A stretch of 64,000 nt of DNA. It comes from an uncultured Rivularia sp. (GTDB lineage: Bacteria; Cyanobacteriota; Cyanobacteriia; Cyanobacteriales; Nostocaceae). The position numbers and the translations under genes were made by a program. The number at the start of each line of letters is the position of its first letter. Position 1 is the first letter of the stretch. This document shows, in pieces, positions 1-64,000 of this stretch. The stretch is from NCBI GenBank assembly GCA_963665115.1, contig OY762007.1, forward strand, positions 3,328,001 through 3,392,000, in the 5' to 3' direction. The notes under the pieces were generated by a model, which saw only the letters and a list, made by a program, of their open reading frames with translations, did no database searches and was not told where the DNA came from.

Positions 1-357
1 TAAGGATTCTTCAATAGCTCGCCATCCCAATTCAAAATATTGCTCGTAATAATCTGTAGCACTTACTTTTCCTACAGCCTTACCCTTAATAATTACTTGG
101 GAAGTCATATCTCCTTGGGGTTTGAGCAGAACTGGGTTCATTTCTATCCAAGGTACTACTCCCGCAGCCCAAGCTTGTACTGCTTGTGCATAGCCAATTT
201 CTCCACCATTGGCCGTAACATAAGCATTGTTCGCCATATTTTGACCTTTAAAGGGAGCCACTCGCCAACCGCGCCGTGATAATATACGACATATTGCAGC
301 GCATAGAAGTGATTTTCCCGCGTGGGATGTTGTTCCCACTACCATAATTGATTTCAT
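1..357 (-). CDS. cobQ: cobyric acid synthase (5' part; runs off window)
   Basis: Not in ORF track. Manual minus-strand translation from ATG at 357: [48 protein letters not shown]...EMNPVLLKP, the CobQ/CbiP N-terminus. Confidence 0.93.
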
Positions 358-607
358 AATTAGCTATTATTTATTCTTTATCGGACTTATTGAGTTAAAA
401 GATGAAGCCAGGGAAAATGCCATTGGCGACTTCGTGGTTGATAGCACCATTACTCCGCCGTAGAATCCCCGTGCTTATAAAGGTGGGTTTATGTTCCCGC
501 TTATAAACACTTCATAAAGGGAGCATCAGCTTCAGTATTTATTGTTCCCTTATTAACCTTACTCCTAACTTTCCCGCACTTAATTCATTAAAAAATTTAA
601 AATTGAT

Positions 608-1012
608 TCAAAAAGGTAATCTAAATACACGGGTTAATGCATTCAAAAGGCGATCGCCGAATGTTGGAGCAGCCCAAGCATTAAACTCGGAGCTTTCTAC
701 GAGTTGACGACCTAAAGGAGTTAGTCTAAAGCTATCTGTAATCCCTTGCCCGTCAACTTCGCGTCGTAGCAAACCGACTTCAATCAACCATACTAAAGCG
801 TTATCTGCTGCTAATTCAGATAAAGAACGTTTTGTATAGTTGTTTTTTAGACCGTTTGACTCAGAAATTTCACTCATAGCGACACGTTGTGAAAGCATCT
901 GTTCAAATAAGCTTAACTTAAAAGGAGAACATCTCAACGCTCGGGAAGCTCGTTTTTGCGTAGAATAGCTATAGGTAAAACTTTTTTGAGTCTGTGATTT
1001 AACAGCAGCCAT
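608..1012 (-). CDS. conserved cyanobacterial hypothetical protein (Npun_F0494-like)
   Basis: Motif WLIEVGLLRREVDGQGITDSFRLTPLG recognised from this family; lies upstream of cobQ. Confidence 0.7.
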   Translation of the reverse strand: MAAVKSQTQKSFTYSYSTQKRASRALRCSPFKLSLFEQMLSQRVAMSEISESNGLKNNYTKRSLSELAADNALVWLIEVGLLRREVDGQGITDSFRLTPLGRQLVESSEFNAWAAPTFGDRLLNALTRVFRLPF

Positions 1013-1344
1013 TTTGGATATATTGATATTGCTTTAAGTTACTATTTTAATAGTAATATTTTTAAAATTTGCACAAAATTCTTTAATTAAAACTATATTA
1101 GGCGACTAGAGGATATGTTTTGTTGTAAGGTCATTCCTGTTCCGCTAAAAGATTACCTATAACAAAACCGCACATGGTAGTGAAGAGTGCAGAAAAGAAA
1201 TCTCTAAGAGTAATTTGTTAAGACATAGCGCGTATAGGAAAGTAAAGTCCCTTTTTGCCCCTAACTGTATTCTAGTGGTTAAATTTACACAACAAATACT
1301 CCTTCAAAGCTTGTTTTTCGGGAGCATTGCAAATTTTAAAGTTC

Positions 1345-1400
1345 GTAGTGCAAGCAAGATGCTCGCTCGATACATATAGCGAGCAAGATGCTCGCACTGC
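1345..1400. repeat. REP-like inverted doublet
   Basis: GTAGTGCAAGCAAGATGCTCGCT...AGCGAGCAAGATGCTCGCACTGC: GTAG-led imperfect inverted pair just after the 3' end of the 1411-3042 gene. Confidence 0.65.
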
Positions 1401-1410
1401 AATATATTTT

Positions 1411-3042
1411 TTAAAAATTGGAGTAGTTCCTATTTTTATCTACAAGATATATATAATATTGCTCTTCAGCAACTATACTTTTGCTAAATTCACCTATGGG
1501 AGTAATATTTAATCGATCGCTTTTGATATTAAGTGGATAGCCTAAAATTAAAATATTTTCTCTCGAACCCTCTTTAATTACATCATTTATCTTATTAATT
1601 AATTGCGATTGATTTTTTACGAATTTGAGTTGAGGATTATTAAAAAAGCTTCCTAATTGGTCGTATGCGACATAATATATTTTTTTGTCTAAGTAAGCGG
1701 AAATTGGCGATACTATTGTATCCTTGTCACCAATAATAAACTTTTCACTCAATTGTTCTTTTTGAATAAACTCTGCTGCCACCTTACTTTTAGAAAACGG
1801 ATAAATTAAATCCATACTATAAGCATATAAACCCGACAGCATCTGAATTAATAAAATAGCTGTAATAATTTTTTTCTGCGATTTTTTAAAATAAGCACTA
1901 ATTTTTTGTAAATTTCTAGGAACATCATAGGCTTTATCTGAAAACTTACTAATCCATATGCAAGCTAAAAATAGGATAAACAAATTACCATGATGTCTTA
2001 AAGTTCCCTGCCATTTCAACCAGGTAAACAAAATTATTGTAAAATTACCGGATAAATAGAAAAACAGTACTATTGGCTTGTCAACAAATAAAATTATTGA
2101 GAAAATTAGCAGAAACAGAGAGGCAAATGAGACTAATAATTGCAGAAAACTAGAAATAGAAGCGAAATTTTGACTCCAGAAATGATATTCAAAAAAATTA
2201 GGTATTGGCATATAGCTGTACCAAATTGCTCTCAGACTATATCCCAAGCGTCTTAACATAGTTAATAGGAAGTCAAATTTAGATACAACTGTTTCTTCTC
2301 CTATTCCTCCTATATTGTCATTTATGTCTTTAGCAGTATCTTGTATCGCAAGTGGAGCTAATTGAAAAAATGATAAGCCTATACCTAAAAATAAAACGAT
2401 CAGACCTATTTTTAATTTTTTTATTTGTCTGCGATTTAACTGGGATTTGTCTATTCTATATATTCTAATCGTATCAATAATTAAAGTAGCGCTTGAGCAT
2501 AGACAAATTAGCAAACCGTAGACATTTGTATTTGCCAGAAGTGCTAAGCTTGAAAATAAAAGTATGTAATTTCTATTCTTACGAGTAAATAAATAGCAGA
2601 ATATAAAAACTAACAATAATGCTAAGCTATAATTTCTACTAATAAGATTATATTCAAAGAAAGGAAAATAGCTAAAAGTAAATAGGGATTTTTGTAAAAT
2701 ATTAAAAGGTGATAATTTAACAAAAATCCATACAATAGCAGTTGCAATAAGTATATGAAAAAACTGCATTGCAAAAGGATTGTGAGTAAATTTAGTAATT
2801 ATAAATAAACATAAGTGCCACAGTCCTGGATGCCCCTCAAATTTCAAATTCTCATATAAGTCAGTTAAAGTTGAAGAATCTCTTGCAATCAACCATGCTT
2901 GAGTTTCATCGCGCCACATCTCATGATTGAGGATGCCGACAAAACTAAGAACGAAGAACACTAAAACAAGACAGTTAGAGTAAGTAATATATTTTGATAA
3001 AAAGCCATTATCTTGATTAAGCCGTTTTTTAGTAGTTACCAT
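1411..3042 (-). CDS. polytopic membrane protein, possible GT-C-fold glycosyltransferase
   Basis: Many hydrophobic segments; first loop HEMWRDETQAW...EGHPGLW has an acidic DE pair; last gene of glycan cluster. Confidence 0.5.
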   Translation of the reverse strand: MVTTKKRLNQDNGFLSKYITYSNCLVLVFFVLSFVGILNHEMWRDETQAWLIARDSSTLTDLYENLKFEGHPGLWHLCLFIITKFTHNPFAMQFFHILIATAIVWIFVKLSPFNILQKSLFTFSYFPFFEYNLISRNYSLALLLVFIFCYLFTRKNRNYILLFSSLALLANTNVYGLLICLCSSATLIIDTIRIYRIDKSQLNRRQIKKLKIGLIVLFLGIGLSFFQLAPLAIQDTAKDINDNIGGIGEETVVSKFDFLLTMLRRLGYSLRAIWYSYMPIPNFFEYHFWSQNFASISSFLQLLVSFASLFLLIFSIILFVDKPIVLFFYLSGNFTIILFTWLKWQGTLRHHGNLFILFLACIWISKFSDKAYDVPRNLQKISAYFKKSQKKIITAILLIQMLSGLYAYSMDLIYPFSKSKVAAEFIQKEQLSEKFIIGDKDTIVSPISAYLDKKIYYVAYDQLGSFFNNPQLKFVKNQSQLINKINDVIKEGSRENILILGYPLNIKSDRLNITPIGEFSKSIVAEEQYYIYLVDKNRNYSNF

Positions 3043-3065
3043 CGCCTGTTTAAACCGATTTTAGA

Positions 3066-3959
3066 TTAATTGTTTGTTTGATGAGTTCTTTCCCAGAAAA
3101 AGCCTGCGACACCGGCAAGTTGCGAAACAAATAATAATGCAGAGACTAATACCTTTGGCTGAACTGTTGGTTGCGATAGAGGATATTTTAATAAATTTAA
3201 ATAAAATGATATTGGCTCAACTTTAATTTCCGTATGAGCGCGTTTAGCACGTACTTGATGAAAACAGAAAGCACCACGTCCGTAAAAAAAGTGCTGTCGC
3301 CAATAGCTTGATAATGTCAAGTTATGAGCATGATATACCTGAACTTCTGGCGCGTAAACCATTTTGTTTCCATATTGCAGCCAGCGATCGCAAAATTCCC
3401 GATCTTCTGCTGCTGCCCGAGGATAAGTTGTATCAAAGCCTCCGATTTGATTAAAACGTTCTGTTGATATAGCAATATTATTGGAAGCAAAGAAGGTTGC
3501 TTTCTGGGGGTTAGCGTTGTAATAGCTGTAGAGATAGTTGATTAATTCTTGAGATGCAGTAGAAAAAGGATTATCAGAAAGTATGTTGATTGTTTTTCCT
3601 CCAATCAAACAATCTGCTGATGCTTCAAAGCAAGCAGCTATTTGATTTAACCAGTCTGGTGCGGGTTTACAGTCATCGTCGGTAAAAGCTAAAAAATCCC
3701 CTTTTGCTTGTTTCGCACCTGTATTACGAGCAGTTGCTGGGCCTTGATTTTCTTGTTTGAGCAGTATAATTTCTAAATAATTATTAAAACTTTCCACTAC
3801 TGGTTCAAGTGACATTTTACTACCATCATCAACTACTATCACTTCAAAGCGATCTGTAGGGTATTCTAATTGAGTCAAAGATTCAAGACAGTCTCTTAGT
3901 CTTTCGGGACGGTTATAGGTTGGAATAACGATGGAAATAAATGGTGTTTGCGGTTTCAT
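3066..3959 (-). CDS. glycosyltransferase family 2
   Basis: ISIVIPTYNR, VIVVDDGS, GPATARNTG, AFTDDD, AAEDREF; ATG at 3959 preferred as start. Confidence 0.92.
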   Translation of the reverse strand: MKPQTPFISIVIPTYNRPERLRDCLESLTQLEYPTDRFEVIVVDDGSKMSLEPVVESFNNYLEIILLKQENQGPATARNTGAKQAKGDFLAFTDDDCKPAPDWLNQIAACFEASADCLIGGKTINILSDNPFSTASQELINYLYSYYNANPQKATFFASNNIAISTERFNQIGGFDTTYPRAAAEDREFCDRWLQYGNKMVYAPEVQVYHAHNLTLSSYWRQHFFYGRGAFCFHQVRAKRAHTEIKVEPISFYLNLLKYPLSQPTVQPKVLVSALLFVSQLAGVAGFFWERTHQTNN

Positions 3960-4103
3960 TGTCTTCAAAATACAAAATATAGAAGTATTTGATAACAGAA
4001 ATTTCAAAACTAAAATTATGAGCCAGTTTATAGAGTAGTTCCAATTTTAGTTGTCCTAATTGGTCAGCAATAAGTTGAATTACGAATCACTTATTAAATT
4101 AAT

Positions 4104-4970
4104 TTATGTCTCTTCAAAGGTATACCCTTCTAAAAAAGGAAATAGCTTGATTTTACTTTCAACTTTTTGGCGTAAAACCTTGTCCCATTCCACCTTATGT
4201 CTACTTTTACGCGGAGAATCAAAAACAATGCCCGAACAAGCTTCTAGATATTCCTGTGAGGCTTCCAAACTCAGCCAAGTACATAAATATCGTAATTGTT
4301 CAACAGGTTTTTGCACAAATGCTTCGTGATACAAGTCAAAAACTTCAGTTTGATTTACTCGTGTTTTAACGTCTTTCACTGCTTCGCAGACTCGGAAATA
4401 CCTTGCAATCGCTGCTTCTAGATCGGAAGCACTGAGATTAGTGTTACCTTCTGCCATCCGAATTGCCATTGTTGTAATGTTGTCAAAGGGGTTACGAATC
4501 ACATGAACAAAGCGAATCGGGACTTGTACCGTATTCCGCATTCGCTCTAGCAACCAAGGATCGGCAGCAAGACGGCAAACACTATCTTCTCCATGCTTAT
4601 CTCCAATCACACGGATATTTTGATAACTACCTTGCCACTGATTTGGAACATCGTATTTATAATTACCTCGACGTTGTTGAGAGTGTCCTTTTATCTGAGT
4701 GTTTTGCAGTAGTAAGTGGTAAAGTCTTAGTCGGTCATAACCTACATATATGTATTTCATAACTCCTTGCTCGTGTGCCATCACAACGTTAGGATGTGCA
4801 TCCAGCAAAGCAGCAATGAGACTGTGACCGCTACGAGAATAACCAATAAAAGTACAAAATGTTTCTATATTTTGAAATAAACTAGTTTGTTTGCGACTCT
4901 CTTGCGTAGTAGATAAGTAAGTCCACGCCAAATCCAAAGCCATCTGTAGTTTCTGTTGAGTTTTCATCAC
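4104..4970 (-). CDS. PAPS-dependent sulfotransferase family protein
   Basis: IGYSRSGHSL (5'-PSB-like loop), LDAHPNV, HVIRNPFD (3'-PB), YHEAFVQKP. Confidence 0.8.
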   Translation of the reverse strand: MMKTQQKLQMALDLAWTYLSTTQESRKQTSLFQNIETFCTFIGYSRSGHSLIAALLDAHPNVVMAHEQGVMKYIYVGYDRLRLYHLLLQNTQIKGHSQQRRGNYKYDVPNQWQGSYQNIRVIGDKHGEDSVCRLAADPWLLERMRNTVQVPIRFVHVIRNPFDNITTMAIRMAEGNTNLSASDLEAAIARYFRVCEAVKDVKTRVNQTEVFDLYHEAFVQKPVEQLRYLCTWLSLEASQEYLEACSGIVFDSPRKSRHKVEWDKVLRQKVESKIKLFPFLEGYTFEET

Positions 4971-5019
4971 AATAATTCGTTTATATTTATATTTGTATTT
5001 TTATAGTTCTTCTTTTCGT

Positions 5020-6570
5020 TTAATCTTTGCGTCCTAAGCGCAGTACCTGCAAGTTTTTCAATGACTCGCTTAATGCTTGTTGACCGCCAGGAAGAACAAT
5101 CCAAATTAGAATATAGGCAAGTGCAAAAATAGTTAATCCTCCCAATAACTCTAGGAAAACGTTCTCCCTACCGTGTAAAATTGGACGGCTAACGAACAAA
5201 ATCGCGGCGGCTACCAAAGAAGCAAATGCAGGCCGCCAGACAACTCCCCAGAAATCTTTTACAGATAGAGGTAGCGTTTTCAAACAAAAGGCAATCGAAG
5301 GATAAGTAATCAAGCAAGTACCTAAAGTAAAGCCCATAGCTACACCGTAAGCTTTCCATTTAGCACCTATCGCAACAGCCAATATCATAACCGGGGTAGA
5401 AATCAAACCCCACCGGAATTGACGTTGAGTTTGACCTCCGGACAAATAAAGCCACTTTGTAACTCGGTTCATACTGCCTACAAAAACAGCGATCGCTAAT
5501 AGTTGAAACAGAGGTACTGCATCTAGCCATTGATTTCCCAATAAAACTAGAATTACATTGCGGGCTTCGACAAAGGAAAACGCAAGTGCTGGCATACACA
5601 AGGCAAACAGTGGCAACATTGCTTTTTTACAGTAAGCGCGGTACATATTTGGGTCTTTTTGGGCACGGCTCAAGCTAGATACAGCTACATCAAAAAGAGG
5701 AATATAAACTTTATCAAAGGGGAAATAAGCCCAACGTTGAGCAACAGAATAAAGACCAAGGGATGCTGCACCGCTGAAGTAACCAATTAAAATTTGGTCG
5801 AGTTGCGTACCCACACGATTAATAAAACGAAATCCCGTCAAATGTACGCCGTAGGAAATCATTGAACGCAGGTTAGTATCTAGATTAGAATTTATGACAT
5901 ATTTAGCAGGTCGCCAACCGCAAACTAACCAAAAAGATACACTTTGAGTAAGCTGCATTACAACTACCTGAAGTACTAATGCCCAGTAACCTGCACGAAA
6001 AAAAGCTGCTGTAATTGCTACCGTTGCTCCTGCAAAAATTGCCCCCATCTCAATTAGAGTAAGTGCGCCAAAGCGCATCTGTCGCTTCAGCAAAGATTCA
6101 TGCTGGACTGCTAAACATAAACCAAGAATTCCAACAGCCATAGCCACTGTAATTCCTATGACGCGCAATTCACTATAAAACCAAGCTAAAACAGGAGCCA
6201 TCAGCAGCATAAATGTTACTACCACAGCGTTGATTTTTAGTGACAACCAAAAAAGAGCGCTGACTTGCTCATGCTCTAAGCCTTCTTGTTGAATTAATGC
6301 TGTTTCCAATCCAAAGTTTCTTAAACTATTAATTATCACAATCAACGGCGTTACCATTGCCAGCAGACCAAAATCAGCAGGGTTAAGTAAGCGGGCTAAC
6401 ACAACGGTAGAGCCGATACCGATGGTAAGTTTAATGGGTTGAGCAGCAAACGTGATAAAACCAGACTGTAATGCTCGCTTTTTTAAATCGTTACTAAGAG
6501 AATTAGTATCAATATACTTATTAGGATTAGAATTCACATTGTGATTATTTGAGGAAGGGTCGCGGCTCAT
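5020..6570 (-). CDS. polysaccharide flippase (Wzx/WzxC-like)
   Basis: VLARLLNPADFGL, FGLETALIQ, DQILIGYFSGAASLGLYSVA; many TM segments. Confidence 0.88.
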   Translation of the reverse strand: MSRDPSSNNHNVNSNPNKYIDTNSLSNDLKKRALQSGFITFAAQPIKLTIGIGSTVVLARLLNPADFGLLAMVTPLIVIINSLRNFGLETALIQQEGLEHEQVSALFWLSLKINAVVVTFMLLMAPVLAWFYSELRVIGITVAMAVGILGLCLAVQHESLLKRQMRFGALTLIEMGAIFAGATVAITAAFFRAGYWALVLQVVVMQLTQSVSFWLVCGWRPAKYVINSNLDTNLRSMISYGVHLTGFRFINRVGTQLDQILIGYFSGAASLGLYSVAQRWAYFPFDKVYIPLFDVAVSSLSRAQKDPNMYRAYCKKAMLPLFALCMPALAFSFVEARNVILVLLGNQWLDAVPLFQLLAIAVFVGSMNRVTKWLYLSGGQTQRQFRWGLISTPVMILAVAIGAKWKAYGVAMGFTLGTCLITYPSIAFCLKTLPLSVKDFWGVVWRPAFASLVAAAILFVSRPILHGRENVFLELLGGLTIFALAYILIWIVLPGGQQALSESLKNLQVLRLGRKD

Positions 6571-6915
6571 AGATAATGGTTTGTGGTTAATAAAAAGAGA
6601 TAAAATTATTTATGGTTCGAGTTTGCTTATGTAGGAAAATTAATTGTGTTTCGACCCTCGATAATAGTTTGGACAATCACTTGTAATCAAATGCAAATAA
6701 GCAGAGGTTCTTCACGAAATTATTGAGTTTGATTTTATTTTAATATTTTCAACCAATCTAACTTTTAATTTTTTGATTTCGTTTAAATCTTAGAAAGTAT
6801 AGACTTTGACTCAAAATATCAAAATATGAATGAAACTTTTATATGATTTTTCAACTGAGAAAAAGTACAGAGTCAACATCTTAATTCGCCACTGTATCTA
6901 TAAAAAAATTGTGTT

Positions 6916-7785
6916 TTAAGAAAAAACTTTTTTCATCGGTGAAGCAATGCGAGCAAGAGTATGTAATGGATGGACTCGTAATGCCCAAGCCACGCTTTTA
7001 AAAGCTGCCTGTTTTTGCCCTAGCTTATATGAGGTAAGAGCATGATTATAAATAAAATCGGAGAACATTTTCGGGTGAGCAAGGAAAAGAGTTTTATGCT
7101 TATGTATTAAACGGTGAAAGTCAGGTTGACGGAGAACGGGGTTTTGAGAAAGCCGCGCACCCGAGTGCTTAAGCTGGCGGTAAGTAACGATTGGTAAACC
7201 AATAATTGAGCAGACTGCGTTTAGTCGGAAAAACATTTCTGTGTGTTCGCGGGAGCCAAACGACTCGTCATATCCTCCAATCTCTAAAAGTAGTTGACGC
7301 TCGACCACTAAAGTTTGTTTAGAAAAAAATGATTGTCCGGGTTCAATTTCTTCCAGGTGAAAGTTGCAGCCTCGCCGCAAAGTAGGAGGTAAATGGGTTG
7401 CAAGCTTTTTACCATCGCTACTAACCATTTCTAGCCCAGAAATTACTGCTACAGGTGGGGGTAGTTTTGTTTCTTTAAGTGCATTGAGTGATAATTTTGC
7501 CATATCGGGTAGCAACCAATCGTCATCATCAAGGAATGTAAGCCAGCGTCCTCTCGCTGCCTTAGCTCCGGCATTACGAGTGGCAGAAATACCTTTATGT
7601 TCTGGCAACCTAACTATTTTAAGTTGAGGATGTTCTGGTAAATCTATTGTTTCTGTGGAAGCATCATCAACCACAATTACCTCAAAATCACTCATTGTCT
7701 GAGCTAAAGCACTTTTTACCGCACCCTGTAAAAGTAGAGGACGATTATAAGTAGGAATAATAATACTTAGTAGTGGCTCGTTCAT
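6916..7785 (-). CDS. glycosyltransferase family 2
   Basis: LSIIIPTYNR, VIVVDDAS, TRNAG, FLDDDD. Confidence 0.9.
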   Translation of the reverse strand: MNEPLLSIIIPTYNRPLLLQGAVKSALAQTMSDFEVIVVDDASTETIDLPEHPQLKIVRLPEHKGISATRNAGAKAARGRWLTFLDDDDWLLPDMAKLSLNALKETKLPPPVAVISGLEMVSSDGKKLATHLPPTLRRGCNFHLEEIEPGQSFFSKQTLVVERQLLLEIGGYDESFGSREHTEMFFRLNAVCSIIGLPIVTYRQLKHSGARLSQNPVLRQPDFHRLIHKHKTLFLAHPKMFSDFIYNHALTSYKLGQKQAAFKSVAWALRVHPLHTLARIASPMKKVFS

Positions 7786-7808
7786 ATTTGCTAATTGGCA
7801 TTGATATT

Positions 7809-9030
7809 TTAATTGTTAGCCTCAATTTTTCGAGCAATTTCTAAACCTTGTTTAGTTAGCTTCAGATTTTGATAAATTTCCATAAACCTTTCTACAAAGG
7901 CTGTTTCACTGAAATGCATCTGGGCACGCAAACGCCCTTCTTGACCCATTTTTTCTGCTAAATCGCGGTTGCTTAAAAGTTCCACCAATCTATTAGCTAA
8001 AGGTTCTACTTCCCCTGGTGGAACTGAAAATCCGGTTTTTCCATCTAAAACTATTTCCCCCAAACCACCTGAAGAAGAAGCTATTACCGCAGTACCGCGC
8101 ATCATTGCTTCTGCGGCCACGATTCCAAAAGGTTCTGCCCACCGGGAGGGAACAACCTGTACCCATGCTGAAGAAAATTGTTTTTCCATCTGGTCGCGAG
8201 AAAGATGACCGAGGAATTTTACCCGTTCGTTTAGCCCTAATTCATCAGTTAAGGAAAGCAAGTATTTATCTTCGTTACCTTTACCTGCTATCAATAGGTG
8301 CGCTTGCGGAATCTGCTTTTGCACCTCAGCAAATGCTTTTAATAGTATATCTACGCCTTTAAACCGAGCCAATTGTCCTGCATAGGCTACTGTAGGTAAC
8401 GAAGTTAAAGGTGGACGCGAAGGACTTTGAGGAACTCCGTTCCATACCACGGTATCTGATTCAATTCCTTCAGCTTTTAAGCGCTCCTGGACTGAAAAGC
8501 TGTTGGACACAACCACATCAAATACATCTCTCCATTTATCCCACAATTTCATTTGCAGCATTAGCGGTAGCCAATCATGAATTGGTAAACAACCTTGCTG
8601 CAAACAAGCTAAACCCGTTGGGTATTCGCAGCTTGTTTTATCTGGTAACATTTTTGTTCCAATCGGACAAATTGGACGGTACCAAGCAACATGAAAAATG
8701 CTTGGTATATTCCGTAGTAGTGGCAATATTAAAGGAGATAGTTGTGTCAGACATACGCGAACGTGGACTATATCCGGTTGCCATTCTTGAATAACTTGAT
8801 GCAACTTACGAGCGGCCCCAAGGATTCGCAGATTGCAATAAAGTACGAAAACTAGAAGTAGTACCGAAGCATTCATAGTCAGCAATACTTTGGGTTTCTC
8901 CTTTACGAGCAGAAGTAGAAAATAGACGCGCATCATACCTGCGTGCGGTTAAACCTTTTTTCAAGGCCAACATCATCATCTCCGCTCCACCCGTTAAGGT
9001 CGCATAATCATTAACGAGCAAAATTTTCAT
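7809..9030 (-). CDS. glycosyltransferase family 4 (split by +1 frameshift near 8816-8819)
   Basis: N-terminal MKILLVNDY...GGAE (8806-9030) joins C-terminal KGVDILL, EPFGIVAAEAM (7809-8936) if one base is removed from the C4 run; ~406 aa. Confidence 0.85.
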
Positions 9031-10093
9031 TTTTTATCTCTGTAGTAGCGCTTGCACCACGATTTTGCCATAGAGATTCGGGGGAGGTCGAATCATTATT
9101 TAATCGAGTATCTCTGGCATAACGAGCAGTAAGATAGCGATTTAATAATTTTTCTACTGGTGCAAATAAACCGTACAGCAGCACTTTCTGTATAAACTCG
9201 TTTTGAATCCCAAAAGTTAAAATATTAACAATAGGCATCAAGATTGTATTTCTACGTCTCCAACCCAAAGCTTTATATTTGTGCTGAAAATATCCATCTT
9301 CAGCTAGATTCCATTTCTCGCGCAGCTTTGCCAAACTCTTCAATTCCCAAGCATCGCTCCAGCGCAACATATAATAATGTAGGTCGCTGAATCTCACGGG
9401 AGATGTGGGAACATATGTTACCACACTTGTAGGTTCAAAGTAGACAGTATATCCAGATTGGGCAACGTTCATACAAAAGTCCACATGTTCTTTTGTATTC
9501 AGCATTTGTTCGTCAAGCATTCCTAAGTGTTGGAACATTTCTGTCCGAACCAACATACAGTGAAACTCGCAAAGCTCGGTTTCTGTACGCTCTAATTTGA
9601 CTCGTGGGTCTGTAACTTGTTTTCCTTGCTTATACATTTTCTCACGTAAGCGTCGCCGACCTTTAGCATCGACAACAATATGTGACTCCCCACCAGCAAA
9701 GTGGATTTCTTCATGTATTGGCAAATATTGACACATTAAAGGGCCAACAACCGTAGCTTCCGTTTCTTCGGAACAATCAATCAAAGCTTTGAGCCATCCA
9801 GAAGCAGGAATAATATCGTTATCGACAAAAGCGACATATTTGGTATCTACTTCTGCTAAACCAATATTTCTAGCGTGGTTGGGAATTAAGTAATAGTCTG
9901 TACGAATCAGCTTAAAACCTTTTTCTTGCGCTTGATTTTGCAAATACTCGCTTATATCTTTCGGAGAATTCCCATCTATATATATTAATTTGAATGGAAC
10001 TTGAGTATTTTCATAAATACTTTCTAACGACTCGCGAGTATAGCTAAAACGTTCGCGAGGGGAAACAATAATTGTTACTTGAGGTTCGTTCAT
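9011..10093 (-). CDS. glycosyltransferase family 2
   Basis: VTIIVSPRER, YIDGNS, ARNIG, AFVDND, EHVDFC. Confidence 0.85.
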   Translation of the reverse strand: MNEPQVTIIVSPRERFSYTRESLESIYENTQVPFKLIYIDGNSPKDISEYLQNQAQEKGFKLIRTDYYLIPNHARNIGLAEVDTKYVAFVDNDIIPASGWLKALIDCSEETEATVVGPLMCQYLPIHEEIHFAGGESHIVVDAKGRRRLREKMYKQGKQVTDPRVKLERTETELCEFHCMLVRTEMFQHLGMLDEQMLNTKEHVDFCMNVAQSGYTVYFEPTSVVTYVPTSPVRFSDLHYYMLRWSDAWELKSLAKLREKWNLAEDGYFQHKYKALGWRRRNTILMPIVNILTFGIQNEFIQKVLLYGLFAPVEKLLNRYLTARYARDTRLNNDSTSPESLWQNRGASATTEIKNENFAR

Positions 10094-10297
10094 AGCTGAT
10101 GAAATTTCAAAAATAAGGCTTGAATAAATTGACTAATAGGGAACAGAAGAAGACGATGTTAGTTATTATTGCTAGCTTTTTAACGTAAACAGGACTTACG
10201 GTATTGTCACAAATGGTTGATGGTGCGTGACGCTACAAACCTTATTGCTGTCAGGACAGAAAATATAAGCGTACACTTTCTGTTCCCTGTTCCTTCC

Positions 10298-11773
10298 CTA
10301 TTTACTATTTTTAGAAGCTACAGCAGTCAGATCGTTGTCGTCTTCTGATGAAGCAACTTCCTTCCATTCTTCTTTGGTAAAGTCTTCGTGATATGAACGT
10401 TCAACATTCACGTTCCACAAATCGTGTTTCTCTCCTAACAGATTCTTTGCTGCTAATAATGCTGTAAGCATCGAATGGTCTTGGTTATTATAACGATGCA
10501 TTCCATTTCGACCGCTAGTTTGCAAATTTTCAAATCCTTGCAAATAATTTTGAATTACGTCTAAATGCTGGCGATAATCACGGTCGTAGACTGGATAGGC
10601 TTTTGGTTGACGAATTACAACTCCGTCTTCTACAACTGCGTCTCCAGCTAATCCTAAAGCTTTTAATTCTTTTGTTGCCAATTCGATTAATTCTTCATCT
10701 GTCTTCGACCATAAAGAATCACCAATATTAGCAAAATATTCCATACCCAAACAAGTTTTACTCGAATCGGGAACCATTTCGGCGCTCCAATTCTTAAAAT
10801 TTTGAATCCGCCCTACTTTAACTTTTGGAGAGTGAATATAAATCCAGTTATCGGGGAATAAATCTGGTGCATCTACAATCAACGACACAATCAGAAAATC
10901 GCGATATTTCAGACCATTTGCAGCTTGTAATACCTTGCTCGGTACTGCTGGGTCCATTTTCTGAACCAGTTTATTTAAAGGCATAGTCGAAATAAAATTC
11001 TTAGCCTCAAACTGGATTAAATTATCATCGCGTTCGGCAAAAACTTTAGTAACTATCTGACCTTTACGCTCCATTCCTAATACTTTGGTATTCATATGCA
11101 CTTCACCGCCAGCTGCTACTATCTTTTCGGCGAAGCGTTCCCACATCATCCCTGGCCCTAATCTGGGATAATCAAATTCTTTAATTAAAGTCTTTGTATC
11201 ATTTTTGCCAAACAACGCATTTAATACTGCTGTTTTAACCGACAAACCTTTAATGCGCTGGGCTGCCCATTCAGCTTGAATCTGATTGCAGGGAATACCC
11301 CAAACTTTTTCGGTATAGGTTTTGAAAAATGTTTTATAAAGGCGATCGCCAAAGCGATTTGTCACCCACTGCTCTAAATTCTCTTCGACGGGAAGCGGTT
11401 GACGCTTTGCTTGCAGGTAAGACCAGATAATCAGAAAACTTTCTGATATACCAAGCTTCTGAAGAGTGTCAAACGCACTCAAAGGATATTGGAAAAACTT
11501 GCCTTGATAATAAATCCGCGACATACGCGGAGTCTTGATAAAATCGTTTTCGAGAACTTCATACCAAAGGTCTTGCACTTCTTGAACTTTGGTAAAAAAT
11601 CGATGTCCGCCAATATCAAAGTGGTACCCTTTATACTTCTCAGTCCGAGAGATACCACCTACTTTATCTGATTGCTCTAAAACTATAGGTTTAATGCCAT
11701 GCTTGACTAAATGGTAAGCTGCGGTAAGCCCTGCTGGCCCTGCACCGATAACGACAACTCGATCATTTTTCAT
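10298..11773 (-). CDS. FAD-dependent oxidoreductase (UDP-galactopyranose mutase-like/amine oxidase fold)
   Basis: VVIGAGPAGLTAA, GGISRT, FDIGGHRFF, KAYPVY, GRNGMHRYNNQDHSM; ATG at 11773 preferred. Confidence 0.8.
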   Translation of the reverse strand: MKNDRVVVIGAGPAGLTAAYHLVKHGIKPIVLEQSDKVGGISRTEKYKGYHFDIGGHRFFTKVQEVQDLWYEVLENDFIKTPRMSRIYYQGKFFQYPLSAFDTLQKLGISESFLIIWSYLQAKRQPLPVEENLEQWVTNRFGDRLYKTFFKTYTEKVWGIPCNQIQAEWAAQRIKGLSVKTAVLNALFGKNDTKTLIKEFDYPRLGPGMMWERFAEKIVAAGGEVHMNTKVLGMERKGQIVTKVFAERDDNLIQFEAKNFISTMPLNKLVQKMDPAVPSKVLQAANGLKYRDFLIVSLIVDAPDLFPDNWIYIHSPKVKVGRIQNFKNWSAEMVPDSSKTCLGMEYFANIGDSLWSKTDEELIELATKELKALGLAGDAVVEDGVVIRQPKAYPVYDRDYRQHLDVIQNYLQGFENLQTSGRNGMHRYNNQDHSMLTALLAAKNLLGEKHDLWNVNVERSYHEDFTKEEWKEVASSEDDNDLTAVASKNSK

Positions 11774-11813
11774 AATTTGAAATATTAATGTGTAGTTCTC
11801 TATCCAATAAATG

Positions 11814-12836
11814 TCATGCAGCAGAAATATCTGGTTTTGATAAAAACCACTCATGCCATAGATAGTTGCTCGTACCAACAGCGAAAGCTAAACCGCCGTA
11901 AAAGTAATAAAACCAATGCCAAGGAATGACACGCAACGCAAAACCTAAACCACGCTTGGCATAAAAGAAACGATAAACCGCAAAATTAAGCCATAACATG
12001 ATTAAACTCAATAACGCAGCCACAGCGAAAAATCCAGACCACCAAAAACTTAAAACTAAAGATGTCAATATTGCATAGATTAAGATCGCGCTTAACCGAC
12101 TAGATACCCCTAAATTTAGGTCATTATCTAACTGACGTTGACGTAAAATCAACTCAGTCCAAGGTAATGCGCGATAGAAAATTTCTGCTTTCAATAGAGA
12201 GACAAAACTCCAGTTTTTCAAATGCTTAACGTGCAAATCTTTGAAAAGCTTAATCTTGTAACCAGCACTCCTGATACGATATCCCAGTTCTATATCTTCT
12301 ATACTCGGTCGTCGGTAACTCTCATCAAATCCTCCTATAGAGAGAAATACTTCACGACGAATAGCTCCACAAGCACCCCAAAAAGTGAAAGCTTCTTCAC
12401 TCGCTATCTGATGGGTATAGTGATGGAATAAATTTTTATACTGAGACAAAAAGTTAGTTTCTCCCGGTTCATCATCATAGGAACCAATTAGAGCAGCTAA
12501 TTCAGATTCATTCTCAAAAGCTTTCTTGACTTGAACGATCGCTGAAGGTGAAATAACTACATCAGCATCTATAAAATACAGAATATCGCTAGTAGCGACA
12601 CTTGCACCTGAATTCCGTGCTTTTGCTGGGCCTCCATTCACAGGCATCCTAATTACTTTCGCACCAAATTCTTGCGCTACCAACCAAGAACCATCAGTAT
12701 CTGCATCCGAAACTACAATTACTTCATCTGGAGAAATCTTTGATTCTGCCAGACTCGATAAGCATTGACGAAAACTCTCCCCCCCGTTATGTACTGGGAT
12801 TATTACTGAAATACTTAATTCAGTAGATATTACCAT
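11814..12836 (-). CDS. glycosyltransferase family 2 with C-terminal TM segments
   Basis: ISVIIPVHNG, GPAKARNSG, FIDAD, IEDIELG. Confidence 0.9.
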   Translation of the reverse strand: MVISTELSISVIIPVHNGGESFRQCLSSLAESKISPDEVIVVSDADTDGSWLVAQEFGAKVIRMPVNGGPAKARNSGASVATSDILYFIDADVVISPSAIVQVKKAFENESELAALIGSYDDEPGETNFLSQYKNLFHHYTHQIASEEAFTFWGACGAIRREVFLSIGGFDESYRRPSIEDIELGYRIRSAGYKIKLFKDLHVKHLKNWSFVSLLKAEIFYRALPWTELILRQRQLDNDLNLGVSSRLSAILIYAILTSLVLSFWWSGFFAVAALLSLIMLWLNFAVYRFFYAKRGLGFALRVIPWHWFYYFYGGLAFAVGTSNYLWHEWFLSKPDISAA

Positions 12837-13308
12837 TACTAGTTAATTCCTCACTACTCCAAACAATTCAATCTTTATTTAGAATTTCATCAAATTAGAT
12901 CGGCATTTAGATTGTTAGTCTGGACTTTGTTACAAACTTAAATATTTACATAATTATTAGAGAACAATAATAAGCAGTTAGAAAGACAATTAAGCAAAAT
13001 TCTTCTTAAATTTACGAATATAAAGTTTTGATGAAATTCGCAAATATTTTATTCATAAAGTATAAATTTAGCTTGTTTAATAACTGTCAAGTTTAATTAA
13101 ATACAATATTTAAGTAATTTAAATTACAAATATAAGAATATATCCGATCGATTTTAGAAAATTACTCATTATTAATAAAAGGATATTTAAGATAAGGCTT
13201 CAGGAAATAGCATGAAACGTATTTTTTTATACAGTTGTAATTAATGTTTGCAAATTACGAAGAATTTTTATCTAAAAATTTTTCTTGATTTTAAAAACTA
13301 TAATACTA

Positions 13309-13439
13309 CTAATACTCCACCACATTAATTGTGCGGAGTAACACATTTGTAGTGGGAGCGTCTCGCTCCCTGGTAGCAACGAGCGAGCGAGACGCTCGCA
13401 CTCCCCGAACCCCTTATAACTTATGTGGTGAAGTACTAG
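13309..13439. mobile_element. MITE-like element, copy 1 (internal REP-like hairpin)
   Basis: Imperfect terminal inverted repeats CTAATACTCCACCACAT / ATGTGGTGAAGTACTAG; ~100 bp nearly identical to 34173-34268. Confidence 0.75.
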
Positions 13440-13882
13440 TAATGGAAGCATATATTTATCCAAAAGATATGCTTTCATCATTAAACCGCAGTGTATTAAT
13501 ATAATCCAGAAGTAAGATTAATACGAGAGAATCCGATTAAAGCCAAAATACCAAGAAAATAGAGTAGAATTAATTTCAATAATTTAGAAGGTAATAACTG
13601 CAAGAATCGGAGACATATTCCTTGATTTGGATCATCATGTGAAAATATCTGCAAACTGAAATTATAAAAATGTTTCTAATTTACTTGCGTTTGAAAAATT
13701 GGAATTAGCTTATAATATAGAATTATTTTAATTTTCTGCTGCGCGATCGCACTGTTTGTTATAAATACAATAAGAAGCAGAAGGTAAATATAACCAATAA
13801 CTAAAATTAATCATTTATAAATTAGCCAGTATATAGGATAAAATACTCACTGCAACAGATTGAAATAAATTTAACTAAAGAT

Positions 13883-14320
13883 ATGTCTCTACCAGCTGGA
13901 ACCGAAGCACCAAGTTTTACAACGAAAGATACTAACGGTAACACAGTTTCTTTGTCAGATTTTAAAGGAAAGACAGTAGTTTTGTATTTCTACCCGAAAG
14001 ATGATACCCCTGGATGTACTAAGCAAGCCTGTAGCTTCCGAGATGCTCAATCGCAGTATCAAAGCAAAGATATCGCGGTTTTAGGAGTAAGTGCAGATGA
14101 TGAAGCTTCTCACCAAGCATTTACCCAAAAATTTAATTTGAATTTTCCCTTATTAGTTGATACCGATAAAAGCTTGATAAAAGCTTACGATGTTGATGGT
14201 GGTGGTTATGCCAAGCGCGTTACTTTCGTTATCGATGGTAATGGTAAGATTACCAACGTTGACGAGAGTGTTAATACCAGCACTCATGCTGAAGATGTCT
14301 TAAAATCTTTAGGACTATAA
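13883..14320 (+). CDS. bcp: peroxiredoxin Q / bacterioferritin comigratory protein
   Basis: VLYFYPKDDTPGCTKQACSFRD. Confidence 0.95.
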   Translation: MSLPAGTEAPSFTTKDTNGNTVSLSDFKGKTVVLYFYPKDDTPGCTKQACSFRDAQSQYQSKDIAVLGVSADDEASHQAFTQKFNLNFPLLVDTDKSLIKAYDVDGGGYAKRVTFVIDGNGKITNVDESVNTSTHAEDVLKSLGL

Positions 14321-14336
14321 TTTCGACATAAAAAAT

Positions 14337-14389
14337 GTAGAGACGTGTTAGCGAAGCGTGCCCGCCAGGGCATTACATCACGTCTCTAC
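14337..14389. repeat. REP-like palindrome carrying a short inserted repeat
   Basis: GTAGAGACGTG...CACGTCTCTAC arms enclosing TTAGCGAAGCGTGCCCGCCAGGGCA. Confidence 0.7.
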
Positions 14390-14419
14390 AATTATAAAAA
14401 TTTAACTGAATATGATCAG

Positions 14420-14845
14420 TTAATTCCCAGCAGCAGGTGTTGTTTGCGCTGGAGTGTAAACTGGGAACACAAAATCAAACTTTTGTTGGCTTCTAGGTTG
14501 CCCAGAGGAACGTTGTTGCAGCAGTTTTTGCTGTCTTTCACGAAATGAACCTGCTTCAGAATTTATTTGCTGTCTATTTTGAGAAGAAAATCCTTGCCAG
14601 TCTACAACACCAAGCTGCGATTGATGAATCAAACTCATCGGATCGAAGCTACCATTTTCAACTCCATTAAAAGAACTATTATCACCTCGCTTGGTATCAA
14701 AAGGATCGTTTTGTAAACTCGATGGTACGGAAATATCTTGGCTGGTTTGAGCAAAGCTTGCGGATGGCGCAATCATACAGCTAATCCCAAGCCCCGTAAC
14801 AGTTGCAGCAACTAATCTATTAACTCGTGAAATTGATATTTTCAT
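14420..14845 (-). CDS. hypothetical secreted protein
   Basis: Signal-peptide-like N-terminus ending ASFA-Q; S/Q-rich body. Confidence 0.65.
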   Translation of the reverse strand: MKISISRVNRLVAATVTGLGISCMIAPSASFAQTSQDISVPSSLQNDPFDTKRGDNSSFNGVENGSFDPMSLIHQSQLGVVDWQGFSSQNRQQINSEAGSFRERQQKLLQQRSSGQPRSQQKFDFVFPVYTPAQTTPAAGN

Positions 14846-14886
14846 TTCTCTTTTCCCCTTTTGTAATTCAAATTGATGCTTCTATT

Positions 14887-15783
14887 CTACGCAAGAGTAC
14901 GACGTAAGCGGGATTGAATGCTCAACAATGCTACAAGCGCAAAGCCTAACAATACTAGTATCGCACCGCCAAAAGTAACATCACCCCAGAAAGCTTGCAT
15001 TACTACACTATTAAATCCCCAACTTTCATGGATGTATAAATAGCGAATTGGTTCGATTGCATAGCTTAAAGGATTCAGTGCAGCCACAACTTGCAGCCAT
15101 TTGGGCATGAATGATAGGGGAGCTAAAGCTGTACTGGCGAATAATAGCGGTAAATTAGTGACAAAAATTACGGCTATTAACTCAATATGTCCTGGTAAAG
15201 CAAAAGCTAAACCCAGTGAAAGAGCCGTTACACCTAAAGCCAATAGAAAAACTATTAGGGCGATCGCGCTCAAACCTGCGGCGTTAGGAATACCAGCACC
15301 TAAAAACGATGCAGCAATCACAATTATTGCTGCTTGTAACAAAGTTTGACTGATAATAAAGATTGCTGAAGCAAAGACAATAGAAAAGCGCGATGCTAAA
15401 GGAGCAACCAATAATCGATTCAAAAAGCCAAATTCTCGGTCAAACATTACGGGTAAACCAGCATTAAGCGCTCCAGCAAATGCCGTAAAAACGATGATTC
15501 CAGCAGTTAAAAACTGACCGTAATTTGTAGTATTACCGAAAATTCCTTTGGGTGCATTTTGAAACAGTGCGCCAAATAAAACCAGCCACATTACAGGTTG
15601 AATAATGCTAGCCACTAAAGTTGAAGGGCGACGCTTTAACTGAATAAATAGACGACGAGTCAAAGCCAAAGTTTCTTGCACTAACTCGCCGAAAACACTT
15701 TGATTGGCATCGCTATACAGTTGCGGCGATGCGATTTTCTGCAAATTAACATCCGACTTGGAAGAAAAAACAGTACCACTCAT
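14887..15783 (-). CDS. ABC-2 type transporter permease
   Basis: FDREFGFLNRLLVAP, ALNPLSYAIE; multiple TM segments. Confidence 0.92.
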   Translation of the reverse strand: MSGTVFSSKSDVNLQKIASPQLYSDANQSVFGELVQETLALTRRLFIQLKRRPSTLVASIIQPVMWLVLFGALFQNAPKGIFGNTTNYGQFLTAGIIVFTAFAGALNAGLPVMFDREFGFLNRLLVAPLASRFSIVFASAIFIISQTLLQAAIIVIAASFLGAGIPNAAGLSAIALIVFLLALGVTALSLGLAFALPGHIELIAVIFVTNLPLLFASTALAPLSFMPKWLQVVAALNPLSYAIEPIRYLYIHESWGFNSVVMQAFWGDVTFGGAILVLLGFALVALLSIQSRLRRTLA

Positions 15784-15944
15784 AACAAATTTGGATTTTC
15801 GCTAACAGGATTTTGGATTAAAAGTTTATAGTCAGGAGTTAGGAGTTAGGAGTTACGAATTAGGAATGAGAAGTTATTGATTTAATTCCTAAATAACCAT
15901 GCCCAATGTCCAATTCCCTATTCCCTATTCCCTATTCCCCAATT

Positions 15945-16964
15945 TCATTTCATACTTTGTTTCTTTTCAGCTTTCATATCTCGGGTACCTACAGCAGCTA
16001 GTTCGGCATCCATCAAAGTACGTCCTGTTGCTGCTAAGTAAACATCATCTAAACTGGGACGAGATTGGGCAATACCGAAAGTTGGTAAACCAGCATCATT
16101 TAAAGCTTGCTGAATAGTAATCAAAGCATCATTTTGCTGAGAAACTACCAAATTTAATGAGTTACCTTGAGCGCCGTTGATAATTACTTCTTGAACGAAA
16201 GATAAGGAAGTGAGTAAATTTTTAGCTTTTTGTGCTTCATCATCAGAAGTAAACTCTCGAATGCGAAGAGTGACTCTATCTCCCCCTACTTTATCTTTTA
16301 ATTGTGATGGTGTTCCTGTCGCAATTACCTCACCGCGATCGATTATTGTAACTTTATCGGCTAGCGCATCAATTTCTTCTAAATAATGGCTGGTAATTAA
16401 TACTGTTGTTCCTGCTTCTCTTAATTTCCGCAAAAATTCCCACACCACAAACCGACTTTCGATATCAAGCCCCGCAGTTGGTTCATCCAAAACCAGTACG
16501 CTAGGTGCGTGAAGCAATCCCGCTGCTAAATCCAAGCGTTTAAGTAAACCACCAGAATATGTCCCCGTTTTTTTATTCGCGTATTCTTGTAAACCAAGTA
16601 AATCTAAAACCGTATCAATACGCTCTTTTGAAACCTTTGAAGGTATATGGTAGAGCGCTGCTTGGAGTTGCAACAGTTCTTTTCCAGTCAGCACCTTATC
16701 TGGAGCAACCTCTTGAGCAACGTAGCCAAGACGTTTTCGAGCATCTCTAGGATTATCTACGCATGAGATACCACTCACTTCGATTTTACCCGCATCAGGT
16801 GTAGTCAGAGTACACAAAGCACGCAAAGTGGTAGTTTTCCCCGCACCATTAGGGCCGAGTAAACCAAATATTTCCCCTTGTTCCACTTTAAAAGAAATAT
16901 TCTTAACGGCTTCGGTAGTACCGTAGGATTTCTTTAAATTTTCGACTAAAACGGCAGGAGCCAT
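15945..16964 (-). CDS. ABC transporter ATP-binding protein (DrrA-like)
   Basis: GPNGAGKTT, YSGG, VLDEPTAGLD, TSHYLEE. Confidence 0.95.
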   Translation of the reverse strand: MAPAVLVENLKKSYGTTEAVKNISFKVEQGEIFGLLGPNGAGKTTTLRALCTLTTPDAGKIEVSGISCVDNPRDARKRLGYVAQEVAPDKVLTGKELLQLQAALYHIPSKVSKERIDTVLDLLGLQEYANKKTGTYSGGLLKRLDLAAGLLHAPSVLVLDEPTAGLDIESRFVVWEFLRKLREAGTTVLITSHYLEEIDALADKVTIIDRGEVIATGTPSQLKDKVGGDRVTLRIREFTSDDEAQKAKNLLTSLSFVQEVIINGAQGNSLNLVVSQQNDALITIQQALNDAGLPTFGIAQSRPSLDDVYLAATGRTLMDAELAAVGTRDMKAEKKQSMK

Positions 16965-17146
16965 TGGACATTAACTCTTAAATATACAAAACTCAACAAA
17001 TTCTATCTCCATTTTAGAAGTGAAGCAGCAGTTTTAAATTAAGAATTGGGAATTGGGCATTGGGAAGAGTTTGGAGTAGTGAGTAGCAAGTAAACTACCA
17101 ATTCGTTCTTATTGTCGGCTCCTCAAGGATCTATTTTCTAATTGTT

Positions 17147-17233
17147 ACTCATTACTCTCTACTGTCTACTCTCTACTCGCTACTCTCTACTCGCTACTCG
17201 CTACTCTCTACTCTCTACTCTCTACTCTCTACT
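17147..17233. repeat. heptamer tandem repeat (CTACTCT/CTACTCG)
   Basis: Directly visible tandem 7-mers. Confidence 0.85.
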
Positions 17234-17376
17234 TTAAGAATGTCCCCCCATCTCCCCTTGTCATCTACATAAAGTAGCAACAAATGTATCAAGGCACTTA
17301 TGAAAGGTATTTATATCGATTACGTTGTTGGGTTGGAAGTGTAAAAATTGACTAAAAATTACGGAGATTCACCCTA

Positions 17377-18750
17377 ATGGATGAACGCCGTCTGCGAGAG
17401 TATGTTGCTCTAATTAAACAGCTTCTAAATTGTGCCAATGGAGAGGAATTTGTAATCTTAAAAGCAAATACAAAATTGGTTGATGAAGATTTAATTATGG
17501 TGATGGAACAAATAGCCATCAAAGCTGAAGACACTGGTGCGACTGGAACTGCTGAGTTTTTACGAAATTTGGCTGACGAGTTAAAGGGTATGTTAGCACA
17601 AACAGCAAATACTTTTAATTCTGAAGATAATGAACGTCCTTCTGCTTATTTGGAACTGATTGAAACACTAATGAGTTGCCCTCGCGGAACTGAAGCGGAA
17701 ATATTGCGAAAAAATCAAGATTTAATTGATACGCAATTCATTCTAACTTTGGGACAAGTGGCGGGAATAATGGCAGAAATTGGCGAACAAAAAGCTTCGG
17801 AATTTTTGCAAAGTATTGCTACCCCTTTGGCTAAAGGAATCCAAAATTCTTTACCCGCAGCTAAGTCTTCCCAAAATTACATTGATTTTTTGGCTGAGGT
17901 ATTGGGGACTATTTCCAAAACTAATGGCAATGCAAAAGTGCTGTATCCACTATTTGCTGCGAATTTAGATAAACTAAATACGTATTTTGCCCAAGTTCTC
18001 GAAGACTGGGTACAAGAAACTATAGAAAAAGTACAGCCTTCGATAGCTCATAGCGTCTTAGTAGATATTGTAAACTTTAGCGTATTAATTCAACAGTTCT
18101 CACTCGGTAATAAAGCTGAGAACTTAGAAATTGCTATTATTGGTTATCAGGTTGCTAATCGTTTTTTCAATCGCGATAAATACCCGGAAGAATGGGCTGG
18201 AACCCAAAACAATCTTGGCAATGCTTTGGTTGAGCGCATGACTGGGAACAGTGCAGATAACTTGGATGAAGGTATTGATTGTTATAAGCAGGCATTAGAA
18301 ATCTACCAGCGCGATATATTTCCCGAAGATTGGGCTATGACTCAAAATAATTTGGGTACGGCTTATAAAAGTCGCGAACATGGGGATAAATCAGAAAATA
18401 TCGAAATTGCAATTCAGCACTATTTTGCCGCACTAGATGTATACCAACGTTCGGTATTTCCGTATCAATGGGCGACAATTCAATATAACTTAGGTAATGT
18501 GTATTGCGATCGCGTTACTGGTGAAAAGGCTGAGAATATGGAAATCGCCATATTATCTTATAATGCAGCCTTGGAAGTGTACCAACCAAATCTAGTTCCC
18601 CAACAATGGGCAATGACTCAATATAATTTGGGTAATGCTTATAAACAGCGCATTCGGGGTGAGAAAAACGAAAACTTGCAAAAAGCTGACGAATGTTATT
18701 TAGCTGCAATGGAAGTTTACAAGCGGTATCGAGATCCGCAAGAAGAATAA
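17377..18750 (+). CDS. TPR protein with duplicated N-terminal helical domain
   Basis: Two copies of Y..LI..L..C..G.E..IL..N..L.D; C-terminal ~47-aa repeats (WAxTQxNLG...ENxExAI..Y.AALEVY). Confidence 0.85.
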   Translation: MDERRLREYVALIKQLLNCANGEEFVILKANTKLVDEDLIMVMEQIAIKAEDTGATGTAEFLRNLADELKGMLAQTANTFNSEDNERPSAYLELIETLMSCPRGTEAEILRKNQDLIDTQFILTLGQVAGIMAEIGEQKASEFLQSIATPLAKGIQNSLPAAKSSQNYIDFLAEVLGTISKTNGNAKVLYPLFAANLDKLNTYFAQVLEDWVQETIEKVQPSIAHSVLVDIVNFSVLIQQFSLGNKAENLEIAIIGYQVANRFFNRDKYPEEWAGTQNNLGNALVERMTGNSADNLDEGIDCYKQALEIYQRDIFPEDWAMTQNNLGTAYKSREHGDKSENIEIAIQHYFAALDVYQRSVFPYQWATIQYNLGNVYCDRVTGEKAENMEIAILSYNAALEVYQPNLVPQQWAMTQYNLGNAYKQRIRGEKNENLQKADECYLAAMEVYKRYRDPQEE

Positions 18751-18775
18751 TTGATTGTTTCCTTAAGCACCTACT

Positions 18776-18814
18776 CAAGAAACCCGGCTCTTTATTCTTA
18801 GAAGTCGGGTTTCT
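18776..18814. repeat. inverted repeat (AGAAACCCG...CGGGTTTCT) between convergent genes; possible terminator
   Basis: Stem visible; related AGAAACCCGGTTTCT occurs near 34098. Confidence 0.5.
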
Positions 18815-18856
18815 GGTTTTTAGATATTACAAAAATATCGTAATCATTTAGGATTG

Positions 18857-19390
18857 CTATAGTTTATCAAACATTAAACTTTGATATTCTTGCTCGGTAG
18901 CAATATCTAAACTGCTTTCAACTTTATCTAAAAATACTAATCCGCTCATATGGTCGTATTCATGCTGAAAAATACGAGCAACAAAATCTGTTAATTGTTG
19001 ATGCACTAAATTACCATCTCTATCAGTATATTCAACTTCAATAGCCCGGTATCTCGGAACTAATCCTCTAATTCCCGGAATACTCAAGCAACCTTCCCAA
19101 TCTTTCACCAATTCATCAGAGCGATCAATAATTTGAGGATTAATCATTGCTGTAGGTTGCATCAAAGGAGCATTCGGATATCTTAGATTAGGGCGAGAAG
19201 CAACGATAAAAATACGATAGCTCATCGCAACTTGTGGCGCTGCGATACCAACACCATTAGCATCTCCCACAGTTACCAGCAAATCATCAATCAGTTTTTG
19301 AATGCCATTGGAATAAACATCTTCAACAAATTCTGCTTTCTGCCGCAGAATTGGATTACCTAATTGAATAATAGAAAGTTTTTCAGACAT
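18857..19390 (-). CDS. def: peptide deformylase
   Basis: GVGIAAPQV, EGCLS, QHEYDH. Confidence 0.97.
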   Translation of the reverse strand: MSEKLSIIQLGNPILRQKAEFVEDVYSNGIQKLIDDLLVTVGDANGVGIAAPQVAMSYRIFIVASRPNLRYPNAPLMQPTAMINPQIIDRSDELVKDWEGCLSIPGIRGLVPRYRAIEVEYTDRDGNLVHQQLTDFVARIFQHEYDHMSGLVFLDKVESSLDIATEQEYQSLMFDKL

Positions 19391-19664
19391 AAGTTAAATA
19401 TATTAAAGGTCAAAACAATTTAAAATTATCAATTAAAAATTAAAAATTACCATCACCTAAAATCTCAGGCTTGAAATAAAGAATATGTTTTTATCTTTTT
19501 CTCCTTAAAAGGAAAGGCTTGTATCCTTAATTAAACAAGTAAAAAATAATTCTATTTTAATTTTGAATTCAAAAAATGGTCAAAGGTTAAAGGTTAAAGG
19601 TCAAAATAACTCATAACTCATAACTATTTCTACCCATCTCCTTGTCCCCTTGTCTCCCCATCTC

Positions 19665-20928
19665 CTAATTCCCCTTCGCTGGTGGTAAAGGTGCAGGTCT
19701 AACTGTTAAGTCTACCGTTCTCCCGTTGCGTTTTACCTGTATATCTAATGGCTGACCAATTTGACTTTCTTCTACTAACTTTTGTACGTCTTCGTTACGT
19801 TTGACGGACTGCTTGTTAATGCTGATAATAACATCTCCTGCTTTTAATCCACCTTGAGATGCTGGAGAACCGCTCATAATACGTATTAATAAAACGCCTT
19901 TATCTGCTGAAATGCTGGGAGTTCCGATTTCGCTGTTCAGTTTTTCTTTAACCTCTGGTGTCAGCGTCACCATCTGAATTCCTAAATAGGGATGATCTAC
20001 TCTACCTTTAGCTATTAATTCTTGGGAAATTCTCTTAACTGTGTTTACAGGAATGGCAAATCCTAAACCTTGAGCGCCTCGAATAATAGCGGTATTCATA
20101 CCTATAACTCGTCCTCGGGCGCTTAATAAAGGTCCACCAGAATTTCCGGGGTTGATTGCAGCATCAGTTTGAATATAATCAACTCGCTTATCGGAAGCAC
20201 CAATATCGCTGCTAGAACGCCCTGTAGCACTAATTATTCCAGAAGTGACGGTGTAGTTTAAACCTAATGGGTTGCCAATGGCAATTACTGCTTCTCCTGG
20301 CTGTAGTTTTTCGGAGTCTCCTAATGGAACGGTAGGTAGTTTATCCGCATCAATTTTGATTACGGCAACATCTGTTACGGGATCTTCACCTAATACTTGA
20401 CCGTCAAATTTACGACCATCTTTTAATTCAACGGTTACTCGATCGGCACCATCTACTACGTGAGCATTGGTCAATATTTCACCTTTGGAACTGATAATAA
20501 AACCAGAACCGTTTCCTCGTTGCTGTCTTTCTCTAGATTGTGGTGGGGTTCCACTTCCAAAAAATCTCCGAAAAAATGGGTCGTTAAATTCGTCTGGAAC
20601 GCGGGAAGTTACTGTCTTGGAAGTATCAATACGAACTACGGCAGGTCCTACTTCCTGAACTACAGAAACCACAAAGTTAGGATCTCTTGACTCTCTGAAG
20701 ATTGGCGGCGGAGCTATTTTGGCAACATCATCATTTTTTTGCTGAGCTTGGGGCCGTCCGCTCTGGTGTTTTGCGACTCATAATATTGTCCGGCAAAGAA
20801 CAACCGCTAACAACAGCTGTGCTTAAGGTAACAATAAAAGTTAAGATAAAGTTTTTTGTCCAAAATTGTTGAATCTGCTTTTTGATATAAATATTACTCG
20901 ATCGCGGTTCATGCTCTTTTCTTTTCAT
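19665..20928 (-). CDS. HtrA/Deg-family serine protease (HhoA/HhoB-like) with PDZ domain, split by +1 frameshift near 20734-20753
   Basis: [24 protein letters not shown]-terminal signal segment (VSGC) in 20731-20928 joins after removing one base; ~420 aa. Confidence 0.9.
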
Positions 20929-21112
20929 GTGATTTTATTTCTCCGTGTGATTGCGTGAATGGTAGGATATTGCCTACCAGATGAATCTAAAAATAATTAC
21001 AGTGTAAAACTTAGTTTCCGGTATAGATTGCCCGAGTTGCGATGTTTTCGGCAAGGCTAATTTTACAAATATCTTCTCCAAACGACGATTACCTCACAAT
21101 CGGTGGTTGATA

Positions 21113-22471
21113 ATGTCTGACAAGATAGAAAATTTATGGTGTCAAGTATTGGAACGCTTACAGTTAGAACTTTCGCGTCCCACTTTTGAAACTTGGATTA
21201 AAACAGCGATCGCCGAAAAACTAGAAAATAACTGTTTGGTAATTCGCACTCCCAATCCCTTTGCTCGCAATTGGTTACAAAAGTATTACATAAAAACAAT
21301 AGCGTCGGTAGTCCAAGATATTCTTGGTCATCCGGTAGGCATTTATTTTACAGTTACGAACGGCGATAATGTTGTTAACATCAACGACAATGAAGTAGGG
21401 ATTCAAACTCCCCAGATGGATATTCCGAAAAATATCGACATAAACGCACAGAAAAAATCGATTTTAAATCTAAAATATGTATTTTCCCGTTTTGTAGTTG
21501 GTGCAAACAATCGCTTGGCTCATGCTGCGTCTCTAGCAGTAGCGGAATCTCCCGGCAAGGAATTTAACCCTTTATTTTTATATGGCGGTGTGGGATTGGG
21601 GAAAACCCATCTAATGCAGGCTATAGGTAATTATCGCTTAGAAATTTTCCCTTCGGCAAAAATATTTTACGTTTCTACCGAACAGTTCACAAATGATGTA
21701 ATTAGCGCTATTCGTAATGACAGCAGACAAAGCCTTCGAGAACATTACAGGGCTGCTGATGTACTTTTAGTAGATGATATACAGTTTATTGAAGGCAAAG
21801 AATCTACTCAAGAAGAGTTTTTCCACACTTTCAACACTTTATATCAAGCAGGTAAACAAGTAGTTATCGCATCAGATCGCCCTCCGAATCAAATACCTCG
21901 CTTGCAAGAAAGGTTGTCTTCGCGCTTCTCAATGGGATTAATCGCCGATATCCAAGCACCAGATTTAGAAACCAGAATGGCTATTTTGCAAAAAAAAGCC
22001 GAATATGAAAATCTTAATTTACCTAAAGATGTCATAGAATACATTGCTTCTAACTACACTTCTAATATTAGAGAACTAGAGGGGGCATTAATTCGAGCGA
22101 TGGCGTATATTTCCATCTGGGGCTTACCCATGACTGTGGAAAATATCAGTTCAGTTTTAGAACCACAAGTTGAGAAGGTGGAAGCAACTCCAGTAGCGAT
22201 TTTAAGCATAGTTGCCGATACATTCAATCTTTCAATTGAAGACTTGAAAAGCAATTCGCGACGGCGAGAAATTAGCTGGGCAAGACAAATCGGAATGTAT
22301 TTGATGCGGCAATACACGGATTTAAGTTTGCCTAGAATCGGTGAAGAATTTGGTGGCAAAGATCACACTACGGTTATTTACAGTTGTGAAAAAATTACTC
22401 AACTCAAAGAAACCGATATTAACTTGGGACAAACCCTGCGTCAACTTAGCGATCGCATCGGCATGAGTTAA
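21113..22471 (+). CDS. dnaA: chromosomal replication initiator protein
   Basis: [47 protein letters not shown]. Confidence 0.99.
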
Positions 22472-22539
22472 CGACAGCAGCCCTAAATAAAAATGAATCA
22501 GATCGAAAGGCAACTCAAAAAAAAGCATTTCAACAACCA

Positions 22540-22900
22540 GTTTGCCTAAAAAACTAAGTTTCTTAATTATCAATAATGGTTCAAAAGTAATATAGATGTT
22601 AAGTATTGTATAAAAACTAGTTAACAAGAAGCAATATTGTGGAAAAAATCCAATTAATTGTGGAAAACTTTTAGCAAACCTGTGGAAAAACCTGTAGATC
22701 TCAAATAACCTGTGGAAAAACTCGCTGTTTTTCCACAGGTTTTTCCACAATTAGTCGTTTATACAACCTTCTTTGAGAAAGGATATGGTCAGTTTTCCAC
22801 AATTTTTCCAAATATGGCGATAAAAACAGCGATAATGTTTTTATCGCGGCAAATGTACGATTTAGAACTTAACGCGGCGAATTTCAATAAATAGTCTTTT
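22540..22900. promoter_or_regulatory. replication origin oriC (DnaA-box cluster)
   Basis: TGTGGAAAA at 22638, 22659, 22681, 22711 and TTTTCCACA at 22729, 22741, 22793, between dnaA and dnaN, AT-rich flanks. Confidence 0.93.
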
Positions 22901-23216
22901 TTTTAATGCTGGAGGATAAAAATACGGCAAAATATAATTTAAAGCTTCTAATTCTTTAAAAAAATCAGTTCATTTTTCTAAATTAAAAATGTTTTTACAA
23001 TAAAATTTTAATTGCGATGTATTAAGCTTTGACGCAAAATAACCGATTTATAGCAGCGATAGAGGCGGCAAAAAAGAATATTCTGATTAAATGATTGTTT
23101 AACAATCCTGGCGGAAAGTCCCTAAATAAAGCTTGCGGAGCTTGAGGATGAAAGCTAGAGCAGTATCTTGTTGTTTGATATATTTTTTGAGAAGATCGAG
23201 AGCATCCCCATAAATT

Positions 23217-24389
23217 ATGAAACTAGTTTGCAGCCAAAGCGATTTAAACACTCATCTTTCACTTACTTTCCGTGCTGTTCCTTCGCGCCCAACTCATCCC
23301 ATACTTGCCAACGTGCTTCTACAAGCAGATGCTGCAAATAGTAAAGTGAGTTTAACCGCTTTTGATTTGAGCTTGGGAATTCGCACCAGTTTCAATGCCG
23401 AAGTTCTAGAAGGAGGAACAATAACTCTTCCTGCTAAGCTACTTAATGATATAGTTTCTCGTTTACCGGAAGGAGAAATTACCCTTGATGACGAATTAGC
23501 AGATAAAGAAGATCGTCCTGTAGGAGAAGGTTTAACCGTTACCCTTACCCCAAAAAGCGGACGCTACGAAGTGCGGGCAATGGGTGCAGAAGAATTTCCC
23601 GAGCTACCTGTAACAGAAAACGATAAAGCAATTCATCTTCCTGCGAGTGCATTAATTGAAGGCTTGGGTGGTTCTTTATTTGCCACCAGTGCAGATGAAA
23701 GCAAGCAAGTGCTGACGGGAGTACATTTAACAGTTAAACAAGATAGTTTGGAATTTGCGGCCACTGACGGACATCGTTTAGCAGTAGTAGAAACTATAAA
23801 TGAAAATCTAAATGATGATGAGGAACAGCCAGATAATGTGCAGGTAACGCTACCAAACAAAGCTTTACGAGAATTAGAAAGGATGTTAGCTCATAGTTCA
23901 AAAGAAGATGAGCCTGTAGCAATGTATTTCGATAGTGGGCAAGTCGTTTTTGAATGGCAAAATCAGCGCTTAACCAGCAGAACTTTAGAAGGGCAATATC
24001 CAGCTTACCGCCAGCTTATACCATCGAGCTTTGAACGAGAATTAATCTTAGATAGAAAACAATTGATCGGCGCTTTAGAAAGAATTGCAGTATTAGCCGA
24101 TCAAAAAAACAATATAGCCAAAGTTAGCATCGATAGCGAATCTCAAGAAATCACTTTGTCAGTAGAAACTCAAGAAATTGGTAGTGGAAGGGAATCCATG
24201 CCAGCACAAATAAAAGGAGATGATATTGATATCGCTTTCAACATTAAATACCTGATGGAAGGTTTAAAAGCATTACCATCAGCAGAAATTCAAATGCAGT
24301 TAAACAACAATTTAGCCCCCGTGATCTTTTCCCCCGTCGGAGGAATTAAAATGACTTATTTAGCAATGCCAGTACAGTTGAGAAGTTAG
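23217..24389 (+). CDS. dnaN: DNA polymerase III beta clamp
   Basis: RPTHPILANVLL, AATDGHRL, LEGQYP, YLAMPVQ. Confidence 0.99.
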   Translation: MKLVCSQSDLNTHLSLTFRAVPSRPTHPILANVLLQADAANSKVSLTAFDLSLGIRTSFNAEVLEGGTITLPAKLLNDIVSRLPEGEITLDDELADKEDRPVGEGLTVTLTPKSGRYEVRAMGAEEFPELPVTENDKAIHLPASALIEGLGGSLFATSADESKQVLTGVHLTVKQDSLEFAATDGHRLAVVETINENLNDDEEQPDNVQVTLPNKALRELERMLAHSSKEDEPVAMYFDSGQVVFEWQNQRLTSRTLEGQYPAYRQLIPSSFERELILDRKQLIGALERIAVLADQKNNIAKVSIDSESQEITLSVETQEIGSGRESMPAQIKGDDIDIAFNIKYLMEGLKALPSAEIQMQLNNNLAPVIFSPVGGIKMTYLAMPVQLRS

Positions 24390-24401
24390 GGGATAGTTGA
24401 G

Positions 24402-24495
24402 AGTAGCAAGTAGCAAGTAGCAAGTAGTAAGTAGCAAGTAGTAAGTAGCAAGTAGCAAGTAGCAAGTAGTAAGTAGCAAGTAGTAAGTAGTAAGT
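24402..24495. repeat. heptamer tandem repeat (AGTAGCA/AGTAGTA) ~13 units
   Basis: Directly visible; reverse-complement units at ~24561-24595. Confidence 0.9.
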
Positions 24496-24613
24496 GACGA
24501 TTGAATGAAGAGAATTATTTTTGAAGTGATTTAAGCATCTCACCTCAAATCTACTTTTTAACTTGCTACTCGCTACTTTTTACTTGCTACTTGCTCCCCA
24601 TCTCCCTCTCTAC

Positions 24614-27600
24614 CTATTTGTGCTTAATTGGAATTTCAATCGACAACTCGGTACCTTTTCCGGGTAAAGATTTACAATTGAAAACGCCATCATGTTTCTC
24701 AACTATTATCTGATAGCTAATTGATAATCCTAAACCAGTACCTTTACCTACTGGTTTAGTTGTAAAAAATGGGTCAAACATTCTTTTCATAACTTCTTCA
24801 GTCATTCCTAACCCGTTGTCGGCGATACGGATCGCAACTCGATTGTTATCTTCGCTAATGTGAGTGCAAATTCTAATTTTAGGAGTTAGAGATTGATTCT
24901 TGTCGGTTTCTAATTCCCAAAAAGCGCTCTTAACTCCTTCTTCTAATGCATCAATTGCATTGCTCAAAACATTCATTAATACTTGATTTAACTGTCCTGC
25001 ATAACAACCTACTTCGGGTAAATTACCGTATTCTTTAATTACTTCAATAGCAGGACTATCTGATTTTGCTTTCAAACGGTATTGCAGAATTAATAGTGTA
25101 CTATCAATACCTTCGTGAATATTAACAATTTTTAAATCTGCTTCATCAAGTCGGGAAAAATTACGTAACGATAAAACAATTTCACGAATCCGTGAAGCTC
25201 CTATTTTTATGGAAGACAGCATCTTCGGTAAATCATCAACCAAAAATTCTAAATCAATTTCTTCTGCTCGCTCGCTGATTTCGCAATTATCTGAACTATA
25301 AGTTTGTTGATAAAGTTCTACAATACCCAGTAAATCTTCTGAATATTGATGAACATGATTGATATTGCCATAAATAAAGTTAACCGGGTTGTTAATTTCG
25401 TGTGCTATCCCCGCCACCAATTGTCCTAAAGAGGACATTTTTTCGCTTTGAATTAATTGGGTTTGAGCTTTTCTTAAATTATTAAGTGTTTGTGCTATTT
25501 GCTCGGTTTGCAATCTGCTTTGAGCGAGCAAATCAGCTTGTTCTAACGCTACCGAAAGCTGGATTGCTACCTGAGTTACAAATTGAATTTCTGAATTTTT
25601 CCAATTCCGGGATTCTGCACATTGATGAATGCATAATAAACCCCAAAGCTCATCACCTTTCATTACAGGTGTAATTATTTGTGCCTTAACTTGAAAAGGT
25701 TCTAATATTTGAATATGACACTCACTTAAACCACCGTTATAAATATCATCTACTGTATTTACTCGTCCTTGACGGTATTTGTGAGCATAATTTTCTCCAA
25801 AGCAGCGATCGTGAATTCTAGCTGCTAAAGCAGAAGGAAAACCAGGTAATACATCCTCTGCAATGAATTCACCATCATTAAATTCTGAATTGGGAATAAA
25901 GCGATATACACTTACTCTGTCAGCATTCAAAATACGACGAAGTTCTTTAGTTGTAATTTGAAAAATAGTATCCAAATCTAAAGATTCCCGCATCTTCGTA
26001 ACAAGTTCAAATAATAACCGTTGTTGCTTAGTTGCTTGTTCTAAACTATTTGCTTGCTGTTTTGTTTGAGCAAGTAATTCTGCTTGCTGGAGTGCTACAC
26101 CAAATTGAGTTGCAGTTTGACACAAGAATTTGACCTCTAATGCTTTCCAGTGACGTGGTGCAGAGTTTTGATAAGCAGCAAGTAAACCCCAAAGTTTTTC
26201 GCCCCTGAAAATTGGCGCGACAGCATATGCTTTTGCTTGAAATTGCTCTAAAAGTTCTATATGACAATCTGCATAACCTGCTTGATAAATATCATCTACT
26301 GCAATACTTTGATTAAAGCGACATCGCCCACCTTGAGTTTCTTGTAAATAAGAATCTTCCCAAACTTTGTTAAGATCCGAATCTACTAACTTCATCCAGC
26401 CTTCATTAACAAATTCCGCAATAAACTCACCATTCCAATCAGAATTAAAACGATATACCGCAACTCTATCGGCTTGCAACGATTGACATACTTGTTGAGT
26501 TGTAGTTTGAAAAATAACGTCTAAATCCAGAGATTCGCGAATTTTAGTAACTACTTCAAACAAGATTTTTCGTTGCTTGGCTGCTTGTTGCAATTCATCT
26601 GTACGCTGTTTTACTTTAGTTTCTAAATTATGATTGAAGCCTTGTAATTGTTGGTATAAGTCGTATTGATGAATAGCGGTGGCAAATTGTTTACCCAACT
26701 TTTCGGCTAATTCTATCTCTTTTTGACTCCAATCACGAGCTTGCGCGGTTTTAGATTCTCGCCATACTTCAAATGATTCTCGTGGATAATTTTGCCTTTC
26801 ATCTGAATCAAACTTTCCAGCCCAAAGGGTTTCTGTATCTATTTCTTCGCGAAAAATGCTTAAGTAACCGAGCAATTGCTGATGATATTCGAGGGGAATC
26901 ATCAAGATACTGCGAATTTTAGTTGCATCAAAAGCAGTTTTTAGATTTCGTAAGCCAGGAATTTGATGAATATCGGAAATTGCCCAAACACTATAATTAT
27001 CAGACTTATAATATTCTTGCCAAATACTATGCTGCTCCATTAAGGAATATTCTGCTAAATCCGGCATTACTGGTTGCTTACCGTCGGTATAGACTTTTAT
27101 TAATTCACCACCAGTTTCTAAGCACTCCGTATAACTTCGATCTGCTTGATTTCTAATACAAATTCTACCTCCGCAACCTTCAAAAGCAGCAACAGTTTTT
27201 TCTAAAGCGGATCGCAATGGGATATCTTTGATGGAATGTAGCAAGGTTGCAATACTACTAACTATTGCTTCTCGTTTAGCTTTTTCGCGGGCTTGAGTCA
27301 GAAGAATGTTTTGGGCAATGGCTAACGATAGTTGATCCACAACTATTTGCACTACTTTTAATTGTTGTTCCGAAACCGAGTACGATTCAGAATGGTGAGC
27401 TACTAATAACCCCCAAAGTTGCTCGTGGTGAAAAATCGGTGTAACTAAAGAAGACTTTACCCCCATTGCCGTAAGATATTCTATATGGCATGGGTCAACA
27501 CTGCGGTAAGAAATATCTTCTGAAACCATTTCTCCGGTTTCCGTCTCATATACCGGACTTTTACCAATTTCTCCCGCTTCTACATTAACAACGGAACGCA

Positions 27601-27901
27601 CCCGCGATTTAACAAACATTTCCCTAGCATGAGCGGGAATATCATCTGCGGGAAAGTTCAGTCCCAACAAAGACGGTAATCTAAGATTATTAATTGACTC
27701 AGCAACAACTTTACCGCTACGATCGGGATGAAACTGATAAATCATGACCCGATCCGTAGCAAGAAAAAATCTTACTTCTGTTACTATTCTTGTAAAGGTT
27801 TCTTTTAATTCAATTGAATGACGAATACAGTTTGTAATCCGGCATAACAAATCATCCTGCTCGATATTGTTCGGGAAATGTTTTTCCTGAGATAAAGTCA
27901 T
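24614..27901 (-). CDS. multi-GAF photosensory histidine kinase (knotless phytochrome module + two cyanobacteriochrome GAFs)
   Basis: FPADDIP...VDPCHIEYL (GAF1); [11 protein letters not shown] (PHY-like); [13 protein letters not shown]...DCHIELL; DRCF...ECHIQIL; kinase AHEINNP, IADNGLG, PFFTTK, GTGLGL. Confidence 0.92.
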
Positions 27902-28087
27902 TTTTTATAAAAAGGAACAGCAATTTTTGGATTAATTCTAAAAATATTGTGAAATATTATTACTTAGAATGTCTTCAGTGAGAATACTGCCTTACTTCTT
28001 AAAAAAACTTCATTTTTAGATAAAAAAATAATTTTTTATCATCCAATTATTAGCATATTTAGAGAGAGATATATATAAAAAAATAAA

Positions 28088-28113
28088 TAAATAAAGGTGG
28101 GATAATACCCACC
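28088..28113 (-). terminator. putative intrinsic terminator of ArsA-family gene
   Basis: GGTGGG/CCCACC stem followed by U-rich tract on minus strand. Confidence 0.55.
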
Positions 28114-28127
28114 CGAACAAATCCTAA

Positions 28128-29315
28128 TTAAGCCTTTACAACTTCAGAAAAACGAATTTTTAAGTAATCATCCTCCATCTTGGCTCCCGATGGTTGTAGT
28201 GCTGCTAAAGCTTGCGGAAGTACCAAATTACGGCGATGGTTGCCGATAGTAATATTTAATTCGTCGCCACTTTTACTTAGATTTACTTTGTCTTTGGGAA
28301 TGCCGGGTAAATATAATTCCAAGCTGTATTGATTTTGATCCTGAACAACTCTAATTGTATTTTCTTTATAATACACTTGAGTTGGATCTTCGTCTTTATA
28401 AAGTGTGTCTTTGAGTCTTTCTAAAGCTTCCAAACCACACATTTCTTCGGAATAAAGCGGAACTTCCTTCACGGGTAAAGGATGAAAATTATCGTGTAGT
28501 TCTTGACGGTATTGTTCTTGATTTTCTTTCCATCTTTTGAAAAATGGGTCCTGTACTTCTTGAGGAATAATTCGATTTGCGATTACTAAATCCGTAGCTA
28601 CGTTGTACAAACTTAAATAAGCATGGGCACGAAGGGATTCTTTAATCACCATCTTCTCTGGGTTTGCAATTAGACGAACCGAAGTTTGAGTATTGTCAGT
28701 TAAAACTTTTTCTAACGCTTCAATTTGCTCGTAAAACTCGAAAGGTGCATCCATCACCTCTCTATCCGGTAACGAAAAACCAGCAATAGGTCTAAAAATC
28801 GGCTCTACCAAAGGACGCAAGGCTACCGAAATATTTTGAAAAGGCTTGTAAAAACGGCGCATATACCAACCGCCAACTTCTGGCAAACTCAATAACCGCA
28901 AAGCCGTACCAGTAGGGGCAGAATCAATAATTAAAACATCATATTCGCCGTCATCATAATGACGTTTCATTCTTACCAAGCCGAAAATTTCATCCATTCC
29001 CGGTAAAATCGCCAATTCTTCAGCTTGGATTCCCTCCAATCCCCTAGCCTGCAAAACTTGAGTAATATAGCGCTTTACAGCACCCCAGTTTCCTTCAAGT
29101 TCCAACAGCGCATCCAATTCCGCGCCCCACAAATTTGGTCGAACTTCTTGCGCTTCGTGTCCGAGTTCCATATCAAAACTATCGGCCAGAGAATGGGCTG
29201 GATCTGTACTTAAAACCAGCGTGCGATAACCCAATTCAGCACAACGCAGTCCAGTAGCGGCAGCAACCGAAGTTTTACCCACACCGCCTTTACCTGTCAT
29301 TAAAATTACGCGCAT
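28128..29315 (-). CDS. ArsA/GET3-family ATPase with C-terminal HSP20-like domain
   Basis: [24 protein letters not shown]-terminal [16 protein letters not shown]. Confidence 0.93.
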
Positions 29316-29341
29316 GAATAATTTTTATTTCCTGAGAAGCT

Positions 29342-29359
29342 TTTACATTTATTTACATA
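29342..29359. promoter_or_regulatory. putative HLR1 (RpaB-binding) element
   Basis: TTTACATT-TA-TTTACATA matches (G/T)TTACA(T/A)(T/A)-N2-(G/T)TTACA(T/A)(T/A); 26 bp upstream of the ArsA-family start. Confidence 0.55.
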
Positions 29360-29369
29360 CATAAATACA

Positions 29370-29759
29370 TTATGTACTTTTTGAGAAGGAGAAATGCTGT
29401 TTGAGTACGTCCAATTTGGAACATTTCCAATAATCGATATGAGAAGTTATTAAACCATCAGAACTTACGCTCAAAGTACTCCATCCAGGGATAGAAATTC
29501 GCGGCTTCCAAGGTAGAGGTGTATTCCAATTAAGCGTCCATTCGGTTTTAATAGTATCGTCTTCCTTACGGATATCATGTACATCCATCTGCGGATTCAT
29601 GAAAAAAGTTTCAATAAACTTGATCATTAACTTATAGCGTCCAACCCCATTAAACTCATTCATGGGGTCTTTAAAATAAACATCTTCCGCATAAATACTA
29701 TAAGTTTGATTTGCAGGAAAACGTTGATAATCTTCCTTTAAAATTTCTAGAACATTCAT
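29370..29759 (-). CDS. DUF2358/SnoaL-like (NTF2-fold) protein
   Basis: IYAEDVYFKDP, PLPWKPRI, HIDYW. Confidence 0.8.
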   Translation of the reverse strand: MNVLEILKEDYQRFPANQTYSIYAEDVYFKDPMNEFNGVGRYKLMIKFIETFFMNPQMDVHDIRKEDDTIKTEWTLNWNTPLPWKPRISIPGWSTLSVSSDGLITSHIDYWKCSKLDVLKQHFSFSKST

Positions 29760-29838
29760 AATCAGTTATCAATTATCAGTTACCAGTTACTGCTCTTTGA
29801 AAAGTACAGGAATTTATTCATTGTTCATTAATAATTGT

Positions 29839-30402
29839 TCACTGTTCGTTCCACAATCTTTCTAATTGTCCTCGCCAAGCGGTTAAAACTCGTTCTCGCG
29901 ATTCAGGGCTTTGATCCATTTCACCCATTAAACCTTCAGCATAAAAACGCTCAAGATTTTGCATTGTCTCTTCTAAAGATTTTCCTTGCTGCTTAGAAAC
30001 TTGAACAATTTCCTTAATCTTAGTTTCAGTTAAGCGGCTAAAAGCATCATTCACACCCACTTCGTATATAGAAATTAATCTGGCGATCGCATCGCGAAAA
30101 TCTTCCACAACCAAACTAGCGCTACTATGTTGAAATACTCCCCACAGAACATCTTGATGTAATGCGTAGCGTACTTGCTGAGTATCATCAAAATTGGCTT
30201 CAAAAAACTGCTGTAAAAACGGTTGTGCTTGCTGCGCTGGCATAATAGGCAACAAAACTCTCAACCAATTTTGGTCTTCGCTAAGTAGTGTTAGTAGTCG
30301 AAAAGTAGGTGTTTCAACTTGCCAAGAACCAGGTGCAAGGACTTTTACCGCAGATGTACCAAATAATTCCGCAAGAGTATCGGCAATTTCGTTATGTGTC
30401 AT
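29839..30402 (-). CDS. conserved hypothetical protein (CesT/YbjN chaperone-like N-terminus)
   Basis: EANFDDTQQVRYAL; C-terminal LERFYAEGLMG; family recalled, not searched. Confidence 0.55.
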   Translation of the reverse strand: MTHNEIADTLAELFGTSAVKVLAPGSWQVETPTFRLLTLLSEDQNWLRVLLPIMPAQQAQPFLQQFFEANFDDTQQVRYALHQDVLWGVFQHSSASLVVEDFRDAIARLISIYEVGVNDAFSRLTETKIKEIVQVSKQQGKSLEETMQNLERFYAEGLMGEMDQSPESRERVLTAWRGQLERLWNEQ

Positions 30403-30583
30403 ATTAAGGCATTTGAGCTATTACTTCAGCCTAACGCTTGGGTGTATCAGACTTTATCTTCCCAAAGACTTATGCCGTGTATTGAAAATGGAGAATTGGG
30501 CATAGGGAATAGTTAGGAGTGAGTAGTGAGTAGTGAGTAGTTAGTAGTGAGTAGTTAGTAGTAAGTGGTGAGTGGTGAGTAGT

Positions 30584-30737
30584 TAAGCTGATGTGCAGCT
30601 AAATTATATAATGCGTTAGCGCAGCGTGTCCGAAGGACATAAAAGTGAAAGTATTGTAGTGCTGCCTTCGCAGCGTGTCCGCCAGGACAAGCATCTTGCA
30701 CGAAGGGTATTATACAAATTAAGTGCGTAACAGCTTA
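30584..30737. mobile_element. MITE-like element inside a heptamer array, with nested short repeats
   Basis: Ends TAAGCTGATGTGCAGCTAAATTATATAAT / ATTATACAAATTAAGTGCGTAACAGCTTA are imperfect inverted repeats; GTAGTGA-type heptamers on both sides. Confidence 0.7.
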
Positions 30738-30900
30738 GGAGTGAGTAGTAAGTAGTGAGTAGTAAGTAGTGAGTTAAATACTTCTCTTAGATTATTGTCA
30801 GAGGGCTGCTCAACTATTTCTTACTCTTTACTCGCTACTCTTTACTCACTACTTTAAGAATCTCCCAATGCCCCATGCCCCATGCCCAATTCCCTATTTT

Positions 30901-31902
30901 TTATTTTTTATAAATTAAAAATACCGAACCAATCGCTCCGAAATTTTCAACATAAGTTTTATTATCGTAAAATAATCCAGGAGATTCGCCTCCATCAAAT
31001 AATATTCCTTCTTGAATTTTTCCTAAGCAGTTATTCCGAGCAATACCTTCTAAAACATCATCAAACATATCTGGTAAAAGCTCTCGATTAACTTCGGTTG
31101 TTTGAATATCGGAATTCGCTCTATTGTCATTTACTAATAAAATCGCATAACCTTTAGTTGTAGTCGCAGCCATCGAACGATTTATGGCTCTTTTACAAGC
31201 AAACTCTCCTAAAGCTTCACAAATATCTTTGAATTCGCCGTTACGATAAAATCTACCGTTACCTCCGACTATGTTGTAATTAAGAATATCGCGATTTCTT
31301 CTACCTACCCCAATAGTCGCTTGACGCTGAGAAGGTTCACCTCCGGATACCCCGAAAGAAGAACGCTTATTTCTAAAATCTCCCGAATAGCTAATTCCCC
31401 GTGAAATATTTAAACCTTGGGGTTTATCATCTACATCAATATAATCCGCATTAATTGCGGCTATCGGTTTTTTTCCATTCAATAAAGAGTTGTCATCGCT
31501 GATTATTTCGCGAAATAGTTTAGGAACATATTCTTTACGCAATTTTCCGCTTTCATTTTTAGCGTAAATTTTATGATCTAAACCTACATTTACCTTAAAA
31601 TCTAGCTCCTTTGATTTAGGATTAAAAATAATTACATGATTAATCCCTCGATCAAATTTTTCACCTAAATTATTGGTTTTGAAAAATTTAATACTGAAAT
31701 TATTGTTTTCCCCGAGACAATTAGCTGAAGATTTTTTGACTATTTTATCTACTATATTCTTTTCTGATATATTTTCTTCTTGGGTAACTATTGATGGCTT
31801 CTGGGCTAAGTCTGACGAATTATCGTTACTTTGCCTATAAGAACGAAAAAAAAAGACCCCGGCAGCTATTAATATTAACCAAAAAAAATTTTTTTTGAAC
31901 AT
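30901..31902 (-). CDS. phosphodiester glycosidase (NAGPA-like) domain protein, N-terminally anchored
   Basis: AAINADY, PQGLNIS, RSMAA, ILFDGGES; N-terminal hydrophobic helix. Confidence 0.65.
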   Translation of the reverse strand: MFKKNFFWLILIAAGVFFFRSYRQSNDNSSDLAQKPSIVTQEENISEKNIVDKIVKKSSANCLGENNNFSIKFFKTNNLGEKFDRGINHVIIFNPKSKELDFKVNVGLDHKIYAKNESGKLRKEYVPKLFREIISDDNSLLNGKKPIAAINADYIDVDDKPQGLNISRGISYSGDFRNKRSSFGVSGGEPSQRQATIGVGRRNRDILNYNIVGGNGRFYRNGEFKDICEALGEFACKRAINRSMAATTTKGYAILLVNDNRANSDIQTTEVNRELLPDMFDDVLEGIARNNCLGKIQEGILFDGGESPGLFYDNKTYVENFGAIGSVFLIYKK

Positions 31903-31929
31903 AATCTTACAATTAACGAATAAAATATT

Positions 31930-32055
31930 ATTTGCACCCTAACAGGTGAACGGGTATCTCCTATGTTCTTACCGAAGGAAACACCTTGCAATAATAACTT
32001 CTCTTCTCACCTTACCGAGGAAAGCAATGTCTCTCAGGAAGAGTTTTCGATTCAG
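31930..32055 (-). ncRNA. candidate small RNA / structured leader
   Basis: GC-richer intergenic block with TTCC(T)TCGGTAAG twice on minus strand and a GTGTTTCCT/AGGAGATAC stem; lies downstream of a strong terminator. Confidence 0.3.
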
Positions 32056-32134
32056 TAGCCTTAACTACCATCGATTGAAACTTTATCTAAGATAACTATT
32101 TATTGTTCTTAATCGCTGCATTTTATCTAACATT

Positions 32135-32177
32135 AAAAAAAAACTCCCCACATAAATAATCATGTGGGGAGTTTTTT
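32135..32177. terminator. intrinsic terminator (bidirectional type) after DUF4912 gene
   Basis: A-tract, CTCCCCACAT / ATGTGGGGAG stem, T-tract. Confidence 0.85.
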
Positions 32178-32225
32178 GATATTAATTTGAACTCAATCTA
32201 AAATTCTATTTCCAGAATCTTAAAT

Positions 32226-33464
32226 TTAAGCAAACCATTCTAAAACGGCTTCATCCTTAGTATTGGTATTCCGTGATGGAGTTTCACGATTGAACTTCAT
32301 CTGAATCGAGCGGGTTTGCTCGCCATCAACTGCAACTGCTTTAATTGGATAATCAATCAAACCATCTTGGAAGGACATTTGGAAGCGGAATGTACCGTCA
32401 GGATTGAGTTGGATTTCGCGATCGCCAATTGTAACGGTAGCATCTGGTTCGGTTGCACCGTAAACAATCAACTCAGCGTCAGCAATTAACCAGAACTTGC
32501 GAGGACGTTCCGGAGGTGCAGATGCTCCCATACCAACACCAGACATATTTACACCCGATGCTGTCGGAAGCGCCCACATACCTACGCCAGATGGGAAAAC
32601 GTAGGAACTAATAGCTTGCTCTGGAGCCATCGAACCAGGAACTTGATGTTGAGAACCGAAGATAGAACCCGCTACCCGCATTGCTTCTGCGGATTCAGCC
32701 ATGCCAAAGATTTGTTCGTAAATAGGATTACCATTACCGTTGCTTGCTGCTGCGGTTTCTGGCATTTTCTTAGCAGGTGGTACTAATTCGTACTTAGTTT
32801 CACCGCGTAAATCTTCTTCAAAGTCAACTGTAATAAAGACATCTTCAATCCAGTCTGAAGGATACACCGGAGGAACGTGTACTTTCGCACTGCGAGCCAA
32901 TACCAACCAACGACCATCAGCACAACGATAACCGATGTCTATTATATAATCGCGATCGCTAACAGGAATTGGTAAATACCATTCCCGTGCCATTTCGTCA
33001 GAGGGATACTCTTGCAGATTGTGAGCGCTTTGATTGTCTAAGTCGATGTCGGTGACATCATAAATTCTTAGTGCTAACTGTTGTCCGCCTTGTTTGCGTA
33101 AATCTTCCTTATGCTCGTTAGAAATATCCCAGTAAGCATAAGCCCATTGTGGATCGCGAGGCATTAATACAACGCGACTCTCGCCATAACCACTAGGTAA
33201 ATCAGCAAGTCCCTCGTCAACTGAAGCGAGATTGCCGCCAGTTTTATCTTCTTGTCCCAACTCGAATTTTGCTGCTTCCACTGTTTCCTGTGCCTCCAAT
33301 GAACGAGATTCCTGTCTGGATAATTTCTTACTTTCTGCTTCCTGAACTGCTGCGAGTAACTGAGATTTACGCATTCTGCTATAGCGAGATATGCTATATT
33401 CGCTGGCAACTTTACGTAGCTGCCGCAATGTCATTTCTTCTAACGGTGGGCGTTCTTTCGCCAT
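32226..33464 (-). CDS. DUF4912-domain protein with N-terminal Rho_N-like domain
   Basis: MTLRQLRKVA...YSRMRKSQL; LMPRDPQWAYAYWD; FWLIADAELIVYGATEPDA. Confidence 0.85.
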   Translation of the reverse strand: MAKERPPLEEMTLRQLRKVASEYSISRYSRMRKSQLLAAVQEAESKKLSRQESRSLEAQETVEAAKFELGQEDKTGGNLASVDEGLADLPSGYGESRVVLMPRDPQWAYAYWDISNEHKEDLRKQGGQQLALRIYDVTDIDLDNQSAHNLQEYPSDEMAREWYLPIPVSDRDYIIDIGYRCADGRWLVLARSAKVHVPPVYPSDWIEDVFITVDFEEDLRGETKYELVPPAKKMPETAAASNGNGNPIYEQIFGMAESAEAMRVAGSIFGSQHQVPGSMAPEQAISSYVFPSGVGMWALPTASGVNMSGVGMGASAPPERPRKFWLIADAELIVYGATEPDATVTIGDREIQLNPDGTFRFQMSFQDGLIDYPIKAVAVDGEQTRSIQMKFNRETPSRNTNTKDEAVLEWFA

Positions 33465-34140
33465 GAGTAAAGACCTCCTAAATTTTAATTAAGAAATTTC
33501 TTTTGTTTAAGGAGAGGTCGGTCTAATTACATCTACCCCAAATCTTTTTTAATCGAATTGTTAGGTTTATACCAAATATTCAATTTTCAATTGGTTCTAT
33601 TTCCACAAGGAATATTACCGTTTGGATATAGGGTTCAAGGTTTAACATTCTTTTTCACAACGAAAACTAAAATTGTTAACCCCTACCTTTTATTTCTTCT
33701 GCTCTAACAACTTTCACGCAAAGTAAAAGTTTTTCTAATGTCATTGATAAGAATTTATAACAACAGAAGAATTGCTTTACTTGTGATTCATATTAACTTT
33801 AATTCCTTGGTAGGGATCAAGGGGGTTAACCAGACTTTTTTGTCTCATTTACGAAGTTATAGGCTATTCGGGGATCTTAATGTCATTATTTCTTGACATT
33901 CGGGACTCGCACTACTTCTTAAAGACATCAAAAATACATTTATTGTCATTAAATCATGACAATTGAGTATTCATGCTCATAATAAAAAATACTTAAGAAT
34001 CTAAGTATTATGTAAAGTGCTTATATCTCTCGGCTCTCCAATCCAATAGCACGAGTTCATTGGAATTAACGTTTTATACCATTATCAACCAGCCCTTAGA
34101 AACCCGGTTTCTGGCAATGGTGCAAGATGTCAGCAACTGA

Positions 34141-34268
34141 TTGGTATTCCACCATAGTCGGGCATGACAGAAAACACATTTGTAGTGGAAGCGTCTCGCT
34201 CCCTGGTAGCAACGAGCGAGACGCTCGCACTCCCCGAATCGCTTATAACTTATGTGGTGAAGTACTAG
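34141..34268. mobile_element. MITE-like element, copy 2
   Basis: Same core and right end as 13309-13439; left end degenerate (TTGGTATTCCACCAT). Confidence 0.7.
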
Positions 34269-34374
34269 TAGCGATTGCATAAATTCTGAAGGGTTCGTTT
34301 TTCCCGTAACCTTCGGGAGACGTAGCACTGCTACGTCTCTACAACCCATCGGAACTAATGAAATGGACTACTAG
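34265..34374. mobile_element. second MITE-like element sharing the CTAG junction
   Basis: CTAGTAGCGATTGCATAAATT / AACTAATGAAATGGACTACTAG imperfect inverted ends; internal GAGACGTAGCA-C-TGCTACGTCTCTAC hairpin. Confidence 0.6.
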
Positions 34375-34467
34375 TAGCGATCGCACTTCACAAAAAAGTA
34401 TAAGAAACACATTTTGATTTAATTTCTCTAACCTTTAGAGAGGACTAAAAAATTTATTTTCAATCTT

Positions 34468-34521
34468 CCCAATGCCCAATGCCCAATGCCCAATGCCCAA
34501 TGCCCAATGCCCAATGCCCAA
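34468..34521. repeat. STRR-type heptamer repeat (CCCAATG)x7
   Basis: Directly visible, immediately after the recQ stop. Confidence 0.92.
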
Positions 34522-36685
34522 CTATTTCTTCCCAGATTTATTTAATTGTTTTCTCCACTTACCTCTAACCAAACGGATTTCGTCAAAGCTATAACTCTCA
34601 CCCAAATATTCTTTAATAGGTGTTAAAGCTGTATCTCCTAATGCATCAAGCACTTGAATAATTTTTTTCTGCTTTTCAACTGTGACTAATAAATTCAAAT
34701 CTACAGGTTTATCTTTTTCAATTAAATCGGAAAGATGACGAGTAACTGTAGTGGAACGAAGATTGCGCTGTTGAGCAATTTCTTTGATACTCAATCCTTC
34801 TTTATGCAACTCAAAGGTTTGCAATTCTGTATATGAAACATCTCCACTAGAAGAATTAGATTTTTGTTTTTGCGAATCTTTTTCTTCTAAATAAGCTTTG
34901 ATTACTTTAATAAATTTATCGCCATATTGAGTAAGTTTGTGGCTACCAACTCCTGCGAGTTTGCTGAATTCATCTTTGGTTTTCGGCTTCATCTGCGTCA
35001 TCAGTTTTAAAGTTGAATCACCGAAAATTACGTAAGGTGGAACGGATTGAGCATCGGCAAGCTGTTTGCGAAGTTCGCGCAATTTTTGAAATAGTATATC
35101 TGCTTGCTCTGCCTTGTCGCTTCGCTCTTTCCCGATCGATTTTTCTTTAGGAGGAACAACAATCGAAACGGAAACGCTGTTTTTTCATCACCTCCAAACT
35201 AAAGGAATTGAGTTTTAATACCGCATAACCATCGGTAGTTTGTTCGAGTAAACCTTGGTGCAACAAAGAACGTCCTAAGTTTCGCCATTCATCAAGGGTT
35301 CGATCTTTACCAATACCGTAAGTAGAAAGTTTATCGTGCCCTTTGCTAAGAATTTTTTGAGTTTTTCTTCCTTGCAAAACATCTATAACGTGTTTCATGC
35401 CAAATCTTTGCTTGCAACGTGCCACGCAAGACAAAAATTTCATTGCTTCAATCGTCCAGTCTTCAACGGGTTTGGGATTGCAGCAGTTATCGCAATTACC
35501 ACAATTACCTACAAATCTTTCTCCAAAATAACTTAATTGAATTGCGCGACGGCAGTCTGTACCTTCTGCATAATCGATCATTTGACGCAGTTGGTGCTTA
35601 GCAATCATTTGCTCTTGCTCGTCAGTTTTTTGATCGATCAGCCATTCGATAGTTTTGACATCGCTATAACTCAAAAACAGCAAACAACGCGACGATTCAC
35701 TATCTCTACCCGCTCTTCCCGACTCTTGATAATAACTTTCTAAATTTCGTGAAATGTCAAAGTGAACAACGAAACGCACATCGGGTTTATTAATCCCCAT
35801 CCCAAAAGCAATAGTTGCGACTATTATCCTGGCATCATCCCGAATAAACTTAGTTTGATTTTCGCTACGTTCTATATCGCTCAAACCAGCATGATAGGGT
35901 AAAGCAGAAATGTTGTCGTGTTGTAATTTAAAAGCTAATTCTTCAACCTTTTTGCGCGTCAAACAATAAATTATTCCCGAATCTTCATTTTCTCGGATAA
36001 GTTCCAAAAGTTCGGCATAGGAATTTTTCTTTTTGGGACGAACTTCGTAATAAAGGTTTTGACGATTAAAACTTGCGATATGAACGCTGGGTTGATTTAA
36101 TCCCAACTGTTTAATGATATCGGCACGAACTCTTTCTGTAGCGGTAGCGGTAAGCCCCCAAATAGGTACATTGGGGTAACGCTGTCGCAGCGATATCATT
36201 TGTCGATACTCCGGACGAAAATCATGTCCCCATTCAGAAACACAGTGCGCTTCATCGATCGCAAAAGCAGAAATACCTATTTGATGGTGTACTAAATCGA
36301 GTAAAGGTAAAAATCTTTCACTGAGTAAACGTTCTGGTGCAACATAAAGTAATTTTATTTTGCCAGCTAGAATCGCTTGCTCGCGCATTCTGACTTTATG
36401 AGGGCTAACACTGCTATTAAGGAAAGTTGCCGGAATTCCGTTTTTTCGCAATCCATCTACTTGATCTTGCATCAAGGCAATCAACGGGGAAACTACTATA
36501 GTTAATCCTTCTTTCATTAACGCAGGCAGTTGAAAACACAGCGACTTACCCCCACCAGTGGGCATAATAACTAGTAAATCGCGATTTTCTAATGCCTCAG
36601 TAATGATTTCCCGTTGCGGGAAACGAAAGCTGTCATAACCGAAGTGATGTTTGAGGGCGTTTTCTAGATGGGGATACACAGACAT
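34522..36685 (-). CDS. recQ: DNA helicase RecQ (helicase-RQC-HRDC-HTH), split by +1 frameshift near 35150-35190
   Basis: MPTGGGKS, IDEAHCVSEWGHDFRPEY, YQESGRAGRD; HRDC (VPPYVIFGD) in 34522-35082; joined ~720 aa. Confidence 0.95.
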
Positions 36686-37217
36686 ATTATCGGTCAGTTA
36701 TCTATTACTGGTAAGCTTTTTGAGGATACAAAAAATCCTATATTGTTTAAGGCTTACATATTTGCTTATTTTATCTATCTAAAGTTATTTTCCTTTAATA
36801 ATTACACTAAAGTTTAAATAAATTTTAATCTTTAAAATTATAATTTTCTAATCATAACTGCTATAAGTATTATTTTATATCATAAATATACGTTTTTTCA
36901 CTGAACTTATTTAATCCTGAAAGCGTGTTAAATATTGTTATATCAGGGAAAAATTGTTTATATCGCTGATTGCTATAAATTAGTCAACAATCGAAATGAT
37001 ACAGGTAAGCGAATGAGAAAAACAACTGATTCCAAATATGGTTAAAACTGCTGTTTTCTCATAAATCGGCAGAATATTTTTACTGCTCTGGCATAGATTC
37101 TATGTTTATTTTGACAGATACCGAGCGTAAAAGCATAAAACTCGCTATAGCCAAATACTTTTGACTAATTCAAATCCTTAACCCATTAAAACTGATTTTC
37201 AGATCGCATTCATATAT

Positions 37218-38519
37218 ATGACACAAACTCCACAGCGTCCGCCAACTAACACTGCTGCAAATCGTAGTGCAGCCCCAAGTGCCCCTCCGATGCCGCCCCC
37301 ACCACCGGCTCCAGCACCATTGACACAAAGCACTCAGCGCCAATCTAGTCAACAAACTATAGAAATGCCTCACGGTAGTCGTGGTTTAACGAATCCTGCC
37401 GCTCATCGTCCGGGAGCGCCACCACCGATGGCTCGTGATATACCCTCTACAAACAGTTCGCAGCCAACTTTTAAGCAATTAATTTTGGAAGCTAACGAAA
37501 AAGGGTTTTCCGATATTCACTTAGGAGTAGGTGAAATACCCCGCTTCCGCAACCGAGGAGAAATAGACACAACTGATTATCCAGAAACGGATAGAGAAAC
37601 CTTCATGAGTTGGTTGCGTGAAACGCTTACAGAAGAAGAAATTAAGCGTTTTCAAGAAACTCTAGATTTTGATGGAGCAACTCAGTTCGATTTTGCCCGC
37701 GTGCGGATTAATATTTTTGATTCTCTTAAAGGTTACGCGATGGTATTGCGATTGATTCCAGTGAAAATATTATCAATGGAACAGTTGAAATTACCTCCTG
37801 TATTTAGAGATATTTGCCATTACCACAAAGGTTTGGTTTTGGTTACAGGCCCCACTGGTTCGGGTAAATCAACTACAATGGCGGCGATGATTGACTATAT
37901 CAATCGAGAGATGAGTAAACACATTATTACTATCGAAGATCCGGTCGAATTCGTTCATCAAAGTCGAAAATCCTTGGTTAAACAGCGGGAAGTTGGAATG
38001 CACACCCGCAAATTTGACAATGCTTTGAAAGCAGCTTTGCGGGAAGATCCCGATCTGATTCTAGTGGGAGAAATGCGGGATAAAGAAACAGTTAACACCG
38101 CGATGAAAGCAGCCCAAACAGGTCACTTAGTAATGGGAACCCTCCACACCAACAGCGCGGTAAAAACCATCGAGCGTATTCTTAATCTTTTCCCCGGTGA
38201 AGAACAAGATCCGATGCGAGTCGCCATATCTGAATCTTTAGTGGCGGTTATTTCTCAAGGTTTGTGTCGCACGACAGATGGTAAACGTGCAGCTTTCCAC
38301 GATATTCTAATAAACACCGAAGCAGTTAAAGATTGGATTAAAGACTCGAAATACGATGAAATGAGCGAGTTGATGAAACAAGCGAGTTTCGACGGCATGA
38401 TTACCATGAATCAGTCTCTATTTAATCTTTACCAAGAAGGTAAGATTACAGAAGAAATTGCATTGGAAATGTCACCGACTCCTAACGAGATGGCGCAGAT
38501 GCTTCGAGGCAGAGTTTAA
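37218..38519 (+). CDS. pilT: type IV pilus retraction ATPase, PilT2-like, Pro-rich N-terminal extension
   Basis: GPTGSGKSTT, TIEDPVE, ALREDPDLILVGEMRD, GHLVMGTLHTNS. Confidence 0.93.
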   Translation: MTQTPQRPPTNTAANRSAAPSAPPMPPPPPAPAPLTQSTQRQSSQQTIEMPHGSRGLTNPAAHRPGAPPPMARDIPSTNSSQPTFKQLILEANEKGFSDIHLGVGEIPRFRNRGEIDTTDYPETDRETFMSWLRETLTEEEIKRFQETLDFDGATQFDFARVRINIFDSLKGYAMVLRLIPVKILSMEQLKLPPVFRDICHYHKGLVLVTGPTGSGKSTTMAAMIDYINREMSKHIITIEDPVEFVHQSRKSLVKQREVGMHTRKFDNALKAALREDPDLILVGEMRDKETVNTAMKAAQTGHLVMGTLHTNSAVKTIERILNLFPGEEQDPMRVAISESLVAVISQGLCRTTDGKRAAFHDILINTEAVKDWIKDSKYDEMSELMKQASFDGMITMNQSLFNLYQEGKITEEIALEMSPTPNEMAQMLRGRV

Positions 38520-38570
38520 GTTTAAGTAGTAGGGAATAGGGAACGGGGAACAGATTTAAAAAGATAAATC

Positions 38571-38599
38571 TATTTATTTATTTATTTATTTATTTATTT
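38571..38599. repeat. (ATTT)n microsatellite
   Basis: Directly visible. Confidence 0.8.
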
Positions 38600-38771
38600 C
38601 ATTTGTCAGCCTCGTTCCCATACTGCCAGTTGTATCTGTTGTTGAATACCGAGGCATAGCATTTCTGTAAAAGGTTCTTAGCCGTCTTTGCGGGAAGTAA
38701 AATTAGCGAAGTCTAAAATCCAAAATCTAAAAAAATGCATTCGTTGTTAAAATATAAAATTCTATAAGCTG

Positions 38772-39530
38772 TTGAATTTAAATAAATCGCCTTTACCAGA
38801 GTTATTCAAAGGTATTGCATTATTTACACCAGGGGGAGATATGATTTACTGTATCGATCCCAGCAAAAAAGGTAGATGGCATTCACATTTATGCAGTGCT
38901 TTACAGGAAATTTTAGATTTACCGGAACCACCTCATTTTTTAGTACCGCTATATACGGCAACAATTGACCACTGGCTAGATCCACGCACGGAAAAAGTAA
39001 GAACTTTTGCAGAGGCTTATCCAGCCGTGATACGTTATCAAGCTTTATTGAATGCTGTATTTAATACTGGCAATTTAGCTTGGCAAACAACTCCTTGGAA
39101 TGATGAATTATGCGATAGCATAGTATTATCAACTTATCGTTCGAGCTTTGAGCAGTTATGGGTAAATCACGATTTAATAGTGCGTTTAGAAGTATCCGAA
39201 CAACCTCTTACTGATTCTCAACCATTATTAACTGCACCACAAATGCCGTCTCAAACTCAACCTTATATTCTTCGCTTGTTTGTTGCAGGACATACTCCCA
39301 ATACTGAAAATATACTTAAAAACCTGCATGAATTGTTAGAAAAATACTTGGGAAGCCCCTATACTCTGAGAATTGTTGATGTATTAACTCATCCCGAACA
39401 AGCAGAAATTCATCAAGTTAGTGCAACTCCTACTTTAGTTAGAGTTTTACCCAAACCAACAAAAAGAATTGTTGGAGATATGAATAATACAGAGAGAATT
39501 CTACATATGTTGGGCATATTGAATAAATAA
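38772..39530 (+). CDS. protein with C-terminal KaiB-like domain
   Basis: YILRLFVAGHT...YTLRIVDVLTHPEQAE...ATPTLVRVLPKPTKRIVGD. Confidence 0.85.
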   Translation: MNLNKSPLPELFKGIALFTPGGDMIYCIDPSKKGRWHSHLCSALQEILDLPEPPHFLVPLYTATIDHWLDPRTEKVRTFAEAYPAVIRYQALLNAVFNTGNLAWQTTPWNDELCDSIVLSTYRSSFEQLWVNHDLIVRLEVSEQPLTDSQPLLTAPQMPSQTQPYILRLFVAGHTPNTENILKNLHELLEKYLGSPYTLRIVDVLTHPEQAEIHQVSATPTLVRVLPKPTKRIVGDMNNTERILHMLGILNK

Positions 39531-39532
39531 AG

Positions 39533-39880
39533 TTATTCCGATTTAATTTCTGGTGGTAGTTCAAATAAACCGTTTTCAGCAGCTTCAAATTCGATTACTT
39601 TGAATACCGCATCATGATTCAAAGCACCATAAATATGGGGAAATGTTTCGTTTTCTGTGACAGCATCGTAACGAATTTCTGATTTTACTCTATCGGAATC
39701 TATGAAAAGAAGTAGTAAATCTGTTTGATTTTGGAAAAAATAATTTGCTACTTTTACAACTTGCGCTGATGTCGAACAATGGATAAATCCTTCAGTTTCT
39801 AGCGAGTCAGCACGGTAAATTCCTTTTTTTATAGCTTTTTCCCAGTCTTGACGGGGAGTAATATGAAAGATTGTTTTCAT
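39533..39880 (-). CDS. DUF952-domain protein
   Basis: IFHIT, EGFIHCST, FPHIYGALN. Confidence 0.88.
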   Translation of the reverse strand: MKTIFHITPRQDWEKAIKKGIYRADSLETEGFIHCSTSAQVVKVANYFFQNQTDLLLLFIDSDRVKSEIRYDAVTENETFPHIYGALNHDAVFKVIEFEAAENGLFELPPEIKSE

Positions 39881-39940
39881 TTGTTGGTTGTTGGTTGTTA
39901 ATCCATTTCCGGCATAAGACTACCGATAAAAGAGTAGTTA

Positions 39941-40759
39941 TTAGTTGGTGGTTATTTCAGCAACTAGATTTGAAGCTTTGCGAATTAAAGAGGTATTAAG
40001 ATCAATTTGATAATTTTCTAAATTTGCAATTTGTCGTACAACTGCTTCTAAATCCGCATTACCTTTCCTCGCACCTAAACCGTTGACTGCACATTCTATT
40101 TGTCTAACTCCACAGTTTAAAGAGGTAATTGAATTTTCTACTGCTTTACCCAAATCATTGTGACAATGAACGGAAATTAGCGCTTTATCAATATTTGCGA
40201 CTCGATTGAAAATCATTTCTAAAAGTCGAGAAAACTCTTCTGGGGATGCTAAACCCAAACTATCGGGAATATTAATGGTTGTTGCACCACTGTTAATTGC
40301 TGTTTCAATGGCTTTACATAAAAAATCTGGTTCGCTTCTCGGTGCGTCAAAAGCACTCCATTCGACTTCTGCACAATGATTTCTTGCTAAAGATATATTA
40401 TTTTTGATGCAATAAAATTCTTGTTCTAATCTAAGTTTTTCTTTACCTTTTAAATTCACATTATTATAAGTATGAATTCTACCTCTTTTCGCTGGCTTAA
40501 TAGCTTGAGCAGCGCTGAGAATTTCTTCTTTTTTTGCACCTGCTAATCCGCAAATAGTAGAATCGTTAATTGCTTTAGATATCTGCAATACTTGCTCAAA
40601 ATCTGAAGGCGAATTAGCTGGATATCCAACTTCAATTACATCTACTTTTATTTCTTCTAATAATTTAGAAATGGAGATTTTTTGCTGTAAATTGAATTTA
40701 ATACCGGGCATTAACTCTCCATTCCGCATTGTCGTATCAAAAATTATGATTTTATTCAT
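39941..40759 (-). CDS. short 2-isopropylmalate-synthase-like (DRE-TIM) protein, barrel only
   Basis: IFDTTMRNGE, IEVGYP, INIPDS, SVHCHNDLG, NGLGARKGNA; ATG at 40759 preferred. Confidence 0.8.
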   Translation of the reverse strand: MNKIIIFDTTMRNGELMPGIKFNLQQKISISKLLEEIKVDVIEVGYPANSPSDFEQVLQISKAINDSTICGLAGAKKEEILSAAQAIKPAKRGRIHTYNNVNLKGKEKLRLEQEFYCIKNNISLARNHCAEVEWSAFDAPRSEPDFLCKAIETAINSGATTINIPDSLGLASPEEFSRLLEMIFNRVANIDKALISVHCHNDLGKAVENSITSLNCGVRQIECAVNGLGARKGNADLEAVVRQIANLENYQIDLNTSLIRKASNLVAEITTN

Positions 40760-40939
40760 GAGGTTATCAATCAACAATGAACAATTATCAATTATCAAAA
40801 CATCAATGGATTGATTCTGATGGGTGACGGCAATTTCAGCAATTTTTTTTATTATCAATAATTTATAGAAGCCGTCACACACCCGACATAATTATCTGTC
40901 ACAATGCCCCACGCCCCATGCCCTATTCCCAATTATTAA

Positions 40940-42985
40940 TTAAGCTTCTTGATAAATTACCTCTTGAAACTGAATCACATCCTTTTGAGGATCTGCATGG
41001 GTAACTTTTACTAAAATTTCTTCACCTAAATCTACGGCACGTTTAAAGAACATGGGTAACTGCAAACCTAAATCTTCTAATAAAATTAGTGCTAAATTAC
41101 TATCTTCTCTCAACCACATCAAAACTGTTGTATCCCAAGCTTTATCTAAATGACGGCGCAAGTATTCAAGTGCCCAATATCGATTGGTTTGCCGTTCTAC
41201 CATTACCACTTCCTGAGTAATACTGGTAACGTTCATCATCACTTCTTTAAGTCCTTCTGCTGAGAAGGGCAAAACCTCACCTCGAAGATGAGCTTTGATT
41301 TGAAAATGAGTAAGTAAGTCGCTATAACGACGAATCGGAGAAGTTGCTTGTGTATAAGTTTCTAACCCTAAACCCGCATGGCGTAATGGATTGATGCTCA
41401 TTTCGCTCTTTGGCATACAGCGACGCATCGCACAGGATCGAACAAAACCTGCTGGTAATAGCAGCAATTCTTCTTCTGATGGTAATTCCGGTTGCGGCTG
41501 CCCTCGAAAAGGTAAAGGAATGCTATGAGTTTTACCATAACGAGCCGCGACTTCACCGGCAAGAATCATCATTTCGGCTACTAGTTTTCGCGAACGAGAA
41601 TCATCTAATAAATCGATATTAACTTCATCATCTTTAACCTTGATGGTAGCCTCGGGCATATTTATGCTGATGGCTCCTTGGTGGTAGCGCCAAGACTTAC
41701 GCTTTAAAGCCCATCTACCAAGGGCTGCGATTTCGGGTTCTTCTCGTACTCCCGATTCCAAAATATCGTTTACATCTTCATAAGTGAGACGATAAGTCGG
41801 TTTTATTAAACTTGCATGAATGCTATAATCTTCTACTCCACCAGTTTCATCTAAAATAATACCGAAACTTAAAGCACAACAGATTTCTCCCTGTATCAAG
41901 CTCATTGGTCCGGTTGCCAATATTTCGGGAAACATTGGAATCATTCCCGTGGGTAAATATACCGTACTACCGCGCTTTCTTGCATCCAAATCTAATTCAT
42001 CTTCAGGTACAAGCCATCGCGTGGGATCTGCAATGTGTACCCACAATTTTTCTCGATTATCGGGAAGCATTTCCCAACTTAAACCATCATCTATTTCGGT
42101 CGTCGTTTCATCATCAACCGTATAGACTTTTAAATGAGTTAAGTCCAAACGGTTACGATCTGGATCGGGAGGAAGAGAGTTTAAGCGTTCATGCGCCACA
42201 TCTGTTACCTTAGTAGGAAATTGAACCGGAATAGAGGAACGACGTAGAAACAGGTTTTCATTTGGACTCCACCAACCCAAATCAACGAGCAACCCAAACG
42301 CTCCTTGAGGAGTTGCGGTACGTCCGAGCATCGTCATAGTTTCTAAAACTTGTGCGGGTGGGGGATAAGCTTGAGCCAAAGAATCGTATTTCACGCCACC
42401 CCGCGTTACATCTGCTAGTAACGCCGCATATTTTTCTAAAGCTTCAAGCCTGTGGCGATCGTGTTTTTGCCATTCTACAACTTCACCATCAAGTGCCTGC
42501 TGTACCCTTGTTAAAAATTCCTGCTGTCCTTTAGCTTTAAGCGCTTCTACTTCTAATTGGTGCTTGCGTTCTGCAACAGCACTCGCACTTCGTGGTTCGT
42601 AACCGTCGCCTTTTTGCTTGAAATAAACTTTGTCATCCGATAACAAGCAGTGAGCTGCATAAACTTGAGGTGGTTCTGCTTGAGAAAACAGCAAATTCGC
42701 CATTTCTTCCGGAGTTGCAGACTCGCCATCTTCTACCAGTAATTCCCAAGCCACCTCTAAACTTGAAGGATCTAAATACGATTCTACCTGTTGCAGAAAA
42801 TCCGGTATTTCTGATGAATTGTAAGTTTGTCCGACAACTTTGTAGGTAAATTGTCTCGGCGCAAGACTGGTGGATTGTCCTCGTTCATCTAACACAATCA
42901 AACGGTTTTTCCCGTCTGGACGTTCTACCACACCCAAACGGCGATCGCCTTGATTTTTAAATTCTACCAGCGTCCCCTTTTCCAC
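40940..42985 (-). CDS. ribonuclease II/R (RNB domain)
   Basis: TVDDETTTEIDDG, VHIADP, RGSTVYLP, HAGLGL..YTQATSPIRRYSDL. Confidence 0.95.
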   Translation of the reverse strand: MEKGTLVEFKNQGDRRLGVVERPDGKNRLIVLDERGQSTSLAPRQFTYKVVGQTYNSSEIPDFLQQVESYLDPSSLEVAWELLVEDGESATPEEMANLLFSQAEPPQVYAAHCLLSDDKVYFKQKGDGYEPRSASAVAERKHQLEVEALKAKGQQEFLTRVQQALDGEVVEWQKHDRHRLEALEKYAALLADVTRGGVKYDSLAQAYPPPAQVLETMTMLGRTATPQGAFGLLVDLGWWSPNENLFLRRSSIPVQFPTKVTDVAHERLNSLPPDPDRNRLDLTHLKVYTVDDETTTEIDDGLSWEMLPDNREKLWVHIADPTRWLVPEDELDLDARKRGSTVYLPTGMIPMFPEILATGPMSLIQGEICCALSFGIILDETGGVEDYSIHASLIKPTYRLTYEDVNDILESGVREEPEIAALGRWALKRKSWRYHQGAISINMPEATIKVKDDEVNIDLLDDSRSRKLVAEMMILAGEVAARYGKTHSIPLPFRGQPQPELPSEEELLLLPAGFVRSCAMRRCMPKSEMSINPLRHAGLGLETYTQATSPIRRYSDLLTHFQIKAHLRGEVLPFSAEGLKEVMMNVTSITQEVVMVERQTNRYWALEYLRRHLDKAWDTTVLMWLREDSNLALILLEDLGLQLPMFFKRAVDLGEEILVKVTHADPQKDVIQFQEVIYQEA

Positions 42986-43245
42986 AAGCCTTGTAATTCA
43001 TTCAAGTTTTCAGTGATCGGATTTCGGATTATCTAAATATCTAAATAATTAAATATAAATATTAAATCCTAAAATCCCGCTCATTTTTAATACAAAACAA
43101 TTCAAAAATATCCGATGCCTTTCACGGTGCAATCACCGCCGTTCTCAAAGTTGTAAAGCTAGACATAACAGTAGTCTGGGAGGCAACCGACCGCTGTGAT
43201 GCTCCGAATAGCCTCCCCTTTTACTTTGTCTTTGAAATACTCGAT

Positions 43246-43461
43246 TTAAGCTTCGGCATTCACAAAAGGCAATAAAGCTAAAATTCTGGCACGTTTGATT
43301 GATGCAGTTAAAGCTCTTTGTTGCTGAGAAGTCAGACCAGTAATCCGACGTGGTAGTATTTTACCGCGTTCTGTAATAAATTTACGCAATAAATCAACGT
43401 CTTTATAATCTATAGGTTCCCCAGGTTTGATGGGAGAAAGACGGCGACGATAATAAGCCAT
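43246..43461 (-). CDS. rpsR: 30S ribosomal protein S18
   Basis: [26 protein letters not shown]. Confidence 0.99.
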
Positions 43462-43463
43462 TT

Positions 43464-43658
43464 TTACTTAATTTCCTTGTGAACTGTATGCGTGTTGCAA
43501 TGCGTGCAGAACTTTTTCAATTCCAAACGACTTGTTGTATTTCTACGATTCTTAGTACTCGTATAACGAGAAACTCCAGGCGAACGCTTGTTAGCGTTGC
43601 TGCGACACTCAGTACATTCTAGTGTCACTATTATACGGACACCTTTACTTTTAGCCAT
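43464..43658 (-). CDS. rpmG: 50S ribosomal protein L33
   Basis: LECTEC...[25 protein letters not shown]. Confidence 0.99.
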
Positions 43659-43963
43659 AATAAGACAAACAATTTAAGCTAGCAGATAATAACACAAATA
43701 GCCATTCTCTCACATTCATTCGCCCAATTTCAACTATTTGCCAAATCAAGCATGAAAACAGAAATAGTTGTAGGGTGACGAAATTATAATAATTCCAGAA
43801 TCGCAGTGATGCAAACTCTGTACCACTATCAATTGCGTTTAGGAATCACGCTTAAGTATAGCAGTCGCTTTGCAAAAAATGTCGCTTAAAGCAGCTTATG
43901 TTAAAAGCGCTTTCATTTCCAAGACCTTATGTATTGAAAAAGCAAGACCATAAACGGGCGCGG

Positions 43964-44833
43964 CTACTTCTTGGACTGCGCCTGAATAACGTCGAACTTA
44001 CCATCCGTGCGTACATAGATGATGCTTTCCTCTCCCGCTTTAGACGAGACTTGATGTAGCGACTGTCCCTTAGAGCCGAAATAACTACCTGGCAGCAAAG
44101 TCTTAACGTCAGTCTCATTTGACACTTGGCACTGTGGTTGACCCTGGATTACTACAGCGCGGAACGTCGAGCCGTTGCTACGTATATTTCCAGTAAATCC
44201 AGCCGGTAACTTGACAAGAGTTCCGTTCAACTGACCCTCCTGCGGGCTGCCCCAAAGAAAGGCTACCTTTGCCTTATTTTTAGAAGCTGGCGTTCCTTCA
44301 CTATCGACCCAAACAATGTTCGATACGTCCACGTTAATCGGCTTGTCTTCGCTTTGAAACGCCTTCTCAGGAGGAAGGACGAGATACGGTCCCTCCTCAA
44401 TTTCTATGTACGCCAGGTTTTTGCTGCCCTCGGCAGCTGTAATATGTACACCTCCGGCTGGCTGAGTCCAAAAAGAACCCTTCGGCATCCACATCTTTTC
44501 GGCATTCGGGTCATCGTTGTGAATGGTACCGTTAATAGCCACTCCTCGGTAGGTGATATTGTGAATGTGAGGTGGCGATGAGAAGCCGTCTACAAACTCC
44601 ACGAGGAAACCTGACGCACCGGAGCCAGTGCGATCGCCCCAAAGATTACCAGCCCTCGGGCTATTGTCGCCGCGAGCGGGGTTGAGCGGTCCCCATTCTA
44701 CTTCGGACATCAAGACAACCTGGGAGGTTGTTTCGGCTTCGGGTTTGGGAGTGATGCTGTTGGATGCGACCTGCGAGCCAGTGCAGGCGGCGATTAGGAC
44801 GCTTATAAGTGCTAGTGCTAGAAACTTTCTCAT
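43964..44833 (-). CDS. lipoprotein with DUF4437 (cupin-like) domains
   Basis: Lipobox IAAC; WGPLNPARGD, GFSSPPHIHNITYRGV, GSFWTQPAG..HITAA. Confidence 0.78.
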   Translation of the reverse strand: MRKFLALALISVLIAACTGSQVASNSITPKPEAETTSQVVLMSEVEWGPLNPARGDNSPRAGNLWGDRTGSGASGFLVEFVDGFSSPPHIHNITYRGVAINGTIHNDDPNAEKMWMPKGSFWTQPAGGVHITAAEGSKNLAYIEIEEGPYLVLPPEKAFQSEDKPINVDVSNIVWVDSEGTPASKNKAKVAFLWGSPQEGQLNGTLVKLPAGFTGNIRSNGSTFRAVVIQGQPQCQVSNETDVKTLLPGSYFGSKGQSLHQVSSKAGEESIIYVRTDGKFDVIQAQSKK

Positions 44834-44997
44834 ATTAAGTTTTCTATGTTGACTGCTAAATATTAAGTTAAACCTAATGCTTTCATAGATTTTCCCCTTA
44901 AAGAACAGTTTATTTATAAAAATTCAATGTTTTGATTATTCCTGCTATTTCATGCAATTACAATAGCTAAAAAAGCAAACTATTTTTGATATCGAGT

Positions 44998-45025
44998 AAA
45001 AAAAGAACGGGCAGAATGCCCGTTC
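44998..45025 (-). terminator. intrinsic terminator of typA
   Basis: GAACGGGCA/TGCCCGTTC stem with adjacent A7 (U-tract on minus strand). Confidence 0.8.
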
Positions 45026-45093
45026 CATAAAAAATTAATTTGATAATAAAAGCAAAGATCAAAGAAAAATTGACCTTTAACCTTTAACCTAAA

Positions 45094-46885
45094 TTACCGC
45101 TTCGCAAATCTCTTGGACATCTTCCGTAAACGAATTGATTCGGGTGTAATTTCCACCAATTCATCGGGGCCAATATATTCCAAAGCTCTTTCCAAACTCA
45201 TATCTGTAGGTGCTTGCAATTGAACCAATTCATCACCACTAGCAGCACGATGGTTTGTCAGCTGCTTGGTTTTACAAACGTTCAATTCCAAATCTTGAGG
45301 ACGATTATTTTCTCCAATAACCATGCCTTTATAAACTTTGGTGCCGGGAGTAATAAAGTAAGAACCTCTATCCTCAGCGTTTTTCAAAGCATAGAAAGTA
45401 GCAACACCTTCTTCAAAAGATATTAGTACGCCGTTGCGACGAGCAGAAATATCGCCCAAAATCGGACGGTAATCGAGGAAACTGTGGTTCATGATGCCGT
45501 CACCGCGAGTGATACGCATAAATTCACCACGGAAACCAATCAAACCACGAGCAGGAATGATGAATTCTAATTGAGAACGTCCGGTACCACCCATTTGCAT
45601 ATCTTGCATTTCACCTTTGCGCTGTCCGAGTCGTTCGATACAGCCACCAACGGCTTCTTCGGAAACGTCTAAAGCCAAGAGTTCGTAAGGTTCGCAAGGC
45701 TGCCCGTTGACTTCGCGGTAAATTACCTGTGGCTGGGATACCTGAAACTCATAACCTTCGCGGCGCATGGTTTCAATTAAAATACCCAAGTGAAGTTCAC
45801 CACGTCCGGAAACGCTAAAGCGATCGGGTGAATCGGTTTCTTCAACGCGCAAAGCTACATTAGTTTGCAACTCACGCATCAAACGATCTCTTATCTGCCG
45901 AGAAGTCACAAAATCCCCTTCCTGACCGCAAAATGGCGAATCGTTCACGGAGAAAGTCATTTGTAAAGTAGGTTCGTCCACTTTAATCAGTGGCAACGCA
46001 CGGGGTTCGTTGGGACAGGTAATGGTTTCTCCGATATTCGCATCAGCAAAACCTGCTACAGCAACAAGATTACCAGCGGATGATTTTTCTAATTCCACCC
46101 GTGCTAAACCTTCAAAACCAAGTAGCTTACTAATTTTGGATTTGACAACTTTACCGTCTTCTTTAACCAAAGCCGCTTGCTGTCCGGCGTTGATGGTACC
46201 GTTGTGAATTCTACCAATTACAATTCTTCCCAAGTACTCGGAATAATCCAGAGTTGTCACCTGTAATTGTAAAGGCTTTTCTGGGTCGCCAACTGGTGGG
46301 GGAACGTGACGTAAAATTCCCTCAAATAAAGGTTTCATATCACTGGATTCATCTTCGAGTTCTTTTTTAGCGAAACCTGCTAAACCAGAAGCGAACAAAT
46401 AAGGGAAATCGCATTGGTCATCATCTGCTCCTAATTCCAAGAACAAATCCAATACTTTATCAACTGCGACGTGGGGATCTGCTCGGGGACGGTCAATTTT
46501 GTTAACTACAACAATCGGACGTAATCCTTTTTCCAAAGCTTTCTTCAACACAAAGCGTGTTTGAGGCATGGGACCCTTCATTTGCATCCACGATCAGGAC
46601 GCAACCGTCCACCATACCCAATACCCGTTCAACTTCTCCACCGAAGTCAGCATGTCCGGGGGTATCAACAATATTAATTAAAGTTTCTTTGTAGCGAACG
46701 GCAGTATTTTTAGAAAGAATCGTAATTCCTCTTTCTCTTTCCAAATCGTTTGAATCCATAACGCAATCCGGAACGTCTTCCCCTTCACGGAAAATGCCAG
46801 ATTGTTTGAGCAGGGAATCAACGAGGGTTGTTTTGCCGTGGTCTACGTGAGCGATAATAGCGACGTTACGGATTGGGAGCGTCAT
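45094..46885 (-). CDS. typA: translational GTPase TypA/BipA, split by +1 frameshift near 46570-46576
   Basis: [26 protein letters not shown], then [20 protein letters not shown]; joined ~596 aa. Confidence 0.97.
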
Positions 46886-47031
46886 AATTGCGTCCGATGT
46901 ACTGCGGGTTTTATATTTTAATCATGTGAAGGCTGTATTAACAGAATTCGGATAAAAATGGTAATTCTGTAAACATCCCTTAACAATTCTATCTTACTCT
47001 TTCCGTTTGAAGTGAGATTTGGTAATCGCGA

Positions 47032-47074
47032 ATTGGGCATTGGCAATTGGGCATTGGGCATTGGGCATTGGGCA
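47032..47074. repeat. STRR-type heptamer repeat (ATTGGGC)
   Basis: Reverse complement of the CCCAATG family. Confidence 0.85.
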
Positions 47075-47208
47075 TGGTACAAAGTTAGGAGTTAAGACGG
47101 GAGTAGTAAGTAGCAAGTAGAGAGTAGCGAGTAGCGAGTTATAAATTATTTTCTCCTTATCTTCCTATCCCCCATCCCTTCTCCCATTACCTATTACCAA
47201 CCTAAAAA

Positions 47209-47841
47209 ATGCCCCACATAGTTCTACTTGGTGATTCAATTTTTGATAATGCTGCTTATGTTGGAGAAAATCCTAATGTGATTAAGCAGTTACAGATGAA
47301 ACTTCCCAAGGATTGGAATACCAGCTTGAACGCGATTGATGGGAATAAAGTTGATGATGTTTATGCTCAATTGAAAAAATTACCCGAAGATACAACTCAT
47401 TTGGTTTTGAGTGTCGGAGGAAATGATGCGCTTAGTTGTATTGGTATTTTAAATGAGAAAGTAGCTTCTTCTGCTGAAGTTTTTATTAAACTAGCTAACT
47501 TAAGAGAAGACTTTGAAAACCAGTATCGCAAATTGTTACGAAGAACTTTAAGCCTCGGTATACCTACAGCTATTTGTACTATTTATAATCCGAATTATCC
47601 CGAATCAACTTATCAAAGAATTGGAGTTGCTGCTTTAGCTATTTTCAACGATGTAATTATTCGACAAGCTTTTCAAAATGGTATTCCGCTAATTGATTTG
47701 AGATTAACTTGTAATGAAGCTACCGATTACGCAAATCCAATTGAACCTTCAAGCGCTGGTGGTGAAAAAATAGTGAATGCGATTGTTAATGCTGTTTTTG
47801 AGCATAATTTTGAGAAGCATTATACTCAGGTTTTTTATTAA
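47209..47841 (+). CDS. SGNH/GDSL hydrolase family protein
   Basis: LLGDSIFDN, SVGGNDAL, NPIEPS. Confidence 0.85.
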   Translation: MPHIVLLGDSIFDNAAYVGENPNVIKQLQMKLPKDWNTSLNAIDGNKVDDVYAQLKKLPEDTTHLVLSVGGNDALSCIGILNEKVASSAEVFIKLANLREDFENQYRKLLRRTLSLGIPTAICTIYNPNYPESTYQRIGVAALAIFNDVIIRQAFQNGIPLIDLRLTCNEATDYANPIEPSSAGGEKIVNAIVNAVFEHNFEKHYTQVFY

Positions 47842-47872
47842 ATAGAAAACAGCATCTAAAATCTATGGAATT

Positions 47873-48370
47873 TTAATTAATAGATACAAAATTTATTAAT
47901 TCATTAGCGATACTTCTCCACCACCAGATATATTCATTTTCGGAAGTAGTCGCAGTATTAGTGACTAAATTTACTGCTCTTAAACCAGGACAAGAATTAA
48001 ATTCTATTTCCACAATCTTTCTATCAGATTTTGCACTTAAAGTATATTGTCCATCAGTTAAAAAAACATGGTGTTCGTAATTCTCTGGTTTTTGAATAAG
48101 TTCTTCAAGGTAGGTATAATAATCTATTAGGAATTCAGCATCGCTTTCAACATACAAGAACATTCCCCCACCATCAAAATACTTAGCCAAACCTCCATAT
48201 AAGTAGGTAGGCTAGAATAAACCAAACTATGTAAAGGAATGTAAAATCCTCAAAGTGCTTGTGATGATCCACACCTTCGGTGAATGCTTCGTTTCACTCC
48301 GTTCCACTCGCAATGACATAGTTATAAATTTTCCCACCCACCTACTTAGTGATATATATTCATATCCCAT
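47873..48370 (-). pseudogene. hypothetical protein interrupted by a MITE at codon 8
   Basis: Removing the element and one TA copy gives MGYEYISLYGGLAKYFDGGGMF..., in frame with ORF 47873-48190. Confidence 0.7.
48200..48348. mobile_element. TA-flanked MITE
   Basis: TA-AGTAGGTAGG ... CCCACCTACT-TA inverted ends. Confidence 0.8.
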
Positions 48371-48532
48371 GCTAAATATTTTTTCCTAAAGTCACGAGAA
48401 TCTAAGCCATTTAAATTTTGAACTGTTCGAGGTAAAATATTAGTTTAGTTGTTAATTCTGCTGTTTTTGCATTCATTAAATTTACATTTTGCGGTCAATA
48501 ATTATCAGTAGATGGACTTAGAATTCCTTGCT

Positions 48533-49165
48533 TCAATCATAATTCCGCATCCCCTGAGCCACAAATTTCACTAGGCGAGCTATCGCAATTTCTATCTCTT
48601 CCGAAGAATTTCCAGTAATCACTTTATCTGACTGACCAAATTGATTTACAGTACGAATTATTATGGCGATCGCTAAGTCTAATTTCCAAGTTAGTTCGGT
48701 ACGGGTTTGGTCGGGAAGCGCTCTTTGTAGAATATCTAAAAATCGTCGCTGGCTTTCATGAAATTCTTTGTCTGCAAGTTGCTGTATTGGCAAAGGTTCC
48801 GCACGACAACGACCCATAAATTGAGCGCGAACTATTCCTGGTTCTCCCATCTGGGTTATTACCCTCAAAGGAGGACCGTAAAATGCTTCTAGAATATTCT
48901 CTAGTGATGGTGGTTCTTCTAGATTTTCATATTCGGCAAGCTTCTCTAGCTGAGATGCTACTATCTGTTGAGCAGTTCTTCGCACAACTGCAATAAAAAG
49001 CTCTTCTTTTGAACCAAAATGGTAGTGAACGGCAGCAATATTAACTTCTGCTTCCCGAATCACGTTACGTAAACTTGTCCCAGCAAAACCTTTTTCTCCA
49101 AATAACCGCTCCGCAACGTTAATTATTTGTTCTTTTGTATCAACAGTTGTTACATTATTTTTCAT
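48533..49165 (-). CDS. TetR-family regulator (PsrA/CerR-like)
   Basis: AERLFGEKGFAGTSLRNVIREAEVNIAAVHYHFGSKEEL. Confidence 0.93.
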   Translation of the reverse strand: MKNNVTTVDTKEQIINVAERLFGEKGFAGTSLRNVIREAEVNIAAVHYHFGSKEELFIAVVRRTAQQIVASQLEKLAEYENLEEPPSLENILEAFYGPPLRVITQMGEPGIVRAQFMGRCRAEPLPIQQLADKEFHESQRRFLDILQRALPDQTRTELTWKLDLAIAIIIRTVNQFGQSDKVITGNSSEEIEIAIARLVKFVAQGMRNYD

Positions 49166-49170
49166 TTAAA

Positions 49171-49186
49171 TCAAACGTTTGAATGA
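49171..49186. promoter_or_regulatory. putative TetR operator 1
   Basis: TCAAACGTTTGAATGA, 5 bp from the tetR start; related sites at 49575 and 49598. Confidence 0.6.
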
Positions 49187-49276
49187 TGCGTGATTTTAAT
49201 TAATTATAGTTGACTGACTTATAAACGTCCCGTTCCGATTTTACGGCATACAGGACAGGTATTGGGCAAAATATAT

Positions 49277-49416
49277 GGCGTTGCTGATTAAAAGTATGAT
49301 TTGCCCCCCAACCTCCAATTTTGGGAGAGCAAACTAATTTAAAGTTCCCCAGAATTGGGGAATTTAGGGGGCTAGTAAATATGAGAAAAAAATTTATACT
49401 TCAATTCAGCAATGCC
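49277..49416. mobile_element. MITE with 8-bp target-site duplication
   Basis: GGCGTTGCTGATTAAAAGTATGA / TTATACTTCAATTCAGCAATGCC inverted ends; AAATATAT at 49269-49276 and 49417-49424. Confidence 0.85.
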
Positions 49417-49574
49417 AAATATATTAAATGATAACTGTGCTATCGGCTATGTAAATCTATAGAAAAGAAAGTAGAATGCCTTGCTTATGGTAATTGCATT
49501 ATAGCTGCAAAAGTGGTTATAAGAATTCGTGGTAATTGCCGGAAAGTATGTATGCAATTCAACAATTGTATCTA

Positions 49575-49613
49575 TCAAACGTATGATTGACGATTATTAA
49601 AACGTGTGTTTGA
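49575..49613. promoter_or_regulatory. putative TetR operators 2 and 3
   Basis: TCAAACGTATGATTGA and TAAAACGTGTGTTTGA upstream of the efflux adaptor gene. Confidence 0.6.
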
Positions 49614-49669
49614 ATTGTATGCATGAGAAAACCTATTTCAGCAACTAAGCCCCACTGGAGGTAAATACC

Positions 49670-51064
49670 ATGAACCCAGATTTTACTCCGAATTCCCAGA
49701 TATCAGGTGATGAAACACTCTTAGATGGCGGATATTCTCAAGATATAGAAAATCAGCATCGAGATTATTCTAAGTTGCTTCGCTATGGAATGTTGGGTTT
49801 GCTGGGGTTGATGGTAGTAGTGGGTGCTGTGTTTGGTGCAAATAATTTAGTTAAAACAGAACCTGAAACAAAAGAAGTTGCTGTAGCGAAAGCTTTGCCA
49901 GTTATAACTTTACGAGCAAAACCTGTGGATTCCTATCAAGTGATGCGGACTTACACTGGTGAAATCGCTGCTATTCGGACTAGCGAGTTGGGGTTTGAAC
50001 GAGGTGGGAAGTTAGTTAACGTTTTTGTCAAAGAGGGCGATCGCCTTAAATCGGGACAGTCAATTGCAAAGCTTGATGTGAGTAATTTGCAGATGCAAAA
50101 GTTGCAATTAGAAGCTCAAAAAGCCCAAGCACAAGCTAGATTAGATGAATTTGTTGCAGGTCCTCGTCAGCAAGATATTGCAGCTGCTCGCGCAGCAGTT
50201 GATGATATTAAACAGCAGTTGCAGTTACAAAGAACTAAATTAAAAAGACGAAAGTATCTTTATGGTGAAGGAGCGATTGCGCGAGAACAACTTGATGAAA
50301 TTGCTTTTGGAGAAAATTCTTTAAACGCTCGTTTGAGACAAGCTCAAAGTAATTTAAATGAACTTTTAGCAGGAACTCGTACAGAGCAAATAGCCGCACA
50401 GCGAGCAGCTGTAAAACAATTAGAGGCAAGTATATCAGACTTAGAAATTAATATAGCTAAAAGTACAATCAAAGCACCATTTGCGGGTATTGTTTCCGCT
50501 CGTCAAATCGATGAAGGAACGGTAGTTAATACAGGTCAAGCAGTGGTGAGATTAGTAGAAAATACTAGTCCAGAAGCTAGAATTGGAATACCGACAACTG
50601 TAGTTAATAGATTGCGAGTTGGTAGTAATCAAAGAGTAGAAATTAATAATCAGAATTATTCAGCAATAATCGCTTCAATTTTGCCAGAAGTTAATCCCAA
50701 TACTCGCACTCAAGTAGTCGTATTAAAATTAGAATCTTCTTTAATATCTCAAATTAATCCCGGTCAAACAGTTAGATTAAAATTGACAGATACAATTCCT
50801 ACAGAAGGATTTTGGTTGCCAAATAAAGCTTTAACTCAAGGATTGCGAGGACTTTGGACTTGTTATGTTTTAATAAAGCCTTCTTCAGAAAATACCAATA
50901 CTCCTAGAGATGCTTTTGTGCTTGAACAGCGAACCGTAGAAGTATTGCATCAAGAAAGCGACAGAGTTTTGGTAAGAGGAACTTTGCAACCAGAAGACAA
51001 AATTGTTGCAAACGGTGTTCATCGATTAGTTCCCGGTCAGATTGTGCGTCCGATTGGGGAATAA
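49670..51064 (+). CDS. RND efflux periplasmic adaptor (membrane fusion protein)
   Basis: TM anchor, long coiled coil, TIKAPFAGIV, GVHRLVPGQ. Confidence 0.93.
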   Translation: MNPDFTPNSQISGDETLLDGGYSQDIENQHRDYSKLLRYGMLGLLGLMVVVGAVFGANNLVKTEPETKEVAVAKALPVITLRAKPVDSYQVMRTYTGEIAAIRTSELGFERGGKLVNVFVKEGDRLKSGQSIAKLDVSNLQMQKLQLEAQKAQAQARLDEFVAGPRQQDIAAARAAVDDIKQQLQLQRTKLKRRKYLYGEGAIAREQLDEIAFGENSLNARLRQAQSNLNELLAGTRTEQIAAQRAAVKQLEASISDLEINIAKSTIKAPFAGIVSARQIDEGTVVNTGQAVVRLVENTSPEARIGIPTTVVNRLRVGSNQRVEINNQNYSAIIASILPEVNPNTRTQVVVLKLESSLISQINPGQTVRLKLTDTIPTEGFWLPNKALTQGLRGLWTCYVLIKPSSENTNTPRDAFVLEQRTVEVLHQESDRVLVRGTLQPEDKIVANGVHRLVPGQIVRPIGE

Positions 51065-51069
51065 GAAGA

Positions 51070-51117
51070 GAGAGGGGGTAGAGGGGGAGAGGGGGTAGAG
51101 GGGGTAGAGGGGGTAGG
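51070..51117. repeat. 9-mer tandem repeat (GAGGGGGTA)
   Basis: Directly visible, about 5 units. Confidence 0.8.
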
Positions 51118-51412
51118 AAAATTAATTTTTAACTCTTTTAATCCAAATGTAATTGACAGTTTTCTTAATACATAATGGTGCGTTACGGCATTATCAAAGG
51201 AATAATCTTTCAATTGAATCACCTAGTACCGTAACACAACGGCAATATTGCGGGAAGAGAATCTACACCCTCCGGGTTCAACAGTTGCACTCTGCGAGAA
51301 AGCCTCCGGCTTACATGGGGGAAACCCCCAAGACCGCAATTTGCCTCCCCTACAAACTCACTACTTTCTACTTGCTACTTACTACTCATAATTCCTAACT
51401 CCTAACTTAATC

Positions 51413-54400
51413 ATGGTTCTTCCTTTTTTTCGCAATGTCCGTTTGCTAATCCTAACTTTTGTATTAATCATATTCTGGGGACTTTCTGCGTTTCAATCTT
51501 TACCGCGTCAGGAAGATCCGCAGTTGGTAGCTCGGACTGCTATTGTTACTACTGTTTTTCCTGGAGCTAGTGCAGAACGGGTGGAAGCGCTGGTGACTGA
51601 AGTGATTGAATCGGAGATGTCTGAGATTGAGGAAATTGATACTATTACTTCTGATTCTCGGGTTGGTTTATCTACGGTTTCGATTGAATTAAAGCAGACT
51701 ATAAGTAAAGCGAAACCTATTTGGACGCGGGTAAGGGATAAGTTAGCGGATGCATCTCCACAGTTTCCACCGGGGGTGCTGGAACCGGATTTAAATGAAA
51801 CGGAGACGCGAGCTTATGCTGTGATTGCATCTTTGGTTTGGGAAGGAGACGAGCCTAATTATGCAATTTTACGGCGTTTTGCTGAGGAATTAGATGTTCA
51901 AATTCGAGGTGTGGGAGGAACGGAGAAGGTTGATACTTTTGGTTTTCCTTCGGAGGAAGTAACTGTTGAGATTAATCCATCGGATTTAGCAGCAGTTGGA
52001 TTAAATGCTCGTCAGTTATCGCAGCAAATATTGCAAAGTGATGCTAAAACTAGCGCTGGACAACTTCGTAGTCCGAATAATACTTTAGCTATTGAGGTGG
52101 AAGGGGAACTTAATTCTCTGGAACGAATTCGTCAAATTCCAATTTCTTCGACTAACAACGGACAGTTTACTCGTTTAGGTGATATTGCAAGAGTTACTAG
52201 AGGTATCAGAGAACCTGTATCTGAATTGGCTTTGATTGGTAGTAAACCAGGGGTTAGTTTGGGAGTGTTGATGGAGTCGGGAAACCGGATTGATTTATGG
52301 GCTAAAAGAATTCGCGAACAAATAGAAGATTTTCGTCAGCGTCTACCAAATGGGGTCAAGCTAGAAGTCCTTTTCGACCAAAGTAGTTATGTTGAAACCC
52401 GTTTGGATAATTTGATTTCAAATCTATTATTTAGTGCTTTTCTTGTAGTTGCTGTAACTTTTGTGGGGATGGGTTGGAGGTCTTCTATTATTGTTGGTGC
52501 AGCACTACCATTAACAGTATTTGCGGTATTTGGTGAATTGCAGATTTTCAATATTCCGATTCATCAAATGTCAGTTTCGGGATTGATTATTGCTTTAGGT
52601 TTGTTGATTGATAACGCAATTGTTGTTGTCGATGAAATTCAGGTCGAACTGGAACATGGATTAAAGCCAAAGGATGCTGTGGTGAAAACTGTTAATTATT
52701 TAACGGTTCCTTTGCTGACATCGAGTTTAACTACAATTCTTACCTTCTTACCAATTGGTTTATTACCGGGAGAAGCGGGAGAATTTGTTGGTTCCATCGC
52801 TTGGGGTGTAATTATGTCCCTGGTTTCTTCTCTGGTAATCTCTTTGACGGTGATTGCTGCTCTCTCAGGTCGTTTTTTGGCTAAAACTCAAGTTGATGAG
52901 GAAGATATTCGTCCAAAACGCAAATCTGCTAAATCTCGACTTTTAACAAAATTAAAAAATCCCGATGCTTGGTGGAATTCAGGCTTTTCTTCACCTTTTT
53001 TGGGTCGGATTTATCGCAAAACTTTAAACTGGGCTACAGCAAAACCTTTAATTGCGATTGTTTTAACAATGATATTACCCGTAATGGGTTTTATAAATGT
53101 TGGTTCTCTACCGACGCAGTTTTTTCCTTCTCTAGCTCGCGACCAGTTTCAAATTGAAGTCGAGTTTCCCGCTCAAACTTCTATTGCTCAAAGTCGCGAG
53201 GATGTATTATTGGCTCGTAAATTAATTCAAGAACATTCCGAGGTTGAGGAAGTTCACTGGTTTGTTGGAGAAAGCGCTCCCAAGTTTTACTACAACTTTA
53301 CTGGTGGAATCAAAAATGCTGCTTACTACGCTCAAGCAATGGTACAGCTAAATACAAATAAAGGGGTTCCGCAATTAATTCGGACTTTACAAGATGAGTT
53401 AGATTCAGCATTCCCTAGCGCTAGAGTTTTAGTTAAACAATTAGAGCAAGGACCACCATTTGAAGCTCCGGTGGAAATGAGAATTTTTGGCTCTGACATA
53501 CAACAATTACGAATATTGGGTAGTCAAGTAAGGGAAATTTTGACACAGATACCCGATGTTACCCATGTAAGAGATGATTTGACCGAAACTTTACCCAAGT
53601 TGGGATTAGAAGTAGACGAAGAACAAGCAAGATTAGTCGGACTTGATAATAGAGCGATCGCGCAACAGTTAGAAAGTTATTTGGAAGGTTCCGTTGGTGG
53701 TTCGATTCTGGAATCTACAGAGAATTTACCTGTAAGAGTAAGAATTGCTAATTCAAATCGAGGAGATTTATCTCAGATTGCTTCGCTTAATTTACAGCCA
53801 ACTCAACAAGGTGGTACCGAACCAAATTTACGTCCTTTATCAGCACTAGGGAAGTTTAATCTGGTTCCCCAATTAGCAAAAATTTCCCGACGTAACGAAC
53901 AAAGAGTTAACACCGTTCAAGCTTTTATTTCTGCTGGGGTTTTACCTTCAGTAGTTCTGGGAGAATTACAAGAACGTTTGGAAACACAGGAATTTGAATC
54001 CAAACTACCTCCTGGATACAGATATGAATTCGGTGGAGAACAAGCAGAAAGCGGAGAAGCTACGGGAAATCTCATGTCTACGGTGGGATTGCTGGGGTTA
54101 ATTATGGTAATTACCCTAGTGCTATCCTTGGGTTCCTTCCGAATGGCTGGAATTGTGTTTGCTGTTGGAGTGGGTTCGGTTGGTTTGGCTTTATTTGCTC
54201 TGTGGGTTTTTGGTTCGGTATTCGGATTTATGGCAATTGTCGGGACAATGGGTTTGATTGGGATTGCTATTAACGGTGCAATTATTATTTTGTCAGCCTT
54301 TAATGAAGATGAAGCAGCTAAGAATGGTGATGTTAAAGCAGTCCGGGAAGTTGTAGTTAAAGCAACACGTCACGTCTTAACTACAACTATTACTACAATG

Positions 54401-54592
54401 GTTGGTTTTATTCCCTTGATTGCCGATGGCGACCCTTTCTGGCTACCTTTGGCGATTGCGATCGCGGGTGGAATTGGTGGTTCTCCGCTACTGGCGCTTT
54501 ATTTTACCCCTGCTGCTTATTTATTAGTGAAAGGACGGAGGAAGAATACGAGGAAGCGGAAACAGCTTTTGCTTCCTCCGGCGGTTTCTTGA
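51413..54592 (+). CDS. RND efflux permease (AcrB/AcrD/AcrF family)
   Basis: LPRQEDP, PGASAERVE, GLLIDNAIVVVD, PLAIAIAGG; 1059 aa. Confidence 0.95.
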   Translation: MVLPFFRNVRLLILTFVLIIFWGLSAFQSLPRQEDPQLVARTAIVTTVFPGASAERVEALVTEVIESEMSEIEEIDTITSDSRVGLSTVSIELKQTISKAKPIWTRVRDKLADASPQFPPGVLEPDLNETETRAYAVIASLVWEGDEPNYAILRRFAEELDVQIRGVGGTEKVDTFGFPSEEVTVEINPSDLAAVGLNARQLSQQILQSDAKTSAGQLRSPNNTLAIEVEGELNSLERIRQIPISSTNNGQFTRLGDIARVTRGIREPVSELALIGSKPGVSLGVLMESGNRIDLWAKRIREQIEDFRQRLPNGVKLEVLFDQSSYVETRLDNLISNLLFSAFLVVAVTFVGMGWRSSIIVGAALPLTVFAVFGELQIFNIPIHQMSVSGLIIALGLLIDNAIVVVDEIQVELEHGLKPKDAVVKTVNYLTVPLLTSSLTTILTFLPIGLLPGEAGEFVGSIAWGVIMSLVSSLVISLTVIAALSGRFLAKTQVDEEDIRPKRKSAKSRLLTKLKNPDAWWNSGFSSPFLGRIYRKTLNWATAKPLIAIVLTMILPVMGFINVGSLPTQFFPSLARDQFQIEVEFPAQTSIAQSREDVLLARKLIQEHSEVEEVHWFVGESAPKFYYNFTGGIKNAAYYAQAMVQLNTNKGVPQLIRTLQDELDSAFPSARVLVKQLEQGPPFEAPVEMRIFGSDIQQLRILGSQVREILTQIPDVTHVRDDLTETLPKLGLEVDEEQARLVGLDNRAIAQQLESYLEGSVGGSILESTENLPVRVRIANSNRGDLSQIASLNLQPTQQGGTEPNLRPLSALGKFNLVPQLAKISRRNEQRVNTVQAFISAGVLPSVVLGELQERLETQEFESKLPPGYRYEFGGEQAESGEATGNLMSTVGLLGLIMVITLVLSLGSFRMAGIVFAVGVGSVGLALFALWVFGSVFGFMAIVGTMGLIGIAINGAIIILSAFNEDEAAKNGDVKAVREVVVKATRHVLTTTITTMVGFIPLIADGDPFWLPLAIAIAGGIGGSPLLALYFTPAAYLLVKGRRKNTRKRKQLLLPPAVS

Positions 54593-54972
54593 TCAAAAGT
54601 AAGTTAAAAGAAAGAAAGTCGTTTAGCAGCTATAAGCTTAACGTAAGAATCGCAATTATAGGGACTGTAACTGGATACCGCATCAAGTAGGCTGTAGCTA
54701 TATTAAGATTTGCGACACAAAAGTAAGAATGACCAACAAATATGCATTGCTTCTGCGATAAATATTTATCTATAAACCAGGAATTGTTGGAAATACAGGC
54801 AAGTTAAGTTTTGGGTATCTTCTATTAGTCTTAATGGTCTATAGCTTACAACAGTTTTACTTAAAGTATTTTATATTACATAAATCTACTAAAGAAGATT
54901 ATTATACTTTATTATTCTAAAAAGCAACGCTTGATACCCAAAATCAAGTTTTTTAGTCAACTAAATATCAGT

Positions 54973-56277
54973 ATGAGCAATACAAAATTTTGGCGAAATG
55001 CTTACCAGTTATTTAAACCAGAGGAACCTCTGGTAACGGCTGAAGACCTGAGAAATTTTTACGTACAAAGAGATAACAGTCCCTTGGATAAGCTGGTCAG
55101 TTTGCTAGAAATGGAGGATGATCCAGCAAAATTTTTATTGGCTGGTCATAGAGGTGGTGGAAAAACTACTGAGTTGCGACGGTTGCAACAAAAAGTAGCT
55201 GATTTTTACACTGTTATTTGGATTGATACGCAAAGTGCTTTAGACAGATACAATATTGGCTATGCGGAAGTGATAGTTTTAATTGGTTTAGAAATTGCAC
55301 GTCAAGCCATTCAATCTAATTGGTTATCTAATAGGAAAAATGAATTATTAAACGCTCTGCAAGATAGTCTTAAAGCTGTAGTTTATCAAGATAAAGATAG
55401 TGAAACTGATGGTTTGCAATTTCCAGAGTTTCTGACCAAGTTAGGATTAGTTCTTAAGCGTGGTTTAACTAGAGAGGTAACTAAAACTCTTAATGTTCGC
55501 CCTTTATTGAGCGAAATTATTGTTAGAGTTAATGATATTATCGAAGCTGCGGAAAAGGAAAGAGAGCAAAAATTAATGATAGTTGTTGATGGTTTGGATA
55601 GACATGACCAAGTAACTGCTTTGGAGATGTTTTCTAGTCCATTGTTAGTAGAATTAAACTCTCATATTATCTATTCAATTCCTATTTCTTTGCGATATTC
55701 TCCAAGTTTTCGTCAGCCAATGGAAAGTTTTCAAAAATGCTTAGATTTGAATAATCCTCCAGTGTTTGAATCTGACGACAATTTATGTCCGACTAATAAT
55801 CCCAATCAATATGGTCGAGAAATTTTAATTAAAGTAATAAATGCGCGTCTTGTTAAGTTGGGTGATAGTTATAAAGGTTTATTTAATCCCGATGCTTTGG
55901 AATTAATTTGTGAAAAAAGCGGTGGTGTGATGCGAGATTTAGTTAGGCTTGCACGTACTACCTGTGAAATTGGATTGCGAAATAAACTTTCGTTTATAGA
56001 TTTAAAAGCTGCACGAGAAGCAGTGCAAGAAGTACGTCGAGAGTATAATTTAAGTGACTACCACTATCCGGAACTTGATTCTATACACAAAAGTGGGAAG
56101 TTAACTACTAACACTCATAAATTACCTAACAAAGGTGAATTTATAATTGCTGACGAACTTTTACAGAATAAACTAGTTTTAGGTTATTACAACTCAAAAC
56201 AGGAGTCTTGGTTTGATATTAATCCTATTTTGATGGAAGATTTACAGCGTTGGCAAGCTACAACTAATATTTCATAA
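54973..56277 (+). CDS. P-loop ATPase (AAA+/STAND-like) of unknown function
   Basis: Walker A GHRGGGKTTE, Walker B IVVDGLDR, SGGVMRDLVRL, C-terminal WFDINP; ATG at 54973 preferred. Confidence 0.85.
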   Translation: MSNTKFWRNAYQLFKPEEPLVTAEDLRNFYVQRDNSPLDKLVSLLEMEDDPAKFLLAGHRGGGKTTELRRLQQKVADFYTVIWIDTQSALDRYNIGYAEVIVLIGLEIARQAIQSNWLSNRKNELLNALQDSLKAVVYQDKDSETDGLQFPEFLTKLGLVLKRGLTREVTKTLNVRPLLSEIIVRVNDIIEAAEKEREQKLMIVVDGLDRHDQVTALEMFSSPLLVELNSHIIYSIPISLRYSPSFRQPMESFQKCLDLNNPPVFESDDNLCPTNNPNQYGREILIKVINARLVKLGDSYKGLFNPDALELICEKSGGVMRDLVRLARTTCEIGLRNKLSFIDLKAAREAVQEVRREYNLSDYHYPELDSIHKSGKLTTNTHKLPNKGEFIIADELLQNKLVLGYYNSKQESWFDINPILMEDLQRWQATTNIS

Positions 56278-56330
56278 AAGTTTTTCATCCTCATTTTTAT
56301 CTATCAATATTAACTTTATCTGGTTGGTAT

Positions 56331-59300
56331 ATGCTTAATCAAGACACTAATTATTATTTAAGTGAAGTTGATAAGAAGGAATTAGATAAGTTAGTTGTTT
56401 TATTAGAACTTTCCAGTGGAACGACAATTATTTTTGGCATTACACCAGAAATTAGTCCCCAACATATAGTAGTCAAAAGTCTGAAGGAATCTTTAGAAAC
56501 AACTGAAGAAAGTTTTGAGTCTTATAACTTTTTTTATAGCGAAGATTCTTTTCATAATTTTCTTTATAGCTTGGATGATAATAAACAGCAGAATACCCAA
56601 GCTGAGCGCAAATTGGTGATGGCATTTGGAATTGACCAATTACCTACACCGCGCTTGGTTAAAGAAATGAAACAACTTAATTTAGGTAGAGAAGAGCTAT
56701 TTGGAAGAAATTTAGTATTAATTTTATGGCTCAATAAAGAACGGTTTTTAGATGAATTTCGTCAGCGTGCGCCAGATTTTTGGGATTGGCGAGAAAAGGT
56801 AGTAAAATTTGAAACACGCAATCCCTTACTTTATCCCTATTTAGAGTGGTTAATTGCTGAGAATTCTTATCTCAAAATGAGTGGCGTAATGCAGGTAAAT
56901 CGCCAAGTTGATATTTTTCTTGACCAAGTTTATGTATCCCTACAAGCACAATGGCGACAACATATTACCGAAACTTCTGAGGCTAATACAACAAAACCTA
57001 ATGCGGCGAGTGTATCGCAATCTCGAAGTGTTAAATTTGACGAGATGGATGTTGGTCAAGATGATTTGGATGAAGCCTACGATTACGAACCACTTCCTGA
57101 AGACTCAATAACTGTTTCTAGCACTGAAACCATTATCCGAAAAATCGCATTATCTCAGGCGGTACGAGAAAATCCTTATAGTGTGATTTTAGGCGCTCCA
57201 GGTGCAGGGAAGACTACTCTTCTACGTTATTTAGCGTTACATTTTGCAAGAACAAAAAGAGATAATAAGGAAACAGTAATTGTTGGCGAAGACAAGGAAG
57301 AATTAAGTAAAACTTTGTTACCAGTTTTCTTTCGGATTGCTGACTTTGCAGAGCAACTCGAACAACAGCCAAATTTAACTTTATTTGAATATCTACGTCA
57401 GTTTTACCGTCAGTGGGAAGCTCATTTTCAAACAGAAGAAGAAATGGGAACTCCGAAAGAGGTAGCAGAATTTCTTCTATTGAGGATGCGTCAAGGACAG
57501 TGCTTGATGTTGCTAGATGGTTTAGATGAGGTATTTGACCAAGAAAGTCGTAAACAAATTGTAAAACGTATTAATCAGTTTGTTGATAAGTTTCCTAACA
57601 ACAAATTTGTAATTACCAGTCGTATTGCTGGCTACCGCGATGTGCAATTAAGCGATAGGTTTGCAGAATTTACCATTGAAGACATGGATAGCGAACAGGT
57701 AGAACGATTCCTATCTCGCTGGTGTTATACAGTTGAAAAAGCGCAACAGCCAGATGCTAGTGAAGAGCAATGGCATAAGAGAGGAGATGAGCAAATACAA
57801 GACATTTTACAGTCAGTTGAAGACAATGAGGGCGTAAAGCGGTTAACAACAAACCCCCTACTGTTAACTATTTTGGCACTCATTCACCGAAATGGCGATC
57901 GCCTTCCCAATCGTCGAGTTAAACTCTATGAATTAGCAGTGCAAACTTTGACGGAAGATTGGCAACTTAGTAAGAAATTACCAGATGCACCAAAAGTAGT
58001 GTTAAAGGAAACAGAAGTAGTAGAACTTTTAGCACCTTTAGCATATTGGATGCATGAAGAAAAACCTTCTGGTGTAGTTAGTCAGCAAGAAGTTGAAGAA
58101 AATTTAGCACAAAAACTAGCGGAAACTGAATGATGATGAGCCAGAGTCAGAATCCGTGCTTCAAGCGGTAGGGGAGTTTTTGCGTAAAGTACGGGAAACC
58201 ACAGGTTTATTTGTGGAAAAAACACCAGGGTTTTACGGGTTTATGCATCTGACGTTTGAAGAATATTTTGCTGCTCGTTATATTGCGGATAACGACCTAA
58301 GTGATATTCTACAACTAATCCAGAACCATCTCCACGAACCGCGCTGGAATGAACCTATTTTATTAGCTTTAGGGTATTACGGAATTCATTTTCCTAGACA
58401 AGTTAAAAAATTAGTAGAAAGACTGTTCAAGAATTTAGAAGATTATCAACCGACTTTACAACATGGTGAGATACAAATTAAAAATTCTTCATCTGATGAT
58501 GCAATTATTTTTTACTTCAAAGCGGACGATGAATCAGAAAACAACTCCCAAGAAGTAGAATTCAAATTGAAGGATTTGTTGTTTGCTGGACAGGTAATTG
58601 CAGAAGTTGAAGTTAATAGTAATTTTCGGAAAAAGCTGATTCGTAAGTTAGTTATTACCTATCTTGGTATAGATACTGATGACTTTGGAGATGATACGAC
58701 TAAGCATTTATTAAGATTACTGCGTAAAATAGAACAGTTTTATAAAAAAAATGAAATCATAGATTTATTAAAAGAATTTGCTAATGAATCAACCCTGTCT
58801 GAAGAAATTCGTATTGTAGCAAAAACAGCCATTCTTTATATTGCTTGTAGTGATTCAGTAGAATTAGTTAATTTTGCGACAGAATTTGTTAATGAATTAG
58901 AGCCATTTTTATTTTTATATACTATTGGTTTTGTGCAAAATCTTGGTCAAGATATGACATCTGTTCTCGAAGCTAGTAGAAAGTATAACTTAGCTGAAGA
59001 ACGATGTCAAACAGCATTAACTTTTCTTACAGGAATATTTTACATTCGTAAAGATAAATATGATTTAGCTATATCTATTTTAGAAGATATTAATGAGCAA
59101 TATAATAGTAGTTTAGGAGCATTTATTGATTGGGCATTGGCATTTTGTTATCAAGAAAAAAAAGAATATGAAAAAGCTAATAAGTATTACAATAAGGCAA
59201 AAACATCTAATGACTTTATAAATAGCGCTTATTTCTGGCTTTCTTGGGGTAAATGTCAATCAGATTACAAAAAATATGAAGAATCATTAAACTATTATCA

Positions 59301-61752
59301 AAAAACATTATCTATAATAAAAAAATTAGGCGTTCCAAAATACGAAGCAAGTATTTTAAGCATTGTTGGTAGAGTATATCAATGTTGGGGTAAATACCAA
59401 CAAGCGATTAACTATCACCAACAAAGTAAAGATATTTATCAACAGTTAGATCGAGATAAAGATATTGCTAACCAGTGGACTTTGCTAGGTAACTGCTATC
59501 GTTCATGGGGTAAATACGACCAAGCTGTTGAATCTCAAAATAAAGATTTAGAAATTCATCAGCAATTGAATGACCAAGTTAATATTGCTAAAGCATACTA
59601 TCAACTAGGAATGATTTATCAAGACTGGGGTAAATATGAGCAAGCTGTTGATTACTATCAACAAAGCAAAGAACTTAATCAAAAATCAGGTCGTAATAAA
59701 TATGTTATTAACCACTGGTCTCGTCTGGGTGAATGCTATCATTCATGGGGTAAATATGAGCAAGCTGTTGAATGTAAAAATCAATGCTTAACAATTAGTC
59801 AACAGGTAGACGACCAAGCCGGTATTGCATTCGCATACTATGAATTAGGAACGATTTATCAAGATTGGAATAAATACGAACAAGCTGTTGAATATAAAAA
59901 TAAAGAATTAGAAATTTATCAGCGGTTGGATAACCAAGCCGATATTGCATTCGCATACTATCAAATAGGAGAGATTTATACTTATTGGGATAAATACGAA
60001 CAAGCTGTTGATTACTACCGACAAAGTAAAGATATTTATCAACAATTAGGTCTGAATAAAAAAGTTGCTGACCAGTGGAACAATCTTGCTGATTGCTATC
60101 ACTTATCAGGTCAATACGAAAAAGCTGTTGAATGTAAAAATCAATGCTTAAAAATTCGTCAGCAGTTAAATGACCAAATTAATATTGCTGACGCTTATCA
60201 TCAGCTAGGAAGGATTTATACTGATTGGAGTAAATACGAGCAAGCTGTTGATTACTACCAACAAAGTAAAGATATTTATCAACAATTAGGTCGAGATAAA
60301 AGTGTTGCTAGCCAGTGTAAAAATATAGCATACTGCTATCGGTTATGGGGTAAATACAAACAAGCTATTGAATATCAAAATCAATGCTTAGCAATTCGTC
60401 AACAATTGGATGAACAAGCAAATATTGCATTAGCATACGTTCACTTAGGATGGATTTATCAAGATTGGGGCAAATATGAACAAGCTACTAATTACTATCA
60501 AAAAAGTAAAGACATTTATCAACAATTAGAACGAAATAAAGATATTGCTAATCAATGGTATAATTTAGCTGATTGCTATCGCTTATGGAGTAAATACGAA
60601 CAAGCAATCGAATATCAAAGTAAATGCTTAAGAATTCGTCAGCAGATAAACGACCAAGCTGATATTGCATTAACTTACTATCAATTAGGAAGGATTTACA
60701 CTTACTGGGGTAAATACGAACAAGCTGTTAATTACTATCAACAAAGTAAAGAAATTTATAAACAGTTAGGTAGGGATAAAGATATTGTTAGACAGTGGAA
60801 TAGCTTAGCTTATTGCTATCGGTTATGGGATAAATACGAACAAGCTATTGAATATCAAAATCAAGCCTTAACAATTTGTCAGCAGTTGGATAAGCAAGCT
60901 GATATTGCACTCGCATATTTTGCATTAGGATGGATTTATCAAAGTTGGTGTAAATACCAACAAGCTATTGATTATTACCAACAAAGTAAAGATATTTATC
61001 AACAATTAGGTCGAGATAAAGATGTTGCTAGCCAAAGGTCTTTGCTAGGTAATTGCTATCGAAGTTCAAAAGACTATAAAAAAGCAATTGAGTGTTGTCA
61101 ACAAAGCCTTGCTTTGTACCAACAGTTAGGTCAGGATGAAAGCGTAGGTAGACAGTATCAAAAACTTGCTTACTCTCAAAGCCTATTAGCAAAACATACT
61201 TCAAATCAAATAGAAAGTTCTGAATTACTAACACAAGCAGAAGAAAACATAAATCAAGCCATAAAAATAAATACTACAGGCGAATATATAAAAAATCTTG
61301 CTTACGACTACATTGTTTTCAGTTTGCTCTGCTCAGAACGTTTACGCTGGATACCTAACGACTCATCAAAACAAGAAAAAATTCCCTTATTTGAAGAGTA
61401 TTACCATAAGGGTTTTACCCATTTTGATGAATTAGGACAAGCAATAAAAAAATCAGGACAAGCTCTTAATATTGCTCGTGCTTATTTAGAAGTGGAAGCT
61501 CTAGAAAATCTTGATAAAAGCGAAGAAATCGCCAAAGAATGTTTGCAAGTCTCTCAAGACTATAACCGCCGAAAATTAGAAGCCGCAGCACGCAAACTAT
61601 TAGGTGAAATTTACCAGAAACGCACTCAACAAAATCAGCCAGACGCAGAGTCAATTGCTACCCAGTTTTTATCAGAAAGTCTACAAATTTATCAAGATTT
61701 GGATTTACAAGAAAAAGCAGCCGAAGTAGAGCAGATTCTGTATCCTAACTAA
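56331..61752 (+). CDS. NACHT NTPase-TPR protein with N-terminal degenerate P-loop-like domain, split by +1 frameshift near 58123-58125
   Basis: GAPGAGKTT, LLDGLDE, ITSR, NPLLL in 56331-58133; F-M-HLTFEEYFAA and TPRs in 58156-61752; joined ~1806 aa. Confidence 0.88.
59344..61143 (+). repeat. intragenic 120-bp (40-aa) TPR tandem array with 240-bp superperiod
   Basis: CAAGCTGTTG/CAAGCTATTG-type sequence recurs every 120 bp from 59401 to 61081; two alternating unit types. Confidence 0.92.
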
Positions 61753-61884
61753 ACGCTTAGAAGAGCCGGTGCTGTACAAGTCGGCTGCTCACTTGAGGTT
61801 AAGTTCGGATAAGCTAAAAGGTTTGGTTACTTGAAAAAAGCAATTTCTTAATTATCAACGGTAATTTTCAGTAAACTAAACTGC

Positions 61885-62790
61885 CTATTTCAAACAATAA
61901 TAACCCTGTTCAATTTCTTCCAATAATCCACGTCCAGTAGCATTCCATCCCAACAACTTACGAGCTTTAGTTGCCTTAACTCGGCTATTAGAGCCAAATG
62001 CAAAGTGAGCAAATTCGGGAGTCCATGTTTGAATCGCTTCGTCAATTGTTATGCTGCTAGTTAGTCCTTCCATACCTAACATTCGGCTAATCGCTTCCAC
62101 AACCGTTTTCATTGATGCTTCACCGTTCTCTACATAGAAGAAAGAGCCAGCAGGAGCATTTTCTATTGCTAATAGATATAGCTCTGCTACATCATCAATA
62201 TGAACGTGCGACCAAATATTTTCACCTTTGCCAATATAACTCGCTGTACCAGTTTTTTGAGCTAATTTAATCAGCCCAGGAACTTGAATGCTCTCCGCAT
62301 GAATTCCATGACCTTGACCATAAATTAAACTGTGACATAAAACTACAGAATGTACTTTTTGTTGAGCAGCACTTAAAACTTTTTTATCAATAGCAATACG
62401 TGCTACTTTTTCTATTTCTGGATGAAACGGCGTATCTTCGTTAAAGACTAATTCGCTTTTATTACCAGCCGCTTTATCTCCTACTAGGCTAGAACCGCTA
62501 GTTTGGATAAATAATTTATTAGTACCAGCTAGCACTGGCAAAATTGTTGTTACTATCCAAGGATTATCGGAATCCGCAGCATTAATTACAGCATCAGATT
62601 TTTGTGTTGTCTCAATTAGAAGTTTACTATCTGTAAGGCTACCAACAACAGGTTCGACACCCATTTTTTCAAGCTGCTGTGCCTTTTCTTTTGAACGTGT
62701 AAGCCCTAAAACTTGATGACCTGCATTAATTAATTTAACTGCAACAGAACCACCAATATACCCAGTCGCACCAGTTAGAAAAATCTTCAT
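61885..62790 (-). CDS. NAD-dependent epimerase/dehydratase family protein
   Basis: IFLTGATGYIG, WSHVHIDDVAELY. Confidence 0.9.
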   Translation of the reverse strand: MKIFLTGATGYIGGSVAVKLINAGHQVLGLTRSKEKAQQLEKMGVEPVVGSLTDSKLLIETTQKSDAVINAADSDNPWIVTTILPVLAGTNKLFIQTSGSSLVGDKAAGNKSELVFNEDTPFHPEIEKVARIAIDKKVLSAAQQKVHSVVLCHSLIYGQGHGIHAESIQVPGLIKLAQKTGTASYIGKGENIWSHVHIDDVAELYLLAIENAPAGSFFYVENGEASMKTVVEAISRMLGMEGLTSSITIDEAIQTWTPEFAHFAFGSNSRVKATKARKLLGWNATGRGLLEEIEQGYYCLK

Positions 62791-62893
62791 GACTTTTTGT
62801 TGTAAATCTAATTTTTTACTATTAGTTAGTCTGACAAAAAGCCAATATTAGTACCAGAGTTTACCTATACTGGTATAGAGAGTAATACGTTAA

Positions 62894-63727
62894 ATGCAGT
62901 TAATGAACGAACAAGAGCGACTAAAAGAGCTAGCTGATTTTCTTCGCACCCGTAGAGCTAAACTATCACCCGCTCAAGTTGGTTTACCACCAGGATTGCG
63001 CCGTCGAGTTACTGGTTTGCGACGAGAGGAAGTAGCCGAACTAGCTGAAATCAGCGTTACTTGGTACACGTGGCTAGAACAAGCAAGGTCAGTTAAAGTA
63101 TCTCCCGAAACTCTTTTACGAATTACTCAAGCACTTCAATTAAATCGTCACGAACAAGAGCATTTATTTTTTTTAGCAGGACATTCTCCACCTCCTTCAC
63201 CTTTAGCTGAAAATCAGGTAACGGAATCAACCCGACAGGTGCTAGAAAGTTTGGAACCGAACCCTGCTTATCTTGTAGATTTACGTTGGAATTTAGTAGG
63301 TTGGAATCAAGCAGCTATAAAGGTTTTTGGAGATTTTACCGTATTTCCATCGTCAGAACGCAATCTTATGTGGTTGGCATTTACAAACTCAGCGATGAAG
63401 GAGCTTTTTGTAAACTGGGAAGAATTTGCACATTGTTTACTAGTTCACTTTCGAGCCGATTACGCCCAAAATACTAACGAGCAAAGTTGGACAGAATTAG
63501 CTGTAGCACTTCAAAAAATTAGTCCTGAGTTTCGCAAATGGTGGAAAAGTCATGACGTTGCTCGTCCCCATGAAGTACAAGAACTAAATCATCCTATTGT
63601 GGGAAAATTGGTGTTAGATTCTGTTACTTTTCAAGTTTATCCAGCAGCTAATCTGCGGCTGACTGCTTATACCCCGAAAACAAATATAGATACAGTAAAG
63701 TTACAAAAGCTTCATTCCCAAGCATGA
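62894..63727 (+). CDS. XRE-HTH regulator with MmyB-like ligand-binding domain
   Basis: LADFLRTRRAKL, RRRVTGLRREEVAELA, WYTWLEQ, RNLMW, HPIVG. Confidence 0.9.
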   Translation: MQLMNEQERLKELADFLRTRRAKLSPAQVGLPPGLRRRVTGLRREEVAELAEISVTWYTWLEQARSVKVSPETLLRITQALQLNRHEQEHLFFLAGHSPPPSPLAENQVTESTRQVLESLEPNPAYLVDLRWNLVGWNQAAIKVFGDFTVFPSSERNLMWLAFTNSAMKELFVNWEEFAHCLLVHFRADYAQNTNEQSWTELAVALQKISPEFRKWWKSHDVARPHEVQELNHPIVGKLVLDSVTFQVYPAANLRLTAYTPKTNIDTVKLQKLHSQA

Positions 63728-63730
63728 TAA

Positions 63731-63991
63731 TTATTCAAACTTCTCTCCTCGTGCTAAAAGTTCAATAAACTCGCTGCGAGTCAAATTATTTTGTTGAGCA
63801 ATTAAATCTAAATTTTCCCAAGCTGTATCGGTAAGTCGTAGCGATCGCACTTGTTTTGCTTCTTGATAATCCTGCTCAAACTTCCCGCTACTTGAACGCT
63901 TGCGTCGTGAAGCTTTTTCTCGAATTCCAGCATATTGATTCCCATCTGTTTTTTGCTCTGGAATAATCAATTTCACCAAGCAATCAATCAA
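63731..63991 (-). CDS. small ribbon-helix-helix (CopG-like) protein; start uncertain at window edge
   Basis: RSLRLTDTAWENLDLIAQQNNLTRSEFIELLAR. Confidence 0.6.
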   Translation of the reverse strand: MIDCLVKLIIPEQKTDGNQYAGIREKASRRKRSSSGKFEQDYQEAKQVRSLRLTDTAWENLDLIAQQNNLTRSEFIELLARGEKFE

Positions 63992-64000
63992 TCTTTCTCG

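Follow-up and report, generated by a model that had tools for sequence, protein, structure and literature searches.

Pairs of an active and an inactive NTPase are already known from the nSTAND2 operon (PMC8195603) and from BrxC–BrxB (PMC12839542). The nSTAND2 operon is described as two genes for one active and one eroded STAND protein, the latter fused to TPRs and variable domains (PMC8195603). In BREX, an active ORC/Cdc6-like AAA+ ATPase, BrxC, is accompanied by BrxB, a compact inactive AAA+ protein without Walker motifs or lid, which is described as completing the BrxC ATP site with an arginine and as bridging to another protein (PMC13326643, PMC12839542); B:Z raises the ATPase activity 2–6 fold (PMC13326643). 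The bNACHT/Avs proteins share with our locus a NACHT domain with the signature DGLDE and, at the C-terminus, a long sensor made of TPRs (10.1101/2022.07.19.500537; PMC13581612). MoxR-vWA ternary systems of the iSTAND and VMAP types include inactive STAND domains and are enriched in cyanobacteria, and the C-terminus of their vWA component is the effector slot (Kaur 2020, PMC7159879). Finally, the MNS clade Npun2340/2341, named in PMC8195603, comprises cyanobacterial STAND-like NTPases. Many bacterial NLR-like proteins, by contrast with those carrying a TIR, SIR2 or similar domain, have no recognisable effector, and the locus described here encodes such a protein next to a second ATPase. Its features within the window, i.e., the whole stretch of 64,000 nucleotides that was analyzed, are as follows:

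54973..56277, plus strand: stand-alone ATPase, an ORF of 434 aa with its motifs located in the translation
56331..56825, plus strand: putative dead-NTPase-like N-terminal domain (N-domain), aa 1–165 of the large protein, with no Walker A, an eroded Walker B (VMAFGID), an invariant R120, and APDFxxW
57180..58133, plus strand: NACHT module with Walker A GAPGAGKT and Walker B DGLDE, running up to a frame break
58123-58125, plus strand: frameshifting extra A within a homopolymer, likely introduced during sequencing or assembly
58156..59220, plus strand: remaining NACHT part (FMHLTFEEY) and helical connector, in one ORF with the N-domain in 44 of 47 relatives
59221..61752, plus strand: TPR array of 16 motif-anchored 40-aa repeats, followed by a conserved C-terminal cap

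The initial annotation had placed an ATPase with intact Walker A and B motifs 53 bp upstream of the co-oriented large gene starting at 56331, which is borne out by the ORF and by the motifs GHRGGGKT (Walker A, aa 58–65) and IVVDGLD (Walker B, aa 203–209). The motifs that it quoted for the large protein are likewise all in place (TIIFGITPE at 32–40, VMAFGID at 96–102, LNLGREE at 116–122, and APDFWDW at 147–153). An AF2 model of the ATPase (pLDDT 88.7) comprises a P-loop core into which helices are inserted between strands 2 and 3, an SGGxxR lid, and a predicted winged-helix-like tail, the names of lid and tail being our own reading of the model. Forty-nine diverse family members retain Walker A, D.LD, R292, and SGGxxR, and none of their conserved arginines lies between strands 4 and 5. 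Over 76 members, weak matches to nSTAND5, AAA_16, KAP, and ATPase_2 were scattered. The match to KAP (PF07693) reached 21 bits (cut-off 20) with 155 of 293 model positions covered. In KAP NTPases, strand 2 is followed by an insert that often contains membrane helices; the insert of the ATPase is soluble and helical in the model. PDB sequence searches with the ATPase and N-domain profiles gave no informative match, and the matches in the ESM Atlas were unnamed cyanobacterial clusters, without any named one. By our own reading of the ORFs, an RND efflux operon and an oxidoreductase–regulator pair lie in the window flanks. Genes read by us as dnaA-like and dnaN-like are located at 21107-24389, and the window therefore probably covers the replication-origin region. 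Short intergenic stretches at about 45070-45090, 47050-47077, 48260-48320, 51070-51120, and 51380-51410 showed very high contig depth and are short repeats dispersed genome-wide.

For the large gene, the initially given length of about 1806 aa was confirmed, but not the single ORF: in the window it consists of two ORFs in different frames (56331-58133, 600 aa; 58156-61752, 1198 aa), and the length of 1806 aa applies without the extra A at 58123-58125. This base is absent from contigs of runs X2 and X3, which represent the same organism as the window, and from the six best relatives; contigs of run X4 do not reach the site. The N-domain and the region beyond the break share one ORF in all relatives except three that stop at contig edges, and the named relative P0133 is a protein of 1806 aa. 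Moreover, 5 of 78 conserved genes probed in the genome are split, four of them clearly by homopolymer over-calls and the fifth in a noisier alignment, and homopolymer indels are apparently numerous in the assembly. Because X2 and X3 lack the extra A and similar homopolymer errors split housekeeping genes, the 1806-aa protein is most likely intact, with the frame break resulting from a source-read error; a subculture with numerous indels is a less likely cause. A sensor gene truly broken in this strain or subculture would account for run X1, whose contigs (depth about 203) carry the extra base exactly as in the window. We consider this quite improbable, as X1, unlike X2 and X3, also carries an extra base at 46574 that splits a typA-like gene (45094-46885, minus strand), and may be the assembly's own source, its library type being off record. 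A recQ-like helicase gene (34522-36685, minus strand; the name is our own reading) apparently also forms two ORFs (512 and 186 aa), probably through the same kind of error.

The intact NACHT module and the long TPR array of the initial annotation were both recovered by Pfam: NACHT (PF05729) matched aa 284-464 above its cut-off (E 1.4e-12), with GAPGAGKT at aa 288-295, and many TPR families matched the C-terminal part. The two NACHT Walker motifs are retained in 45 and 43 of 47 relatives, some of which are cut by contig ends. The TPR repeats are of two alternating types, forming an 80-aa unit, and are 70–85% alike in DNA within a type. Among 26 complete relatives, repeat number ranges from 3 to 27 and protein length from 1380 to 2433 aa. 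Variation peaks at first-helix positions 3, 6/7, 10, and 14, with the second repeat class partly mixed; such spacing would fit a single face of the helix, as in a groove that binds ligands. The ATPase (dN/dS 0.08–0.14 against six relatives), the N-domain (0.13–0.38), and NACHT (0.07–0.12) are all under purifying selection. PADLOC and NCBIfam searches with the pair yielded no full-length match, only partial P-loop or TPR matches.

No family was found for aa 1–165 in Pfam, PADLOC, or NCBIfam, and none of 65 N-domain members scored above a Pfam family cut-off, iSTAND models included, in agreement with the earlier statement that the N-terminus has no recognisable effector. That statement was accompanied by the claim of a P-loop-like strand order lacking Walker A, for which the AlphaFold model of the N-domain (pLDDT 81.5) and a weak profile match speak. 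The model predicts five strands (32-37, 62-68, 93-99, 128-134, and 156-159), each preceded by a helix, and stops after the fifth without a lid; a comparison of the two AlphaFold models gave the same element order as in the ATPase core. With deeper alignments, hhalign placed the hGLE strand of the N-domain on Walker B of the ATPase and the next strand on strand 4, in register (E 0.011; score 23.4 versus at most 20.0 in 30 block shuffles). An earlier comparison with shallow alignments was not significant (E 0.045). Across 143 diverse members below 60% identity, a Walker A pattern occurs in none, strand 3 carries hGL[ED], R120 is invariant (143/143), and D149 is conserved in 98%. Based on model topology and the weak profile match, we infer a P-loop fold, and the N-domain is likely a dead NTPase, i.e., a P-loop AAA+/STAND core without Walker motifs. 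Having lost Walker A and B and with no lid in the model, it would belong with inactive STAND/AAA+ domains of the BrxB/iSTAND-like type.

We analyzed the linkage of both genes, which the initial annotation had presented as a two-gene system, by a neighborhood survey, and found it to extend to other genomes. Genome loci picked by the ATPase had an N-domain gene downstream in 47 of 54 cases; of the other seven, three lie at a contig edge, two have truncated ATPases, and two (L004 and L044) lack a partner. Conversely, of 30 loci selected via the N-domain, the window itself among them, 29 had the ATPase upstream. The metagenome set comprised the 80 best loci out of 470, for which the ATPase was the sole selection criterion (22–94% identity). 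Downstream DNA was available for 71 of these loci, and the N-domain was present in 66 (62 at E below 1e-5). As a control, the deeper N-domain profile matched 0 of 351 other neighbors, and against this rate the linkage in 47/54 and 66/71 loci rules out a chance neighborhood of two genes. The window genome has five ATPase copies, each followed by an N-domain. It also has a sixth, stand-alone N-domain gene (G000 C1:1314426-1314959, minus strand; 178-aa frame) without adjacent ATPase, for which a decoy or regulatory role is conceivable. Among database members, several of 159–205 aa look stand-alone as well or represent contig fragments. Across 72 paired loci with 69 different N-domain sequences, the two families sort into the same three classes when clustered at 40% identity (ATPases) and 30% identity (N-domains), a co-sorting that can arise from linkage alone and is no proof of contact. 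Among 11 longer ATPase relatives, a weak search revealed no natural ATPase–N-domain fusion.

These data also bear on a different role of the N-domain, namely that of a receptor for nucleic acids or invaders rather than mainly a dock for the ATPase. Such a role was proposed by Kaur et al. for inactive STAND domains and iSTAND (PMC8195603) and also for BrxB-like domains (PMC12839542). Those domains are described as fast-evolving, however, whereas R120 and APDFxxW form a tightly kept, invariant patch in the N-domain, whose classes follow those of the ATPase, and we regard a receptor function as highly unlikely.

The N-domain/ATPase module has no Pfam model; the N-domain profile matched 80 of 301 cyanobacterial genomes searched, including 34 of 35 in the host's family. 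Positive genomes of the host's order have 1–9 copies of the pair, and it was not found in most small-genome families searched. The N-domain family comprises 2,949 clusters at 50% identity, metagenome loci with the pair span 35–67% GC, and viral contigs gave one 29-residue match only. Twenty loci of one clade share the same housekeeping neighbors. Given its presence in nearly all host-family genomes and these fixed neighbors, the module is unlike a mobile defense gene. Defense genes are sparse around it: at 1e-10, PADLOC matched 17 of 148 neighbor representatives (drawn from 174 clusters) and, in metagenomes, 15 of 148 neighbors (drawn from 219 clusters), counts that come with no background rate, and many of the matches involve generic enzyme folds. 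About five cyanobacterial loci were read as truly defense-like (L008, L017, L019, L034, and L051). Together with the purifying selection, the near-universal occurrence, fixed synteny, and few defense neighbors would suit a non-immune signaling or scaffold module, e.g., in development or the sensing of stress, of large-genome, mostly filamentous cyanobacteria and other bacteria. The NACHT-type ATPase, however, also occurs in many neighborhoods (138 of 174 neighbor clusters are single-locus) and on plasmids, the TPR arrays vary like an accordion, and in one case a putative conflict system includes the ATPase as a fusion. Taken together, we judge a non-immune role to be unlikely.

Partner architectures were compared next to the fusions of the ATPase. 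In the window genome, the four paralogous partners consist of the N-domain and TPRs, or of the N-domain, TPRs, an nSTAND1-like NTPase, and WD40. In 62 of the 150 best representatives, the tails were TPR, nSTAND1-WD40, or NACHT-TPR, with single cases of GUN4, a WecG glycosyltransferase, and an N-terminal kinase; 48 distant metagenome partners had TPR in 45 and STAND plus STAS in one (top five families per protein). Judging from these domain contents, the conserved unit is the ATPase plus the predicted dead domain, with NACHT outside the core. As tails elsewhere are mostly without NACHT, the NACHT form with three NTPase domains appears as one derived clade of a two-part module whose usual partner is the dead domain plus TPR. 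The three-NTPase-domain layout proposed initially is thus one variant and not the general one. Individual architectures include two tandem N-domains and, in one protein, a kinase ahead of N-domain and NACHT (P0121, P0140, P0251), glyoxalase-like matches interleaved in the TPR arrays of the L123 and L124 partners, and an N-domain–STAND–STAS order in L116.

The ATPase itself was also found as a fusion. Plasmid p057_J of Nostoc sp. C057 encodes a protein with SAV_2336-type annotation (vWA-type) that ends in an ATPase of 70% identity; it belongs to a VMAP-MoxR-vWA operon (L170:6693-11866), in which VMAP (Pfam VMAP-M1 and VMAP-C) and MoxR genes precede the fusion. By its position, the ATPase occupies the predicted effector slot of this putative conflict system. 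A HEAT/FGE gene pair and a restriction endonuclease follow downstream. The 25 kb around the fusion contain no N-domain gene, showing that the ATPase need not have a partner gene beside it. Three more long ATPase relatives resemble the vWA fusion by eye, and others (P0387, P0388-P0392, P0394, P0397) are fused to NNH2-NACHT, STAND-TPR, or (truncated) nSTAND1-WD40.

Our preferred reading, to which we give slightly less than even chances, is that the N-domain docks the ATPase and that the ATPase serves as the output of a predicted immune-type sensor. NLRs respond to ligand binding with oligomerization of their NACHT domain. By analogy, a ligand bound by the variable TPR array would switch NACHT on, NACHT would oligomerize, and the oligomer would cluster and trigger the docked ATPases as the likely output. 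The dead domain would dock the ATPase as a pseudo-subunit and might supply an arginine in trans, with R120 as the candidate, as BrxB does for BrxC. As the simplest guess, the ATPase would assemble in an ATP-driven manner, and the infected cell of a filament would be arrested or die. This reading is supported by the gene linkage, the co-sorting of both families, the shared element order of the models with the in-register profile match, the BrxB–BrxC precedent, the effector-slot position of the plasmid ATPase, the TPR variation, and the invariance of R120 in combination with an ATPase family in which no conserved arginine lies between strands 4 and 5. The canonical place of an arginine finger is before strand 5; R120 lies before strand 4, which speaks against this reading. 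The same applies to the sparse defense neighbors, the fixed synteny of 20 loci, and the near-constant presence in the host's family, to the plasmid vWA-ATPase without N-domain gene in its vicinity, and to the hhalign probability of just 3.9% together with a nearly equal, out-of-register match of the N-domain to nSTAND1 (score 21.7).

Docking would equally be expected if the ATPase were devoted to controlling the sensor, be it as a chaperone for its folding or as a regulator for its resetting or restraint, with the output coming from the sensor or an unlinked protein. The ATPase is constant and the tails are variable, some of them with enzymes or ligand domains (GUN4, WecG glycosyltransferase, kinase, STAS, glyoxalase), and the window genome has an N-domain gene without ATPase, all of which would fit a regulator. 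Most tails are TPR only, however, with no enzyme to regulate (TPR in 45 of 48 distant partners, top five families per protein), and the C-terminal fusions to vWA, NACHT, and STAND-TPR proteins put the ATPase in the usual output position; a purely regulatory ATPase therefore seems rather unlikely to us. Returning to the ATPase as output, a broader version is doubtful: the dead AAA+ domain may be a universal adaptor through which various receptors (TPR, WD40-STAND, or NACHT-TPR) are interchangeably equipped with the cognate ATPase, whose active site it would complete in trans, in which case the locus would represent NLR signaling via a second ATPase. If true, this would be a bacterial counterpart of CARD or Death-domain recruitment.

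A full-text literature search found no paper on the family; Leipe 2004 and Burroughs and Aravind 2020, both outside the comparison, may list it, and the vWA-ATPase fusion or the family is possibly included in the Cell version or Table S1 of Kibby et al. or in the Figure 1 source data of Kaur 2020, likewise outside the comparison. The accessions of two named orthologues are absent from the PMC13581612 and PMC8195603 supplements, which is weak evidence as these tables hold representatives. The initial annotation knew of no characterized system with this layout: at the family level no match was found, while the theme as such has precedents in nSTAND2 and BrxC-BrxB. A match of the pair to an already described system, one of its refuting conditions, was not observed in the comparisons to both.

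The pair was ruled out as BREX, since the window ORFs lack the combination of BrxC with PglX and PglZ, as well as BrxA, and no BREX model matched; PglX, PglZ, and BrxA were also missing from the PADLOC matches of neighbors. BrxC is 1200–1300 aa long and the ATPase only 434 aa, the pair has no sequence match to BREX models or PDB chains, and here the sensors, of TPR or STAND type, carry the dead domain as a fusion. An assignment to nSTAND2 was rejected as well: neither the ATPase nor the N-domain matches PF20702, and an HEPN or GT4 effector was found neither by Pfam on the pair nor among the partner families shown (top five per protein). In contrast, nSTAND2 is described as keeping a wHTH and carrying HEPN or GT4 effectors, and its operons in the examined rows of the supplement are from Gammaproteobacteria (PMC8195603). 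Compared to MoxR-vWA systems, the locus has no MoxR or vWA gene, and the N-domain does not match the Pfam iSTAND models, but an ATPase of the family forms a fusion with the vWA component in a VMAP system (L170). The likeness to the MNS clade extends to weak ATPase_2 matches in 21 of 76 ATPases. With bNACHT proteins, the large protein shares Walker A, a D[GAS]hDE Walker B, a Pfam NACHT match above cut-off, and a C-terminal repeat sensor; a recognisable N-terminal effector (TIR, SIR2, nuclease, protease, or EAD) is missing. It further differs from bNACHT/Avs in its dedicated upstream ATPase and in lacking a full-length PADLOC or NCBIfam match. Should the dead domain recruit and activate a separate ATPase, this would explain one large class of effector-less NLRs and add a new NLR output. 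Overall, the pair is a real, apparently unnamed variant of the active-plus-eroded STAND theme.
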